NCBI GenBank assembly: GCA_965221125.1
Contig: CBDCRW010000007.1
Span: forward strand, 352,001-416,000
From: Alphaproteobacteria bacterium
GTDB lineage: Bacteria > Pseudomonadota > Alphaproteobacteria > UBA828
Length of the DNA: 64,000 nt
Direction of reading: 5' to 3'
Position 1 is the first letter of the stretch. Each line of letters begins with the position of its first letter. Shown here piece by piece: positions 1-64,000 of the stretch. The notes under the pieces are model-generated. The model made no database searches. It saw nothing but the letters and a program-made list of their open reading frames with translations, and was not told the DNA's origin. The translations under genes were made by a program, and so were the position numbers.

Positions 1-521
1 TGCGCGGGGTTCGCGTAGGAGTGGATGAAGCAGATCGCCACCGCCTCCACGCCCTCGGCGCGAAAGTCCGCGACGATCTCCGGCAGCGGCGAAAGGTCGA
101 GCGGCTGCATCTCGTTGCCGTGGTAGTCGATGCGGCCGGGCAGCTCGCGACGCAGCCGGCGCGGCACGAAGGGCTCGGGCTTCCGGTAGTGCAGGTTGAA
201 GAAGTCGGGCCGGTTGCCGCGCGCGATCTCCAGCGTGTCGCGAAAGCCCTGCGTCGTGATGAGCCCGACCCTGACGCCGGTGCGCTCGGTCAGCGCGTTG
301 ATGACGACGGTCGTGCCGTGGGCGAGAAAGCCCACCGAGTCCGCCTCGACTGCGGCCTTTGCCATGACGTCGAACACGCCTTCCTCGTAGCCGCCGGGCG
401 TGGTGTCGGACTTGGCGCTGCGGACGTGGGCCTCGCCTGTCTCCCCATCGGATTCGAAGACCAGCAGGTCGGTAAAGGTTCCGCCGACGTCGGTCGCGAC
501 GCGGATGGATTTCGCAGCCAT
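1..521 (-). CDS. Hydantoinase/oxoprolinase A subunit, N-terminal part (runs off window edge)
   Basis: Reverse-strand translation MAAKSIRVATDVGGTFTD...HGTTVVINAL...GLITTQGFRDTLEIARGNRP; absent from the ORF track because it is truncated. Confidence 0.9.
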   Translation of the reverse strand, partial: MAAKSIRVATDVGGTFTDLLVFESDGETGEAHVRSAKSDTTPGGYEEGVFDVMAKAAVEADSVGFLAHGTTVVINALTERTGVRVGLITTQGFRDTLEIARGNRPDFFNLHYRKPEPFVPRRLRRELPGRIDYHGNEMQPLDLSPLPEIVADFRAEGVEAVAICFIHSYANPA

Positions 522-601
522 CAATGAACTCCCAAGCTGAAACGGATCGCGGGCGGCGGTCGGGATTCGGCTCTTGCGTCCGGAGCGGCCCGAACGGAAA
601 A

Positions 602-717
602 CCCACCTCCCCCTGTCCCCCTCCCCCCGGAGGGCGGAGGGGGGACGCTGTCGTGGACGGCGGCGCCTACTCCCTCTCCTCCCCTCGGGGGAGGAGAGGG
701 CCGGGGTGAGGTGGGGG
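602..717. repeat. REP-like palindromic repeat family A, core only (CCCACCTCCCCCTGTCCCCCTCCCCC...GAGGG.CGGGGTGAGGTGGGG)
   Basis: Near-identical cores inside 10536-10777 and 22189-22425 and at 31949-32061; two internal hairpins. Confidence 0.9.
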
Positions 718-735
718 TGGTGGGCATCCGCGCGC

Positions 736-1548
736 TCACGGCCGGAACCCTCCTTCCGCGAGCGCGTCCCGCATCGCCTCCTCCTCGCGGGTGACGACCG
801 GGACGGCGCTGATGAGGCGGCGCGTGTAGGGATGCTCGGGCGCGTCGAACAGCGCTTCGGTCACGCCGATCTCGATGAGGCGCCCCTTCTCGAACACGGC
901 GACGCGGTCGGCGAAGTTGCGCACCACCGAGAGGTCGTGGGTGATGAAGAGGTAGGTGAGGCCGCGCCGCGGCCGAAGCTCCTCCAGCAGCCTGAGCACG
1001 CGCGCCTGCACCAGCACGTCGAGCGAGGACGTGGGCTCGTCGAGCACCACAAGCTCCGAGCGGCAGGCGAGCGCGCGGGCGACGGCCACGCGCTGGCGCT
1101 GCCCGCCGGAGAGCGCAGCCGGGTAGCGCCGCGCGAAGTCGGCGGGCAGGCCGACTTCCTCCAGCAGCGTCGCCACGATCTCCGGCCGCTCCTGCCGCTC
1201 GCCGATGCGGTGCACGTCGAGGGCGAGGCGGAGCGAGGCGCCGACGGTGCGTTTCGGGTTCAGCGTCGACAGCGGGTTCTGCTGCACGAGCTGGATGGCG
1301 CGCCGGTGCTCGCGGCGGCGCCGGGGCGGCAGCGGCGCGCCGTGCATAAAGATGTCGCCCGAGGACGGCGGATAGACGCCGAGGATGAGGTTGGCGACAG
1401 TGGTCTTGCCGGCGCCGGATTCGCCCACGATGGCGAGGCACTCGCCGGCCTGCACGTCGAACGACACCTCGAGCAGCGCGGGGACCTCGCGGTCCTCCAG
1501 CCGGAAGACCTTGGAGAGGTTGTGCACCTCCAGCAGCGGCGGGCTCAC
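736..1548 (-). CDS. Dipeptide/oligopeptide ABC transporter ATP-binding protein
   Basis: GESGAGKTT Walker A, LSGGQRQR signature, LDEPTS; GTG start overlaps upstream stop. Confidence 0.93.
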   Translation of the reverse strand: MSPPLLEVHNLSKVFRLEDREVPALLEVSFDVQAGECLAIVGESGAGKTTVANLILGVYPPSSGDIFMHGAPLPPRRRREHRRAIQLVQQNPLSTLNPKRTVGASLRLALDVHRIGERQERPEIVATLLEEVGLPADFARRYPAALSGGQRQRVAVARALACRSELVVLDEPTSSLDVLVQARVLRLLEELRPRRGLTYLFITHDLSVVRNFADRVAVFEKGRLIEIGVTEALFDAPEHPYTRRLISAVPVVTREEEAMRDALAEGGFRP

Positions 1549-2426
1549 GGCGCGCCTCCGCCTGCCGCGTGGACGACGAGCGGCTCGGAGAAGTCGCGCG
1601 GCTCGTCGCCGATGTCCGGCAGGCCGCCGCCGGTTATGCGCGGCACCGCCGCCATGAGCGCCCGCGTGTAGGCATGGCCGGGGCGCTCGAAGACGGAGGC
1701 ACACGGCCCTTCCTCCACGATGCGGCCCTTGTAGATGACGTAGACGCGGTCCGCGAACTCGCGCACGACGCCGAGGTTGTGGGAGATGAACAGAACCGAC
1801 GTGTGGTGATGCTCCACCAGCTCCCGCATGAGCTTGAGCGTCTGCGCCTGCACGGTCACGTCGAGCGCGGTGCCCGGCTCGTCGGCGATGAGCAGCGCGG
1901 GCTCGTTGGCGAGCGCCATCGCGATCATCACCCGCTGGTTCATCCCGCCCGAGAGCTGGAAGGCGTAGGATTCGAAGGCCCGGTCGGGATCGTCGATGGA
2001 GACTTCCATGAGCATCTGCGCCGCGCGCTCGCGGGCGGCGGCCTCGCTGATGCGGGGCTCGGCCCGCTTCAGCACCTCGTGGAACTGGGTGCCGATGCGG
2101 TAGACCGGATTGAGCGACGAGGTCGGGTCCTGGAACACCATGGTCATGCGGGTGCCGCGCAGCCGGCTGCGCTCCCGCGCGCTCATGCGGTCGAGGTCGC
2201 GCCCCTCGAACACCACGCTGCCGGAGATGCGGGCCGAGCGCAGCAGCTGCAGCAGCCCCAGCACGATGCGGGCGGTCACCGACTTGCCGGAGCCGGACTC
2301 GCCCACCAGCGCCACCCGCTCCCCCGGCCGGATGGTGAGCGAGATGCCGTGCAGCACCTCGACGTAGGCCTCGTAGGTCCTGAAGCCCAGCCGGAGGTCC
2401 TGGATGTCGAGCGTCGGCACGGTCAT
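1545..2426 (-). CDS. Dipeptide/oligopeptide ABC transporter ATP-binding protein
   Basis: GESGSGKS, LSGGMNQR, IADEPGTALDVTVQAQ. Confidence 0.93.
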   Translation of the reverse strand: MTVPTLDIQDLRLGFRTYEAYVEVLHGISLTIRPGERVALVGESGSGKSVTARIVLGLLQLLRSARISGSVVFEGRDLDRMSARERSRLRGTRMTMVFQDPTSSLNPVYRIGTQFHEVLKRAEPRISEAAARERAAQMLMEVSIDDPDRAFESYAFQLSGGMNQRVMIAMALANEPALLIADEPGTALDVTVQAQTLKLMRELVEHHHTSVLFISHNLGVVREFADRVYVIYKGRIVEEGPCASVFERPGHAYTRALMAAVPRITGGGLPDIGDEPRDFSEPLVVHAAGGGAP

Positions 2427-3256
2427 TGGTCGGCCCCGAAGAGCTCGCGCAGCGCATCGCCGATGAGGTTGAAGCCGAACACCGCGATGAGGATCGCGAG
2501 GCTCGGGAAGATGGTGAGCCACCAGGAATCCGGCAGGTACTTCGCGCCGTCCGCCACCATGGAGCCCAGGTCCGGCGTCGGCGGCTGCACGCCGAGCCCG
2601 AGGAACGAGAGCGACGAGGCGATCAGGATGATGAAGCCGAGGTCGAGCGTCATCTTGGTGATGATGGAGGGGAAGCAGTTGGGCAGGATTTCGCGGAAGA
2701 TCACGTGCAGCCTAGAGGCGCCGATCAGCTCGGCCGCGAGCACGTAGCCTTCCTCCTTCTCGCCCCGCGTCATGTTGTAGACGAGCCGCGCGTACCACGG
2801 CCACCACATCGCGGTCACCGCCAGCATCCCGTTGATGAGCGTCGGCTCCAGCACCCCCATGATCGACATGGCGAGCACCAGCGGCGGGATGGAGAGGAAC
2901 ACGTCCGTCACCCGCATCAGCACGAACTCGGTGTAGCGGCCGAAGTAGCCGGCGATCAGCCCGACCGTGACACCCACGGGAACCGCGATGCCGAGCACGA
3001 CCACGCCCAGGATCAGCGATATGCGGTAGGCGTAGATGACCCGGCTGAAGAGGTCGCGGCCGACGAGATCGGTCCCCATCAGGTGCGGCCACGTGGGCGG
3101 CTGGTTGAAGTTGGCGAAGTCCACGACCGCGCCGCGATGCTCGGGGAAGGGCGCGATGAAGTCCGCGAAGATCGCGCAGATCAGGATGATGCCGACCAGG
3201 ATCAGCCCCAGCAGCGAGAGCGGGTTCGAGACCAGGATCGCGGCGGCGCGCCTCAT
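2423..3256 (-). CDS. Peptide ABC transporter permease (DppC/OppC-like)
   Basis: HLMGTDLVGRDLFSRVIY, SSLSFLGLGVQPPTPDLG, hydrophobic segments. Confidence 0.92.
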   Translation of the reverse strand: MRRAAAILVSNPLSLLGLILVGIILICAIFADFIAPFPEHRGAVVDFANFNQPPTWPHLMGTDLVGRDLFSRVIYAYRISLILGVVVLGIAVPVGVTVGLIAGYFGRYTEFVLMRVTDVFLSIPPLVLAMSIMGVLEPTLINGMLAVTAMWWPWYARLVYNMTRGEKEEGYVLAAELIGASRLHVIFREILPNCFPSIITKMTLDLGFIILIASSLSFLGLGVQPPTPDLGSMVADGAKYLPDSWWLTIFPSLAILIAVFGFNLIGDALRELFGADQ

Positions 3257-4278
3257 GTGCGCCCTCGCGCGTAGCGGATGCGCGGGTTGATGAAGGTGAC
3301 CAGCACGTCGACGATGAGGTTCATGATGAGGAAGGTCGCCGAGATGATGAGCACGGTGCCGACGATGGCATCCAAATCCTTGCGCAGGATGACCGAGACG
3401 CCGTAGCGGGAGAGGCCGGGCCAGGCGAACACCGCTTCCACGAGAAAGGCGTTGCCGAGCATGGCCGCGAAGTCGAGCCCGATGATGGTGAGCGCCGGGA
3501 TCAGCGACGGCTTGAAGGCGTAGCGCCGCGCGATGCGGCGATCGGGCACGCCGTAGGAGCGCGCCATCTCGATGAAGGGCTTGTCGTATGTCTCCACCAT
3601 GTTGGCGCGGGTGAGCCGCGCCGTCTGCCCGATACCGGAGAGTGCCAGCGCGAAGGCGGGCAGGACGATGTGCCAGGCGGCGTTGCCGAAGGCCGCGAGG
3701 TTGCCGGCGATCAGCGTGTCCAACAGCAGGAAGTTCGTGACCGGCTGAATCGCAAACGTGTCCGAGATACGGCCCGCGATGGGGAAGAGCGGCAGGAAGA
3801 ACGCGAACAGCAGCATCAGGATCACGGCCCAGACGAAGCTCGGCGCCGAGACGCCCAGCAGGGCCACCATGCGGATGGAATTGTCGATCCAGGTCCCTCG
3901 GTAGCGCGCGGAGGCGATGCCGAGCGGCAGCCCGATCGCGATCATCATCGCGCCGGCGACGAAGATCAGCTCCAGCGTGGCGGGCAGGAACTGCGCGATG
4001 TCCACCACCACGGGCCGGTTGGTGTAGAGCGAGATGCCGAGGTCGCCCTGCACCAGCTCGCTCAGGAAGTGGCCGTACTGGGTGGTGATCGGCTCGTCGA
4101 GGCGGAGTTCCGCGCGCAGCTTCTCGACCTGCTCTGCGGTGGCGCTCGGGCCCAGCGCGATGCGCGCGGGATCGCCCGGGATCACCCGGGCGATCGCGAA
4201 GATCAGCATCGAGACCCCCAGCAGGACGATGCAGGAGATCCCGACGCGCCTTGCAAAAATGAGGATCGTCGGCGTCAC
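3253..4278 (-). CDS. Peptide ABC transporter permease (DppB/OppB-like)
   Basis: IPGDPA, GDLGIS, ATLEL, VEAVFAWPGLSRY. Confidence 0.92.
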   Translation of the reverse strand: MTPTILIFARRVGISCIVLLGVSMLIFAIARVIPGDPARIALGPSATAEQVEKLRAELRLDEPITTQYGHFLSELVQGDLGISLYTNRPVVVDIAQFLPATLELIFVAGAMMIAIGLPLGIASARYRGTWIDNSIRMVALLGVSAPSFVWAVILMLLFAFFLPLFPIAGRISDTFAIQPVTNFLLLDTLIAGNLAAFGNAAWHIVLPAFALALSGIGQTARLTRANMVETYDKPFIEMARSYGVPDRRIARRYAFKPSLIPALTIIGLDFAAMLGNAFLVEAVFAWPGLSRYGVSVILRKDLDAIVGTVLIISATFLIMNLIVDVLVTFINPRIRYARGRT

Positions 4279-4338
4279 GACCCCACTCTAAACGACGGGG
4301 CGGGCAGGTCGACAGCATGCCCGCCCCGCCGTGGGACC

Positions 4339-5931
4339 CTACTCGGTCATTTCCATGAGGCGGAAGGTGAAGCCGAAGCCGTCGAGACCGAAGGCCATGG
4401 CCGGATCGCTGAGCGCCGGCACCTTGACCCGGTTGGACGCCGCGAACACCGACTGCGAATCATGGGCGAAGATGGTGGGCGAGACCGCCATCAGCCTGTC
4501 GTTGAGCGCCGAATAGGCCTCTTGCCGGGCCTCCGGCGTCGCCCCGGTGCGTCCGGCGTCGAGCAGGCGGTCCACCTCGGCGTCATTGAGGTGCTCGGGC
4601 GACTGCCACGTGCCCGCCGCGCTGGAGTGGTACATGCCGTAGAGCAGCGTGTCGGTATCGCCGGTCACTGCGGTGACGTAGACCTGCGAGACGTTGGGCG
4701 TGGTCTCGGGGTTCGACACCTGCTCGGCGAAAAGCGCCCACGGGATGCGGCGGATCTCGGAGTTGATGCCGATCTCCGCGAAGTTCGCCTGCATGAGCAG
4801 CGCGAAGCGCTCCTCCAGCGGCACCTCGCCGATCCAGGTGAGCTCGAGCACGAAGTCGTCGGTCGAGTACTTGCAATCGGCCAGATGCTGCCGCGCCGCG
4901 TCGAGATCGCGGGTCTGCGCCTTCTCGCGCGGGTTGGCGCCCAGCATCGCGGCCGGGATCGCGCCGGTCGACAGCGTGCCCTGCGAGACCTCGTCGGTGA
5001 CCGCGATGATCTTGACCCCGCCCTCGTAGTCGAAGGCCTTGGCCAGCGCGAGGCGGCAGTTCACGTCGTCGAGCGGCGGCTTGGTCGTGTTGAGCTTCAT
5101 GTAGAAGCCCGTCACGCCGCCCTCGGTGAGCAGCTGCGCGCCGCCCCCGGCCAGCGCGCCCAGCACCTCCGGCGGCACCCACTGCGAGGAGATGTCGTGC
5201 TCCCCTTGCGCGATGAGCGTGCGCACCGTGGCTGCCTCAAGCCCGTAGCGGAGGCGCACCGTGTCCGGCGCCGCGTCCGCGATGGGCAGGAAGTAGCCGG
5301 CGTTCTTCTCCATCACCGTCTCTTCCTGCGGGTTGTGGGAGACGACGCGGTAGGCGCCGGTGCCGGCTCCGTTCTGCGACAGGAAGGCCTGGCCCCAGTC
5401 GCCCATCTCGCCCTCGCCGTCGCCGAGATTGGCCATGACGAGCTGCTTGTCGACGATGGGGAGCCGCACCAGCGACGAGACGAAGGGCGCGTAGGGCTCG
5501 GAGAGGGTGAAGCGCACCGTCTGCGCGTCCACCGCCTCGGCGCCTTCCACGCTCACGAAGAGGTAGGAGAGCCCCTGGCCGATGGTCTGCATGCGGTCGA
5601 GCGAGAAGACCACGTCGTCGGCGGTGAGCGGGTTGCCGCTCTGGAACGTGACGTCGTCGCGGAGCGTGAAGGTGAAGCTCGTCCCTTCGCCGGACCAGCT
5701 CGCCGCCAGGTGCGGGTCGTGGCCGGGCGCGCCCTGCTGCGGGATGACGAGGGTGTCGTAGACGTTGAACATCAGGATGGAGTCGGCGTAGTCGGTCGCC
5801 TTGGCCGGGTCGAGCTCGCCGACCGCGACCTCGTCGAGGCGCAGCACGCCGCCGGCCTGGACGATCTGGGGGATCGCCCCCAGCGCCGCCACCAGCGAGG
5901 CCGCCGACAGCAGTTTCAGCAGTGTTCTCAT
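4339..5931 (-). CDS. ABC transporter substrate-binding protein, family 5
   Basis: Signal peptide MRTLLKLLSAASLVAALG; LDPA, FTLRDDVTFQSGNPLTADDVVFS, GTGAY. Confidence 0.92.
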   Translation of the reverse strand: MRTLLKLLSAASLVAALGAIPQIVQAGGVLRLDEVAVGELDPAKATDYADSILMFNVYDTLVIPQQGAPGHDPHLAASWSGEGTSFTFTLRDDVTFQSGNPLTADDVVFSLDRMQTIGQGLSYLFVSVEGAEAVDAQTVRFTLSEPYAPFVSSLVRLPIVDKQLVMANLGDGEGEMGDWGQAFLSQNGAGTGAYRVVSHNPQEETVMEKNAGYFLPIADAAPDTVRLRYGLEAATVRTLIAQGEHDISSQWVPPEVLGALAGGGAQLLTEGGVTGFYMKLNTTKPPLDDVNCRLALAKAFDYEGGVKIIAVTDEVSQGTLSTGAIPAAMLGANPREKAQTRDLDAARQHLADCKYSTDDFVLELTWIGEVPLEERFALLMQANFAEIGINSEIRRIPWALFAEQVSNPETTPNVSQVYVTAVTGDTDTLLYGMYHSSAAGTWQSPEHLNDAEVDRLLDAGRTGATPEARQEAYSALNDRLMAVSPTIFAHDSQSVFAASNRVKVPALSDPAMAFGLDGFGFTFRLMEMTE

Positions 5932-5932
5932 G

Positions 5933-6574
5933 TCATGGTTCTCCCTTGTCGCAATCTTCCGGCTCGGCCGCCGCCTGCGGCCGCCTGCCGTGGTCGCCGA
6001 ACAGGTCCGAGGTGCACACATGCAGGATCACGGCCGGCGACGTGCCGTGGTTCCAGCTCGAATGGCGACGCGAGGACTTGAAATGGATGGAGGAGCCGGC
6101 CTCGAGCACGGTGCTCTCGTCCTCGGTCTCGACCGTGATGGTCCCCTCCAGGATGTAGAACAGCTCCTCGCCCTCGTGGCTGATCCGCTCGGAGCGATGC
6201 CCCGGCGGCTTGTGGATGATGACGCCGTTCAGCACGCTGCCGGGGAAGGAGGCGGAGATGCGCTCGTAGCGGAGCGCGTGCCGCTCGATGGCGAAGCTGC
6301 TCCGCTCGCCGTGCAGGGTGAAGGGCGCATCCGGCCGGGGCTGACCCAGGAACTCGGTCACGTGGGTGCGGAGCACGCCGGAGATGGCGGCGAGCGAGGA
6401 GAGCGAGGGCGCGTTGAGCCCGCGCTCGATCTGGGAAATGAAGCTGACCGAGAGCCCGGCGCCTTCCGCCACCTGCTTGAGCGTCAGTCCGAGCTGTTGG
6501 CGGCGGTCGCGCAGCCGCTTGCCCAGGGGGGCGTCGTTCTCCGCCGGCCGTGCCGCTTCGGACGATTCTGCCAT
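5933..6574 (-). CDS. XRE-family HTH plus cupin transcriptional regulator
   Basis: LTLKQVAEGAGLSVSFISQIERG HTH; HEGEELFYILEG cupin motif. Confidence 0.92.
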   Translation of the reverse strand: MAESSEAARPAENDAPLGKRLRDRRQQLGLTLKQVAEGAGLSVSFISQIERGLNAPSLSSLAAISGVLRTHVTEFLGQPRPDAPFTLHGERSSFAIERHALRYERISASFPGSVLNGVIIHKPPGHRSERISHEGEELFYILEGTITVETEDESTVLEAGSSIHFKSSRRHSSWNHGTSPAVILHVCTSDLFGDHGRRPQAAAEPEDCDKGEP

Positions 6575-6672
6575 TTCCCCCGGCGCCCCACGATTTCACT
6601 ATGGGTAAAATCCTGACGCATGGGGTGGCCCCAAGTCAACGGGTCTTTGGTGCCGGCGGCGCTTCCTCGCCG

Positions 6673-6981
6673 CGTCTTGACCGGGCTTGTCCCGGTCAAT
6701 CGCGCGACAGTTCACACCGCGTGGCCGGCCAAATGGATGCCCGCAACGAGCGCGGGCACGACGAAATTAGGTTTAGGCCCGCGCTGAGCGCCAGAAAACT
6801 GCCGGGTTGTTCATGTAAAACAATCCGTTATGAGAAATTGGCTTCGTTTTGCAATTTTGACCTTCGCCGTTGGCGCGCTCCCCCCACCACGTCATGGCCG
6901 GGCTTGTCCCGGCCATCAACCGGCCCGGCTGGACGAGATGCCCGGATGGCCGGAGCGAGTCCGGCAGGTCCGGGCATGACG
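6673..6981. repeat. Two REP-like repeats, family B (GTCATGGCCGGGCTTGTCCCGGCCATC...GATGCCCG...GGGCATGAC), at about 6673-6763 and 6890-6981
   Basis: Palindromic units of the rhizobial REP/RIME style; related copy at 27495-27585 and half copies near 20440 and 21525. Confidence 0.8.
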
Positions 6982-7023
6982 TCCTGAGGGCGGGGCTTGC
7001 GTCCCGCGCCTGAGCCCTGCGGC

Positions 7024-7518
7024 TCAGCGCTCCGACTGCGCGTGGGCCTCGACCAGCCAGAGGTTCTTGTCGATGTCGCGCGAGACCTCGACGAAGAGGT
7101 CTTCGGTGTCCGCGTCGCCCGCGTCGCCGGCCTCGGCGATGGCGGCGCGGATGCCCTTGCCGAAGGTGGCCAGCGCGACGCTCACCGCTTCGACGTGGTC
7201 GGCGCCCGACGCGATCTCCAGCGGATAGGGGGGGAGCGCCGAGTCCGCCGCCGCCACGGCCGCCGTGCCGCGCGCGGTGCCGCCCATCACGGTGATGCGC
7301 TCCGCCAGGTTGTCGACGTGGCCCTGGACGGCGACGTGGATCGCGTCGAAAAGCTCGTGCAGCGCGATGAAGGAGGGGCCCTTCACGTTCCAGTGGGCCT
7401 GCTTCATTTGGGTCGCAAGGTCCACGGCGTCGGCGAGGCGCGCGTTCAGCAGCTCCACCATCGCGGCCCGCGTGTTGTCGGCAATGTCGATCTTCGTGGG
7501 GTGCAGGGTCTGTGACAT
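7024..7518 (-). CDS. dps: DNA starvation/stationary phase protection protein Dps
   Basis: KQAHWNVKGPSFIALHELFD and DNLAERI ferroxidase motifs; C-terminal DKNLWLVEAH. Confidence 0.96.
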   Translation of the reverse strand: MSQTLHPTKIDIADNTRAAMVELLNARLADAVDLATQMKQAHWNVKGPSFIALHELFDAIHVAVQGHVDNLAERITVMGGTARGTAAVAAADSALPPYPLEIASGADHVEAVSVALATFGKGIRAAIAEAGDAGDADTEDLFVEVSRDIDKNLWLVEAHAQSER

Positions 7519-7662
7519 GACGATGTTCCTTTTCTGACCGGGCCGCGGTGGCTGCCGCGCCGCCACGAGTGATGTGGTTATTCTGCGACTAATGTGCAAC
7601 TGGGGACAGCCTGACTCCCAAGCATATCACTCATGCGCGGGGCGCTGGCCGCGCCGTCCCCG

Positions 7663-8196
7663 TCAGGGCGCCCCCCGCATGTAGCGCCGCGCGGCGCTGG
7701 GGGAGAGGGCGAGGCGGGCCGCGATCTCGGCGGCCGTCGCCCCGGCGGCGGCGAGGTGGAGCGCACAGGCGCGCCTGGCGCGTGGCAGGTAGACGCTGCA
7801 GCCGCCGAGATAGTCCGCGACCTTGAGCGCCGTGCCCTCCGCTTCCAGCAGGCGGGCCAAGGGGTGGTCCGGGTGGCGCGCGAGGTGAAGCGGCTTCGGG
7901 ATGTGCACCTCGCGCCCGCCCCAGGCCAATGCCATCGCGATCGCGGTGGGCCGGCCTGCGACGTCCTCGATCTCTTCCAGAATGCCGGGGAGCGTGCCTG
8001 CGTGGTCCCTAATCGATCGTCTCCGAGGTGTGCATGGCTGCCGCGCGGGCGAGGCCCGGTGCGGGCGGAGTCGCAGGATGCGCCGGGCGGCGGCCGAGCG
8101 CTTTCTCGCGCGGTGCGCCGGCCTTGCGGATGCACGCGCCGAGGTGGCGGATCGGCTCGGCACGTGCTGCGGGCCGGCGCGGCGTCCGTTCCTCAT
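7663..8196 (-). CDS. Mor/C-like phage transcriptional activator (Mu-like)
   Basis: LPGILEEIEDVAGRPTAIAMALAWGGREVHIP...YLGGCSVYLP plus C-terminal HTH (TAAEIAARLALSPSAARRY); N-terminal ~65 aa is low complexity, so the start is uncertain. Confidence 0.7.
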   Translation of the reverse strand: MRNGRRAGPQHVPSRSATSARASARPAHRARKRSAAARRILRLRPHRASPARQPCTPRRRSIRDHAGTLPGILEEIEDVAGRPTAIAMALAWGGREVHIPKPLHLARHPDHPLARLLEAEGTALKVADYLGGCSVYLPRARRACALHLAAAGATAAEIAARLALSPSAARRYMRGAP

Positions 8197-8735
8197 GCCG
8201 CCTCCGCCGGTGCTGCGTCGTCGAGCAGGGCGGCGACGACGCGGTCGAGATCGTTGCGCCCGGCGGCGATGGTGACCTCGTCCGTCGCCTTCTCGACGGT
8301 GACGCCGATCTGCGCCAGCTCGGCGGCCGGCAGCTTGCGCAGCGCGGCGCGGTCGAGCGTCTCCCGCACGCGGATCAGCGCGTCCGCTCGGTCGGGGAAG
8401 CGCTCGCGCAGCCGCCGGATCGCCTGCGCCTCGTCGCCCAGCGCCACGGCGCCCGGCTGCTTGCGGAGCCCGAACTTGACGCCGTCCACCGCGAGCGTTC
8501 GCGGGCTCACGAAGAGATCGGGGCGCGCCTGGATCGCGGCGCGCAGCGCGTCCTCCGACGCCGCCTGCTCGGCGATGCGGTTGCGGAGCGCGCGGAGGCG
8601 GCCGGCAAGCGCCTTCTGCTGCGACGCCTTGATGTCCTCGGCCAGCGCCTCCGTCGCTTGCCGTGCGGCGGCGAAGGTCCTGGCGAGGGCGACGATGTGG
8701 TCCATAGACGCCGGCGGTGCCGCAGGTCTGGTCAT
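8193..8735 (-). CDS. Mu Gam-like host-nuclease inhibitor family protein
   Basis: Coiled N-terminus, then PDLFVSPRTLAVDGVKFGLRKQPG and LIRVRETLDRAALRKL...LAQIGVTV, the pattern of Mu-like Gam proteins. Confidence 0.7.
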   Translation of the reverse strand: MTRPAAPPASMDHIVALARTFAAARQATEALAEDIKASQQKALAGRLRALRNRIAEQAASEDALRAAIQARPDLFVSPRTLAVDGVKFGLRKQPGAVALGDEAQAIRRLRERFPDRADALIRVRETLDRAALRKLPAAELAQIGVTVEKATDEVTIAAGRNDLDRVVAALLDDAAPAEAA

Positions 8736-8748
8736 CGGGGTCTCCCTT

Positions 8749-9006
8749 TCACTTTTCTTGAGAAATTTCGCTGGCAGGCGCCGGGCGGGGGATGCCGGCG
8801 GGCCAGTCGCGGCCGTCGGGCCATCGCTCGGACGCGCGGCGCAGGATGGTCTCGGCGCGCCGCGCGGTGATGCTGGCGCCGGCGGCGACGCGGTCCACCG
8901 TGTCGCCGCTGCCGGTGAGCAGGCGCGAGGCGTAGGAGACGGAGATGCCGCGCGCCGCCGCGAAGGATCGGATCAGGGTGATGAGCAGTTGATCGCCGTG
9001 CACCAT
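8749..9006 (-). CDS. Small Cro-like phage DNA-binding protein
   Basis: Divergent from the CI-like gene; ISVSYASRLLTGSG helix pair and C-terminal WPDGRDWPAGIPRP seen in alphaproteobacterial prophage cro-position proteins. Confidence 0.65.
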   Translation of the reverse strand: MVHGDQLLITLIRSFAAARGISVSYASRLLTGSGDTVDRVAAGASITARRAETILRRASERWPDGRDWPAGIPRPAPASEISQEK

Positions 9007-9080
9007 CGAACACATATGCACGAACACGCATGATCGAATCAAGCATTTTCATGCACGAACAGTTGTGCTATATTGTGCAC
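9007..9080. promoter_or_regulatory. Divergent cI/cro promoter-operator region
   Basis: AT-richer 74-bp gap; direct repeat ATGCACGAACA at 9016-9026 and 9051-9061; TATATT 6 nt before the cI ATG (leaderless arrangement). Confidence 0.6.
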
Positions 9081-9974
9081 ATGGCGAACGCGACTCGACC
9101 GAGCGAGCAGATCCGCCACGCCGTGCGCGAGGCCCTGGCGGCGGCCGGCGTGGGCGCGCGCCGCTTCGAGTCCGCCCACGGGCTCAGGCCCTGGGCGCTG
9201 CGCGGCATCCTCGATCCCACCCGCGAGCAGGCGCCCTCGGTGGACCGCGCGGCCGAGATCTGCGCGGCGCTCGGGCTGACGCTCTCCATCGAGCCGGCCG
9301 CCGCGTCGCGCGCGGGCGAGGGGGATGACGCGGCGCGCGCGGCGCTGTCGGAGCCGAAGGCCGCTGCCTGGGGCGGCGCCGCGCAGGTCTCGCCGCCAGC
9401 GGCGGTGCCTGTGGGCGGCCTCGAGGGGGCGGTGCAGGCGCTGGTGCGGCTGGTGGCGCGCGCCGGGGGCGATCCGATCCCGGACGAGCTGCGCGCGCCG
9501 CCGAGCGCGCGTCTCGCCAGCGCCGATGCGCGGCCGGTCGCGGCGGCCAACGACGACGGCGTGACCCCCGGCGCGCGCTCGGTGGGAACCCGCGAGGTCG
9601 AGGCCGCGGCGGGCGGCGGCGCGGTCAATCTCGACGAGGCGCCGGTCAAGGGGCCGGTCTGGTTCCGCCGCGACTGGCTCGACGGCCACGGCATCGACCC
9701 CACGCTCTCGGTGGTGATCTCGGTGCGGGGCGAGTCGATGGAGCCGACGCTGCCGGCCGGCTCCAAAATCCTGGTGGACCGCACGCGCACCCGGCGCCGG
9801 GCCGGGCGCATCTTCGTGGTCACCACGGAGGAGGGGCTGGTGGTGAAGCGGCTGGAGCGGCGCGGGCGGCAGTGGTTCCTCGCCAGCGATCACCCGTCGT
9901 GGGAGGCGGTGCCCTGGCCGCGCGAGGCTGAGGTGGTGGGCGAGGTGCGCTGGGCCTCGCGGACCTTCGCGTGA
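9081..9974 (+). CDS. Phage CI/LexA-like repressor with S24 autopeptidase domain
   Basis: N-terminal HTH (APSVDRAAEICAALGL), Ala-Gly site in EAAAGGG, catalytic Ser in VRGESMEP and Lys in LVVKRL. Confidence 0.88.
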   Translation: MANATRPSEQIRHAVREALAAAGVGARRFESAHGLRPWALRGILDPTREQAPSVDRAAEICAALGLTLSIEPAAASRAGEGDDAARAALSEPKAAAWGGAAQVSPPAAVPVGGLEGAVQALVRLVARAGGDPIPDELRAPPSARLASADARPVAAANDDGVTPGARSVGTREVEAAAGGGAVNLDEAPVKGPVWFRRDWLDGHGIDPTLSVVISVRGESMEPTLPAGSKILVDRTRTRRRAGRIFVVTTEEGLVVKRLERRGRQWFLASDHPSWEAVPWPREAEVVGEVRWASRTFA

Positions 9975-10522
9975 TGGCCCGCGCGGCCCTGATCGTCGCC
10001 TTCGCCGCGGTCGTGCTGGCGGCGTGCAGCCCGGCCACGCACGTCGACGGGCACAAGATACGCGCCGGCGCGGCGTCGGCCGACGCCCTGCACGAGGGCG
10101 CGCCGGAGTGGTTCGCCGCGTGGTGGGGCGACTACCGGCGGCACGCAGGGAACGGCTACGCGGTGCTCGCCCTCGACCGCAACGGGCAGGGCGGCTGGTA
10201 CGTCTACTGCGGCACCGTCGGCTGCCACGTCCTCGACCACGTCTCGGTCGGGGCGATCAGGGACGTCCACTACAGGTATCCGGCGCTGGAGCACTGCCGC
10301 GAGGCGGTCGCGAAGGCCGGCTCCGCCACGGCACCGGACTGCGCCATCTACGCGATCCGAGGCACGATCGTCTGGCAGGGTCCGCTGCCGTGGGAGGGCG
10401 CCGGAGATTCCGCGATGCCCTCCGGGAAGCACGCAGCCACCGGCGCCACGGCCGATGTCGTGGGCCCGAGCATGGCGCTCGACATGCTCGCGTTCTGGCG
10501 CGTGAAGTGGTCGGCGGACTGA
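9974..10522 (+). CDS. Hypothetical lipoprotein coupled to cI
   Basis: Lipobox VVLAA-C after a hydrophobic signal; start overlaps the cI stop; four further Cys. Confidence 0.7.
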   Translation: MARAALIVAFAAVVLAACSPATHVDGHKIRAGAASADALHEGAPEWFAAWWGDYRRHAGNGYAVLALDRNGQGGWYVYCGTVGCHVLDHVSVGAIRDVHYRYPALEHCREAVAKAGSATAPDCAIYAIRGTIVWQGPLPWEGAGDSAMPSGKHAATGATADVVGPSMALDMLAFWRVKWSAD

Positions 10523-10535
10523 AAGCGGTGCTGTC

Positions 10536-10777
10536 CTAGAGCGATTTCCGATCTTACTGGATCGTGGCGGCCCGAACCGCCGCCCCACCTCCCCCTGTCC
10601 CCCTCCCCCCGGAGGGCGGAGGGGGGACGCCAGTCGCGCCGGCAAGTTCTCCCTCTCCGCCCCTGGGGGCGGAGAGGGGCGGGGAGAGGTGGGGGATTCT
10701 TTTCTGGCCGCACGGCATGTGAGGGCGTCACCCTGCGGCAACCGCGATCGATTCCAACTGGTCGGATAGTGCCCTAG
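10536..10777. mobile_element. MITE-like element bounded by CTAG and carrying a family A core
   Basis: Begins CTAGAGCGATTTCCGATCTTAC and ends GGATAGTGCCCTAG; sister copy at 22189-22425. Confidence 0.75.
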
Positions 10778-10835
10778 CTGGAGCGAGTCCGTCTTCTGCG
10801 GGCTCTCGACAGGCCGTGAGCGATAAAGAGAAACA

Positions 10836-10886
10836 CCGGACCATGGTGCGGTGCACGGGCCGGGCGGGCGCGCCCATGATCGCCCC
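10836..10886 (+). promoter_or_regulatory. Candidate activator-dependent late promoter of the lysis cassette
   Basis: CCGGACCATGGTGCGGTGCACGG, then CATGAT, 6 nt, ATG; same architecture at 32114-32167. Confidence 0.5.
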
Positions 10887-11375
10887 ATGCAACGGGCGAT
10901 CCTCGAGCGGCAGCACGAAAGCGACCAGGGCACGCTGGGGCTCCTGAGCGGCCCCGGCCTTGCGCCCGTCTTCGTCATGGAGCCGCCCTGGCGCGGCAAT
11001 GCGCGCAACCGCTCCTGCATCCCCGCCGGGCTCTACGAGGTGGTGCCGCACCTCTCGCCGCGCCACCGCCGCTGCCTGCTGGTGACGCAGGTGCCGGGCC
11101 GCAGCCACATCCTCTTCCATGCCGGCAACCTCGGCGGCGACACGGAGCGCGGCTGGAAGACCCACACGCAAGGCTGCCTGCTGCCGGGCCTCCGCCGCGG
11201 GCGCATGACCGTGGACGGGCGCCGCCAGGCGGCGGTGCTCGCCTCGCGCACGGCCTTCCGCCACCTCATGGACTGGAGCGCGGGGCGGCCCTTCGTATTG
11301 GAGATCAACCCGCCCTCAAGCAGCGAAGCGACAGGGCGAACTCCGCCCTCAAGCAGCGAAGCGATAGGGCGATAA
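10887..11375 (+). CDS. DUF5675-family protein, putative phage endolysin/peptidase
   Basis: GTLGLL...MEPPW...SCIPAGLY...VPGRSHILFHAGN...TQGCLLPG; sits directly upstream of a holin. Confidence 0.8.
   Translation: MQRAILERQHESDQGTLGLLSGPGLAPVFVMEPPWRGNARNRSCIPAGLYEVVPHLSPRHRRCLLVTQVPGRSHILFHAGNLGGDTERGWKTHTQGCLLPGLRRGRMTVDGRRQAAVLASRTAFRHLMDWSAGRPFVLEINPPSSSEATGRTPPSSSEAIGR
11310..11372. repeat. Tandem duplication of a 30-bp hairpin unit in the 3' end of the DUF5675 gene
   Basis: CCGCCCTCAAGCAGCGAAGCGAYAGGGCGA at 11310-11339 and 11343-11372. Confidence 0.85.
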
Positions 11376-11385
11376 GGAGTGAACC

Positions 11386-11913
11386 ATGCTTGAGACCCTC
11401 TTCAATCTCGGCGCCTCGGTGCTCACCGGCGGCGCGACCGGGCTGCTGGGCACGGCGCTTTCGGCGGTGGTGGACTTCTTCCAGTCGCGCCAGCGCCACG
11501 CCCAGGAGCTGGACCTGCGCCGGCTCGATATCGATCTGGCGCAGGCCGAGGCCGAGGGCGCCGCCGCGCACGCCGCCATCGAGGCCCGCGCCCAGCGCGA
11601 GCGGGCCGAGTGGGAGGCGCTCGAAGCCTCGTACCGGGAGGCCGGCCGGCGCTGGTCCCGCCCCGGCGAGGGCCGGCTCATGCAGTTCGTGGACGCCGTG
11701 CGGGGGCTTACGCGGCCGGCGCTCACCTGGAGCCTCTTCGCCCTGGTGGGCGCGATCTACTTCCTGCTGGGGGCTGCGGACATCACGACCGTGGGGCTCC
11801 GGCCCCGCATCGTCGAGACCGTGCTCTACCTCTTCACCGCCGCGATGCTCTGGTGGTTCGGCTCCCGTCAGATCGAGAAGCGGCGCGGCGCGCAAGGCGG
11901 GGCCGGCCGGTGA
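11386..11913 (+). CDS. Holin, 3TM/GTA-holin-like
   Basis: Glycine-rich hydrophobic N-terminus, VRGLTRPALTW, TM segments, terminal WWFGSR; RBS AGGAG. Confidence 0.78.
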   Translation: MLETLFNLGASVLTGGATGLLGTALSAVVDFFQSRQRHAQELDLRRLDIDLAQAEAEGAAAHAAIEARAQRERAEWEALEASYREAGRRWSRPGEGRLMQFVDAVRGLTRPALTWSLFALVGAIYFLLGAADITTVGLRPRIVETVLYLFTAAMLWWFGSRQIEKRRGAQGGAGR

Positions 11914-12296
11914 ACGACCTCGAGACCTGGATCGCGCGCGGCGTGGTGGGCGCCGTCGTCGGCGCCTGCGTCGGGCTCTTCGTCCGCGTGCGCCGGCTCG
12001 AGTCCGCCGGCGCGGTCGCCAGCAAGAGCCTGGGCGATCTCGAGAGGCGCGACACCGGCGTGGGCGCGCTCGGCGCGCGCATGGAGACGGTGGAGCGCGG
12101 CCTGGTCAAGCTCTCCGCCGCGCTCGAATCCCTGCCCGATGCGCGCGAGTTCGCCGCGCTCGGCCGCTCGGTCACGGCGGTGCAGGGGGAGATCGCGGCG
12201 CTCCGCGCGACGCTCGACGGCATGGACAGGATGATCGCCGGCCTCGACAAGCAGCTCGACCAGATCAACGCCCACCTGCTGGCGGGCAACCCATGA
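11910..12296 (+). CDS. DUF2730-like membrane-anchored coiled-coil protein of Mu-like lysis regions
   Basis: N-terminal TM, LESLPDAREFAAL...VQGEIAALRATL...INAHLL; GTG overlaps the holin stop. Confidence 0.65.
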   Translation: MNDLETWIARGVVGAVVGACVGLFVRVRRLESAGAVASKSLGDLERRDTGVGALGARMETVERGLVKLSAALESLPDAREFAALGRSVTAVQGEIAALRATLDGMDRMIAGLDKQLDQINAHLLAGNP

Positions 12297-12612
12297 TCGG
12301 GGCCGGGGGGCGCGGGTAGGGGACAATTTCCGCAGGACGCGCACGGGAGTGGCGGGCGGACCCGCTCAGGGGACCAGCCCCGGCGCCGCGTGGCGGTCGA
12401 GAGCCCAGGAGGCAAACGGTGGCCGCCCGCGGCACCGGGGCTTTGTCCGCCGCCGGCCCGGGATCGGTCGCAACGCCGCGACTACGCTACGGCCGGCCCA
12501 GCGAGGACAGGGATACCGGCAGCGGACCGATTCATTATCCCGCAATTCAAGCATGTAGAACAGACAAAATGGCATGCCGGACATGATATGACGGCTCTGC
12601 CTGTTCGACAGA

Positions 12613-13008
12613 TCACGGCCGCCGCGCCAGCAGGTCGATCTCGACGCGGGCATCGAGGGCGAGTCCGGTGACGCCGACGCAGGTGCGTGCCGGGCGCCGC
12701 TCGGGCTCGAAATAGGTCTCGTAGACGGCGTTCATGGCCGCGTAGTCCTCCTTGAAGCGGGTGAGATAGACCCGCGCGACGACGACGTGTTCGAGCCCGA
12801 GGCCGAGGGAGGCGAGCACGGTCCTCAGGTTGGCCATGACGTTCCGCGTCTGGCCCTCGATGCCGGCGGGGAGCGGCGCGGCCTCGTCCTCCGGGTCATT
12901 GGGCATCTGGCCGGTGACGAACACCCAGCCGTCCGCCTCCACGGCGTGGCTGAAGGGCGCAACGGGCGTGGGCGCGCCGGCCGCCATGTGAAAGATCGGT
13001 GCTGTCAT
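12613..13008 (-). CDS. RidA/YjgF family protein
   Basis: PFSHAV...FVTGQ...MNAVY..YF...PARTCVGV..L...ARVEID. Confidence 0.93.
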   Translation of the reverse strand: MTAPIFHMAAGAPTPVAPFSHAVEADGWVFVTGQMPNDPEDEAAPLPAGIEGQTRNVMANLRTVLASLGLGLEHVVVARVYLTRFKEDYAAMNAVYETYFEPERRPARTCVGVTGLALDARVEIDLLARRP

Positions 13009-13152
13009 GGGGATCCCCTTGTCTCGGTCGCGCCAGCGGGCGCGCGAAAGCACAGGACGGCCGACTGCCGTGAGCGAAAAATTCTAGATCGATTCCGTCC
13101 AGGACGGAAACGATCTAATCTTGCGCAAGGCAGGCAAGGAGAAGGGCTCCTC

Positions 13153-14055
13153 ATGCGCGTGACGCGCCGGGCGGTGCTGGTCGGGGCGGGTGCCGCGCTG
13201 GCTGCGCCCGTGCTCAAGGCCCCGGCCGCGCAAGCGCTCGCCAAGCGCATTCCGGCGACCGGCGAGCCGGTGCCCGCGGTCGGCATCGGCAGCTGGATCA
13301 CCTTCAACGTGGGCGACGATCCGCTGCTCCGCGCCGAGTGCCGCGCGGTGATGGCCGCCTTCTTCGAGGAAGGCGGGGGCATCGTCGATTCCTCGCCCAT
13401 GTACGGCTCCTCGCAGGCGGTGATCGGGCATGCGCTGGAGACGCTGGGCCAGGCGCCAGGTCTCTTCTCCGCCGACAAGGTGTGGACCGACGCCTCGGAC
13501 GGCCCGGCGCAGATTGCGGAGACGAGCCGGCGCTGGGGCGTCGGGCGCTTCGACCTGCTGCAGGTCCACAACCTGATCGACTGGGAGGCCAATCTCGACA
13601 CCCTCGACGCCATGAAGGCGGCCGGCCGGCTGCGCTACACCGGGGTCACCACCTCGCACGGGCGCCGGCACGCGGAGCTGGAAGAGGCGATGCGCCGCCG
13701 GCCGCCCGACTTCGTCCAGCTCACCTACAACGTCGTGGACCGGGAGGCGGAGCGCCGCCTGCTGCCGCTCGCGCTGGAGCGCGGCATCGCGGTCATCTGC
13801 AACCGGCCGTTTCAGCGGGGCCGCCTGCCGGACCGCCTTGCCGGCCGTCCGCTGCCCGGCTGGGCCGGCGAGATCGGGGTCGTCACCTGGCCGCAATTCC
13901 TGCTGAAGTTCATCATCTCGCACCCTGCGGTCACGGCCGCCATCCCGGCGACGCGGCAGGTGGACCACGTGCGCGAGAACAAGTCCGCCGAACGCGGCCC
14001 CATGCCGGACGCGGCCCTGCGCCGGCGCATGGCGGAGCATGTGGAGAGCCTGTAG
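13153..14055 (+). CDS. Aldo/keto reductase with Tat-like signal
   Basis: TRRAVL signal; DSSPMYGSS, DLLQVHNL, AIPAT. Confidence 0.9.
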   Translation: MRVTRRAVLVGAGAALAAPVLKAPAAQALAKRIPATGEPVPAVGIGSWITFNVGDDPLLRAECRAVMAAFFEEGGGIVDSSPMYGSSQAVIGHALETLGQAPGLFSADKVWTDASDGPAQIAETSRRWGVGRFDLLQVHNLIDWEANLDTLDAMKAAGRLRYTGVTTSHGRRHAELEEAMRRRPPDFVQLTYNVVDREAERRLLPLALERGIAVICNRPFQRGRLPDRLAGRPLPGWAGEIGVVTWPQFLLKFIISHPAVTAAIPATRQVDHVRENKSAERGPMPDAALRRRMAEHVESL

Positions 14056-14113
14056 GGCCTTGGCGTTCGGGCGGGACGGTCCCCGGAAGACAACGACGGG
14101 CTAGAGAGCCGCG

Positions 14114-14779
14114 ATGGCGGGGCTGGAGGACCTGCTGCTGTTCGACGCGCGGGTCTATTGGCGGCTGTTCGCGCTGGAGAACGCGGCGGTCTGGCCGGCC
14201 CAGCCCGTGGTGTTGGCGGCCGCCGTGCTGCTCGTCCTCTGCCTGCTGTGGGGGCGGCGGCCGTCGGGCCGCTGGCTCGGGCCTGCGTTGGGGGCGGCCT
14301 GGCTCTGGAGCGGCTGGCACTTCGTGGCACTCCGCTACGGGTCGGTGAATTGGGCGGCGCCGACGTTCGCCTGGGGGTTCTACGCGGAGGCGGCTCTGTT
14401 TGCGGCGCTCGGCCTCTCGGGCCGGCTCGTCGTCCTGCGGCGGGGACCGGGCGCCTGGGCAGGCCTCGGCCTGCTGGCGTCGGCGGTGCTGCTCTGGCCC
14501 TTCTTCGCGGCGCTCGACGGGCGGCCTTGGGGCGAGGCGGAGGTCGTCGTCCTGGCGCCGGATCCCACGGCCGCCGCCACGCTCGGCCTGCTGGCGTGCG
14601 CCGAGCGCAGCCGGTGGACGGCACTCCTCTGCGTGGCCCCGGTGCTGTGGCTCGCGCTGTCGGCGCTCACCCTCGTCACCCTGGGCGCCTGGCAGGGCTG
14701 GGCGGTGCTTGCGGCCCTGCTCGCCGGCATCTGCGCCTGGGCCGTGCCACGGCGGATCACCGCAGGCGGCCCGCCGTAG
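14114..14779 (+). CDS. Integral membrane protein (DUF6064-like)
   Basis: Multiple TM segments; N..VWPAQ and APDPTAAATLG motifs. Confidence 0.7.
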   Translation: MAGLEDLLLFDARVYWRLFALENAAVWPAQPVVLAAAVLLVLCLLWGRRPSGRWLGPALGAAWLWSGWHFVALRYGSVNWAAPTFAWGFYAEAALFAALGLSGRLVVLRRGPGAWAGLGLLASAVLLWPFFAALDGRPWGEAEVVVLAPDPTAAATLGLLACAERSRWTALLCVAPVLWLALSALTLVTLGAWQGWAVLAALLAGICAWAVPRRITAGGPP

Positions 14780-14906
14780 CGCCCGCGCGCCCGCGCGTGA
14801 TCCCGAACTCGAGGGACTTCCGGTGAGTGTGGGGCGCATCATCAAGTCACCACGGGAGCAGCCAACATGCATTTGACACCATATGTAATGAAGGACATAA
14901 ACGGCG

Positions 14907-15272
14907 ATGAAGTGGGAAGTCGAATTCCACAGTGAATTCGTGCCGGAGTTTCGCAGTCTGCATAAGCGAGTCCAGGACGAGGCCTATGCCGTCGCTCACC
15001 TGCTGGAACAGTTGGGGCCTCAGCTTGGACGACCCTGGGTGGACACGCTGAACGGCTCTCGGCACACAAACATGAAGGAGATGCGGTTCAGCGCAGCGGG
15101 CGGAGAATGGTGCCTCGCCTTCGCCTTCGACCCCAGGCGCAGGGCCATGCTTCTCGTTGCCGGCGACAAGTCGGGCGGCAGCGCCAGGCGGTTCTATCGA
15201 ACACTCATCCGCAAGGCCGACGAGCGCTTCGATCGGCACCTCGCCAGGCTCGCAAAGGAAGGAGGATCGTGA
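14907..15272 (+). CDS. Type II toxin, RelE/HigB-like
   Basis: GPQLGRPWVDTLNGSRHTNMKEMRF...FAFDPRR..MLLVAGDKSG. Confidence 0.9.
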   Translation: MKWEVEFHSEFVPEFRSLHKRVQDEAYAVAHLLEQLGPQLGRPWVDTLNGSRHTNMKEMRFSAAGGEWCLAFAFDPRRRAMLLVAGDKSGGSARRFYRTLIRKADERFDRHLARLAKEGGS

Positions 15273-15598
15273 TGGATGTGAATGTGGACGACATGATCGC
15301 GAAGCTCGACCCCGAGAGGCGGCGGCGGATCGAGGAGCGGGCGGCCGAGCTCATCGCCGAAGAAATGACGCTGCGCGAGCTGCGCAAGGCGCGGCAGCTC
15401 ACCCAGGCGCGCGTCGCGGCCGAGCTCGGCATCAGCCAGGACGGCGTCTCCCGGCTGGAGCAGCGGAGCGACCTCCTGCTCTCGACGCTGCGCAAGACCG
15501 TGGAGGCCATGGGCGGCAGCCTCTCGCTCGTCGCCAAGTTCCCCGACCGGCCGCCCGTGGAGCTTTCGGGCATCGCCGAGAGCGCGCCCCGCGACTGA
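15272..15598 (+). CDS. XRE-family antitoxin (HigA-like)
   Basis: [12 protein letters not shown]...[24 protein letters not shown]; coupled to the toxin. Confidence 0.9.
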
Positions 15599-15695
15599 CG
15601 ATCCGGGACGCCGGCGGAGCGCTCGCCTTGCCGTGGGCGGCCGGCAATGTTTGGTTAGGGCCCGAGCACAACACCCATTCCCGGAAGAAGGGCCC

Positions 15696-16988
<1,293 letters not shown>

Positions 16989-16995
16989 GGCGCCG

Positions 16996-17316
16996 TTATC
17001 GGGTTTGCGCGGCGGCGGCCGTGCGGGGTTCGACCTGAAGGGTGACTTGCAGACCGCCGTCGAGCGCCGCCACCATCCTCATCATCCGGTCGAGCGTGAA
17101 GCGCCCGAGACTGGCGTTGCAGATGCGCGAAAAATCCGCCGCGGCGAAGCCGGTCGAGGCGGCGGCCCCGCGCACCGTGAGCTCCCGCTCGTCCAGGATC
17201 GCGATGATGCGGGCGGCGAGGATTGCCTTGGCCTGCTTGATGTCGGCGTCCGGGTCGCCGAAGTCGCGGAAGACGTTGCCGCTTCCCTCCACCAGGTCCA
17301 TGTCGCTCTCGCTCAT
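16996..17316 (-). CDS. Orphan XRE/HTH antitoxin-like protein
   Basis: [14 protein letters not shown]...AADFSRI...LGRFTLDRM; no cognate toxin adjacent. Confidence 0.8.
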
Positions 17317-18485
17317 TCCGTCTCCTCGAAGAGCTCGCGGCCGATGAGCATGCGGCGGATCTCGCTGGTGCCGGCGCCGATCTCGTAGAGCTTGGCGTCG
17401 CGCAAGAGCCGGCCGGTGGCGAACTCGTTGACGTAGCCGTTGCCGCCCAGCGCCTGGATCGCCTCAAGCGCCATCCAGGTCGCCTTCTCGGCGGCGAAGA
17501 GGATGGCGCCGGCGGCGTCCTTGCGGCTGGTCTCGCCGCGATCGCAGGCCTGCGCCACGGCGTAGACGTAGGCGCGGGCCGCGTTCATGGTCGTGTACAT
17601 GTCGGCGATCTTGCCCTGCATGAGCTGGAAGGTGCCGATGGGCCGGCCGAACTGCCGGCGCTGGTGGACGTAGGGGAGCACGATGTCCATGCAGGCGCGC
17701 ATGATGCCCAAGGGGCCGGCCGCGAGCACCGCACGCTCGTAGTCGAGGCCGCTCATCAGCACGGCCACGCCGCCGCCGACCTCGCCGATCACGTTCTCCG
17801 CCGGCACCGCGCAGTCCTCGAACACCAGCTCGCAGGTGTTGGACCCGCGCATGCCGAGCTTGTCGAGTTTTTGGGCGGTAGAGAAGCCGGGCATGCCCTT
17901 CTCGACGAGGAAGGCGGTGATGCCCCGGCTGCCGGCATCGGGGTCCGTCTTGGCGTAGACCACGAGGACCTCGGCGTCCGGCCCGTTGGTGATCCACATT
18001 TTCGACCCGTTCAGCACGTAGCGCTCGCCGCGGCGTTCCGCGCGCGTGCGCATGCCGACCACGTCCGAGCCCGCGCCCGGCTCGCTCATGGCGAGCGCGC
18101 CGACGTGTTCGCCCGAGATCAGCCCGGGCAGGTAGCGGGCGCGCTGGGCGGGGGTGCCGTTGAGCCGGATCTGGTTCACGCAGAGGTTGGAGTGCGCGCC
18201 GTAGCTGAGGCCGACGGAGGCGGACGCGCGGCTCACCTCCTCCATGGCGACGCAGTGCTCCAGGTAGCCGAGGCCGCTGCCGCCCTCCTCCTCCTCCACG
18301 GTGAGCCCGAGCAGCCCGAGGTCGCCGAGCCGGGGCCAGAGGTCGCGCGGGAACTCGTTGCTCGTGTCGATCTCTTCGGCGCGGGGCGCGATCTCGGCCT
18401 GCGCGAAGCTCTCGACCGACGAGCGGATCATGTCCGCCGTCTCGCCCAGCCCGAAGTCGAGGCCCGGCATTCGGTTGGAGGTCAT
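17313..18485 (-). CDS. ivd: Isovaleryl-CoA dehydrogenase
   Basis: [52 protein letters not shown]. Confidence 0.93.
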
Positions 18486-18653
18486 TGCTGCTCCGTTTGC
18501 GTCGGCAACGCCCAATTCAGCCCAAGCAGAGACCATTCAATACTATCGCCTACTTTGGACACTGGTGATGGTTCAAGCATATTTTTGTGCACTCGAAAAG
18601 GCTCAAACAACGCATGTATCATTTATTCGGTACGCTCCATCCACTCAATGCAC

Positions 18654-19598
18654 TTAACCATTGCTCCTTAGATATTTAGCGACTGTCGCGAAGTGCTGTC
18701 GATTTGCCTCTAGGTCGACTACTTTGTAGAGTTCTTCACCAATACCACTTAACACCACTCCGTGAACTTTGACCTTGAATTGCTTTCCCTCTCCATCGCT
18801 AGAGAATAATCTGACACCTTTGCCAGCACAAAGAATTTCGCCTTGTGTCTCTCCTAAAACTGTGAACTCAACCCATGAATTGTAGTCAGGTATTATAAGC
18901 CTATTTTCCTGAAGAATGTTCAGGTCAAAGAATGAGATTCCAAAGTTTTTCAACGCATTACCCTGGGAGTTATTGCTAGCTGTTATTGCTATGTGACTCA
19001 AGTTTGGAATAACAAAAACCATATTACAAAGTTTTCGGAACAGGGCAGCCGCGTCGGTATCCATCATTCCGAGAGTTCTAACGGTTCGGAGAGAATATGT
19101 TCCTGGGCTCTCAATTTCTCCGGCTAAAATTTTTCCGAACGCCAGTTTCATTTCTTCGGAAGACCGTTGTCCTGCCTCGCTTCTGAGCGCCGCCAACCAG
19201 TCATCGTTCGGAACGCCCTGAGGTTCAGTCGTTGCTTCAGATTTGGACAATTGCTCAATAGCGATTCCTAGAACGTCCTCTACGATGACTTGTTCCTTCA
19301 GTATCTTCGTGGCGTGTTGCGCGTATGCTCTGGCAGCCAATTCGGAATTGGTCTTGAATTCGGTCGCTATGGATCGTGCAGCCTCAAGGCGCAGATGCCT
19401 TCTCGCTTCCGTTGTTGAGCGGATACTATCTGCAAATCCCTCCAAGTAAGCGACAGGAATATCCGTAACTCCATATATCAAATGACTAATTGCCTTTACT
19501 ATTCCCGGCTGCAGAAATCCTAAAATCCCAAGCTCCGAGAATAATGCAGCAATGCTGGTGCCTAGTTCTGCAGGTGGCTGTTCAGGCGTGCTCGACAT
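18654..19598 (-). CDS. DUF2806-like protein on an AT-rich insert
   Basis: DDWL...A..RSSEEMK..FGKILAGEIESPGTYSLRTVRTL; composition clearly AT-richer than the flanks. Confidence 0.75.
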   Translation of the reverse strand: MSSTPEQPPAELGTSIAALFSELGILGFLQPGIVKAISHLIYGVTDIPVAYLEGFADSIRSTTEARRHLRLEAARSIATEFKTNSELAARAYAQHATKILKEQVIVEDVLGIAIEQLSKSEATTEPQGVPNDDWLAALRSEAGQRSSEEMKLAFGKILAGEIESPGTYSLRTVRTLGMMDTDAAALFRKLCNMVFVIPNLSHIAITASNNSQGNALKNFGISFFDLNILQENRLIIPDYNSWVEFTVLGETQGEILCAGKGVRLFSSDGEGKQFKVKVHGVVLSGIGEELYKVVDLEANRQHFATVAKYLRSNG

Positions 19599-19695
19599 TT
19601 TTCCCTCGGATAAACAGGTCTCGAATCTTGTAGTCTCTTGCAAGGCGTGTCTGACAATCCATATAATACGCATAACGCAGGGTGGGGTGAAGAGC

Positions 19696-19971
19696 ATGCA
19701 GCGGATCACGTCACGGGAGTTCCAGCGGAACTTCGGGCGGTGCCAGGACGATGCGCTGAAGGCGCCGCTGGCGATCACCCGAAACGGGAGGGACCGGCTC
19801 GTGATCCTCTCGGTCGATGAGTATGAGCGCCTGAAGCGGCGGGACCGTCAAGCGCTTGCCGTCGAAGACCTCTCGGACGAAGAGATCGAGGCGATAGCCC
19901 GTGCCGAGCCTCCGGCCGAAGCCGCACAGTACGATCATGAGCTGACGGGCGGGCATGGCGCGGATTCCTGA
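19696..19971 (+). CDS. Phd/YefM-family antitoxin
   Basis: ITSREFQRNFG...PLAITRNGRDRLVILSVDEYERL. Confidence 0.9.
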   Translation: MQRITSREFQRNFGRCQDDALKAPLAITRNGRDRLVILSVDEYERLKRRDRQALAVEDLSDEEIEAIARAEPPAEAAQYDHELTGGHGADS

Positions 19972-20389
19972 TCCGCAGCCCGGCCTCGTCATCAGCTACG
20001 CTTATCTCTGGCAACGCGAAGCGGCCAGGGGTCGCCACGAGGGCACCAAGTACCGCCCTGCCGTTGTCGTGATGGGGGTGGAACACGACGACGCTCGCGG
20101 CAAGACGGTTCTCGTGGCGCCGATCACGCATCGTCAGCCTGAGCATACTTCGGCCGCGGTGGAGATACCGCCTCAGACCAAGCGACGCCTCGGCCTCGAC
20201 CCGGAGCGATCATGGATCATCGTATCGGAGGTGAACAGGTTCGAGTGGCCGGGGCCGGACCTTCTGCCGATCGCACCGGGTGAATGGGCCTACGGCATTC
20301 TTCCGGCAGGCCTCTTTCGGGCTGTTCGCAACCGCATTGCCGACACGGCGCGTAGACGCAAGCTCGCCCAAGTCAGACGCGAGCCGTGA
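19955..20389 (+). CDS. PemK/MazF-like toxin
   Basis: PGLVISYAYLW...EGTKYRPAVVV...VAPITH...SWIIVSEVNRFEWPG; overlaps the antitoxin. Confidence 0.8.
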   Translation: MARIPDPQPGLVISYAYLWQREAARGRHEGTKYRPAVVVMGVEHDDARGKTVLVAPITHRQPEHTSAAVEIPPQTKRRLGLDPERSWIIVSEVNRFEWPGPDLLPIAPGEWAYGILPAGLFRAVRNRIADTARRRKLAQVRREP

Positions 20390-20526
20390 TCGTGTTGTCG
20401 CCGTCCGCCGTCGCGCGCACGCGGCCGCAGGGAAGTTTGGATGCCCGGAACGCGTGCGGCCATGACGAAAGGGGATCGTGCCTGCAGGATCGATCCGACG
20501 AGTTGCGAACTGCCGAGTTCAGGAAA

Positions 20527-21477
20527 CTACCCCTCCGTGCCGAACGCCTTGCGCAGCGCGGCGCAGGCGGTGGCGTGGGCCTCGGCGGCCACGTCGAACT
20601 GCCCGGTGGCGGTCCAGAAGCCGTGGATGTGGCCCTCGTAGTTGACGTACTCGGTGGGCACGCCTGCCGCCTTCAGCCTCTCGGCATACGCGCGGCCGTC
20701 GTCGAGCAGGGGATCGTGGCTCGCGGTCATCACCATCGCCGGCGGCAGCCCGCTCAGGTCCCGCGCCCTGATCGGCGCGGCCCGCAGGTCGGTGCGCTCC
20801 GACTCGTCGTTGAAGTAGCAGTCGAAGAACCAGGCCATGGACTCGGCGGTCAGCACGTAGCCGTCGGCGAAGGTCTTGTAGGACTCGCGGCCCTCGTCCG
20901 TGTCGGTGACGGGATAGACCATGAGCTGGAAGACCAGCGCGGGCCCGCCCTCGGCCTTCGCCCGCTGCGCGGTGACGGCGGTGATGCAGCCGCCGGCGGA
21001 ATCGCCGCCGATGGCGATGCGCGCCGGGTCTGCGCCGATCTCGGCCGCGTTCTCGGCGACCCAGCAGAGCGCCGCCCAGGAGTCGTCCGTCGGCTTGGGA
21101 AACCTGTTCTCCGGCGCCTTGCGGTAGTTGACGCCGACGACGATGCAGCCGGCGCCCTCGCAGAGCGCGCGGCAGACGCCGTCGTGGGTGTCGATGCTGA
21201 GCACCACGTAGCCGCTGCCGTGGTAGTTGACGTAGACCGGCAGCGGCGTGGCGGGGTCTGCGCCGGTGGGCCAGTAGAGGCGGATGCGGATCGGCCCGTG
21301 CGGCCCCGGAATGTCGCGGTCCTCCACGCGCCCCACCTCGGCGCCGGGGGCCTGCATGCCCATGACCAGATCGTGGAACGCCTCCCGCACCTCGGCGAGC
21401 GGGCGTTCCGCGATGGGCGGCACCTCGATCGCGTTGATCTCGTCGCAGAACGCCTGAACCTGCGGATGCAGAGCCAT
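20527..21477 (-). CDS. Esterase/lipase, HSL (alpha/beta hydrolase-3) family
   Basis: HGSGY oxyanion variant, GDSAGG nucleophile, DPL and HGF triad residues. Confidence 0.92.
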   Translation of the reverse strand: MALHPQVQAFCDEINAIEVPPIAERPLAEVREAFHDLVMGMQAPGAEVGRVEDRDIPGPHGPIRIRLYWPTGADPATPLPVYVNYHGSGYVVLSIDTHDGVCRALCEGAGCIVVGVNYRKAPENRFPKPTDDSWAALCWVAENAAEIGADPARIAIGGDSAGGCITAVTAQRAKAEGGPALVFQLMVYPVTDTDEGRESYKTFADGYVLTAESMAWFFDCYFNDESERTDLRAAPIRARDLSGLPPAMVMTASHDPLLDDGRAYAERLKAAGVPTEYVNYEGHIHGFWTATGQFDVAAEAHATACAALRKAFGTEG

Positions 21478-21739
21478 GATCCCCCCTCGCGCGTGCTGGT
21501 CTGACCGTGCTTCATGTTAGCCCGGATGTCCCGGCCGGGTCATGGCCCGCGGCGTCGCGCGGAACGCGCGCGGAACACAGGACGCAGGCGCGCGGCATTC
21601 GCAGCGCGCCCGGAATCGCGCAAGGCACGCGTCTCGTGTACGATCCGGCGGTATCTGCCGGCGACGCACGCCGCCCGCGCGCTCACTTGTGCGCGCTCCA
21701 ACGCGTCGATGCGATGGGCGCACCGATGAGGTCGGTCAC

Positions 21740-22192
21740 ATGCAGATGACGAAGTACAGCGACTACTCGTTGCGGGCCCTCATCTATCTGGGCCTCAACC
21801 GCCACCGGCGCTGCACGATCCGGGAAATCTCCGACGCCTACGGCATTTCCGAGAACCACCTGATGAAGCTGGTCCATCAGCTCGGTCAGGAGGGATTCAT
21901 CAGGACGACCCGGGGCAAGAACGGCGGCCTCGAACTGGCGATGCCGGCGAGCGAGATCAATCTGGGCAAGGTCATCCGCGCGACCGAAGGCAACTTTCAG
22001 CTGGTCGAGTGCTTCGCCGGGCGCGAGGAGAACACCTGCCCCATCGCGGGGCCGTGCCGCCTCACCGGGGTCCTCGAAGAGGGCCTGCAGGCCTTCTTCG
22101 ACGTGCTCGACCAGTACACGCTGCAGGACATGCTGGTGCCGGCCCCGGCGTTCAGGCGCATCTTCGCAGCCAGGGAAGCAGCCCGGCTCTAG
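21740..22192 (+). CDS. nsrR: Rrf2-family NO-sensing repressor, NsrR-like
   Basis: SDYSLRALIYL, NHLMK, RGKNGG, three Cys (ECF..NTCPIAGPC); next to nirK. Confidence 0.8.
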   Translation: MQMTKYSDYSLRALIYLGLNRHRRCTIREISDAYGISENHLMKLVHQLGQEGFIRTTRGKNGGLELAMPASEINLGKVIRATEGNFQLVECFAGREENTCPIAGPCRLTGVLEEGLQAFFDVLDQYTLQDMLVPAPAFRRIFAAREAARL

Positions 22193-22425
22193 AGCGATTT
22201 CCGATCTTACGAGATCGCTGCGGCCCGACGAAACCCACCTCCCCCTGTCCCCCTCCTCCCAGGAGGAGGGGGAACGAAGGCGCCAGCAGCCTTTTCTCCC
22301 TCTCCTCCCCGCCGGGGAGGAGAGGGCCGGGGTGAGGTGGGGGTTTCTTTTCGGGCGACGCGATATGTGAGGGCGTGACCGTGCGGCAACCAGGTGCGAT
22401 CCTACTCGGCTGGATTGTGCTCTAG
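22189..22425. mobile_element. MITE-like element bounded by CTAG and carrying a family A core
   Basis: CTAGAGCGATTTCCGATCTTAC...GGATTGTGCTCTAG; its left CTAG contains the nsrR TAG stop. Confidence 0.75.
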
Positions 22426-23139
22426 CCGCCCTCACATCGCTTCGGGGAAAGGCGGGCCGCCCCCGGCGTAGCGGGAGCAGCCCGGAAATCGCAAACGTTT
22501 TACGCCGTCATCATGGTCGGCGGCTGCACCTGCGTCATCAGGTCGTGGTTCCACTCGCCGTCGACGACGACGGTGGCCAGACAGCCAAGCTGGACCGCCT
22601 CGATCAGGTTGTGGGAGAGGTACACGTAGACCCCCGACTGCAGGAAGGTGTAGAGCGCCGCCCCGGCCGAGCCGCCGCGGATGAACCAGGTCTCCAGCCC
22701 TTCCGCCGGCGGGTCGACGAAGGAGCCCTGCTCCCACACATAGTCGCCGTGTCCGCCGATGAGATGCGGCCGGGAATCGCGGTTGGCCTGGGAGTGGATG
22801 AACAGCACCGATTCGCCGACGTTGGCCGTGAGCGTGTTGTCGCCGGTGAGCGCGCCGACCCGGCCGTTCAGCACGACGTGGGTGGGCGTGAGCGTCTGCA
22901 TGACGTCGAACATGTCCGCCATGCCCTCGCCGTGGTCGGCGTAGTCGATGAAGTCGCCGTCGGCATCGCGGGGTACGTAAAAGTCCTGCTCGCCGATGTA
23001 ATAGGCCCGGTCGTAGCCGAGCGCGTTGCCGTGGCGGTCCTTCAAGCCGTCGCGCGGCAGCACCATCACCGCCCCGTTCATGCCCGAGACGACGTGGAAG
23101 GGGATCATCGAGCCCCCCGGCGCGCAGTGGTAGATGTAG

Positions 23140-24752
23140 CCCGAATTATTCATGGCAGGTCTGGTTTTGGGGTGGCGGACGTAGCGTAAGTCGTTGCCAT
23201 CGGGTAGGAATTCGTTGCCGAGGCGTCTTCCTCTCCGAACAACGAAAATGCCACGCCCGCCATGACCGACGATAGTCTTCTTCCCTTCGATCTGCCAAGC
23301 GTCCAACGCAAGAAGGTGAGCGCCGCCTTCGACGGCGGCCTGATCTCGTCTGACGGCGGCCTCGTCCTGCTTCGTGAGGCGGAACGCAGCTTGCGCCTGG
23401 CCGAGACCCTGGCCGGCTGCATCCGCGACCGGCGCAAGCAGGCGCAGGTGATCCACTCGCTCTCGGCCATGCTGCGCTTCCGCATGTTCGCCATTGCGTG
23501 TGGCTACGAAGATGCCGACGACTGCGACGCGCTGCGCGCGGACCCTCTGTTCAAGCTGGCCTCAGGCAAGGCGCCGGAGAGCGGCCGCGCACTCTGCTCC
23601 CAGCCGACCATGAGCCGCCTGGAGAACGCGCCGTCTCGTATCGAGGTGGCGCGCATGACGGCGGCGCTGGTCGATCTCTTCTGCCGCAGCTTCCAAGCCC
23701 CTCCCGCCGCCATAACCCTTGACATCGACGACACCTGCGATGCGGTGCACGGCCACCAGCAGCTCTCGCTCTTCAACGCTCATTACGACACGCGCTGCTT
23801 CCTGCCCGTCCACGTCTACCATGTGGAAAGCGGCAAGCCGGTGGCGGTCCTCCTGCGCCCGGGCAAGACGCCGTCGGGCCCTGAGGTCCGCACCCTCATC
23901 AAGCATCTGGTCCGCCGCATCCGCCGCCACTGGCCGCACACCCGGATCGTCTTCCGCGGAGACAGCCACTACGGCCGCCCGGAAGCCATGGCCTGGTGCG
24001 AGGAGAACGGGGTCGACTACATCTTCGGCCTCGCGGGCAACCGCGCGCTGCACGCGCTCGCATACGAGATGGCCGACGATCTCAAGGTGCGCCGCGCCAA
24101 GGCCGGCGCAGACAGGATGCGCAGCTTCACCGCCTTCGACTACGCCGCCCGCTCCTGGAGCTGCGAACGCCGGGTCGTCGCCCGGCTCGAGGCGAGCACC
24201 CGCGGCTTCGATGCCCGCTATGTCGTCACCTCACTCAAGGGCGAGCCCCGCCATCTCTACGAAGACATCTACTGCGCCCGCGGCCAGGCCGAGAACCTGA
24301 TCAAGATGCACAAGGGCCAGCTCGCCTCGGACCGCACCTCCTGCCAGAGCCCGCTCGCCAATCAGCTCAGGCTGGTCCTCCACACCGCAGCCTACTGGCT
24401 CATGCTCGCGCTGCGCGACGCCATTCCCCGCGCCGCGCCGCTCGCCCGTGCAGAGTTTGCAACCCTCAGGCTGCGCCTCCTCAAGATCGGTGCCCGCGTC
24501 ATCGAGAAGGCCACCCGCATCCGCATCCACTTCGCCTCGGCCTGCCCCGACGCCGCCCTCTTCCGCCTGCTCGCAGGCCGCCTCGCCGCAGCAGGCCCAT
24601 GAGCGACGGGGCGGCGTGCCCCAATCACCCAGGCTCCATAAACCATCAACCCGATAACGACCATCCTCAGTTCCCGACGCCAAACCGCGTCAGGCCCCGA
24701 CGCGCCCAATCAACCGAGCATCAAGTGCAAGGCAGTCCATGAATAGGTCGGG
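23140..24752 (+). mobile_element. IS1380-family insertion sequence
   Basis: Terminal inverted repeats CCCGAATTATTCATG / CATGAATAGGTCGGG; GTAG target duplication at 23136-23139 and 24753-24756. Confidence 0.93.
23262..24602 (+). CDS. IS1380-family DDE transposase
   Basis: [50 protein letters not shown]. Confidence 0.95.
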
Positions 24753-25341
24753 GTAGGTGCCGGGCTTGGTCGCCTTCCAGCGCAGCATGACCTGCTCGCC
24801 GGGCGAGACGAGCGTGAGCGCGCCGCCGCCGAGCGCGCCGGTCGACGCGTGGAAGTCGATGTTGTGCTCGAAGACGTTGCTCTCCGGGTTCTTCAGCGTG
24901 AGCTCGATGTAGTCGCCTTCGTGGCAGATCATCAGCGGGCCGGGGATCGAGCCGTTGAACGACAGCGTGTTGAGCATGGTGCCGTCGTCGTCGATCTCGC
25001 GCTTGTCCTCGGTGGCGGTGAGCTCGACCTCGATGATCTTGGGCCCGTCCATGGCGACCTGCTCATGGGCCGGCACGAAGGGCGGAGCGACGAGCTCCTG
25101 CTTCACCCTGGGAAGGCCGCTCAGGTCCACCTCGCTGGCCGAGGCCAGCTTGATCGGGACCGCGGCCGAGGCGGCGCCGAGGGCGCCCCCCATCTTCAGA
25201 ACGTCGCGCCTGTTCACGTGCAGCATGGCTGGTGTCTCCTCCTCGACGGTTGCCCCAACGCGTGTGCTCGACGCGCCCGAACGAGGATCGCCCCCAAGCC
25301 AGCCCATCGGACAGGTCACGGAGACGGCCCTTGAGCGCTTG

Positions 25342-25364
25342 AAGATGTATTTTGAATAAAGGTT
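25342..25364. promoter_or_regulatory. Candidate NsrR operator upstream of nirK
   Basis: AAGATGTATTT-T-GAATAAAGGTT resembles the 11-1-11 NsrR box; one half-site is good, the other degenerate. Confidence 0.55.
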
Positions 25365-25472
25365 CAGGGCCGTCAAGAGAAACCGCCCCTGCACGGGACG
25401 CCATTGCGAAGAGTGGGCGGCGGAACGACAATGCGCCGCAGCGAAGCCGCGATGCCGGGGAGGCGAAGGGCG

Positions 25473-27470
25473 ATGAACGAGAGCGCGAGCAGCAACATCA
25501 CCGTGGGGGCGGAGACGCTCCAGGAACTCTACGTCACCATGCGCCGCATCCGCGCCTTCGAGGAGAAGACCGCCGACCTCTTCCAGGAGGGCGTGGTCAA
25601 GGGCACGGCCCACAGCTACAAGGGCGAGGAGGCGATCGCGGCCGGAGTCTGCGCGGCGCTCCGCGACGAGGACATCATCGCCTCCTACCATCGCGGCCAC
25701 GGCCACTGCATCGCCAAGGGTGCCCGCATCGACCGCATGATGGCGGAGCTGATGGGCCGCCAGACCGGCTACTGCCAGGGCCTCGGCGGCTCCATGCACA
25801 TCGCCGACATGGAGCTCAACATCATGGGCGCCAACGGCATCGTCGGCGCGGCCATGCCGCTCGCCACCGGCGCGGGCCTCGCGGCGAAGCTGCAGGGGAC
25901 GGACAAGGTGGCGGTCGCCTTCTTCGGCGACGGCGCGTCGAATCAGGGCGTCTTCCACGAATCGCTCAACCTCGCGGCGGTGTGGAAGCTGCCGGTGATC
26001 TTCGTCTGCGAGAACAACCAGTACGCGCTGTCCACCTCCTACCGCAACACCACCGCCGTCTCCCAGGTCTCGAACCGGGCGGCGTCCTACGAGATCCCCG
26101 GCATCACGGTGGACGGCAACGACGGCGTCGAGGTCTACCTCGTGCTGCGCGAGGCGGTGGACCGCGCCCGCGCCGGCGAGGGGCCGACGCTGATCGAGGC
26201 GATGACGTACCGCCACGGCCAGCACTCGCTCCGCGTCAACCTGCGCGACCCCCGGCCCGAGGACGAGCTGGAATCCTGGCTCAACCGCGACCCCATCGAC
26301 CGCATGGAGGAGCGGCTCACCGCCGAGGGCGGCTTCTCGGCGGAGACATTCGACGAGACCACGCAGGCGGTGGAGGAGGAGCTGGAGACCGCCGTCACCT
26401 ACGGCCGCGAGAGCCCGGAACCGCCGCTCAACGTGATGCTGGAGTCCGTCTACGCCCCCCACGCGGCGCACACCGAGCCCGGCCCCGAAAAAACCGAGCG
26501 CATGCTCTCCTACCCCGAGGCGCTCAACGAGGCGCTGGACCAGGAGATGCTGCGCGACGACCGCGTCTTCCTCATGGGCGAGGACGTGGGCGCCACCGGC
26601 GGCATCTTCGGCGTCTCCAAGAACCTGATGGAGCGCTACGGGCCTGAGCGCGTGCGCGACACGCCGATCTCCGAGGCCACCTTCGTCGGCTGCGGCGTGG
26701 GCGCCGCCATCGCCGGCATGCGCCCTGTCGTGGAGATCCAGATCTTCGACTTCGTGGCGCTCACCATGGACATGCTGGTGAACCAGGCGGCCAAGTTCCG
26801 CTTCATGCTCGGCGGCAAGCCCTCGGTGCCGCTGGTGGTGCGCGGACCGCAAGGCGGCGGCATCCGCCTCGCGGCCCAGCACAGCCAGAGCCTAGAAGCG
26901 TGGTTCACCCACGTGCCGGGGCTGGTGGTCGCCGCGCCGTCCACGCCCTACGACGCGAAGGGCCTGCTGGTCGCCGCGATCCGCGACGAGAACCCGGTGG
27001 TCTTCCTGGAGCAAAAACTGCTCTACCTCGGCGGCAACGGCCCGGTGCCGGAGGAGCTGTACGCGATCCCGCTCGGCAAGGCCGACATCAAGCGCGCGGG
27101 CACGGACGTGACCGTGGTGGCGACGTCGGCCATGGTGCCGCGCGCGCTGAGCGCGGCCACGGTGCTGGAGCGCGACGGCATCAGCGTCGAGGTCGTCGAC
27201 CCCCGCACCCTGCAGCCGCTCGACGAGGAGACCATCCTCGCTAGCGTGCGCAAGACCAACCGGCTGCTCATCGTGCACGAGGCCTGGGTGCGCGGCGGCT
27301 TCGGGGCCGAGGTCGCCGCCATGGTGGTGGACAAGGCCTTCGACTATCTCGACGCCCCCGTCGCCCGCCTCGGCGCGCCGCACACGCCGATGCCCTACAA
27401 CGACCGCCTCGAGCTGGAGGTCATCCCCTCGCAGGAGCGCATCGTGGACGCCATAAGGGCGCTGCTGTAG
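25473..27470 (+). CDS. TPP-dependent 2-oxoacid/acetoin dehydrogenase E1, fused alpha+beta
   Basis: GGSMH, FFGDGA..ENNQY TPP motif; GEDVG, DTPISE, QHSQS. Confidence 0.92.
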
Positions 27471-27494
27471 CCCCGGCCCAGTCTCTCCCTACGT

Positions 27495-27585
27495 CGTCAC
27501 GCCCGCACGCGTTGCGGGCATCCACATTCTTGTTCGGGGCTGCACGAACAACCCGTGGATGTCCGGGACGAGCCCGGCCGTGACG
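27495..27585. repeat. REP-like family B repeat between convergent genes
   Basis: GTCACGCCCGC..GCGGGCATCCAC...GTGGATGTCCGGGACGAGCCCGGCCGTGAC. Confidence 0.8.
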
Positions 27586-27601
27586 TGATAGGGCGGCGCC
27601 C

Positions 27602-28288
27602 TCAGTCCTGAAACAGGCCTGCCTCCCTGAGGGAGACGTGGCGGGAGCGGCCGATCACCAGGTGATCGTGGACGGTGACGCCGAGCGTGGCGCCGGCCTT
27701 CGCGACCTCCCTGGTGAGCTCGATGTCGGCGCGCGACGGGCTGGGATCGCCCGAGGGGTGGTTGTGCACCAGGATGACGGCGCTCGCTCCGTGCTGGAGC
27801 GCGCGCTTGATGACCTCGCGCGGGTACAGCACCACGTGGTCGACCGTGCCGTGCTGCTGCTCCTCGTCGGCGATCAGCGTGTTGTGGCTGTCGAGAAAGA
27901 GCACGCGAAAGTGCTCGGTCTTCTTGTGGCCCAGCTGGGCCGAGCAGTAATCCAGCACCGCCTGCCACGTGCCGATGACCGGCCGGCCTCTCACCGCCTC
28001 CCGCAGCGTGCGCACGCCCAGCGCCTCGACGAGCTTGAGCGTGTGGACCACCGCATCGCCCACGCCGTCGACCTCCTTCAGCGCCTCCTTCTCGGCGCCG
28101 AGCACGCCGCCGACGGTGCCGAAGCGGTCCATCAGACGCTTGGCGAGCGGCTTGGTGTCGCCTCGGGGTATCGCGCGGAACAGCAGCAGCTCAAGCAGCT
28201 CGTAGTCGGGCAGGCCGTCGGCGCCCGTCTTGTCGAAGCGCTCGCGCAGCCGCTCGCGGTGGCCGTGATAGTGGGGCTTCTTCGCCAC
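27602..28288 (-). CDS. radC: RadC (JAB domain) protein
   Basis: GHRERLRERF, DYELLELLL, HNHPSGDPSPSRAD, HDH. Confidence 0.95.
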   Translation of the reverse strand: MAKKPHYHGHRERLRERFDKTGADGLPDYELLELLLFRAIPRGDTKPLAKRLMDRFGTVGGVLGAEKEALKEVDGVGDAVVHTLKLVEALGVRTLREAVRGRPVIGTWQAVLDYCSAQLGHKKTEHFRVLFLDSHNTLIADEEQQHGTVDHVVLYPREVIKRALQHGASAVILVHNHPSGDPSPSRADIELTREVAKAGATLGVTVHDHLVIGRSRHVSLREAGLFQD

Positions 28289-28290
28289 CG

Positions 28291-29199
28291 TCAGGAATCG
28301 TAGGGGGGCTTGGTGTGCCCCAGCGGTGAGAGGGTGAAGATCTCGTAGCCCTCCTCGGTGACGCCGATGGTGTGCTCGAACTGGGCGGAGAGCGAGCGGT
28401 CCTTGGTGACCGCGGTCCAGCCGTCGCGCAGCAGCTTCACCTGCCAGCCGCCGAGATTGATCATCGGCTCCACCGTGAAGAACATGCCGGGTGCGAGCGT
28501 GGGCCCCGTGCCGGGCTCGCCGTAGTGCAGCACGTTCGGCGCGTCGTGGAAGATGCGCCCGATGCCGTGGCCGCAAAAGTCCCGCACCACGGCGCAGCGC
28601 TTGCCCTCGGCATAGCTCTGGATGGCGTGGCCAATGTCGCCGAGCCGCGCGCCGGGCCTCACCGCGTCGATGCCGCGCATCATGGCCTCGTAGGTGACGT
28701 CGACGAGCCGGCGCGCCTTCACGCTCGGCTGGCCGACGTAAAACATGCGGCTCGTGTCCCCGTGCCAGCCGTCGAGGATCACGGTCACGTCGATGTTCAC
28801 GATGTCGCCCTTCTGCAGCCGCTTGTCGCCGGGGATGCCGTGGCAGACGACGTGGTTGACCGAGGTGCAGATGGATTTCGGGTAGCCCCGATAGCCGAGC
28901 GGGGCCGGCACCGCGCCGTGGTCGACGATGTAGTCGTGGCAGAACGTGTCGAGGGTCTCCGTCGCGACGCCGGGCTCGACCATCGGCGTCAGCGCATCGA
29001 GCACCTCCGCCGCGAGGTGGCCGGCGTCGCGCATCGCCGCGAACGCGTCCGCGCCGTGGGTCTTGATGCTCCGCTCGATGACTTGCGCGCCACTACCGGA
29101 AGACACGGCTGGCCTCGCTCGCTCGGTTCGGTCCACGGACGCGGCCCGCAGAAGGCCCACCCGCCGCGCACAATCTAGTCGGTATCGCGCTCCGTTCAA
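28291..29199 (-). CDS. map: Methionine aminopeptidase type I (true start probably downstream of 29199)
   Basis: SICTSVNHVVCHGIP, DVT..GWHGDTS, GHGIG, EPM, SAQFEHT. Confidence 0.95.
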   Translation of the reverse strand: MNGARYRLDCARRVGLLRAASVDRTERARPAVSSGSGAQVIERSIKTHGADAFAAMRDAGHLAAEVLDALTPMVEPGVATETLDTFCHDYIVDHGAVPAPLGYRGYPKSICTSVNHVVCHGIPGDKRLQKGDIVNIDVTVILDGWHGDTSRMFYVGQPSVKARRLVDVTYEAMMRGIDAVRPGARLGDIGHAIQSYAEGKRCAVVRDFCGHGIGRIFHDAPNVLHYGEPGTGPTLAPGMFFTVEPMINLGGWQVKLLRDGWTAVTKDRSLSAQFEHTIGVTEEGYEIFTLSPLGHTKPPYDS

Positions 29200-29217
29200 T
29201 AGGACCGGAGCGGCAAT

Positions 29218-29922
29218 CTAGCCCAAGTCCTCGATCGGAAGCGGCCGGTCCACCGCGATGCCCTCCGGGCATAGCCGGCAGGCGTGGGCGAGGGCCTCCA
29301 CGCCGCTCGCACGCGCCTCTGCGAAGGCAGCGGCATAGACCGGGTCGATGTCGGCGGCCAGCGCGAAGCTCTCGCAGTCCTCGCGCTGCACGATGTAGAG
29401 CATCACGGCGCGGGCGCCGCCCTCGGCCACGGCCGCCAGCTCGCGCAGGTGCTTCGTGCCGCGCGCGGTCACGCTGTCGGGGAACGCGGCGACCGGGCCC
29501 CGCTTCAGGTGGACGTTCTTGACCTCGACGTAGCAGGCCGGCCGGCCCGACGCTCCGAGCACGAAATCCACGCGCGAGCGCTCGCCATACGGGACCTCGC
29601 GGCGGATCGTGTCGTAGCCAGAAAGCGGCGGGATCGCGCCGGCCGCCATGGCTTCCTCGGCGAGCCCGTTGGGCCGGCCGGCATTGACGCCCACCAGGCC
29701 ATCGCCGATTCGCACCATCTCCCAGCTGAAGGGGAGCTTCCGCTTCGGGTTCGCGGCGGGCGAGAGCCAGGTCTCGAGCCCTACGTCCACGAGCCCCGTC
29801 ATGGCGCCGGGGTTGGCAACGTGGGCGGTGACGGTGCTGCCGTCGCCCAGGCGGTGATCGCTGAGGAAGCGCTTGTAGCGCCTGACGAGCGTCGCGCGGC
29901 GGAGGGGGAGGGGGAATTTCAT
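29218..29922 (-). CDS. sfsA: DNA/RNA nuclease SfsA
   Basis: RYKRFL, NPGAM, SRVDF, YVEVKNV, FPDSVTARGTKHLREL. Confidence 0.95.
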   Translation of the reverse strand: MKFPLPLRRATLVRRYKRFLSDHRLGDGSTVTAHVANPGAMTGLVDVGLETWLSPAANPKRKLPFSWEMVRIGDGLVGVNAGRPNGLAEEAMAAGAIPPLSGYDTIRREVPYGERSRVDFVLGASGRPACYVEVKNVHLKRGPVAAFPDSVTARGTKHLRELAAVAEGGARAVMLYIVQREDCESFALAADIDPVYAAAFAEARASGVEALAHACRLCPEGIAVDRPLPIEDLG

Positions 29923-30055
29923 GGGCGTCTCATAGGCCACGCTCCGGTCTCGCCTCAAGGGCCCCGCGCCATCGCGCCATGGCCGCGCCGCGCGCGCCGC
30001 TCTATGCTCTGCGCCGCCCCGCGCCCAATCGCACGCCCAACCGAGCAGCACCGTC

Positions 30056-30832
30056 ATGTCGGAAGCCCCCGTCACCGCCGCCCTGGTCGTCATCGGCAAC
30101 GAGATCCTCTCGGGCCGGACCAAGGACGTGAACGTCGCCTATCTCGCCCGCCAGCTCACGGCCATGGGCATCCAGCTCGCCGAGGTCCGCATGGTGCGGG
30201 ACGAGGAGCGCGCGATCATCGCCGCCGTCAACACGCTGCGCGCGGCGCACGACTACGTCTTCACCACGGGCGGCATCGGCCCCACGCACGACGACATCAC
30301 CAGCGAGTCGGTGGCGCGGGCCTTCAACCTGCCCTACCGCATCCACCCAGAGGCGAGGCGCATCCTGGTGGATTTTTATCGCGACACCGGGCGCGAGCTG
30401 AACGAGGCGCGCATGCGCATGGCGCACACGCCGGAGGGCGCGACGCTGATCGAGAACCCGGTGAGCCGGGCGCCGGGTTTTCGGGTCGAGAACGTCCACG
30501 TGCTGGCGGGCATTCCGGCCGTGATGCGCGCGATGTTCGAGAGCGTGGCGCCGACGCTGAAGGGCGGGCGCACGGTCAAGTCGCGCGAGATCGCCGTGCT
30601 GCTGGGCGAGGGCGACGTGGCCGCCCGCCTCGAAGGGCTGCAGGAGCGGTTCCCGTCGCTCGAGATCGGCAGCTACCCCTTCGTCCGCGACGGCAGCTTC
30701 GGCACGACGCTGGTCTTACGCGGCACCGACGAGGGCGAGATCGCGCAAGCCGGCGACGAGCTCTGCACCATCCTGCGCGAGCTCGGCGGCGATCCGGAAT
30801 CGCCGCCCGCGCCGCCGGCACCGATCGGTTGA
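30056..30832 (+). CDS. CinA-like / molybdopterin-binding domain protein
   Basis: IGNEILSGRTKD.N, TTGGIGPTHDDIT, IGSYP. Confidence 0.9.
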   Translation: MSEAPVTAALVVIGNEILSGRTKDVNVAYLARQLTAMGIQLAEVRMVRDEERAIIAAVNTLRAAHDYVFTTGGIGPTHDDITSESVARAFNLPYRIHPEARRILVDFYRDTGRELNEARMRMAHTPEGATLIENPVSRAPGFRVENVHVLAGIPAVMRAMFESVAPTLKGGRTVKSREIAVLLGEGDVAARLEGLQERFPSLEIGSYPFVRDGSFGTTLVLRGTDEGEIAQAGDELCTILRELGGDPESPPAPPAPIG

Positions 30833-30916
30833 GGCAGGCGCGCGGCTTTCCGCCAGCCGGCGGTGCCGCCTGCCGGCGGTTGCTGGAGGCCGCCCAGCTT
30901 CCTATCGTGTCCCTCA

Positions 30917-31003
30917 GCCCGCGTGGCGGAATTGGTAGACGCATCGGACTTAAAATCCGTTGGCCTTCGGGCCGTCCCGGTTCGAGTCCGGGCGCGGGCA
31001 CCA
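30917..31003 (+). tRNA. tRNA-Leu (anticodon TAA)
   Basis: GCCCGCG acceptor stem, GGAATTGGTAGAC D arm, CTTAAAA loop, long variable arm, GTTCGAGTC, encoded CCA. Confidence 0.97.
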
Positions 31004-31026
31004 GCGCTCCGTAATCAGAATCCCGA

Positions 31027-31902
31027 ATGAGCGATCCGCCCGACAGCTACACGCAGCATGCGGCTCTCTTCACCAGGGTCTACGACCTGAACGATCCGAG
31101 CCCCTATTTCTCCACGCTGAGGCCGACCGGCTACCGGATGCCGGTGGCGCTGGCGGGCGCGCTGCGGGCGGTCCATGCGCCGCTCCGTGCCGCGCGCGGC
31201 GCGGAGGAGCGCCCGCGCGTGCTGGACTTCGCCTGCGGCTACGGCGTCATCGGCGCGCTGCTGCGCCACGACATCGCCATGCCGGAGATCTACGCCCGGT
31301 ACGGCGAGCGGCAGTGGCAGCCGGAGGACGGCCGGCGCTATTGGGAGGGGGATGCCGCGTTCTTCGGCGCCCGGCGGGCGGAGCGGGCTGCGTTCGAGAT
31401 CGGCGGTATCGACATTGCGGGGAACGCGCTCGACTACGCGTCCGCCTTGGGCTTCGTCGATCGGGCCTTTCACGAAGACCTCGTGGAGGACGCGCCGAGC
31501 GACGCCGTGCGGGACTTCCTTCGCGGCGTGGACCTGGTGGTCGAGAGCGGCGCGTTGGGCGTGATGCTGCCGGCCGCGTTCGCGCGGGTTCTCGATGGCG
31601 CCGGCGAGGCGCGGCCCTGGTTTCTCTACAGCCCCCGCCCCGACGTGAACTGGTCCGCGCTGAACGCGCTGTGGGCCGAGCGGGGCTACCGGGCGGAAAG
31701 CGTCTGCTCGCGGCCGGTGCGCTATCGCAGGCCGCTGGACGAGCAGGAGCGGGCGGACATGCTTCGCCGCTCGCGCGGGTTCGGCAAGGCGGACGAGACC
31801 ATCGTCCGCGACGGCTACTTCCTGGTCGACATGACCCTGGCGCGGCCCGAGGCCGATACCGGCAACCCGCCGATCGCCGCGCTGCGCCGGAGTTACGACT
31901 AA
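31027..31902 (+). CDS. SAM-dependent methyltransferase-like protein
   Basis: VLDFACGYG motif I; GGIDIAGNALDYA. Confidence 0.7.
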   Translation: MSDPPDSYTQHAALFTRVYDLNDPSPYFSTLRPTGYRMPVALAGALRAVHAPLRAARGAEERPRVLDFACGYGVIGALLRHDIAMPEIYARYGERQWQPEDGRRYWEGDAAFFGARRAERAAFEIGGIDIAGNALDYASALGFVDRAFHEDLVEDAPSDAVRDFLRGVDLVVESGALGVMLPAAFARVLDGAGEARPWFLYSPRPDVNWSALNALWAERGYRAESVCSRPVRYRRPLDEQERADMLRRSRGFGKADETIVRDGYFLVDMTLARPEADTGNPPIAALRRSYD

Positions 31903-31948
31903 GGCGGCCCTGCCCACTCCCCGGACGATGGTGCGGTGCACGGTGCTG

Positions 31949-32061
31949 CCCCACCTCCCCCTGTCCCCCTCCCCCCGGAGGGCGGAGGGGGAACGCAAGT
32001 CGGCACCGCCTGTTCTCCTTCTCCGCCCCTGGGGGCGGAGAGGGTCGGGGTGAGGTGGGGG
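31949..32061. repeat. REP-like family A core flanked by identical 24-bp direct repeats (31920-31943, 32113-32136)
   Basis: Core matches 602-717; CCCGGACGATGGTGCGGTGCACGG lies on both sides. Confidence 0.88.
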
Positions 32062-32353
32062 TGTTTTTCGTGGCGTCAACCTGCGCGCGTCACTGTTCAG
32101 CCGCGGGCGGGACCCGGACGATGGTGCGGTGCACGGCGCACGCCGGGCGCGTCAGCATGGCGTCATGAGACGTTGCGCCATGAACGAACTGCACTCCTGC
32201 CCGCCCGCCCCCGCACCGTGCTTCTGCGGGCACGAAAAAAATACAACTGTATCTGCGTGCGCGGCCCTGCGGGCGCTGGCGGCGTTCTCCGCGCCCGCAA
32301 CCCATTGGGTGCAAACGACTTTCTCTGCGGACGCGGCCTGCCGCCCCGGTCGG

Positions 32354-32470
32354 TCTTGTCTCGCTTTATCTCGCTTTGTCTCACTTTTATCTCGGTTTAT
32401 CTCACTTTCATCTCGGCTTGTCTCACTTTCATCTCGGCTTGTCCCGCCTTGAAATCTCGCCTTGTCTCGC
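32354..32470. repeat. Degenerate 10-11-bp tandem array (TCTCRSYTTR) with a 21-bp higher-order unit
   Basis: TCTC starts at 32359, 32369, 32379, 32390, 32400, 32411, 32421, 32432, 32455, 32465. Confidence 0.85.
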
Positions 32471-32548
32471 GAATTCCGACAAAAATGATGCGCGAAACGC
32501 GGGCCGGTCAGCCGGAGATCGAAGCTCGCTCGACGCGCGGTGCGGGAC

Positions 32549-36145
<3,597 letters not shown>

Positions 36146-36302
36146 GGGCGCCGTCCGTCGAACCGGCCCCATCGACCACAAAGGCGCGTCCATGTCCAAT
36201 CCGCAAGCCACGCCGTTCACTCCCGGATCACGTGGAAGTGGGATGCACGCGGTCCGGCCAATGCCTTAGGATGTGCGTGGCCCTGCGCCACGGAGGATTG
36301 CG

Positions 36303-37151
36303 ATGACCGCGCAGCTCGTCGATCGGATGGTGGGCATCGGAGACGGGATCGACCTGCACTACGTCGAGGCCGGCGAGGGCAGGCCGCTCATCATCATCCC
36401 CTCGTGGTCGCTCACCGGCGCGGCCTACCGGCACCAGCTTCAGGAGCTGTCGCGGACGCGGCGCGTGATGGCCTTCGACATGCGCGGCCACGGCGATTCG
36501 ACCACACCCGCCGGCGGCTACCGCGTGAGCCGGCTCGCGGCCGACCTGCGCGCCGTGATCGAGCGGCTGGAGCTCGACCGGGTCGATCTCATGGGCCACT
36601 CCATCGGCTCGTCGATCATCTGGAGCTACATCGACCTCTTCGGCGAGGACCGCCTCGGGCGCCTGGTGTTCGTGGACCAGGCGCCGTCGGTGACCGCGAA
36701 GGCCGACTGGTCGGCCGAAGAGCGCGTGACCTACGGCTGCCTGCTGCCGGACTTGGAAGCGCTCGCCGAGTTCTACCTCCAGGTGCTGGCGGCGGAGACG
36801 CCCGAGGCCACCGTGCCGGTGATCGCCCGCCTCTTCTCGCCGTCACTGTCGGCGGAAGAGCTGCTCTGGTTCGCCCGCGAGATCTGCAAGCTGCCGCGCC
36901 GGCACGCGGCCGACCTGCTCCACGATCACTGCGGGCTCGACTGGCGCGACGTGATCAGGCGGGTGCGGCGGCCGACCCTGGTGGTGGGCGCAGAGGCCAG
37001 CATCTTCTCGGCGGAGTCGCAGCACTGGATCGCGGCGCAGATCCCCGGCGCGGAGGTGGAGATCTTCAAGGCCGGCGAGGGCGGCTCGCACTTCATGTGC
37101 TACGAGAACCCGACCAAGTTCAACGCGCTGGTGGAGGCGTTCCTTGCCTGA
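36303..37151 (+). CDS. Alpha/beta hydrolase (non-heme haloperoxidase-like)
   Basis: DMRGHGDS, GHSIG, GGSHF..ENP.KFN. Confidence 0.88.
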   Translation: MTAQLVDRMVGIGDGIDLHYVEAGEGRPLIIIPSWSLTGAAYRHQLQELSRTRRVMAFDMRGHGDSTTPAGGYRVSRLAADLRAVIERLELDRVDLMGHSIGSSIIWSYIDLFGEDRLGRLVFVDQAPSVTAKADWSAEERVTYGCLLPDLEALAEFYLQVLAAETPEATVPVIARLFSPSLSAEELLWFAREICKLPRRHAADLLHDHCGLDWRDVIRRVRRPTLVVGAEASIFSAESQHWIAAQIPGAEVEIFKAGEGGSHFMCYENPTKFNALVEAFLA

Positions 37152-37352
37152 GCACGGGTTCGCGCTCTCGCCTCGCCGGCCCTTCCTGCCACTCCAGCGA
37201 GCCGGCCCTCGTGGCCCGCGAGGGCGGAGCCGTGACTTGCCGGGACGAACGGGGATATATCAGGGCACGCCGCCGCGCCTCACAGGTCGGCCGGCCGGCG
37301 ACGGCGTCTTGCGCTCCGGTCGGGGCGGACATCACGAGCAAGGGAGACTTTC

Positions 37353-38318
37353 ATGCAACTGAGCAGGGACGAGCTGCTGAAGGCGTATCGCACGATGGCG
37401 GCGGCGCGGCACTTCGAGGACAGCGTCTTCGAGGCGTTCTCGGACGGGAAGATTCCCGGATTCGTCCACCTTTCCGCCGGGCAGGAAGCGACGGCGGCCG
37501 GCGTCTACATGGCGCTGGACGAGCGGGACTGGATCGCCACCACCCACCGCGCCCACGGCCAATGCATCGCCCGCGGCCTGGACCTGCAGGAAACCATGGA
37601 CGAGATCTACGGCGCGACCACCGGCGTCTGCGGCGGCAAGGGCGGCTCGATGCACATCGCCGACCTCGACAAGGGGATGCTGGGCGCGAACGGGATCATC
37701 GGCGCGACCGGCCCGCTCGCGGTGGGCGCCGGCCTCTCCGCCAGAGCCAAGGGCGAGAACGGCGTGGCCGTGGCCTTCTACGGCGACGGCGGCTCCAACC
37801 AGGGCCTGATCTTCGAGGCCTACAACCTCGCGAATATCTGGAAGCTGCCCGTGATCTTCATCTGCGAAGACAACGGCTACGCCGAGGCGACGCCTTCGTC
37901 CTACTCGGTGGCGGGCTCGCAGGTGGCGCGCGCGAACGGGTTCGGCATGCCGGCGGTCGAGGTCGACGGGTTCGACTTCTTCGCCATCTACGACGCGACG
38001 CGGGAGGCGGTCGAGCGCGCCCGCAACGGCGAGGGCCCGAGCCTGATGCACATCAAGACCGCCCGCTTCTACGGCCACTTCGTCGGCGACGCGCAGACCT
38101 ACCGGGCCGATGGCGAGATCGACGATCTCCGCGCCGAGAAGGACTGCTTGCGGCTGTTCCGCGAGAAGGTGGTCGAGACCGGCCTGCTGACCGGCGAACA
38201 GCTCGACGAGATCTACGAAGAGGAGAAGAAGCGGATCCAGGATGCCGCCTCGGCCGCTCAGGCCGCGCCCCGTGCCACCGAAGCCGACCTCATGACCGAC
38301 GTCTACAGCTCTTACTGA
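37353..38318 (+). CDS. acoA: TPP-dependent dehydrogenase E1 alpha (acetoin dehydrogenase AcoA-like)
   Basis: [44 protein letters not shown]. Confidence 0.8.
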   Translation: MQLSRDELLKAYRTMAAARHFEDSVFEAFSDGKIPGFVHLSAGQEATAAGVYMALDERDWIATTHRAHGQCIARGLDLQETMDEIYGATTGVCGGKGGSMHIADLDKGMLGANGIIGATGPLAVGAGLSARAKGENGVAVAFYGDGGSNQGLIFEAYNLANIWKLPVIFICEDNGYAEATPSSYSVAGSQVARANGFGMPAVEVDGFDFFAIYDATREAVERARNGEGPSLMHIKTARFYGHFVGDAQTYRADGEIDDLRAEKDCLRLFREKVVETGLLTGEQLDEIYEEEKKRIQDAASAAQAAPRATEADLMTDVYSSY

Positions 38319-38333
38319 ACGGGAGTACCGATT

Positions 38334-39338
38334 GTGCCTAGAAAATCCTACAGGGCCGCCATCAACGAGGCGATGGCCGGCGAGATGCGCCGCGACCCCT
38401 CGGTCATCGTGATGGGCGAGGACGTGTCCGGCGGCACCGGCGCGCCCGGCGAGGACGATGCCTGGGGCGGCCCGCTGGGCGTCACCAAGGGGCTTCACAC
38501 CGAGTTCGGACCGATGCGGGTGCTGGATACGCCGATCGCGGAGGGCGGCTTCATCGGTGCGGCGGCCGGCGCTGCGGTGACCGGCATGCGCCCCATCGTC
38601 GATCTGATGTTCGTGGACTTCCTCGGGGTCTGCTTCGACGCGATCTACAACCAGGCAGGAAAATTCCGCTACATGTTCGGCGGCAAGGCGGAGACGCCGC
38701 TGGTGGTGCGGACGATGTACGGCGCGGGGCTCAGGGCCGCATCGCAGCACAGCCAGGTGCTCTATTCGCTCTTCGCCCATGTGCCGGGCGTGAAGGTGGT
38801 CGTCCCCTCCAACCCCTATGACGCCAAGGGGCTGATGATCCAGTCCATTCGCGACAACGACCCCGTCGTCTTCTTCGAGCACAAGGCGATGTACGACGAC
38901 GAGGCGGAGGTTCCCGACGAGGCCTACACGGTCCCCTTCGGCGAGGCCAACGTGGTGCGTGAGGGCGACGACGTCACCATCGTCGCGATCGGCAAGATGG
39001 TGCACCTGGCCGACCAGGCCGCCGACAACCTGGCGAACGACGGCATCTCGTGCACGGTGATCGACCCGCGCACGGTCTCGCCCCTGGACGAGGAAACCAT
39101 CCTGGAGGAGGTCGAGGCGACCGGCCGCCTGGTCGTGGTGGACGAGAGCCATCCGCGCTGCTCCATGGCGGCGGACATCTCGTCCATCGTGGCCCAGAAG
39201 GCGTTCTCGTCGCTGAAGGCCGCGATCGAGAAGGTGACGGCGCCGCACTGCCCGGTCCCGTTCGCGCCCGAGCTCGAGGACCTCTACATCCCCAAGGTCG
39301 AGGATGTCGAAGCTGCCGTTCGCCGGACCATGGCCTGA
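38334..39338 (+). CDS. acoB: E1 beta (acetoin dehydrogenase AcoB-like)
   Basis: DAWGGPLGVTKGL, YMFGGKAETP, QHSQ, PVPF. Confidence 0.8.
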   Translation: MPRKSYRAAINEAMAGEMRRDPSVIVMGEDVSGGTGAPGEDDAWGGPLGVTKGLHTEFGPMRVLDTPIAEGGFIGAAAGAAVTGMRPIVDLMFVDFLGVCFDAIYNQAGKFRYMFGGKAETPLVVRTMYGAGLRAASQHSQVLYSLFAHVPGVKVVVPSNPYDAKGLMIQSIRDNDPVVFFEHKAMYDDEAEVPDEAYTVPFGEANVVREGDDVTIVAIGKMVHLADQAADNLANDGISCTVIDPRTVSPLDEETILEEVEATGRLVVVDESHPRCSMAADISSIVAQKAFSSLKAAIEKVTAPHCPVPFAPELEDLYIPKVEDVEAAVRRTMA

Positions 39339-39481
39339 GTGCGGTCGGCCCCGGCCGGGCGGTGCGCGCGGTTTGACAGGTTTCGGCCTTTTTCCTAGCG
39401 TCGCGCCCGCCGGTGCGGGGCTCGTCGGCGGCGGGGGAGGGCCCAGCGGATGGCCCAGGGGATAGCCCAAGGAATTGCAAT

Positions 39482-40162
39482 GTGACGATCGGCGCGGTCC
39501 TTCCGATCAAGGACTTCGGCCACGCCAAGCAGCGGCTGGCGGGCTTTCTCGGCGCGGCCGAGCGCCGGCTGCTGTGCGCGGCGATGGCCGAGGACGTGCT
39601 GGCGACTCTCTCTCAGGCGCCGGCCCTGTCCGACATCGTCGTGGTGACGCGGGACGCGCGGGCGGAAGCGCTCGCCGCCCGCCACGGCGCACGCGTGCTC
39701 AGAGAACCCTCCAACGATGGCCAGAGCGCAGCCGTGGAAAGGGCCGCCCAAGCATTGAGCCATGCCGGGGCGGAAAGCCTGCTCCAGTTGCCGGGCGACG
39801 TGCCCGGTGCGAGCCCGGACGAGATTGACGCGGTGCTCGCGGCACACGCGGGCGGGGACGACGGCGGATCGGCGGTGACGCTGGTGCCGTCGCACGACCG
39901 GCGCGGCACCAACTGCGTGGCGTGCTCGCCGCCGGGGGCGCTGCCCTTCGCCTTCGGCCACGACAGTTTCGGGCCGCACCGCGAGGCGGCGTGGGCGCAG
40001 GGCATCGCGCCGACGATTCTCGCGCTGCCGGGCCTCGGCCTCGATATCGACACGCCCGACGATCTGCGCGCTTTCATGGCGCGGCCGGCCGCTGGCTGCA
40101 CTCTCGACTACCTCCGCGAGAGCGGTATCGCCGCGCGGCTCCTGGTTACCGACGCGGCCTGA
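39482..40162 (+). CDS. cofC: 2-phospho-L-lactate/PEP guanylyltransferase CofC (FbiD)
   Basis: LPIKDF..AKQRL, MAEDVL, PGDVP, GTN, FGHDSF..H, DIDTPDDL. Confidence 0.9.
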   Translation: MTIGAVLPIKDFGHAKQRLAGFLGAAERRLLCAAMAEDVLATLSQAPALSDIVVVTRDARAEALAARHGARVLREPSNDGQSAAVERAAQALSHAGAESLLQLPGDVPGASPDEIDAVLAAHAGGDDGGSAVTLVPSHDRRGTNCVACSPPGALPFAFGHDSFGPHREAAWAQGIAPTILALPGLGLDIDTPDDLRAFMARPAAGCTLDYLRESGIAARLLVTDAA

Positions 40163-40167
40163 GGCGG

Positions 40168-42636
40168 ATGCACGACGCCACCCGCGATTTGCTCGAGGCT
40201 GTGCTGGACGGCCGCCGCCCGGATGCGGCGGAGGCTCTCGCGCTCGCCGCCGAGGACGACCTGGCGCCGCTGCTCGACTGCGCGGCAACGCTGCGCGACC
40301 GGGCGCACCCCGACATCGTGACGTACTCGCGCAAGGTCTTCATCCCGCTCACCCATCTCTGTCGCGACGTCTGCCACTACTGCACCTTCGCCCGCCCGCC
40401 GCGCCGGGGCGAGACGGCGTTCATGACGCCGGAAGAGGTGCTGCAGGTGGCGCAGGCCGGCGCCGAAGCCGGCTGCAAGGAGGCGCTGTTCACCCTCGGC
40501 GACAAGCCCGAATTACGATATCGCGCGGCGCGCGAAGGGCTTGCGGCTCTGGGTTACGAGAGCACGCTCGCCTACCTCGCCGACATGGCGAAGCTGGTGC
40601 TGGAGAAGACGCCGCTGCTGCCGCACCTCAATCCCGGCGTGCTGGGCCGCGAAGACCTGCAGGCGTTGCGCATGGTCTCGGCCTCGCAGGGCATGATGCT
40701 GGAGAGTGCGTCCGAGCGGCTGTCCGCCAAGGGCGGGCCTCACTACGGCTCGCCGGACAAGCGGCCTGCGGCGCGGCTCGAGACGCTGCGCCTGGCGGGC
40801 GAGGAGGCGGTGCCGTTTACCTCCGGCATCCTCATCGGCATCGGCGAGACGCGGGAGGAGCGGATCGAGGCGCTGCTTGCGCTGCGCGATGCCCACGACG
40901 CGCACGGGCACATCCAGGAGATCATCGTCCAGAATTTTCGGGCCAAGCCGGGGACGCGGATGGCCGATGCGCCCGAGCCGAGTCTGGACGAGCTGCTCTG
41001 GACCATCGCGGCGGCGCGCATCCTCTTCGGGCCGGAGGCGAGCATCCAGGCGCCGCCCAATCTGAGCCCCGGCGCGCTGCCGCAGCTGGTGGCGGCGGGA
41101 ATCAACGACTGGGGCGGCGTCTCGCCGGTGACGCAGGACTACGTCAATCCCGAGGCGCCGTGGCCGCACCTCGACGCGCTCGCCCGCGAGACAGCTTCCG
41201 CCGGCAAGACGCTGGCCGAGCGGCTCACGATCTATCCGTCCTACGTGCGTTCCGGCGAGCGCTGGCTCGATCCGGCGTTGCGCGAGCGGGTGCTGAAGAT
41301 GGTCGACTCTTCCGGCTATCCCCGCACCGATCCCTGGGTGACGGGCGCGGGCGAGGCGCCGGCGAAGGATACCGCGCCGGCACCGGCCATCGTGGCGCCC
41401 GATATCGAGCGCTTGCTGGCGCGCGCCGATGCGGGCCAGGGGCTCGGCGAGGACGAGCTGGTGCGGCTCTTCGAGGCGCGTGGCGGGGCCTTCGATGCGG
41501 TGTGCGCCGCCGCCGACGAGGTGCGCGCCAGGGTCAGCGGGCCACAGGTCAGCTACGTGGTGAACCGCAACATCAACTACACCAACGTCTGCTATTTCCG
41601 CTGCCAGTTCTGCGCCTTCTCCAAGGGCAAGCTGAGCGAGAACCTGCGCGGCCGCCCGTACGACCTGCCGCTGGACGAGATCGTGCGGCGAGTGCGCGAG
41701 GCCTGGGATCGCGGTGCGACCGAGGTCTGCCTCCAGGGCGGCATCCATCCCGACTACACCGGCGAGACCTATCTCGCGATCTGCCGTGCCATCAAGCAGG
41801 CGGAACCCGCGATCCACGTCCACGCCTTCTCGCCGCTGGAGATCTGGCAGGGGGCGGCGACGCTAGGCCGCACGGTTCCGGACTTCCTCGCGGAGCTGCA
41901 GGAGGCCGGGCTGGGTTCGCTGCCCGGCACCGCCGCCGAAATCCTCGACGACGAGGTGCGCGCCGTCATCTGCCCCGACAAGATCGTCACCGACCAGTGG
42001 CTCTCGGTGATGGAGGCGGCGCATGGGCTGGGGCTCCGCAGCACCGCCACGATCATGTTCGGCCACGTCGACGCGCCGCGGCACTGGGCGCGGCACTTGG
42101 CTCGGGTCCGTGCCTTGCAGGAGCGCACCGGCGGCTTCACCGAGTTCGTGCCGCTCCCCTTCGTCGCGATGGAGGCGCCGCTCTACCTCAAGGGACGCGC
42201 CCGGCGCGGGCCGACCTGGCGCGAAGCCGTGCTCATGCACGCGGTGGCGCGGCTTGCCTTGCATCCCGTCATCGACAACATCCAGACCTCGTGGGTGAAG
42301 ATGGGGCGGGAGGGTGCCGCCGCCTGCCTCACGGCCGGCGCCAACGACATCGGCGGCACGCTGATGAACGAATCGATCACCCGCGCCGCAGGCGCCAGCC
42401 ACGGGCAGGAGTTTCCCCCGGCGGAGATCGAGGCCCTGGTCGAAGGACTGGGGCGCACGCCGGTGCAGCGCACGACGCTCTACGAACCGGCACCGGCCGC
42501 GCGCCGAGCCGCCGCACGCGCCGCAGCGCCGCTCGCCCCGGTCGTGAACGCGCCCGCCCGCCGCTACGAGCGGCGGGCCGCGCCGGGCGATCTGGTGCGT
42601 CCCGGCTTCGAAGCCACCGCACCGGCGGGGGAGTGA
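40168..42636 (+). CDS. fbiC: FO synthase, fused CofG-CofH (FbiC)
   Basis: Two radical SAM motifs, CRDVCHYC and CYFRCQFC; TYSRKVFIPLT; NRNINYTN; GGTLMNESI. Confidence 0.95.
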   Translation: MHDATRDLLEAVLDGRRPDAAEALALAAEDDLAPLLDCAATLRDRAHPDIVTYSRKVFIPLTHLCRDVCHYCTFARPPRRGETAFMTPEEVLQVAQAGAEAGCKEALFTLGDKPELRYRAAREGLAALGYESTLAYLADMAKLVLEKTPLLPHLNPGVLGREDLQALRMVSASQGMMLESASERLSAKGGPHYGSPDKRPAARLETLRLAGEEAVPFTSGILIGIGETREERIEALLALRDAHDAHGHIQEIIVQNFRAKPGTRMADAPEPSLDELLWTIAAARILFGPEASIQAPPNLSPGALPQLVAAGINDWGGVSPVTQDYVNPEAPWPHLDALARETASAGKTLAERLTIYPSYVRSGERWLDPALRERVLKMVDSSGYPRTDPWVTGAGEAPAKDTAPAPAIVAPDIERLLARADAGQGLGEDELVRLFEARGGAFDAVCAAADEVRARVSGPQVSYVVNRNINYTNVCYFRCQFCAFSKGKLSENLRGRPYDLPLDEIVRRVREAWDRGATEVCLQGGIHPDYTGETYLAICRAIKQAEPAIHVHAFSPLEIWQGAATLGRTVPDFLAELQEAGLGSLPGTAAEILDDEVRAVICPDKIVTDQWLSVMEAAHGLGLRSTATIMFGHVDAPRHWARHLARVRALQERTGGFTEFVPLPFVAMEAPLYLKGRARRGPTWREAVLMHAVARLALHPVIDNIQTSWVKMGREGAAACLTAGANDIGGTLMNESITRAAGASHGQEFPPAEIEALVEGLGRTPVQRTTLYEPAPAARRAAARAAAPLAPVVNAPARRYERRAAPGDLVRPGFEATAPAGE

Positions 42637-42681
42637 GGGACGGCGCTCGTCGTCAGCTTTTTCATCCTTGTTGTGCACGAG

Positions 42682-43038
42682 TCATGGTTCTTGGTCTCCG
42701 AGCAGCCGGACCAGCATGTGACGAACGTGATCCTGCCCACCGAAGAACACCGCCAGCACTCGGACCATTTCATGCCCCTCGTCAACATCGAACCGGTAGA
42801 TCGCCCGATCGATAGCGAGATGCCGCAAGCCGGGCAGGATGTCGTCGTGGCTCTCGCCCCGGTGCGGGGCGGGTAAGATACGTTCTGCTGAAGCACGGAT
42901 TTCCAGAACCCGTGCCTCCGCACGATCCAGCGCGCTCTCCGGGCTCTCGCCGAAATCCAGGTAACTTTGAAAGAGATGGTCGAAGATCAGTTCGAAGTCG
43001 CGTTCGGCCTCGGCCGAGAACTCAAGACGATATGCCAT
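42682..43038 (-). CDS. ParE/RelE-family toxin
   Basis: YRLEFSAEAERDF...PHRG...PGLRH...VRVLAVFFGGQD. Confidence 0.88.
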   Translation of the reverse strand: MAYRLEFSAEAERDFELIFDHLFQSYLDFGESPESALDRAEARVLEIRASAERILPAPHRGESHDDILPGLRHLAIDRAIYRFDVDEGHEMVRVLAVFFGGQDHVRHMLVRLLGDQEP

Positions 43039-43297
43039 GCGCGCGGCGTTTTTCGGCAATCAGCTCGGCGAGCCGCGCGTCCATTTGTTTCCCGCTCACG
43101 AACTCTCCCTCGCGGCGATGCGTCAGGAGCGCGCGTAGCGCCGCGGTTTCCACGTCCTGGGCGTCCGTCCGCTGGCGCAGCAATTCGACGCCTTGCTGCA
43201 GGACCGCGCTGAGACTGGCGTAGCGCCCTGCCTCGACCAGCGCCTTGGCAAAGGCATGCTGCTCGTCGGTGAGGGAAATCGAGGACTTGACCGTCAC
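43022..43297 (-). CDS. ParD-like ribbon-helix-helix antitoxin
   Basis: SISLTDEQ..F...LVEAGRYASLSAVLQQGVELL; overlaps the toxin start. Confidence 0.88.
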   Translation of the reverse strand: MTVKSSISLTDEQHAFAKALVEAGRYASLSAVLQQGVELLRQRTDAQDVETAALRALLTHRREGEFVSGKQMDARLAELIAEKRRAHGISS

Positions 43298-43444
43298 GGG
43301 AGCCTCCCTGGGACAAAGGTAATACTCAGTAGCACCGAGGTCAACGGACACGCAGCACCCAACGCTTCCCGTCGGGAGTGAGGCCCAACCGTGTGATAGG
43401 CTCGGCCCGCGCGCAGCGGCGGCCACGAGGGAGGGATAGCGACC

Positions 43445-43900
43445 ATGGCGGGCTTCACGATTACCTCGACCAACCACACGAGCTTCACGGTTTCCAGCCT
43501 CGACCGGGCGATCGGCCTGTTTCGCGACGCCCTGGGCTTCACGCTGCTGAACCGCTCGCCGCGCGATCCCAAGTTCATCGAGCAGGTGGTGGGCGTCGAG
43601 GGCGCTGACATCGAGGTCGCCTACCTGCAGGCGCCGGGTCACCGGCTCGAGCTGATCGAGTACCTGGGCCCGGCCGACCGCGGCCGGGTCGACTCGCGGC
43701 CCTGCGACGCGGGCTTCGCCCACATCGCCTTCGACGTCGACGATATTCACGAGGCCATTGCGGCCGTCCGCGCCGCCGGCTCCGAGCCCATGGGCGCGCC
43801 GATCACCGTCAATGCGGGGCCCAACAAGGGCGGCCTCGTCGTCTACACGCGCGATCCCGACGGCATCACGGTCGAGTTCATCCAGAGGCCGAAGCAGTAG
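43445..43900 (+). CDS. VOC/glyoxalase family protein
   Basis: NHTSFTV, LELIEY, HIAFDV, DPDGITVEF. Confidence 0.9.
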   Translation: MAGFTITSTNHTSFTVSSLDRAIGLFRDALGFTLLNRSPRDPKFIEQVVGVEGADIEVAYLQAPGHRLELIEYLGPADRGRVDSRPCDAGFAHIAFDVDDIHEAIAAVRAAGSEPMGAPITVNAGPNKGGLVVYTRDPDGITVEFIQRPKQ

Positions 43901-44517
43901 TGTTCTACGAGACCGCGCGCAACGATCACGGCCTGTCGCACGACCCCTTCAAGTCCTGCGTGGTGCCGCGCCCGATCGGCTGGATTGCCACGGTCGATAC
44001 CGCCGGCGTTCTCAACCTCGCGCCCTTCAGCTACTTCAACGCCTGCGGCGATCACCCGCCGCAGGTGATGTACGCGCCGAGCGGATCGCACGTCGAGGGC
44101 GGCGCCAAGGACAGCCTGCAGAACGTGCAGGAGACCGGCGAGTTCGTCGCCAGCCTCGCGACCTGGGAGCAGCGCGAGGCGATGCGCCTCTCGTCCAGCC
44201 ACGTGCGGCGCAGCGTCGACGAGTTCGCGCTGGCCGGGCTCGAGACCGAGCCGGCCCGCCTCGTGCGCCCGCCGCGCGTCAAGGGCGCGCCCATCCACCT
44301 CGAATGCCGGCTCCACAAGGTGATCGAGCTGCTGGCCGACGATCCCGCGCGGTTCCGCAACTGGATCGTGGTGGGCCAGGTCGCGGGCATTCATATCGAC
44401 GATTCCGTCATCACTGCGGGACGGGTGGACCAGTCGAAGTTCCGCCCCATCGCGCGGCTCGGCTACGCCGACTACACCACAGTGGACAGCCGTTTCGAGA
44501 TGCCGTTCCCGGACTGA
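43900..44517 (+). CDS. Flavin reductase-like (FMN-binding split barrel) protein
   Basis: VVPRPIGWI, NLAPFSYFN, KDSL.N, PIARLG. Confidence 0.9.
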   Translation: MFYETARNDHGLSHDPFKSCVVPRPIGWIATVDTAGVLNLAPFSYFNACGDHPPQVMYAPSGSHVEGGAKDSLQNVQETGEFVASLATWEQREAMRLSSSHVRRSVDEFALAGLETEPARLVRPPRVKGAPIHLECRLHKVIELLADDPARFRNWIVVGQVAGIHIDDSVITAGRVDQSKFRPIARLGYADYTTVDSRFEMPFPD

Positions 44518-44556
44518 AGCGTTTCCGTCTGAGACGGAAACGCTTCAGTTTTTCTT
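44514..44556 (+). terminator. Intrinsic terminator-like hairpin
   Basis: Perfect 16-bp stem CTGAAGCGTTTCCGTC/GACGGAAACGCTTCAG followed by TTTTTCTT. Confidence 0.75.
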
Positions 44557-44727
44557 GTCGCTCACGGTAGCCGGCCTACAGCCGGCGCCTGCGCGGGCGC
44601 GCCGCATTTGCGGCGGGCCGCTATCGCGGCCTGTCGCGCGTCAAAGAAAGATGGACGCGCTCCAAGATTACGCGTCCGGGACACAAGACCTTGCATATCG
44701 GCGCGGCTGCGCCTACAACGTGTAGCG

Positions 44728-45690
44728 ATGCAGCCTGCACTTCTGCCCTCGATCTTCGGTGACCGGCATTTGCTGGGGATCGAGGGGCTTTCCGCCGGCG
44801 CCATCACCCACCTCCTCGATCTCTCCGAAGGCTACGTCGCGCTCAACCGCGAGGTGCAGAAGCGCAAGAGCCTGCTCGGCGGGCGCACCGTGGTGCTGCT
44901 CTTCTTCGAGACCTCGACCCGCACCCGCACCTCGTTCGAGCTTGCGGGCAAGCGGCTCGGCGCCGACGTCATCAACATCGCGGTGGCAAGCTCGGCGATC
45001 AAGAAGGGCGAGACGCTCATCGACACGGCGATGACGCTGAACGCCATGCATCCCGACATGCTGATCGTCCGCCACCCCGATGCCGGCGCCGCCCGGCTGC
45101 TCGCCGATCACGTCGAGTGCAGCGTCATCAACGCGGGCGACGGCAGCCACGAGCATCCCACGCAGGCGCTGCTTGATGCGCTCACCATCCGCCATCGCTT
45201 CGGCCGGATCGAGGGACTGCGGGTCGCCATCTGCGGCGACGTGCTGCACAGCCGGGTCGCGCGCTCCAACATTCTGCTGCTCAACACGATGGGCGCCGGC
45301 GTGCGGATCATCGCGCCGCCGACCCTGGTGCCGGCGGCGATCGAGCGCATGGGCGTGGAGGTCTTCCACGACATGCGCGCAGGCCTCGCGGGCTGCGACG
45401 TCATCATGATGCTGCGCCTGCAGCAGGAGCGCATGCAGGGCACCTTCGTGCCGTCGACCCGCGAGTATTTCCGCTTCTTCGGCCTCGACCGGGCCAAGCT
45501 GGCCGAGGCCCAGGAGAACGCGCTGATCCTCCATCCGGGTCCCATGAACCGGGGCGTGGAGATCGACAGCGAAGTCGCGGACGACATCACGCGGAGCGCC
45601 ATCCTCGACCAGGTCGAGCTTGGCGTCGCCGTGCGCCAGGGGTGCCTCGACGCGCTGAGCCGCAACCTCGGCCCGGCGCCGGTGTTCTGA
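44728..45690 (+). CDS. pyrB: Aspartate carbamoyltransferase catalytic subunit
   Basis: [37 protein letters not shown]. Confidence 0.97.
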
Positions 45691-45705
45691 GGAGGAGGGA
45701 GAGGC

Positions 45706-47013
<1,308 letters not shown>

Positions 47014-47024
47014 ACTTGCCGGCA

Positions 47025-48239
47025 ATGTCCTACGCCGATATCGCCACCGCCTGCCTCAGGTGGCTGCCGCCGGAGACCGCGCACGATGCGGCGCTGGCCC
47101 TTCTGGGATTTGCTCCGTTGCCGAAGCTCCTGCCGCCTGCACCCACGCTCGCGATGACGCTCTGGGGGCTGCGCTTCCCGACGCCCGTGGGGCTCGCCGC
47201 CGGCTTCGACAAGGACGGGAGATGCCCGGATGCGGCGGCACGGCTCGGTCTCGGCTTCGGCGAGGTCGGCACGGTGACGCCGCGGCCGCAGGCAGGGAAC
47301 CCCAGGCCCCGGCTCTTCCGCCTGCGGCGGGAGCGCGCGCTGATCAACCGCTACGGCTTCAACAGCGCAGGGCTGGAGGTCGTGGCAGACCGGCTGGAAC
47401 GATGGCGCCGCGCGAACGGCGCGCCTCCGTGCCCGCTTGGGATCAACATCGGCGTGAACAAAGACAGCGACGATCCCGCACGCGACTACGCTGCCGGGCT
47501 CGCGCGGGTGGCGGCGCTCGCCGACTACGTGGCGGTCAACGTCTCCTCGCCCAATACGCCGGGGTTGCGGGCGTGGCAGGCGGGCGATGCACTGGATCGT
47601 CTGCTGGCGGCGCTGGCGAACGCCCATGCGCGCCTCGATGCCCCGCCGCCCATCCTGCTCAAGCTCGCGCCGGAGATTGACGACGAGGGGCTGGCGGCGC
47701 TGCTGGAGGCCATCCGGGACGCGCCCATCGCCGGCATGATTCTCACCAACACGACGACCGCACGGCCGGCGAGCCTGGTGTCAGCGGCGCGAGGGGAGGA
47801 AGGCGGCCTCAGCGGCCCGCCCCTGGCACCGCGCGCGCTTGAGGTCCTGCGCAGCGCCTACGCGTTAAGCGATGGCCGCCTGCCGCTGATCGGCGTGGGC
47901 GGGATCGATTCGGCGGAAGCAGCGTATGCCCGCATCCGCGCGGGCGCGAGCCTCGTCCAGCTCTACACCGCGCTGGTCTATCGGGGCCCGCGTCTCGTCG
48001 GCGAGATCACGCAGGGGCTCGCGCGGCTGCTCGCGGCCGACGGATTCGCTTCGCCGGCCGAGGCGGTCGGTGCCGACCACCGCGCCCCCGCCGCACATGG
48101 TCAGGAGGCGTCGGCGATTTCCTCCGCGATGGCCCGCGCGGCGGCGAGCGGGTCGGGCGCCTGCGTGATGGGGCGGCCGACGACCAGCGCGGTCGCGCCG
48201 GCGCGCGCCGCATCGGCCGGCGTCGCCACCCGCGCCTGA
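47025..48239 (+). CDS. pyrD: Quinone-dependent dihydroorotate dehydrogenase
   Basis: GLAAGFDK, GNPRPRLFRL, NRYGFNS, NVSSPNTPGLR, GGLSG, IGVGG; C-terminus extends into pyrF. Confidence 0.95.
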   Translation: MSYADIATACLRWLPPETAHDAALALLGFAPLPKLLPPAPTLAMTLWGLRFPTPVGLAAGFDKDGRCPDAAARLGLGFGEVGTVTPRPQAGNPRPRLFRLRRERALINRYGFNSAGLEVVADRLERWRRANGAPPCPLGINIGVNKDSDDPARDYAAGLARVAALADYVAVNVSSPNTPGLRAWQAGDALDRLLAALANAHARLDAPPPILLKLAPEIDDEGLAALLEAIRDAPIAGMILTNTTTARPASLVSAARGEEGGLSGPPLAPRALEVLRSAYALSDGRLPLIGVGGIDSAEAAYARIRAGASLVQLYTALVYRGPRLVGEITQGLARLLAADGFASPAEAVGADHRAPAAHGQEASAISSAMARAAASGSGACVMGRPTTSAVAPARAASAGVATRA

Positions 48240-48832
48240 TCGCCCTTGCCGCTGCCATCGCCGCTCGCCGGGCGGATGCCGGGCACGACGATGTCGAAAT
48301 CCGGGCCGTGTTCGGCGCGCAGTGCCGCGATCTCGTGCGGGCTCGCGATAACGCCCGCCAGCCCTGCCTCGTGAGCCAGCCCCGCGAGACGCAGCACCTG
48401 CTTGCCTGCCGAAGCGGCGATGCCCTGGCGCGCGAGTTCCGCCTCGTCGAGGCTGGTGAGCACGGTCACGCCGAGCAGGCGGGGCGGGCTCACGCCCTGG
48501 CGCGCGGCCTCTTCGTTTGCTGCCTCGCGCGCCGCCCGCATCATGGCGAGCCCGCCGGCGGCGTGGATGGTGAGATAGTGGGGCTCCAGCGCGACCACGC
48601 TGCGCACGGCGCCTGCCACGGTGTTCGGGATGTCGTGGAGCTTGAGGTCGAGGAAGAGGGGTGGGCCGGCCCCCCGCACAGCGCCGATACCCTCGGGCCC
48701 ATGCGCGCAGAAATACTCGAGCCCGAGCTTGAGCCCGCCCACCGCCGGCGCCAACAGGTGCGCCAGGCCCTCCACCGTGGACCTGTCGCGCGCATCGAGG
48801 GCGCAGTAGAGAGAAGCGTTCGGCATGGGCAC
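48101..48832 (-). CDS. pyrF: Orotidine-5'-phosphate decarboxylase
   Basis: FLDLKLHDIPNTV, VTVLTS, PGIR, DQAR, VVGRPIT. Confidence 0.97.
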   Translation of the reverse strand: MPMPNASLYCALDARDRSTVEGLAHLLAPAVGGLKLGLEYFCAHGPEGIGAVRGAGPPLFLDLKLHDIPNTVAGAVRSVVALEPHYLTIHAAGGLAMMRAAREAANEEAARQGVSPPRLLGVTVLTSLDEAELARQGIAASAGKQVLRLAGLAHEAGLAGVIASPHEIAALRAEHGPDFDIVVPGIRPASGDGSGKGDQARVATPADAARAGATALVVGRPITQAPDPLAAARAIAEEIADAS

Positions 48833-48906
48833 TCCGTCCGGGCCGGAATAGTCTACCCTCGCGCGGATCGCGGGACGACCGGAGAGCGGAAGGGCAGGGA
48901 ACGACG

Positions 48907-49545
48907 ATGAGCGGAGCGGCGGAGGAGATCGCGGAAGCCCTGCTCGACACCGGCGCGTTCCTGGTGCGCCCGGAAAAACCCTTTCGCCTGACCTCGGGGC
49001 TCTACGCGCCCTTCTACGTGAACTGCCGCCTGATCCTGTCGCGGCACGAGGCGCGCGCCAGGGCGGCGGCGGCGCTGGCGTCTACCGTGCCGGTGCCGGC
49101 AACCACGGTGATCGCCGGCGGCGTCACCGCGGGCGTGCCCTTCGCCACCCTCGTCGCCGACCGGCTGGGCCTGCCCATGGTTTACGTCCGGGCCGAGGCC
49201 AAGGCGCACGGCACCGCTGGCCGCATCGAGGGCGGCAGCGTCGGCGGCGAGCGCGTCCACCTGATCGAAGACCTGATCTCGACCGCTGGCAGCATCCTCG
49301 CCTTTGCCTGCGCGTTGCGCGACGCGGGTGCGCAGGTGGACGGCGTGAGCGTGCTCTTCTCGCGTGCGAGCGCGTCGGCGCGGCAAGCGCTGGAAGAAGC
49401 GGGTCTCGCCATCACCTCGGTCTGCGATCTCGACACGCTGCTCGGGGTAGCGCTTAGCCGCGGCCGCATTGACGAGGGAGCGCTCGGCGAGGTCCGGGCC
49501 TTCCTCGCTGACCCCGAAGACTGGTCCGCCCGCCACGCGGCGTAA
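48907..49545 (+). CDS. pyrE: Orotate phosphoribosyltransferase
   Basis: FRLTSG...YVNCR, YVR.EAKAHG, PRPP loop LIEDLISTAGS. Confidence 0.9.
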   Translation: MSGAAEEIAEALLDTGAFLVRPEKPFRLTSGLYAPFYVNCRLILSRHEARARAAAALASTVPVPATTVIAGGVTAGVPFATLVADRLGLPMVYVRAEAKAHGTAGRIEGGSVGGERVHLIEDLISTAGSILAFACALRDAGAQVDGVSVLFSRASASARQALEEAGLAITSVCDLDTLLGVALSRGRIDEGALGEVRAFLADPEDWSARHAA

Positions 49546-49559
49546 GCGGGGCGCCGCGG

Positions 49560-50909
49560 TCAGAAGTCGATGGCGCGCCCCTTGCGCTCCCAATCGCCGT
49601 AGCGGGTGGGTTCCGGCCCCGCCGGCCCGCCCGTCTCGGGGACGGGTTCGATACTCTCTTCGGCGCCGTCCGCTGGCGTGTCGTCGGCGCCGTTCCCCGG
49701 TGCCGGGGCCGCCGCCACCGCTGCGAGCTTCCGTGCCGCCCTGGCGGGCCGGGCCAGCACGTCCGGTCCGATCGAGGCAATGTCGGCGAGACCGCAGAGT
49801 CCCATGGTGAGGTCCAGTTCGCGGCGGAGGATGTCGAGCGCATGGGCCACGCCCGCCTCGCCCGCGACCGTGAGGCCCCAGAACTGCGCCCTGCCGACGG
49901 TGCAGCAGTCGGCGCCCAGCGCCAGCGCCTTGACGATGTGGGTGCCCCGCCTGATGCCGCCGTCGAGCAGCACCGCGGCGCGGCCCGCCACCGCATCGGC
50001 CACGCGCGGCAGGGCGTCGAGCGCGCTCGCGGCGCCGTCGAGCTGCCGCCCGCCGTGGTTGGAGACGAACAAGCCGTCCACGCCGTTCGCCACCGCCTCG
50101 GCGGCGTCGGCGGGGTGAAGCACGCCCTTGAGCAGGAGCGGCCCCTTCCAGACGGCGCGCAGCGCCGCGACGTCGTCCCACTGCATGCCCTGGTCCGGCA
50201 GCGTCAGCATGCGGTGGTGGAGGGTGGTGAGGTCGTTGGCGTCGCCGGGCCTGCGGTAGTTGCCGAAGGTGATGTTCGGGATGGTGCGCCGCATCCGCCA
50301 CAGCCAGGGCAGCCTGGTCGCCATGTTGGCGATCTCGCCGGCCGAGAACCGGGGCGGGATGACGAAGCCGTTGCGGATGTCGCGCTCGCGGTTGCCGATC
50401 ATCTGCGTGTCGATGGTGACGATCAGCGCCTCGTAGCCGGCGGCCTGCGCGCGTTCCGCCATCTCGTGGGTGAGCCCGCGGTCCGTGTAAATGTAGGTCT
50501 GGAACCAGCGGGGCTCGATGCCGGTCTCGGCCAGCTCCTCGAGGGTGCAGACCGAGCCGTGGCTCAGGCAGTAGACGGTGCCCGCCCTGGTCGCTGCGCG
50601 GGCCGAGGCGGCCTCGCCGTTTGGCCACAAAAGCCCGGCGAGCCCCGTGGGCGGGACGATGAGCGGCATGGAGAGCCGCCGGCCGAAGAGCGTGGTCGAG
50701 AGGTCGCGGCTCGCCGAGCCGCCGATGGGGCGGGGGTAGAGGTCGACGTCGTCGAAGGCCGCGACGTTGCGGCGCAGCGTGTGCTCGTCGCCGGCGCCGC
50801 CGTCGACGAAGTCGAACACCGGGCGCGGCAGCACGCGCCGGGCCTCTTCCCGCAGCGCCGCGATGTTGTAAGCCCGCCGCTTCCAGCGCGGCTCGCGTTC
50901 GCTCGCCAT
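49560..50909 (-). CDS. FMN-dependent alpha-hydroxy-acid oxidase/dehydrogenase fused to a C-terminal DUF1674 (SDHAF4-like) motif
   Basis: FDFVDGGA, SNHGGRQLD, DGGIRRG; ends GGPAGPEPTRYGDWERKGRAIDF. Confidence 0.85.
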   Translation of the reverse strand: MASEREPRWKRRAYNIAALREEARRVLPRPVFDFVDGGAGDEHTLRRNVAAFDDVDLYPRPIGGSASRDLSTTLFGRRLSMPLIVPPTGLAGLLWPNGEAASARAATRAGTVYCLSHGSVCTLEELAETGIEPRWFQTYIYTDRGLTHEMAERAQAAGYEALIVTIDTQMIGNRERDIRNGFVIPPRFSAGEIANMATRLPWLWRMRRTIPNITFGNYRRPGDANDLTTLHHRMLTLPDQGMQWDDVAALRAVWKGPLLLKGVLHPADAAEAVANGVDGLFVSNHGGRQLDGAASALDALPRVADAVAGRAAVLLDGGIRRGTHIVKALALGADCCTVGRAQFWGLTVAGEAGVAHALDILRRELDLTMGLCGLADIASIGPDVLARPARAARKLAAVAAAPAPGNGADDTPADGAEESIEPVPETGGPAGPEPTRYGDWERKGRAIDF

Positions 50910-51106
50910 CCTCATCCTCGTCTTGAGGGCGCGCCAGTATAGGGGGCGAGCGCCATCCGCGCATGCCCGCACGGCTGGGCCTACCGACCAGGGCTCGCTT
51001 GACCCGCCTCGGTCCGGGTAAGACACTGCCCCGCCGTCGCCAGCGCGACGGCAGGCAGGGAACGATCAGGCGCGGCCGCCGGGCCGCAGGAGCGAGCGGA
51101 CGGCCC

Positions 51107-53185
51107 ATGAAGTTGATCGGCGTCGATGTCGGCGGCACCTTCACCGACCTCATCATCACCGACAGCGAGACGCGCGAGAGCGCGATTCACAAGGTGCCCA
51201 CCACGCCGGACGATCCCTCGGAGGGCGCGGCCGGGGGCATCGCCGCGCTCTGCGAGCGGAGCGGCACGGCGCCGGACGCCATCGCTCACGTCTTTCACGG
51301 CACCACGATCTCGACCAACGCGGTGCTCCAGTACGATGGCGCCGAGACCGGCATGATCACGTCGGCCGGCTACCGCGACATCATCCATATCGGCCGTCAC
51401 CAGCGGCCGCAGAACTACTCCATCATGCAGGACATCCCGTGGCAGGCCCGCCCGTTGGTGCGCCGCCGCCATCGGCTGACCGTGAAGGAGAGGCGGGTGC
51501 CGCCGCAGGGCGCCGTGCTGGAGCCGCTGGACGAGGAAGGCGTGCGCCAGGCCGCCCGCGCGCTGCGCGAGAAGGGCGTCGAAGCGGTCGCCATCTGCTT
51601 CCTCTTCGCCTACATCGATCCTGCGCACGAGGAGCGCGCGCGCGCCATCGTGCTGGAGGAATGGCCCGAGGCCTTCGTGACGACGTCTGCGCGCGTGGCG
51701 CCACAGTTCCGCGAGTTCGAGCGCTTCACGACGGCGGCGATGAACGCCTTCATCGGCCCCAAGGTGCGCAACTACGTGCGCCGCTTCGAGGACCGGCTGA
51801 AGCAGGCCGGCGTCGCCGGCGACCTCCATATCATGGGGTCGAACGGCGGCGTCGCGACGGCGGCGATGGTGGCGGACGTGCCGGTCATCACGCTCATGTC
51901 TGGGCCTGCTGCCGGCGTGCTGGGCGGCGCCTGGGCGGCGGAGCACTCCGGGCGGCGCCGCCTCATCACCTTCGACGTGGGCGGCACCAGCGCCGACATC
52001 GGCATCGTGATCGACGGCCACTACAACGAAGCCACCGCGCGCGACACCTGGATCGGCGGCTACCCGGTGCTTGTGCCGATGATCGACATCACGACCATCG
52101 GCGCCGGCGGCGGCAGCATCGCGCGAACCGATGCGGGCGGCGCCTTCAAGGTGGGGCCCGAGAGCGCGGGCTCTGAGCCCGGCCCCGCGTGCTACGGCCG
52201 CGGCGGCAACGCGCCGACGGTGACGGACGCCAACCTCGTGCTCGGCCGGCTGGATGCAGACAACTTCCTCGGCGGCGAGATGACGCTTGCGCCGGAACGG
52301 GCCGACACGGCGCTGACGGAGCTCGCGGAGACGCTCGGCGTCGACAAGCACGAGGCGGCCGAGGGCGTGCTCACCATCGTCAACGCCAACATGGCGAACG
52401 CCATCCGCTCCAAGACGGTGCAGAAGGGCCTCGACCCGCGCGACTTCTCGCTGGTGGCCTTCGGCGGCGCCGGGCCGCTGCACGGCGCCGAGGTCGCGGC
52501 GATGCTGGACGTGCCCGAGGTCGTTGTCCCGCCCCATCCCGGTATCACATCGGCGGCGGGCCTGCTCACCACCGACCTCAAGTACGACCAGATCATGACC
52601 GCCTTCCAGGTGAAGGGCGCGGTCGACATCGAGCGGATCAACCGCGACTTCGCGAGGCTGAGCCGCGACCTGCTGGCCCAGTACGACGCCGCCGGTCTCG
52701 GCGCAGACCGGGTGGAGGAGCGCCGCGCCGGCGACCTGCGCTATGTCGGCCAGGGCTACGAGCTGCGCGTGGCCTTCCCCGCGGGCGAGCTGGACGAGGC
52801 GGGGCTAGAGGGGGTGTGGCAGGCCTTCCACGCCCTGCACGAGCAGGAATACGGCCACTGCTTCACCGAGAGCCCCATCGAGATCGTGAACATCCGCATC
52901 ACAGGCGTGGGCCACATGCCCAAGATCGCGGCGCCGCCGTCGCCGTCCGGCGGGTCGCTCGCCGACGCGCAGGTCAAGACCGCGCGCTCGGTGTTCCGCG
53001 TCGACGGCGCGCTGGAAGGCTGCGACACCGTCTTCTACCGGCGGGATGCGCTGCCGGTGGAGACGCCGATCCCGGGCCCCGCGATCATCGTGCAGAAGGA
53101 CGCCACCACCGTGGTGCCGCCCGGCTGGTCGGTGCGCGTGGACACGAGCGCGAACCTCATCCTGCGCCAGGGCGAGGAGGAGTGA
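51107..53185 (+). CDS. Hydantoinase/oxoprolinase A subunit
   Basis: GVDVGGTFTD, HGTT, SGPAAGV, DVGGTSAD, IGAGGGS, AFGGAGPLH. Confidence 0.95.
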   Translation: MKLIGVDVGGTFTDLIITDSETRESAIHKVPTTPDDPSEGAAGGIAALCERSGTAPDAIAHVFHGTTISTNAVLQYDGAETGMITSAGYRDIIHIGRHQRPQNYSIMQDIPWQARPLVRRRHRLTVKERRVPPQGAVLEPLDEEGVRQAARALREKGVEAVAICFLFAYIDPAHEERARAIVLEEWPEAFVTTSARVAPQFREFERFTTAAMNAFIGPKVRNYVRRFEDRLKQAGVAGDLHIMGSNGGVATAAMVADVPVITLMSGPAAGVLGGAWAAEHSGRRRLITFDVGGTSADIGIVIDGHYNEATARDTWIGGYPVLVPMIDITTIGAGGGSIARTDAGGAFKVGPESAGSEPGPACYGRGGNAPTVTDANLVLGRLDADNFLGGEMTLAPERADTALTELAETLGVDKHEAAEGVLTIVNANMANAIRSKTVQKGLDPRDFSLVAFGGAGPLHGAEVAAMLDVPEVVVPPHPGITSAAGLLTTDLKYDQIMTAFQVKGAVDIERINRDFARLSRDLLAQYDAAGLGADRVEERRAGDLRYVGQGYELRVAFPAGELDEAGLEGVWQAFHALHEQEYGHCFTESPIEIVNIRITGVGHMPKIAAPPSPSGGSLADAQVKTARSVFRVDGALEGCDTVFYRRDALPVETPIPGPAIIVQKDATTVVPPGWSVRVDTSANLILRQGEEE

Positions 53186-53188
53186 ACC

Positions 53189-54967
53189 ATGGCAGAGACG
53201 CCGAACCGCCGCCCCATCGACGCCGTAACCGCCAGCGTGATCCAGGGCGCGCTGGAGAACATCGCGGTCGAGATGGGCTGGAAGCTCATGCGCATGTCGT
53301 ATTCCTCGATCATCCGCGAGTCCGAGGATTTCGGCGCCGCGATCATCGACCGCCACGGCCGCCAGCTCTGCGAATCGGTGCACTCGACACCGCTCCAGTC
53401 GGGGCCGATTCCCGGCTACGTGAGGGGGATGAACCAGATCCTCGAAGAGCGCGGCCAGACGCTGAACGAGGGCGACGTCATCATCCACAACTCCGCCTAT
53501 CACGGCGCGAGCCACGGGCCGGACGTCGCCTTCATCGTGCCGGTCTTCGTCGACGGCGCGCTGGTGGGCTATGCCGTCACCACGGCGCATCATCTCGATA
53601 TCGGCGCTTTGAGCCCCGGCAGCTGCGGCATCGTCGATGCGATGGACGCCTACGCCGAGGGGCTCCAGTTCAAGGCGCTCAAGGCCTACGACAGGGGTGT
53701 CGAGAACGAGGCGCTCTGGCACATGATGCGCGACAACATCCGCGCGCCGGACATGGTGGTGGGCGACATGGAGGCGCAGGTCGCCGCCAGCCGGATCGGC
53801 GCCGAGCGCTACCTCGCGCTGATCGAGCGCCACGGGCTCGAAACCGTGGAGGCGGCGGCGGATGCGCTCATGGACTATTCCGAGCGGCTCATGCGCCAGG
53901 CGATCGAGGCGCTGCCAGACGGCACCTACCGGGCCGAGGGGCACGTGGACGGCTTCCTCGACGATCCGGACCGGCGCCACTTCAAGGTCGCCGTGGCCGT
54001 CACCGTGAAGGGCAGCGAGCTGTTGGTGGACCTGGACGGCACCGCGCGCCAGTGCGACGACCGGCCCATCAACATGCCCCTCGAAGGCACGGTCGACTGC
54101 GCGATCTGGCTGACGGTTCGCTCGATCCTGCTCGACAGTGAGACCTTCGGCCATATCCCGCAGAACTCCGGCCTGATCCGCCCCATCACCATCAGGGCGC
54201 CGGAGGGCACCATCGCCAATCCCACCTTCCCGGCGCCCACCATCGCGCGCTTCGTCTCCGGCAACATCGTCGCGGACACGCTGATGAAGGCGCTGGCCCA
54301 GGCGGTGCCCGACAAGGTCTCCGCCGGGGTCGGCAACCTCAAGGTCATCGCGTTCTCCGGCATCAAGGACGGCGGCCACTGGGTTCACATGGACATCCAC
54401 GAAGGGAGCTACGGCGGCCGTGCGGGCAAGGACGGGATGGACGCGGTGGACACGCTCTACGCCAACACCCGCAACAACCCGATCGAGGACATCGAGTCCC
54501 ACCTGCCGCTCCGCATCGCCCGTTACGAGCTGCGCGACGATGCGTCGGCCGCGGGACGCTGGCGGGGCGGCATCGGCTCGATCCGCGAGGTCTCCTTCCT
54601 CGCCGACAGCTTCATCTCGGTGGAAGGCGACGGCCACGCCTTCCGCCCCTGGGGCTTCGACGGTGGCGCTGAGGGGCGCGAGGCGGCGCTGGTCTACCAC
54701 CGGGCCGACGGGGAGGACATTCCCTTCCCCTCGATGATGCCGAACCGCGCGGTCAAGGCCGGAGAGAGGCTGACGCTCACCGGCACTTGCGGCGGCGGCT
54801 ACGGCGAGGCTGCCGAGCGCGCGCCGGCCGCCGTGGCGGAAGACGTGCGCGACGGCTACATCTCGCGCGAGACGGCCGAGAGCCTTTATGGTGTCGTGGT
54901 CACCGAGTCAGGCGAGCTCGATGCCGCCGCGACCGAAGCCCGGCGCGCCTCATCAAGTGCGGGATGA
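53189..54967 (+). CDS. Hydantoinase/oxoprolinase B subunit
   Basis: SSIIRESEDF, H.PD, HHLDIG, NTRNNPIEDIE, GRWRGG, GGGYG. Confidence 0.95.
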   Translation: MAETPNRRPIDAVTASVIQGALENIAVEMGWKLMRMSYSSIIRESEDFGAAIIDRHGRQLCESVHSTPLQSGPIPGYVRGMNQILEERGQTLNEGDVIIHNSAYHGASHGPDVAFIVPVFVDGALVGYAVTTAHHLDIGALSPGSCGIVDAMDAYAEGLQFKALKAYDRGVENEALWHMMRDNIRAPDMVVGDMEAQVAASRIGAERYLALIERHGLETVEAAADALMDYSERLMRQAIEALPDGTYRAEGHVDGFLDDPDRRHFKVAVAVTVKGSELLVDLDGTARQCDDRPINMPLEGTVDCAIWLTVRSILLDSETFGHIPQNSGLIRPITIRAPEGTIANPTFPAPTIARFVSGNIVADTLMKALAQAVPDKVSAGVGNLKVIAFSGIKDGGHWVHMDIHEGSYGGRAGKDGMDAVDTLYANTRNNPIEDIESHLPLRIARYELRDDASAAGRWRGGIGSIREVSFLADSFISVEGDGHAFRPWGFDGGAEGREAALVYHRADGEDIPFPSMMPNRAVKAGERLTLTGTCGGGYGEAAERAPAAVAEDVRDGYISRETAESLYGVVVTESGELDAAATEARRASSSAG

Positions 54968-55086
54968 GGGCAAACTGGTGACTGGGCCGTTAGGCCCGGA
55001 CGGCGCGACTGCGCCGCGCGCCGAATGGCGCGTAGCCAAGCGAGCGGAGCGAGCGCCCGGCGCTTGAGGGATATGGAGGAACACCC

Positions 55087-55845
55087 ATGAAGATCAAGGT
55101 GATCAATCCCAACACCACCCTGGAGATGACCGAGGGGATCGGCGAGGCCGCGCGCTCGGTCGCCAGGGCCGGCACCGAGATCGTGGCGGTGAGTCCCGAT
55201 TTCGGCCCGGACTCCATCGAGAGCTACTACGACGAGCAGGTGGCCGCCTGCGGCGTGCTCGACGAGGTGCGCAAGGGTGAGGGCGAGGGCGTCGATGCCT
55301 ACGTCATCGCCTGCTACGGCGACCCAGGCCTTCACGCCGCGCGCGAGATGACCGAGAAGCCTGTGGTCGGCATCGCCGAAGCCTCGTTCTACACAGCGTC
55401 CATGGTGGCGGCCCGCTTCACCGTCGTCTCGGTGATCCCCCGCATCCGCACCATGCTGCAGGAGATGGTGCACGGCTACGGCATGTCCGAGCGCATCGTC
55501 GCCATCCGCACGACGCCGCTCTACGTGCTCGACATCGAGCGCGACCCCGAAGGCTCGATGGAGAAGCTCCGAGACGAGGTGCGCCGCTCGGTCGCCGAAG
55601 ACGACGCGGAGGCGGTCTGCCTCGGCTGCGCCGGCTTCGCCCGCTTCGCTGCGGAGCTCGAGGCCGAGCTTGGCGTGCCGATCCTGGACGGCGTCGTCTG
55701 CGCGACCAAGCAGGCGGAGCTGCTGGTGGAGCTCGGCCTGAAGACCAGCAAGCGCAAGACCTACCGTCCGCCGGAGCGCAAGCGCTTCACCGGCATGTTC
55801 AGCCACTTCGGCACCGCCGACGACATCGCCGAAGCCGCGGAGTAG
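55087..55845 (+). CDS. Hydantoin racemase (Asp/Glu racemase family)
   Basis: INPNTT..MT, IACYGDPG, CLGCAG, DGV. Confidence 0.92.
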   Translation: MKIKVINPNTTLEMTEGIGEAARSVARAGTEIVAVSPDFGPDSIESYYDEQVAACGVLDEVRKGEGEGVDAYVIACYGDPGLHAAREMTEKPVVGIAEASFYTASMVAARFTVVSVIPRIRTMLQEMVHGYGMSERIVAIRTTPLYVLDIERDPEGSMEKLRDEVRRSVAEDDAEAVCLGCAGFARFAAELEAELGVPILDGVVCATKQAELLVELGLKTSKRKTYRPPERKRFTGMFSHFGTADDIAEAAE

Positions 55846-55991
55846 GGTGCGACGCGCCTGCTGCCGTATCGCCAAGACACCCGGCCATCGTCAACGCCGC
55901 TCCGATGCCCTCTCGGGCGTCGTCGCTTGCGTCGGCGCGTGCAGCCGACCACCACGGCAAATTCGCTTGCAATGCCGAGGAGGGGCGCTAT

Positions 55992-56036
55992 ATTTCTAAT
56001 GTTTTCAAATTAAATATTAGATAATATCTAGATAAT
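55992..56036. promoter_or_regulatory. AT-rich promoter with inverted repeats upstream of the antitoxin-like/PIN pair
   Basis: CTAATGTTT...AAATATTAG and near-perfect palindrome TAGATAATATCTA. Confidence 0.55.
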
Positions 56037-56049
56037 AAAGGAGAATGTA

Positions 56050-56712
56050 GTGCAAATCCAGGATGTTACGCTCGATATCGAGCATGGTCTCGCCAGCCTG
56101 AAGAGCTTGAAACCGTCGGCCCTGCCGCCCGCATTGCAGGGGTTACGGCAGTTGCCGCTCGGCGACTACGAGCCTCGGGTGAGCATTCGCTATCGGGACG
56201 GCGGCAGGAAGATCCGCTGGGATGCGGATGCCAGTTACTTCGAGCCGGAGGCCTGCGAGGTGGTGATTCGCTTCGTCGCCTCCGACGAGCTTCAAGACGA
56301 CAATGGCCCGACCGATGCGGACGTGCCCAAGTCTGGTGGCGGCGGGGCCGGTGTGCTCGATTACGAGACGGCTATGGAGCAGCTCCTTGATGATCTCGCG
56401 GAGGTCGAAAGTGCGCGGGAGTTCGTGAGCCTCAAATGGTTCCGCGATCAGTATCTTCCTTCGCGCGGCCACGACTGGGCCAGCGACCCGAGGGACAACG
56501 GCGTCCTGCTGCGCCACGCGACCGGACAGCGCCTGATCCTGACGAGCCAGGTGCCGAACCCGAACAACCCGCTTCACCCCGTGACTGCGATACGGGTCAA
56601 TCGCCGGCATCCGCGTTTCCATACCGGCACGCCGTCGCAGCAAGCCCGATTCGAGCGGGTACGCATGCGGGGAGGCGCCATCGCGGATACCGTCCTCGGC
56701 GACAGACGCTGA
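56050..56712 (+). CDS. Hypothetical 220-aa protein with a VapB-like C-terminal tail; putative antitoxin
   Basis: RBS AAGGAG; ends RVRMRGGAIADTVLGDRR; 9 bp upstream of a PIN gene. Confidence 0.6.
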   Translation: MQIQDVTLDIEHGLASLKSLKPSALPPALQGLRQLPLGDYEPRVSIRYRDGGRKIRWDADASYFEPEACEVVIRFVASDELQDDNGPTDADVPKSGGGGAGVLDYETAMEQLLDDLAEVESAREFVSLKWFRDQYLPSRGHDWASDPRDNGVLLRHATGQRLILTSQVPNPNNPLHPVTAIRVNRRHPRFHTGTPSQQARFERVRMRGGAIADTVLGDRR

Positions 56713-56721
56713 TCTCGACGG

Positions 56722-57171
56722 ATGACGAGCATCTATCTGGACACCAGTGCGCTGATCAAACTCTACGTCGAGGAGGAGGGGACCGAGCAGGTTGTCGACG
56801 CGACGCGAGATGCTGCCGATGGCCGCGTCATCGTTGTGGACCTTACCCCGCTCGAGGCCCGATCCGCCATTCGTCGGCGCGAGCGCGAAGGCGACATCTC
56901 GGCTGCCGATGCGGATCGGGTCCTCAGACAGATCGAAAATGACTGCTCGATGACTTTTCTGATGCAGCCGTCGACATCGGCGGTGATGGAGGAGGCCGCG
57001 CGGCTAATCGACCGCTACCCGCTCAGGGCATACGACGCGCTTCAACTCGCGGGGTGCCTCGTGGTTCGTGACGGTATGCCGGGGCCCGTGACCTTCGTTT
57101 GTGCGGATACGCGCCTGTGCGATGCAGCGCGCCATGAAGGCCTGGAGGCGCTGAACCCGATATCGCCGTGA
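56722..57171 (+). CDS. vapC: VapC-family PIN-domain toxin
   Basis: YLDTSALIKLYVEE, E..SA, LRAYDALQLA, FVCADTRL. Confidence 0.9.
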   Translation: MTSIYLDTSALIKLYVEEEGTEQVVDATRDAADGRVIVVDLTPLEARSAIRRREREGDISAADADRVLRQIENDCSMTFLMQPSTSAVMEEAARLIDRYPLRAYDALQLAGCLVVRDGMPGPVTFVCADTRLCDAARHEGLEALNPISP

Positions 57172-57252
57172 GGCCGTCGCTGTCCGCACGTGATCCCAGC
57201 GCTGCTCAGCGTCCCACCGGATAAGGGAGGGCCATACAAATTCGCCCTTGAC

Positions 57253-57273
57253 TATAATGATAATAGTTCTAAA
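57253..57273. promoter_or_regulatory. Fur-family (Fur/Irr/PerR-like) box upstream of the peroxiredoxin
   Basis: TATAATGATAATAGTTCTAAA resembles a Fur box and contains the Irr half-site TTCTAAA. Confidence 0.5.
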
Positions 57274-57312
57274 TTGCATCGCATGAGCCATTTTCGATCA
57301 GGAGCAAGTGCC

Positions 57313-57849
57313 ATGCGTGTACCCGAGGTGACCTTCAAGACCCGCGTCCGTGACGAGAGCGTGGACGGGCCGAACCCCTTCCGCTGGCAGGACCGGACCA
57401 GCGCCGAAATCTTCAACGGCCGCCGCGTCGTGCTCTTCGCGCTGCCGGGCGCCTTCACGCCGACCTGCAGCAGCACCCATCTGCCCGGCTACGAGGCCTT
57501 ACACGATCGCTTCAAGGAGGCCGGGATCGACGAGGTGATCTGCCTCGCGGTCAACGACGCCTTCGTCATGTATCAGTGGGGCAGGCACCAGGGAGTGGAG
57601 GACGTCACCCTGTTGCCGGACGGTTCCTGCACTTTCACGCGCTTCATGGGCATGCTTGTGGACAAGGACAATCTCGGCTTCGGCCTGCGCAGCTGGCGCT
57701 ATTCCATGCTGGTCGAGGACGGCGAGATCACCAAGATGTTCGTGGAGCCGGGGCGTTGCGACAACGCGCCGGGAGACCCCTTCGAGGTCTCGGACGCCGA
57801 GACCATGCTCGCCTTCGTGGAGTCCCGCGATCGGGCGCAGGCGGCCTGA
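57313..57849 (+). CDS. Peroxiredoxin (Prx5-like)
   Basis: [29 protein letters not shown]. Confidence 0.95.
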
Positions 57850-57889
57850 AGACCCGAGGTCTGTTCCCGGTGCCGCCTGGTGCCGGGAG

Positions 57890-58849
57890 TCAGCCCGCCC
57901 GCGGGTGGGCTGCCGTGTAGGCGGCGAGTAGCCCGGCCTCGTCCACCTCCGTGTAGCGCTGCGTGGTGGACAGGCTCGCGTGCCCCAGCAGCTCCTGGAT
58001 CGTGCGCAGGTCGCCGCCGCCCGCGAGCAGATGGGTGGCGAAGCTGTGGCGCAGCGCGTGCGGCGTCGCCGATGACGGCAGGCCGAGCGCGCCGCGCAGC
58101 CGCGCCATGGTCTGCTGCACGAGCTTGGGCTGAAGCCGCTTGCCGCGCACGCCGACGAAGAGGGGATCGCCCGGCTCCAGCCGGTGGGGGCAGGCGGCGA
58201 GATAGTCGGCGATCGCCTCCGCCACGACGGGCAGCACCGGCACGACCCGCTGCTTGTTGCCCTTGCCCGTGATCATCAAGCTGTGCAGCGCGGCATCGGC
58301 GGCCGGCGCGTCCGCGCGATCGAGGCCCAGCGCCTCGCCGATGCGCAGCCCGCAGCCGTAGAGCAGCAGCAGCACCGCGGCATCCCGGCGGGCGGTCCAG
58401 TCCGGTGGCCCGGCGTTCAGGCCGTCCAGATCGACGACAGCCCTGGCCTGGCCCTCGGTGAGCGGCCGGGGCACGGCGCGCGGCGTCTTGGGCGCGCGCA
58501 CCAGTGAGAGCGCGGAGGAGACGGGAACGCCCTCGCGCTCCAGGTGACGGAAGAAGACACGGACCGCCGACAGTGCCCGCGCGGTCGATGTTCGCGCCCG
58601 GCCTTCCGCCGCGCGGCGCGCGAGCCAGGCGCGCAGGTCGCGAACGGTGAGCGCGGCGAGCGTCGCCAGGTCGGGCGCCGCTCCCCGATGCTCCGCGAGG
58701 AAGCGCAGAAAATCGTCGAGGTCGCGCCGGTAGGCGGCGACGGTGTGGTCGGAACGCCGCCGCTCGTCCGCGAGCCGGCCGAGCCAGGTCTCGACCGCCG
58801 TAGTGAGGTCGGCGGCGGCCGGCATCGGCCCGCTCGCCGGCCTGCTCAT
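57890..58849 (-). CDS. xerC: Tyrosine recombinase XerC
   Basis: [42 protein letters not shown]; tal-priA synteny. Confidence 0.92.
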
Positions 58850-59508
58850 GAGAGGATCGACTGGCCCGTCTTCTGCCAGTCGGCGAGGAAGGCGTCGAGA
58901 CCCTTGTCGGTGAGCGGGTGGCTCGCGAGCTTCCGCAGCACGCCCGGCGGCACCGTCGCCACCTCGGCGCCGAGCTTGGCGGCCTCCACGACGTGGAGCG
59001 GGTGGCGGATGGAGGCGACCAGGACCTCGGTCGAGATGGTATCGGGATAGGCGCGGTAGATCGTCACGATCTCGCGGATCAGGCCCATGCCGTCCTGGCT
59101 GATGTCGTCGAGGCGGCCTACGAAGGGCGAGATGAAGGCGGCGCCCGCCTTGGCTGCCAGCAGCGCCTGGGACGGGGAGAAGCACAGGGTGACGTTGACC
59201 TTGGTGCCACCCTGGCTGAGCGCGCGGCAGGCCTTGAGGCCGTCCCAGGTGAGCGGCACCTTGACCGCGACGTTGGGAGCGATCGCGGCAAGCGCGCGGC
59301 CTTCGGAGAGCATGGTCTCGGCGTCGGTCGCGGTGACCTCGGCGCTGACGGGACCCGGCACGATGTCGCAGATGTTGCGGATTACCTCGAAGAAGTCGCC
59401 GCCCGACTTGGCGATGAGCGAGGGATTGGTGGTCACGCCGTCGAGCAGTCCGGTGGCCGAGAGATCTTCGATCTCTGCGATGTCCGCCGTGTCCACGAAG
59501 AACTTCAT
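58846..59508 (-). CDS. Transaldolase / fructose-6-phosphate aldolase family
   Basis: [35 protein letters not shown]. Confidence 0.93.
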
Positions 59509-59708
59509 GCCGCCGCTCCGTCCGAGATCTTTCGCCCAATGCCGGCCTTTCGGGTCATCGGGCTGGACGCCGTCGCGGGAGTGATGCAGGACGAGTGCAT
59601 GACCACGGCATCCACGACTCGACTCGGCTCCGGGCCGGCGGCTGACGCGGGCGGCCTCATAGCATGTCCCGCACGCCGTGACCATTCCGGCGCTCGGGAG
59701 CGGGTCCC

Positions 59709-61931
59709 GTGAACCTATCGAGCAGAGGCGGCGGGGCGAGCGCGAACGCGCCCCCGCCCGCCACCGTCGCCGTCCTTCTGCCGCTGCCGCTCGACCGCGC
59801 CTACGACTACATCGTGCCGGGCGATTTGGAGGAAGCCGTCGTACCCGGCTCCTTCGTGCGGGTGCCGCTCGGCGGGGTCGAGCGTGTCGGGGTGGTCTGG
59901 GGCGAGGGCGAAGGCGGCGTCGAGCCTGCGCGCCTCAAGCCGGTGATCGCAGCGCTGGAGGCGCCGCCGATGACCGAGCCGCTCCGCCGGCTGGTCGACT
60001 GGGCGGCCGAGTACACGCTCGCGCAGCGGGGCGCCGTTCTGCGCATGGCGATGAGCGTGCCTGCCGCGCTCGCGCCGGCGCCGGTCCGAACCGCCTACCG
60101 GCTCGGGCAGGGCGAGGCGCCGCGCATGACCGACGCGCGTGCTCGCGTGCTCGCCCTGTTGGGGGAGGGGCCGTCCCGCACCGCAGCCGAGATCGAGCGC
60201 GAGGGCGGGGTAAGCGCCGGTGTGGTGCGCGGGCTGGCTTCGCACGGCGCGGTCGAGGCGGTCTCGGTACGCGACGTGGCGACCTTCGACCGTCCCGACA
60301 CGCGCGCTGCCGGCCCGACCCTCTCCGACGCGCAACGCCGGAGCGCCGAGACGCTTTCGAGCGCGCTCGCGAATGGGGCCTTCTCGGTCACCGTGCTCGA
60401 CGGCGTGACCGGCGCCGGCAAGACCGAGGTCTACTTCGAGGCGATTGCCGCCGCGCTCGACGCCGGTCGTCAGGTGCTGGTGATGCTGCCGGAGATCGCG
60501 CTCAGCGCCCAGTGGCTCGGGCGCTTTCGCGCACGCTTCGGCTCAGCACCTGCGGTCTGGCACTCGGAGCTGGGCACGCGCCGGCGACGCGAGACCTGGC
60601 GTGCCGTCGCCGAGAGCCGGGCGCAGGTCGTGGTCGGCGCACGGTCTGCGCTGTGGCTGCCGTTCCGCTCGCTCGGCCTGATCGTCGTCGACGAGGAGCA
60701 CGACGCCGCCTTCAAGCAGGAGGACGGTGTCGTCTACCACGCGCGCGACATGGCGGTGGTGCGCGCACGCCTGGAGGACTGCCCCGCGGTCCTGGTGTCG
60801 GCCACGCCGTCGCTCGAGACGGTCGTCAACGTCGAGAGGGGCCGCTATGCCAGTGTGCTGCTGCCGGACCGCCACGGCGCCGCGCGGTTGCCGACGATCG
60901 AAACCGTCGATCTGCGCGAGACGCCGCCGGAACGCGGCGCATGGCTCGCGCCCCCATTGCGCGCGGCTCTCGCCGAGACCCTGGATGCCGGCGAGCAGGC
61001 GCTGCTCTTCCTCAACCGCAGGGGCTACGCGCCGCTCACGTTGTGCCGCGCCTGCGGCCACCGCTTCCACTGCCCGAATTGCAGCGCTTGGCTGGTGGAG
61101 CACCGCTTCACCGGCACGCTCGACTGCCACCATTGCGGCTTTCGCCAGCCGCAGCCCGAAGCCTGCCCGGCCTGCGAGACGGAGGGGAGCTTCGCGGCCT
61201 GCGGGCCGGGGGTCGAGAGGCTGGCGGAAGAGGTGGACGGCGCCTTTCCCGGCGCCCGCTGGGCAGTGCTCACCAGCGACACGGTGGGCGGCCCCAGTCA
61301 GGTGCAGGACCTGGTCGATGCCATCGCGGCCCACGAGATCGACGTGCTGATCGGCACGCAGATGGTGGCCAAGGGCCATCATTTCCCGCAGCTCACCCTG
61401 GTGGGCGTGGTGGATGCCGACCTGGGGCTCGCGGGCGGCGACATGCGGGCAGCCGAGCGCACCTACCAGCTTCTCCACCAGGTGGGCGGGCGCGCCGGGC
61501 GCGGCGGCCGCCCCGGCCGGGTCATGCTCCAGACCTGCGCCGCCGAGCATCCGGTTATCGCGGCGCTCGCCGCCGGCGACCGCGATTCCTTCATGGCGCG
61601 GGAGGCGGCGGCGCGGGAGGCCCACGGGCTGCCGCCCTTTGGCCGCCTCGCGGCGGTCATCGCGTCCGGCCCGAACGAGGCAGAGACGCTGCGTGCTGCA
61701 TCTGCTCTCGCCCGCACCGCCCGTGCCGAGGAGAAGAGTCTCGGAATCCAGGTGCTGGGTCCGGCGCCGGCGCCGCTCAAGCTGCTGCGGGGGCGCCATC
61801 GCTTCCGCCTCCTCTTCAAGGCGCCGCGCGGCGTGCTGTTGCAGCCCCACATGCGCCGCTGGCTTGCGGCCCTCGATCGGCACGCGCGCGCCCGCCTTCA
61901 GGTGGACATCGACCCGCACAGCTTCATGTAG
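59709..61931 (+). CDS. priA: Primosomal protein N'
   Basis: [20 protein letters not shown], four CxxC pairs, QVGGRAGR. Confidence 0.97.
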
Positions 61932-62022
61932 TCGGCACTCGCCGTGACAGGCTCAGGGCCATTTGCTAGGGTCGCTCAGGCTCAACCGGAGCAGCGGCGG
62001 GAAGGCGCGCAAGGGGGATGCC

Positions 62023-62853
62023 ATGATCATCCAGACCCAGGCGGAGGAGCGGAAGGACGGCGCCCGCTTCGCTATCAAGCTCGACGAGCACCTCCAGCTC
62101 GTGGCTCAGCTCGCCGAGAATTTTGGCAACGATTCCTTCGTGCAGCCGGAGCCCCGCGACTACTTCCTCTATGCCTGCCGCTGGCACGACAAGGGCTGGA
62201 AGGACCTGGACGACAACCCGCCGCTCGATCCCGCCACCGGGCTCCCCTACAACCTGGTGGAGACGCCGATCCCCATCATCACGCTGACCGGCTGCCGCTC
62301 GCCCGAGTACAACGAGGCGCACCATGCCTACTGCGGTCTGCTGGACAGCATGCACATCTGGGGTCTCTACAACGGACGCTACGGGCTCTCGGACAAGGTG
62401 CTGATCGACATCGTGCCGGACGAGCATCGCCTCGCCGCCGATACCATGCTGGACACCGAGCGCCAGCGCCAGGAGCGGCTCACGGCCGTGCTGCAGGACG
62501 ATCCCGACACCGCGCCCTGGGTCGAGGAGGAGCAGCTCTTCGCCAACTACAAGGCGCTGCAGTTCTTCGATACCTTCGCGCTCTACTTCAACTGCGTGCA
62601 TCCCGAGGGGCGCGGCGAGAGCACGTTCGAGAACGTGCCGCGCGGGGTGGAGGACGACGTCGGCATCGAGGTGAGGGCGCTCGGCGACGGTGTCTACAGC
62701 CTCGATCCCTATCCCTTCCGCGACGACGGGCTGGAGGTCTCGTTCACCGGCCGCCATCTCACACCCTTCGGCGCAGACGACAAGCCCGACATGGCCGCGG
62801 TGATGCGGGAGACCCCGCGCGAGCGCCAGAGCGCGCGGCTGGTCGCAGCCTGA
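62023..62853 (+). CDS. DUF3891-like protein
   Basis: EH..L..QLA..FGN, WHDKGW..LD..P, Y.GLL.SMH. Confidence 0.7.
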   Translation: MIIQTQAEERKDGARFAIKLDEHLQLVAQLAENFGNDSFVQPEPRDYFLYACRWHDKGWKDLDDNPPLDPATGLPYNLVETPIPIITLTGCRSPEYNEAHHAYCGLLDSMHIWGLYNGRYGLSDKVLIDIVPDEHRLAADTMLDTERQRQERLTAVLQDDPDTAPWVEEEQLFANYKALQFFDTFALYFNCVHPEGRGESTFENVPRGVEDDVGIEVRALGDGVYSLDPYPFRDDGLEVSFTGRHLTPFGADDKPDMAAVMRETPRERQSARLVAA

Positions 62854-62885
62854 CCGCCGCCCCGCTCTCATCCGAGGCCTGAATC

Positions 62886-63398
62886 GTGCCGGCTTCCGCA
62901 CGCCCCAGCCCCGTCGAGGTGCTAGGACTCGACCACGTCGTGCTGCGGGTCGCCGATATCGACGCCTCGCTGGAGTGGTATCGGCGGGTGCTCGGCTGCA
63001 CCGTCGAGCGACGGATCAAGAGCTTCGGGCTCTACCAGCTGCGCGCGGGCGAGAACCTGATCGACCTCGTCCCCGTCGCCAGCGAGGCCGGCAAGCCGGG
63101 CGGCGGTGCGCCGGGCAGGACGCGGCGCAACATGGAGCATTTTGCGCTCAAGCTCGCCGCCTTCGATGAGAATAAGCTCCGCCGCTACCTCAAGCGGCGC
63201 GGCATCGAGGCCGGCGAGACGGCGCGGCGCTACGGCGCCGACGGTCACGGCCCCTCGCTCTACCTCACCGACCCCGACGGCAACACGGTCGAGCTCAAGG
63301 GTCCCCCCGATGCGGACCAGGACGAGCGCGTCGCGAGCGCCGAGTACCCTGCCCGCTCGCGGAGAGGGGCCGCAGTCAAACGGAGCACGCGGACATGA
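62886..63398 (+). CDS. VOC/glyoxalase family protein
   Basis: LDHVVLRV, RYGADG.GPSLYLTDPDGNTVELK. Confidence 0.9.
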   Translation: MPASARPSPVEVLGLDHVVLRVADIDASLEWYRRVLGCTVERRIKSFGLYQLRAGENLIDLVPVASEAGKPGGGAPGRTRRNMEHFALKLAAFDENKLRRYLKRRGIEAGETARRYGADGHGPSLYLTDPDGNTVELKGPPDADQDERVASAEYPARSRRGAAVKRSTRT

Positions 63399-64000
63399 AG
63401 GCGGTCGTCATCCACCGTCACGGCGGGCCGGAAGAGCTCGTCTACGAGGACATCGAGACGCCTGCGGTGGGGGCCGAGGACGTCCTGATCAACCTCGAGA
63501 CGGTCGGCCTCAACCACTTTGATCTCGACGTCTGCGACGGCATCTCGGGCTATCTCAGTCTCGACATGCCGCACATCTTGGGCGTCGAGGGCGCCGGCAC
63601 GGTCGCCGAGGTGGGGTCGGCGGTGACCGCCTTTCGCCCCGGCGACCGGGTCATGCCCTTCCTCACCATCACGTCGGGCCTGTGCCGGCACAAGGTGTGC
63701 AACTGCGCGCTCGGCATGGACAACATCTGCCTCGACTTCGAGAAGCTGGGCGTGACCTGCTGGGGCACCTACGCCGAGTACGTGAAGGTGTCGCACCACA
63801 ACGTGCTCCGTATTCCCGACGGCCTCTCGGCGCTGGATGCGGCGGCGGGGCAGGTCGCCTTAGCCACCGCCTGGGAGCTGGTGGTGAAGAAAGCGCAGGT
63901 GCGCCAGGGCGAGGACGTGCTCGTCAACGCCGCCGGCAGCGGCGTCGGCTCGGCCGCGATCCAGTGCGCTCGCGTCGCAGGCGCGCGGGTGATCGCCACC
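63395..64000 (+). CDS. Zinc-binding (MDR) alcohol dehydrogenase, 5' part (runs off window edge)
   Basis: MKAVVIHRHGGPE, PHILGVEGAG, Cys cluster, GTYAEY, AAGSGVG. Confidence 0.9.
   Translation, partial: MKAVVIHRHGGPEELVYEDIETPAVGAEDVLINLETVGLNHFDLDVCDGISGYLSLDMPHILGVEGAGTVAEVGSAVTAFRPGDRVMPFLTITSGLCRHKVCNCALGMDNICLDFEKLGVTCWGTYAEYVKVSHHNVLRIPDGLSALDAAAGQVALATAWELVVKKAQVRQGEDVLVNAAGSGVGSAAIQCARVAGARVIAT

Follow-up and report, generated by a model that had tools for sequence, protein, structure and literature searches.

What are eight phage-type genes doing between dps and ridA in an alphaproteobacterial chromosome, when Pfam and PHROG family searches find no transposase or virion gene among them (7663-12296)? 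We addressed this question in a 64,000-nt window of contig C7 from genome G000, which belongs to a genus of uncultured, Rhodospirillales-like alphaproteobacteria represented by metagenome-assembled genomes only. The original prediction saw in the locus a minimal, stand-alone circuit of switch, activator and lysis genes. Our results point instead, with good probability, to the regulatory and lysis arm of a domesticated element of the B3/Mu siphophage type that resembles a gene transfer agent (GTA), lacks a transposase, is found genus-wide, is inherited vertically and is decaying locally. The element is kept in most of the genus.

Gene content of the module

The module is flanked by dps (7024-7599) and ridA (12613-13053). 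Its content of eight genes was borne out by the open reading frames together with their Pfam and PHROG families: a mor-like gene, gam and a small gene at the cro position run leftward, and an S24-type CI repressor, a lipoprotein, a DUF5675 protein, a holin-like protein and a DUF2730 protein are encoded rightward. Three of the four predicted overlaps between start and stop codons are real and join genes on the same strand (gam/mor ORF, cI/lipoprotein and holin/DUF2730), whereas the fourth, cro/cI, is an artefact of the maximal ORFs and is lost once the conserved starts (9006 and 9081), placed by an alignment of 13 species, are used. Regarding the protein families, Gam, S24 and DUF5675 scored above the Pfam cut-offs, whereas Mor and DUF2730 stayed below them, with a PHROG match in the case of Mor.

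In the divergent switch region (9007-9080), (A/G)TGCAC words recur, and two -10-like hexamers lie at a distance of 6-7 nt from each ATG. The region is strongly conserved in the 13-species alignment, with long invariant runs such as TGTGCTATATTGTGCACATG, and we regard it as a set of putative promoters and operators. To its right, the cI gene (9081-9974 (+), maximal ORF 9030-9974; dN/dS 0.26) encodes a repressor whose C-terminal domain is of the S24 (LexA-like), self-cleaving type (PF00717, 56.7 bits, 2.3e-15; phrog_4). An Ala-Gly cleavage site, a Ser nucleophile and a Lys general base define the S24 LexA/CI self-cleaving family. As predicted, CI retains the Ala-Gly, the Ser (GESMEP) and the Lys (VVKRL), which are present in 13/13 orthologues, and by domain and residues it appears to fit the self-cleaving repressor class. 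Residues 1-180 matched no Pfam HTH family, though this region is highly conserved. The lipoprotein gene (9974-10522 (+), ORF 9971-10522; dN/dS 0.37), whose signal peptide and LAAC lipobox were read from the sequence, gave no Pfam or PHROG match. Its start overlaps the cI stop (TGATG), it comes after cI in 12/12 relatives with cI, and it is predicted to be translationally coupled to it.

Leftward of the switch, the small gene at the ner/cro position (8749-9006 (-), maximal ORF to 9042, conserved ATG at 9004-9006; dN/dS 0.30) matched phrog_7669, a family of unknown function (4.5e-18), and no Pfam family, so that the predicted ‘Cro-like’ label holds by position only. The Gam-like gene (8193-8735 (-); dN/dS 0.30), of the Mu host-nuclease inhibitor and DNA-end protection type, matched PF07352 (34.1 bits, cut-off 28.3; 3.3e-8) and phrog_491. 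Between gam and mor, relatives have a GemA-like ORF of about 200-280 aa. A blastn comparison with G020 showed that about 680 bp have been lost here from G000, leaving a junction with 7 nt of microhomology (8146-8152); a contig from run X1, which may be the source sample itself, spans this junction with 0 differences. The 177-aa ‘mor’ ORF (7663-8196 (-)) is a gemA'-mor fusion produced by the deletion, and aa 69-177 alone align with relatives, at 72-90% identity. The ORF matched phrog_836, ‘late transcriptional activator’ (2.1e-13 over 112 residues), and scored 22.5 bits against Pfam Mor (PF08765, cut-off 24.9) and 24.2 against HTH_23 (cut-off 24.6); the conserved Mor core (about 7663-7989) has a dN/dS of 0.18. 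The GTG start of mor in G020 is ATT in G000, where Mor could be produced only as the fusion protein or from the ATT codon.

Regarding the rightward arm, a copy of a dispersed, GC-rich hairpin repeat is inserted at 10537-10780 (inverted repeat 10583-10694). This repeat has many copies in G000 and congeners and is absent from this site in most relatives; the gap between the lipoprotein and DUF5675 genes in relatives is about 50 nt. The DUF5675 protein (10887-11375 (+), ORF 10851-11375; core dN/dS 0.26) matched PF18925 with 86.8 bits (gathering score 26.7; 1.2e-24) and has invariant residues H78, G80, N81 and T94-x-G96-C97, with a variable C-terminal tail that includes a 33-nt tandem duplication (11310-11372). 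We consider it a candidate soluble endolysin, a putative muralytic protein. Its H78...T94-x-G96-C97 arrangement may resemble the His...Cys catalytic pair of YkuD (MEROPS C82) L,D-transpeptidases; hhalign comparisons of shallow profiles with two YkuD domains gave probabilities of 0.2-1.1%, and the best E-value in a PDB profile search was 0.22. The preprint 10.64898/2026.04.11.717860 proposes a ‘C82-like’ fold for DUF5675.

The holin-like membrane protein (11386-11913 (+); dN/dS 0.18) matched phrog_6637 (2.7e-20) and the ‘holin’ family phrog_3427 (3.7e-5). It has one strong hydrophobic segment (aa 110-138) plus two weaker ones, and the predicted ‘3TM’ label is not firm because only one segment is strong at the threshold used. 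The GTG start of the DUF2730 gene (about 11910-12296 (+)) overlaps the holin stop. Its product, provisionally assigned to the Mu gp25 ‘releasin’ family, scored 21.5 bits against PF10805 (cut-off 24.9), with a match limited to profile positions 40-92; it carries an N-terminal TM segment (aa 6-30) and a coiled-coil tail, and shows 84-97% identity in relatives and a core dN/dS of 0.18. The TM segment and gene position agree with the description, in PMC9239132, of Mu gp25/DUF2730 as the releasin family, where a DUF2730 protein with an N-terminal TM is encoded within two genes of the endolysin in 34/34 transposable phages; the same paper notes an L,D-transpeptidase-like candidate endolysin in Vibrio phage Martha 12B12. 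The cassette shares this spacing, at most two genes from the endolysin candidate, with the Mu lysis cluster (gp22 SAR endolysin, gp23/23.1 spanins, gp25 releasin). Unlike that of Mu, it encodes a holin-like protein, no spanin was recognised in it, and DUF5675 has no hydrophobic, SAR or signal segment.

A non-coding segment 3' of DUF2730 (12377-12580) is also conserved, with 85-92% nt identity in 10 relatives, indels of 1-2 nt and weaker or partial matches in G003, G002 and G019; it gave no Rfam match. In G003 and G019 this segment lies between the lysis genes and TerL, and in G014 and G008 ordinary metabolic genes are found downstream of DUF2730.

Virion genes and a shared late box

The claim that virion genes are missing holds inside 7663-12296 but not for the contig. 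A tblastn search with a G002 prophage detected TerL, portal, protease and capsid on C7, and annotation with PHROGs and Pfam placed TerL and a Mu-type portal at G000:C7:342-346 kb, about 14 kb to the left of the module, and protease, scaffold, capsid and siphovirus-tail genes at C7:424.6-437.6 kb, about 60 kb to its right, both outside the window. The original prediction had anticipated a particle encoded elsewhere, and these packaging, head and tail genes, with a 17-nt upstream box common to them and the lysis genes, bear it out; since capsid, terminase and portal are encoded, the particle is not a tailocin, which the prediction had named alongside a GTA-like particle. Within the genus, both virion loci show 72-91% nt conservation. 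A capsid gene occurs in 17/21 genus genomes (92-97% aa identity in 16 congeners) and in 0/28 genomes from 13 other genera of the order, and a gene-by-species matrix shows near-complete gene sets in about 10 species. Twelve virion genes have dN/dS values of 0.10-0.39 (capsid 0.10), with 0.44 for an interposed RTX gene, and the tape measure is short (258 aa). The parts of the element are up to about 80 kb apart, with host genes between them.

Homology searches with the MuA, MuB, TerS and F of the prophage recovered nothing from the element loci or from the rest of G000, and the PF04860 portal is absent from this genome. We also considered 20 PF09299 matches in G000 as MuA and rejected them, as they belong to a 457-aa IS-type transposase and not to the 846-aa MuA type; the latter and Phage_Mu_F were found only in true prophages of G002. 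By its gene content, the element appears to be unable to replicate, excise or transpose as a unit, as expected of a GTA. With TerS unrecognised and Mu F lacking a homologue, packaging competence is putative even in species with the full set.

The late box ACCATGGTGCGGTGCAC (10840-10856 (+)) opens a putative late promoter (region 10840-10886): next come a variable spacer of 18 nt and CATGAT, with the ATG of DUF5675 6 nt further on. The box is invariant across 12 relatives, while the spacer varies. It heads the lysis, portal and gene I (head-tail) blocks in G000, with this promoter layout repeated before the portal and gene I both there and in relatives. In relatives the box precedes DUF5675 (13/13), the portal (12/12) and gene I (11/12). 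Exact copies number six in G020, two in G003 and none in the element-free congeners G016, G017 and G012.

Conservation and decay across the genus

The eight genes adjoin dps in the same order in 10 of the 13 congeners examined, the exceptions being G003 (rearranged), G002 (split) and G019 (partial). Median dN/dS values of the module genes were 0.18-0.37; three host flank genes, comparable to them in dS, gave 0.13-0.16. The expectation of a module conserved rather than decaying at random was thus upheld. Measured against host flank genes that are physically linked to the module, element distances paralleled flank distances with r=0.90 (66 pairs) and r=0.95 (21 pairs), and 6/5000 Mantel permutations were as high. 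According to these comparisons, the head, tail and packaging genes appear to be a fixed, vertically transmitted part of the host lineage on which purifying selection acts, as in known GTAs.

Of the 15 species tabulated, four (G000, G004, G013 and G019) have an incomplete element; its loss is ongoing. In G000, gemA is deleted, the portal is truncated, an IS interrupts the protease gene and two tail genes are missing. Nothing beyond the switch and the lysis cassette can still be functional there.

Ancestry, proposed mechanism and alternative readings

The original prediction had contrasted the location of the lysis genes across cI with Mu-like phages, in which they follow mor in the same direction. 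In the record of the Pseudomonas phage JBD67 (NC_042135.1), Mor, GemA, Gam, B and A run leftward and lysis, terminase, portal and head genes rightward; as this divergent layout is native to B3-like transposable siphophages (Beetrevirus), that of the module is not a rearrangement. The element and these phages share a leftward early operon ending in Gam, GemA and Mor and rightward late genes for lysis, then terminase, Mu-type portal, protease, scaffold and major head, and the best phage match of its capsid is among them (39% aa over 98% of the length). Unlike them, the element is devoid of transposase A/B, Mu F and a recognised TerS, uses DUF5675 as endolysin candidate, has an S24 repressor co-directional with the late genes, and has its parts at as many as three chromosomal loci, inherited with the host. 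Its genes appear to comprise Gam, GemA (in relatives, deleted in G000), Mor, Mu-type portal, protease/scaffold and a gpT-type capsid, but judged by the DDE transposase A and the ATPase B it would not class as a Mu/B3-like transposable phage.

In R/F pyocins, which are under PrtR/PrtN control, an S24 repressor controls an activator of particle and lysis genes. The element follows the same logic, but the proposed analogy breaks down in that its putative activator is of the Mor type, not PrtN, and its particle genes include capsid, terminase and portal. RcGTA of Alphaproteobacteria, for its part, is a phage-derived head-tail set, fixed in its lineage under purifying selection, with scattered parts that include lysis genes and with no self-replication. 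The element shares the lineage-fixed head-tail set under purifying selection, the scattered lysis genes, the apparent inability to replicate itself and the short tape measure, and differs in the Mu-type ancestry of its portal, protease and capsid and in its phage-type CI/Mor regulation, as opposed to the CtrA/GafA type of RcGTA (RcGTA properties in part after review PMC8987985). Given the virion genes elsewhere on the same contig, the element may be a new kind of GTA, although the G000 copy is damaged. A more tentative reading, somewhat less likely than not, is that it evolved independently from a B3/Mu-type siphophage that lost MuA/B, F and TerS and kept a CI(S24)-Mor cascade, with one late box driving the scattered lysis, portal and head-tail units, and became fixed in a genus of sponge-metagenome-associated alphaproteobacteria. 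To our knowledge, phages have been domesticated into GTAs independently in no more than a few known cases, none of which started from a transposable, Mu-type phage; our literature search found no report of such a GTA.

In the proposed mechanism, CI would repress the leftward operon (cro-position gene, gam, gemA and mor). Loss of CI, probably through RecA-stimulated self-cleavage, would allow Mor to be made, and Mor would activate the boxed late promoters; alternatively, these could be activated by CI leaving GTGCAC-containing sites. Capsids and tails would then assemble, and the muralytic DUF5675 candidate, the holin-like protein and the releasin-like DUF2730 protein would bring about lysis. 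Because the element has no transposase, replication genes or recognised TerS and occupies up to three loci, the particles would carry host DNA, as in GTAs.

One could argue that the module is a stand-alone domesticated lysis switch, used for instance in damage-induced altruistic lysis or in the release of vesicles or contents, to which the virion genes are irrelevant or decaying. Such a switch would fit G000, with its switch and lysis genes intact and its portal, protease and two tail genes broken or missing, and G019, which retains the lysis cassette (76-84% aa) with most other parts gone; the holin-like and DUF2730 genes are also among the most constrained (dN/dS 0.18). We nevertheless consider it unlikely, given that about 10 species keep a full virion set under equal or stronger constraint (capsid dN/dS 0.10, 92-97% aa), that the upstream box is common to lysis genes, portal and head blocks, and that the G000 circuit is itself not pristine, having lost gemA and the normal mor start. 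Moreover, at the same locus in G003 and G002, the genes immediately after cI and the lipoprotein gene are head/tail or TerL genes, and relatives with a full prophage here were what the original prediction itself named as counting against the stand-alone reading.

An ordinary old defective prophage drifting to loss, with no host-level function and conserved through recent ancestry only, would account for the patchy damage in G000, G004, G013 and G019, for the IS and repeat insertions and for loci rearranged differently among species. This is very unlikely, as median dS is substantial (0.3-0.65) and dN/dS nevertheless stays at 0.18-0.37 in the module genes and at 0.10-0.39 in the 12 virion genes tested, frames are open in most species, and conservation extends to non-coding control sequences, namely the switch and the late box, whose spacer varies. 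A still-mobile phage or satellite that spreads horizontally with helper transposase or packaging functions seems highly improbable: genuine Mu-like prophages, whose gam, mor, DUF5675 and holin genes are related to those of the element (53-74% aa), do coexist in at least one congener, G002, and the missing TerS and F could come in trans, but the module occupies the same chromosomal site beside dps in 10/13 species, its parts lie dispersed among host genes and diverge in parallel with the flanks, the late box was not found in the lysis region of the G002 prophage, and neither element ends nor direct repeats turned up around the module.

As a vertically inherited, GTA-like element, it would expose in sequence its ancestral regulators (a putatively SOS-cleavable CI and Mor), its lysis cassette and a candidate late promoter, so that the way in which domestication rewires phage regulation could be tested directly. 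It would also offer a natural series of intact and decaying copies over about 15 species, and mark DUF5675 and DUF2730 as partners in lysis on which selection at the host level has acted over the long term. In G000 the late box is not exclusive to late genes, since a dispersed non-coding repeat has about 15 copies that it also heads; should the element be an independently evolved GTA, these copies would represent added genome-wide sites responsive to Mor or CI.

A conserved module between dps and ridA

The eight genes at window positions 7663-12296 form a real and conserved module, and constitute a single arm of a larger element, which also comprises virion loci on the same contig (C7). The best-supported reading of our results is that of a genus-wide, vertically inherited, transposase-less element of Mu/B3 type, similar to a gene transfer agent (GTA), that is controlled by a CI-Mor cascade of its own and is in decay in the genome of this study (G000). 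On the minus strand, following dps (7024-7599, also minus) as left-hand neighbor, we found a Mor-like ORF (7663-8196; phrog_836, 2e-13; Pfam Mor, 22.5 bits, just below the cut-off), gam (8193-8735; PF07352, above the cut-off) and a small gene in the cro/ner position (8749-9006; phrog_7669). The plus strand carries an S24 CI repressor (9081-9974; PF00717, 56.7 bits), a lipoprotein without family (9974-10522), DUF5675 (10887-11375; 86.8 bits), a holin-like protein (11386-11913; phrog_6637 and phrog_3427) and a DUF2730-like protein (11910-12296; 21.5 bits, below the cut-off, but with a TM segment at its N-terminus, as is usual in this family), and the right-hand neighbor is ridA (12613-13053, minus strand). 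These family matches bear out the gene content given in the original prediction, and no transposase, replication or virion gene was found in 7663-12296. In CI, the Ala-Gly, Ser and Lys residues persist in 13 out of 13 orthologues. We saw no convincing direct repeats in the module flanks that could be att candidates; a tRNA target was likewise dismissed, the sole tRNA gene of the window (tRNA-Leu) lying at 30917-31003.

We surveyed conservation by searching 41 related genomes at the DNA level and then by tblastn on 14 loci from 13 congeners. Ten of the 13 species showed the eight genes in identical order adjoining dps, the exceptions being G003 (rearranged around dps), G002 (split over two contigs) and G019, which retains little beyond the lysis genes. 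On the right, ridA is the neighbor in a single one of the 13 (G020), and ordinary metabolic genes lie downstream of DUF2730 in G014 and G008. Median pairwise dN/dS values (Nei-Gojobori) ranged from 0.18 to 0.37 for the module genes, the DUF2730 value being calculated after removal of the approximately 100 codons shared, in a different frame, with the holin gene. Three host flank genes gave 0.13 to 0.16, with dS similar to that of the module genes (0.3 to 0.5). Element and flank distances correlated with r=0.90 (66 pairs) and r=0.95 (21 pairs), with 6 out of 5000 permutations as high, the flank genes being physically linked to the module. The genus is represented by metagenome-assembled genomes only.

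Regarding the lysis genes, PMC9239132 describes Mu gp25 (DUF2730) as a 'releasin' tethered to the membrane, without which the SAR endolysin is not freed, places DUF2730 genes at most five genes from the endolysin in all 34 transposable phages examined, and reports an L,D-transpeptidase-like candidate endolysin in one of them. A C82 (YkuD)-like fold has been proposed for DUF5675 in a 2026 preprint (10.64898/2026.04.11.717860). DUF5675 has an invariant H...T-x-G-C pattern and no hydrophobic segments. Comparisons with solved structures and with two YkuD domains of G000 gave nothing significant and, since these tests of a YkuD relationship were uninformative, we infer the endolysin role of DUF5675, and with it a muralytic activity, from its position and the cited papers. 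The C-terminal tail of DUF5675 contains a 33-nt tandem duplication (11310-11372), and tail length and repeat number differ among species.

Virion loci on the same contig

The congener G002 harbors a related, rearranged Mu-like prophage with a transposase, in the order cI divergent from a cro-like gene, A (846 aa), B, gam, gemA, mor, a secreted protein, DUF5675, holin, terS, TerL, portal and F. Its proteins matched G000 at two loci beside the module. At C7:342-346 kb, an RTX-repeat gene separates TerL from a Portal_Mu fragment. The locus at C7:424.6-437.6 kb contains homologues of the head protease, scaffold, gpT-type major head and virion morphogenesis proteins, together with a major tail protein, a tail chaperone, a 259-aa tape measure, a small tail protein and a J-like tip. 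Given that the window covers C7:352001-416000, both loci were invisible to the original prediction, which had proposed a minimal circuit for damage-induced lysis or for the release of a particle encoded elsewhere. The particle genes (head, tail and packaging) do lie outside the window; a stand-alone circuit is not supported, the virion parts being contiguous with the module in G003 and G002.

Both loci are conserved within the genus at 72-91% nucleotide identity. In 16 congeners the capsid gene forms an open frame with 92-97% identity; the gene was detected in 17 of 21 genomes of the genus (including G000) and in none of 28 genomes from 13 other genera of the order. Its dN/dS was 0.10, with values from 0.13 to 0.39 for the other structural genes. 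When 25 genes were tabulated across 15 species, leaving out the mor row, about ten species had near-complete gene sets. We found no homologue of MuA, MuB, Mu F or the G002 prophage TerS belonging to the element. Short conserved ORFs, one of them of roughly 100 aa and located downstream of DUF2730 in G003, may include a small terminase subunit. In the literature searched on the subject we found no Mu-derived GTA, and the packaging of host DNA is the most conjectural part of the GTA-like reading.

Several further loci were noted. An HK97-type GTA elsewhere in G000 was set aside: the single weak Phage_capsid match (C6:781975-782310, 30.8 bits) falls in a 393-aa open frame adjoining an IS copy, and a search of the genome for a PF04860 portal gave none. 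A 457-aa transposase ORF with a Mu-transpos_C domain is present in 20 identical copies in G000 (e.g. C4:891715-893043), with an ATPase-like ORF adjoining it at the single copy inspected (C4:890915-893043), and is an IS-type element rather than phage MuA. A second cro-like/S24 pair, isolated among host genes at C4:875814-877021 (38% and 34% aa, respectively), was discarded as part of the element; G020 alone shares it over the full length (83% nt), and it is an accessory remnant. In G002, true Mu-like prophages with the 846-aa transposase and Mu F are found at C1:190000-213000 and C6:~495-515 kb; their gam, mor, DUF5675 and holin share 53-74% aa with the counterparts in the element. Finally, the 449-aa RTX-repeat gene (C7:342958-344304; HemolysinCabind, serralysin C-terminal domain) lies between TerL and the late box of the portal, has protein matches in G000, G014, G005 and G004 and a DNA match in G010, gives a dN/dS of 0.44, and may be cargo of the element.

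A shared late box and the divergent switch

Upstream of DUF5675 we identified a 17-nt sequence, ACCATGGTGCGGTGCAC, that is invariant in 12 relatives and is followed by 18 variable nt and a CATGAT-like hexamer 6 nt before the ATG. An invariant box, a variable spacer and a hexamer are, as far as sequence can tell, a promoter signature, and the box would act in a promoter. It comprises a perfect 8-bp palindrome (dyad ACCATGGT) and a GTGCAC word, the latter recurring in the switch. In G000, the identical architecture is found ahead of both the portal fragment and the gene for the head protease, the ATG lying at a distance of 47-48 nt. Allowing for 0-1 mismatch, relatives have the box before DUF5675 (13/13), the portal (12/12) and the protease gene (11/12; not seen in the G006 piece), and G019 also has a TerL box. 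No box was found near the lysis genes of the G002 Mu-like prophages. Three complete congeners without the element have no exact copy of the box; G020 has 6, G003 has 2 and G000 has 24. About 15 of these 24 start a dispersed, apparently non-coding repeat whose opening bases resemble the late promoter and the first DUF5675 codons; the ORFs that follow the box there were set aside as probably non-coding, their peptides being low-complexity and repeat-derived. A variant box upstream of TerL faces a MetE-like host gene with its own AT-rich promoter, and two one-mismatch copies lie at window positions 31925 and 32118, 193 bp apart and about 1 kb past the tRNA-Leu gene.

The divergent switch (9007-9080) presents long near-invariant runs across 13 species, recurring (A/G)TGCAC words, and a -10-like hexamer 6-7 nt ahead of each start codon. 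These features suggest a pair of promoters that would yield leaderless mRNAs, separated by operators. Both Mor, as activator, and CI, as repressor at an operator, are candidates to bind the late box, and the route of induction is likewise putative. A LexA (SOS) box in the switch was dropped, the GAAC repeats of G000 lacking conservation in relatives.

DUF2730 is followed by about 200 nt of conserved, GC-rich non-coding DNA (12377-12580), 85-92% identical in 10 relatives and weaker or partial in 3 more, with 1-2-nt indels. Two long hairpins are predicted in this segment, but covariation is weak, 2 of the 48 pairs showing compensatory change. Possible identities are an sRNA, a terminator or attenuator, a pac-like site or a terS remnant. 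Rfam gave no match for the segment; the sole match in window 7000-13200 was a chance miRNA model (E=0.61) in a GC-rich hairpin repeat, a copy of which is inserted at 10537-10780 between the lipoprotein gene and DUF5675, where most relatives have about 50 nt. This REP/MITE-like repeat, with its hairpin at 10583-10694, has many copies in G000 and congeners, another lying just upstream of TerL (C7:~345920-346030).

Ancestry of the layout and decay in G000

In Mu, the lysis genes follow mor in the same direction, an order that differs from the layout of the module. The position of the lysis genes across cI had been regarded as unusual; it does differ from Mu and from the G002 prophage, but it is native to B3-like transposable siphophages. 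In the JBD67 record, a leftward set starting at the regulators comprises Mor, GemA, Gam, B and A, and a rightward set comprises holin, endolysin, terminase, portal, protease, scaffold and capsid. B3-like phages also gave the best phage matches of the element capsid (39% aa). An inversion of the cI-to-mor stretch relative to the G002 prophage order was considered and dropped, because B3-like phages natively have the observed layout. In the simplest history, a B3-type ancestor would have lost A/B and other early genes, and host rearrangements would later have dispersed the late genes. In G003 and G019 the lysis genes, the conserved non-coding segment between, and TerL still stand in one row.

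In relatives, gam and mor are separated by a GemA-like gene, of which G000 has lost about 680 bp at a 7-nt microhomology. Reading from the gemA start codon, which overlaps the gam stop, now passes through about 50 out-of-frame codons and on into mor, and the mor start GTG of G020 is ATT in G000; therefore, the 177-aa 'mor' ORF is a fusion. When contigs of four sequencing runs were compared with the window, breaks and joints were uninformative except for a contig of run X1, which may be the source sample, that spans the gemA junction with 0 differences. In comparison with G020 and others, the portal has been cut down to 48% by an in-frame deletion within it and a truncation at its end; the protease/scaffold gene is interrupted by an IS; and a deletion of about 3 kb has removed two tail genes, one for a 556-aa protein and one for the NlpC/P60 peptidase. 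What is still open is the switch, the lysis cassette and Mor, the last as a fusion protein. Given the damage to gemA, portal, protease/scaffold and tail, particle production appears unlikely in G000. The IS that interrupts the head protease gene (C7:425217-426836) is about 1.6 kb long, encodes a 446-aa transposase and is also found at window 23137-24756 (C7:375137-376756). At least 10 identical copies in G000 point to a recent IS expansion, and congeners have copies at 91-93%.
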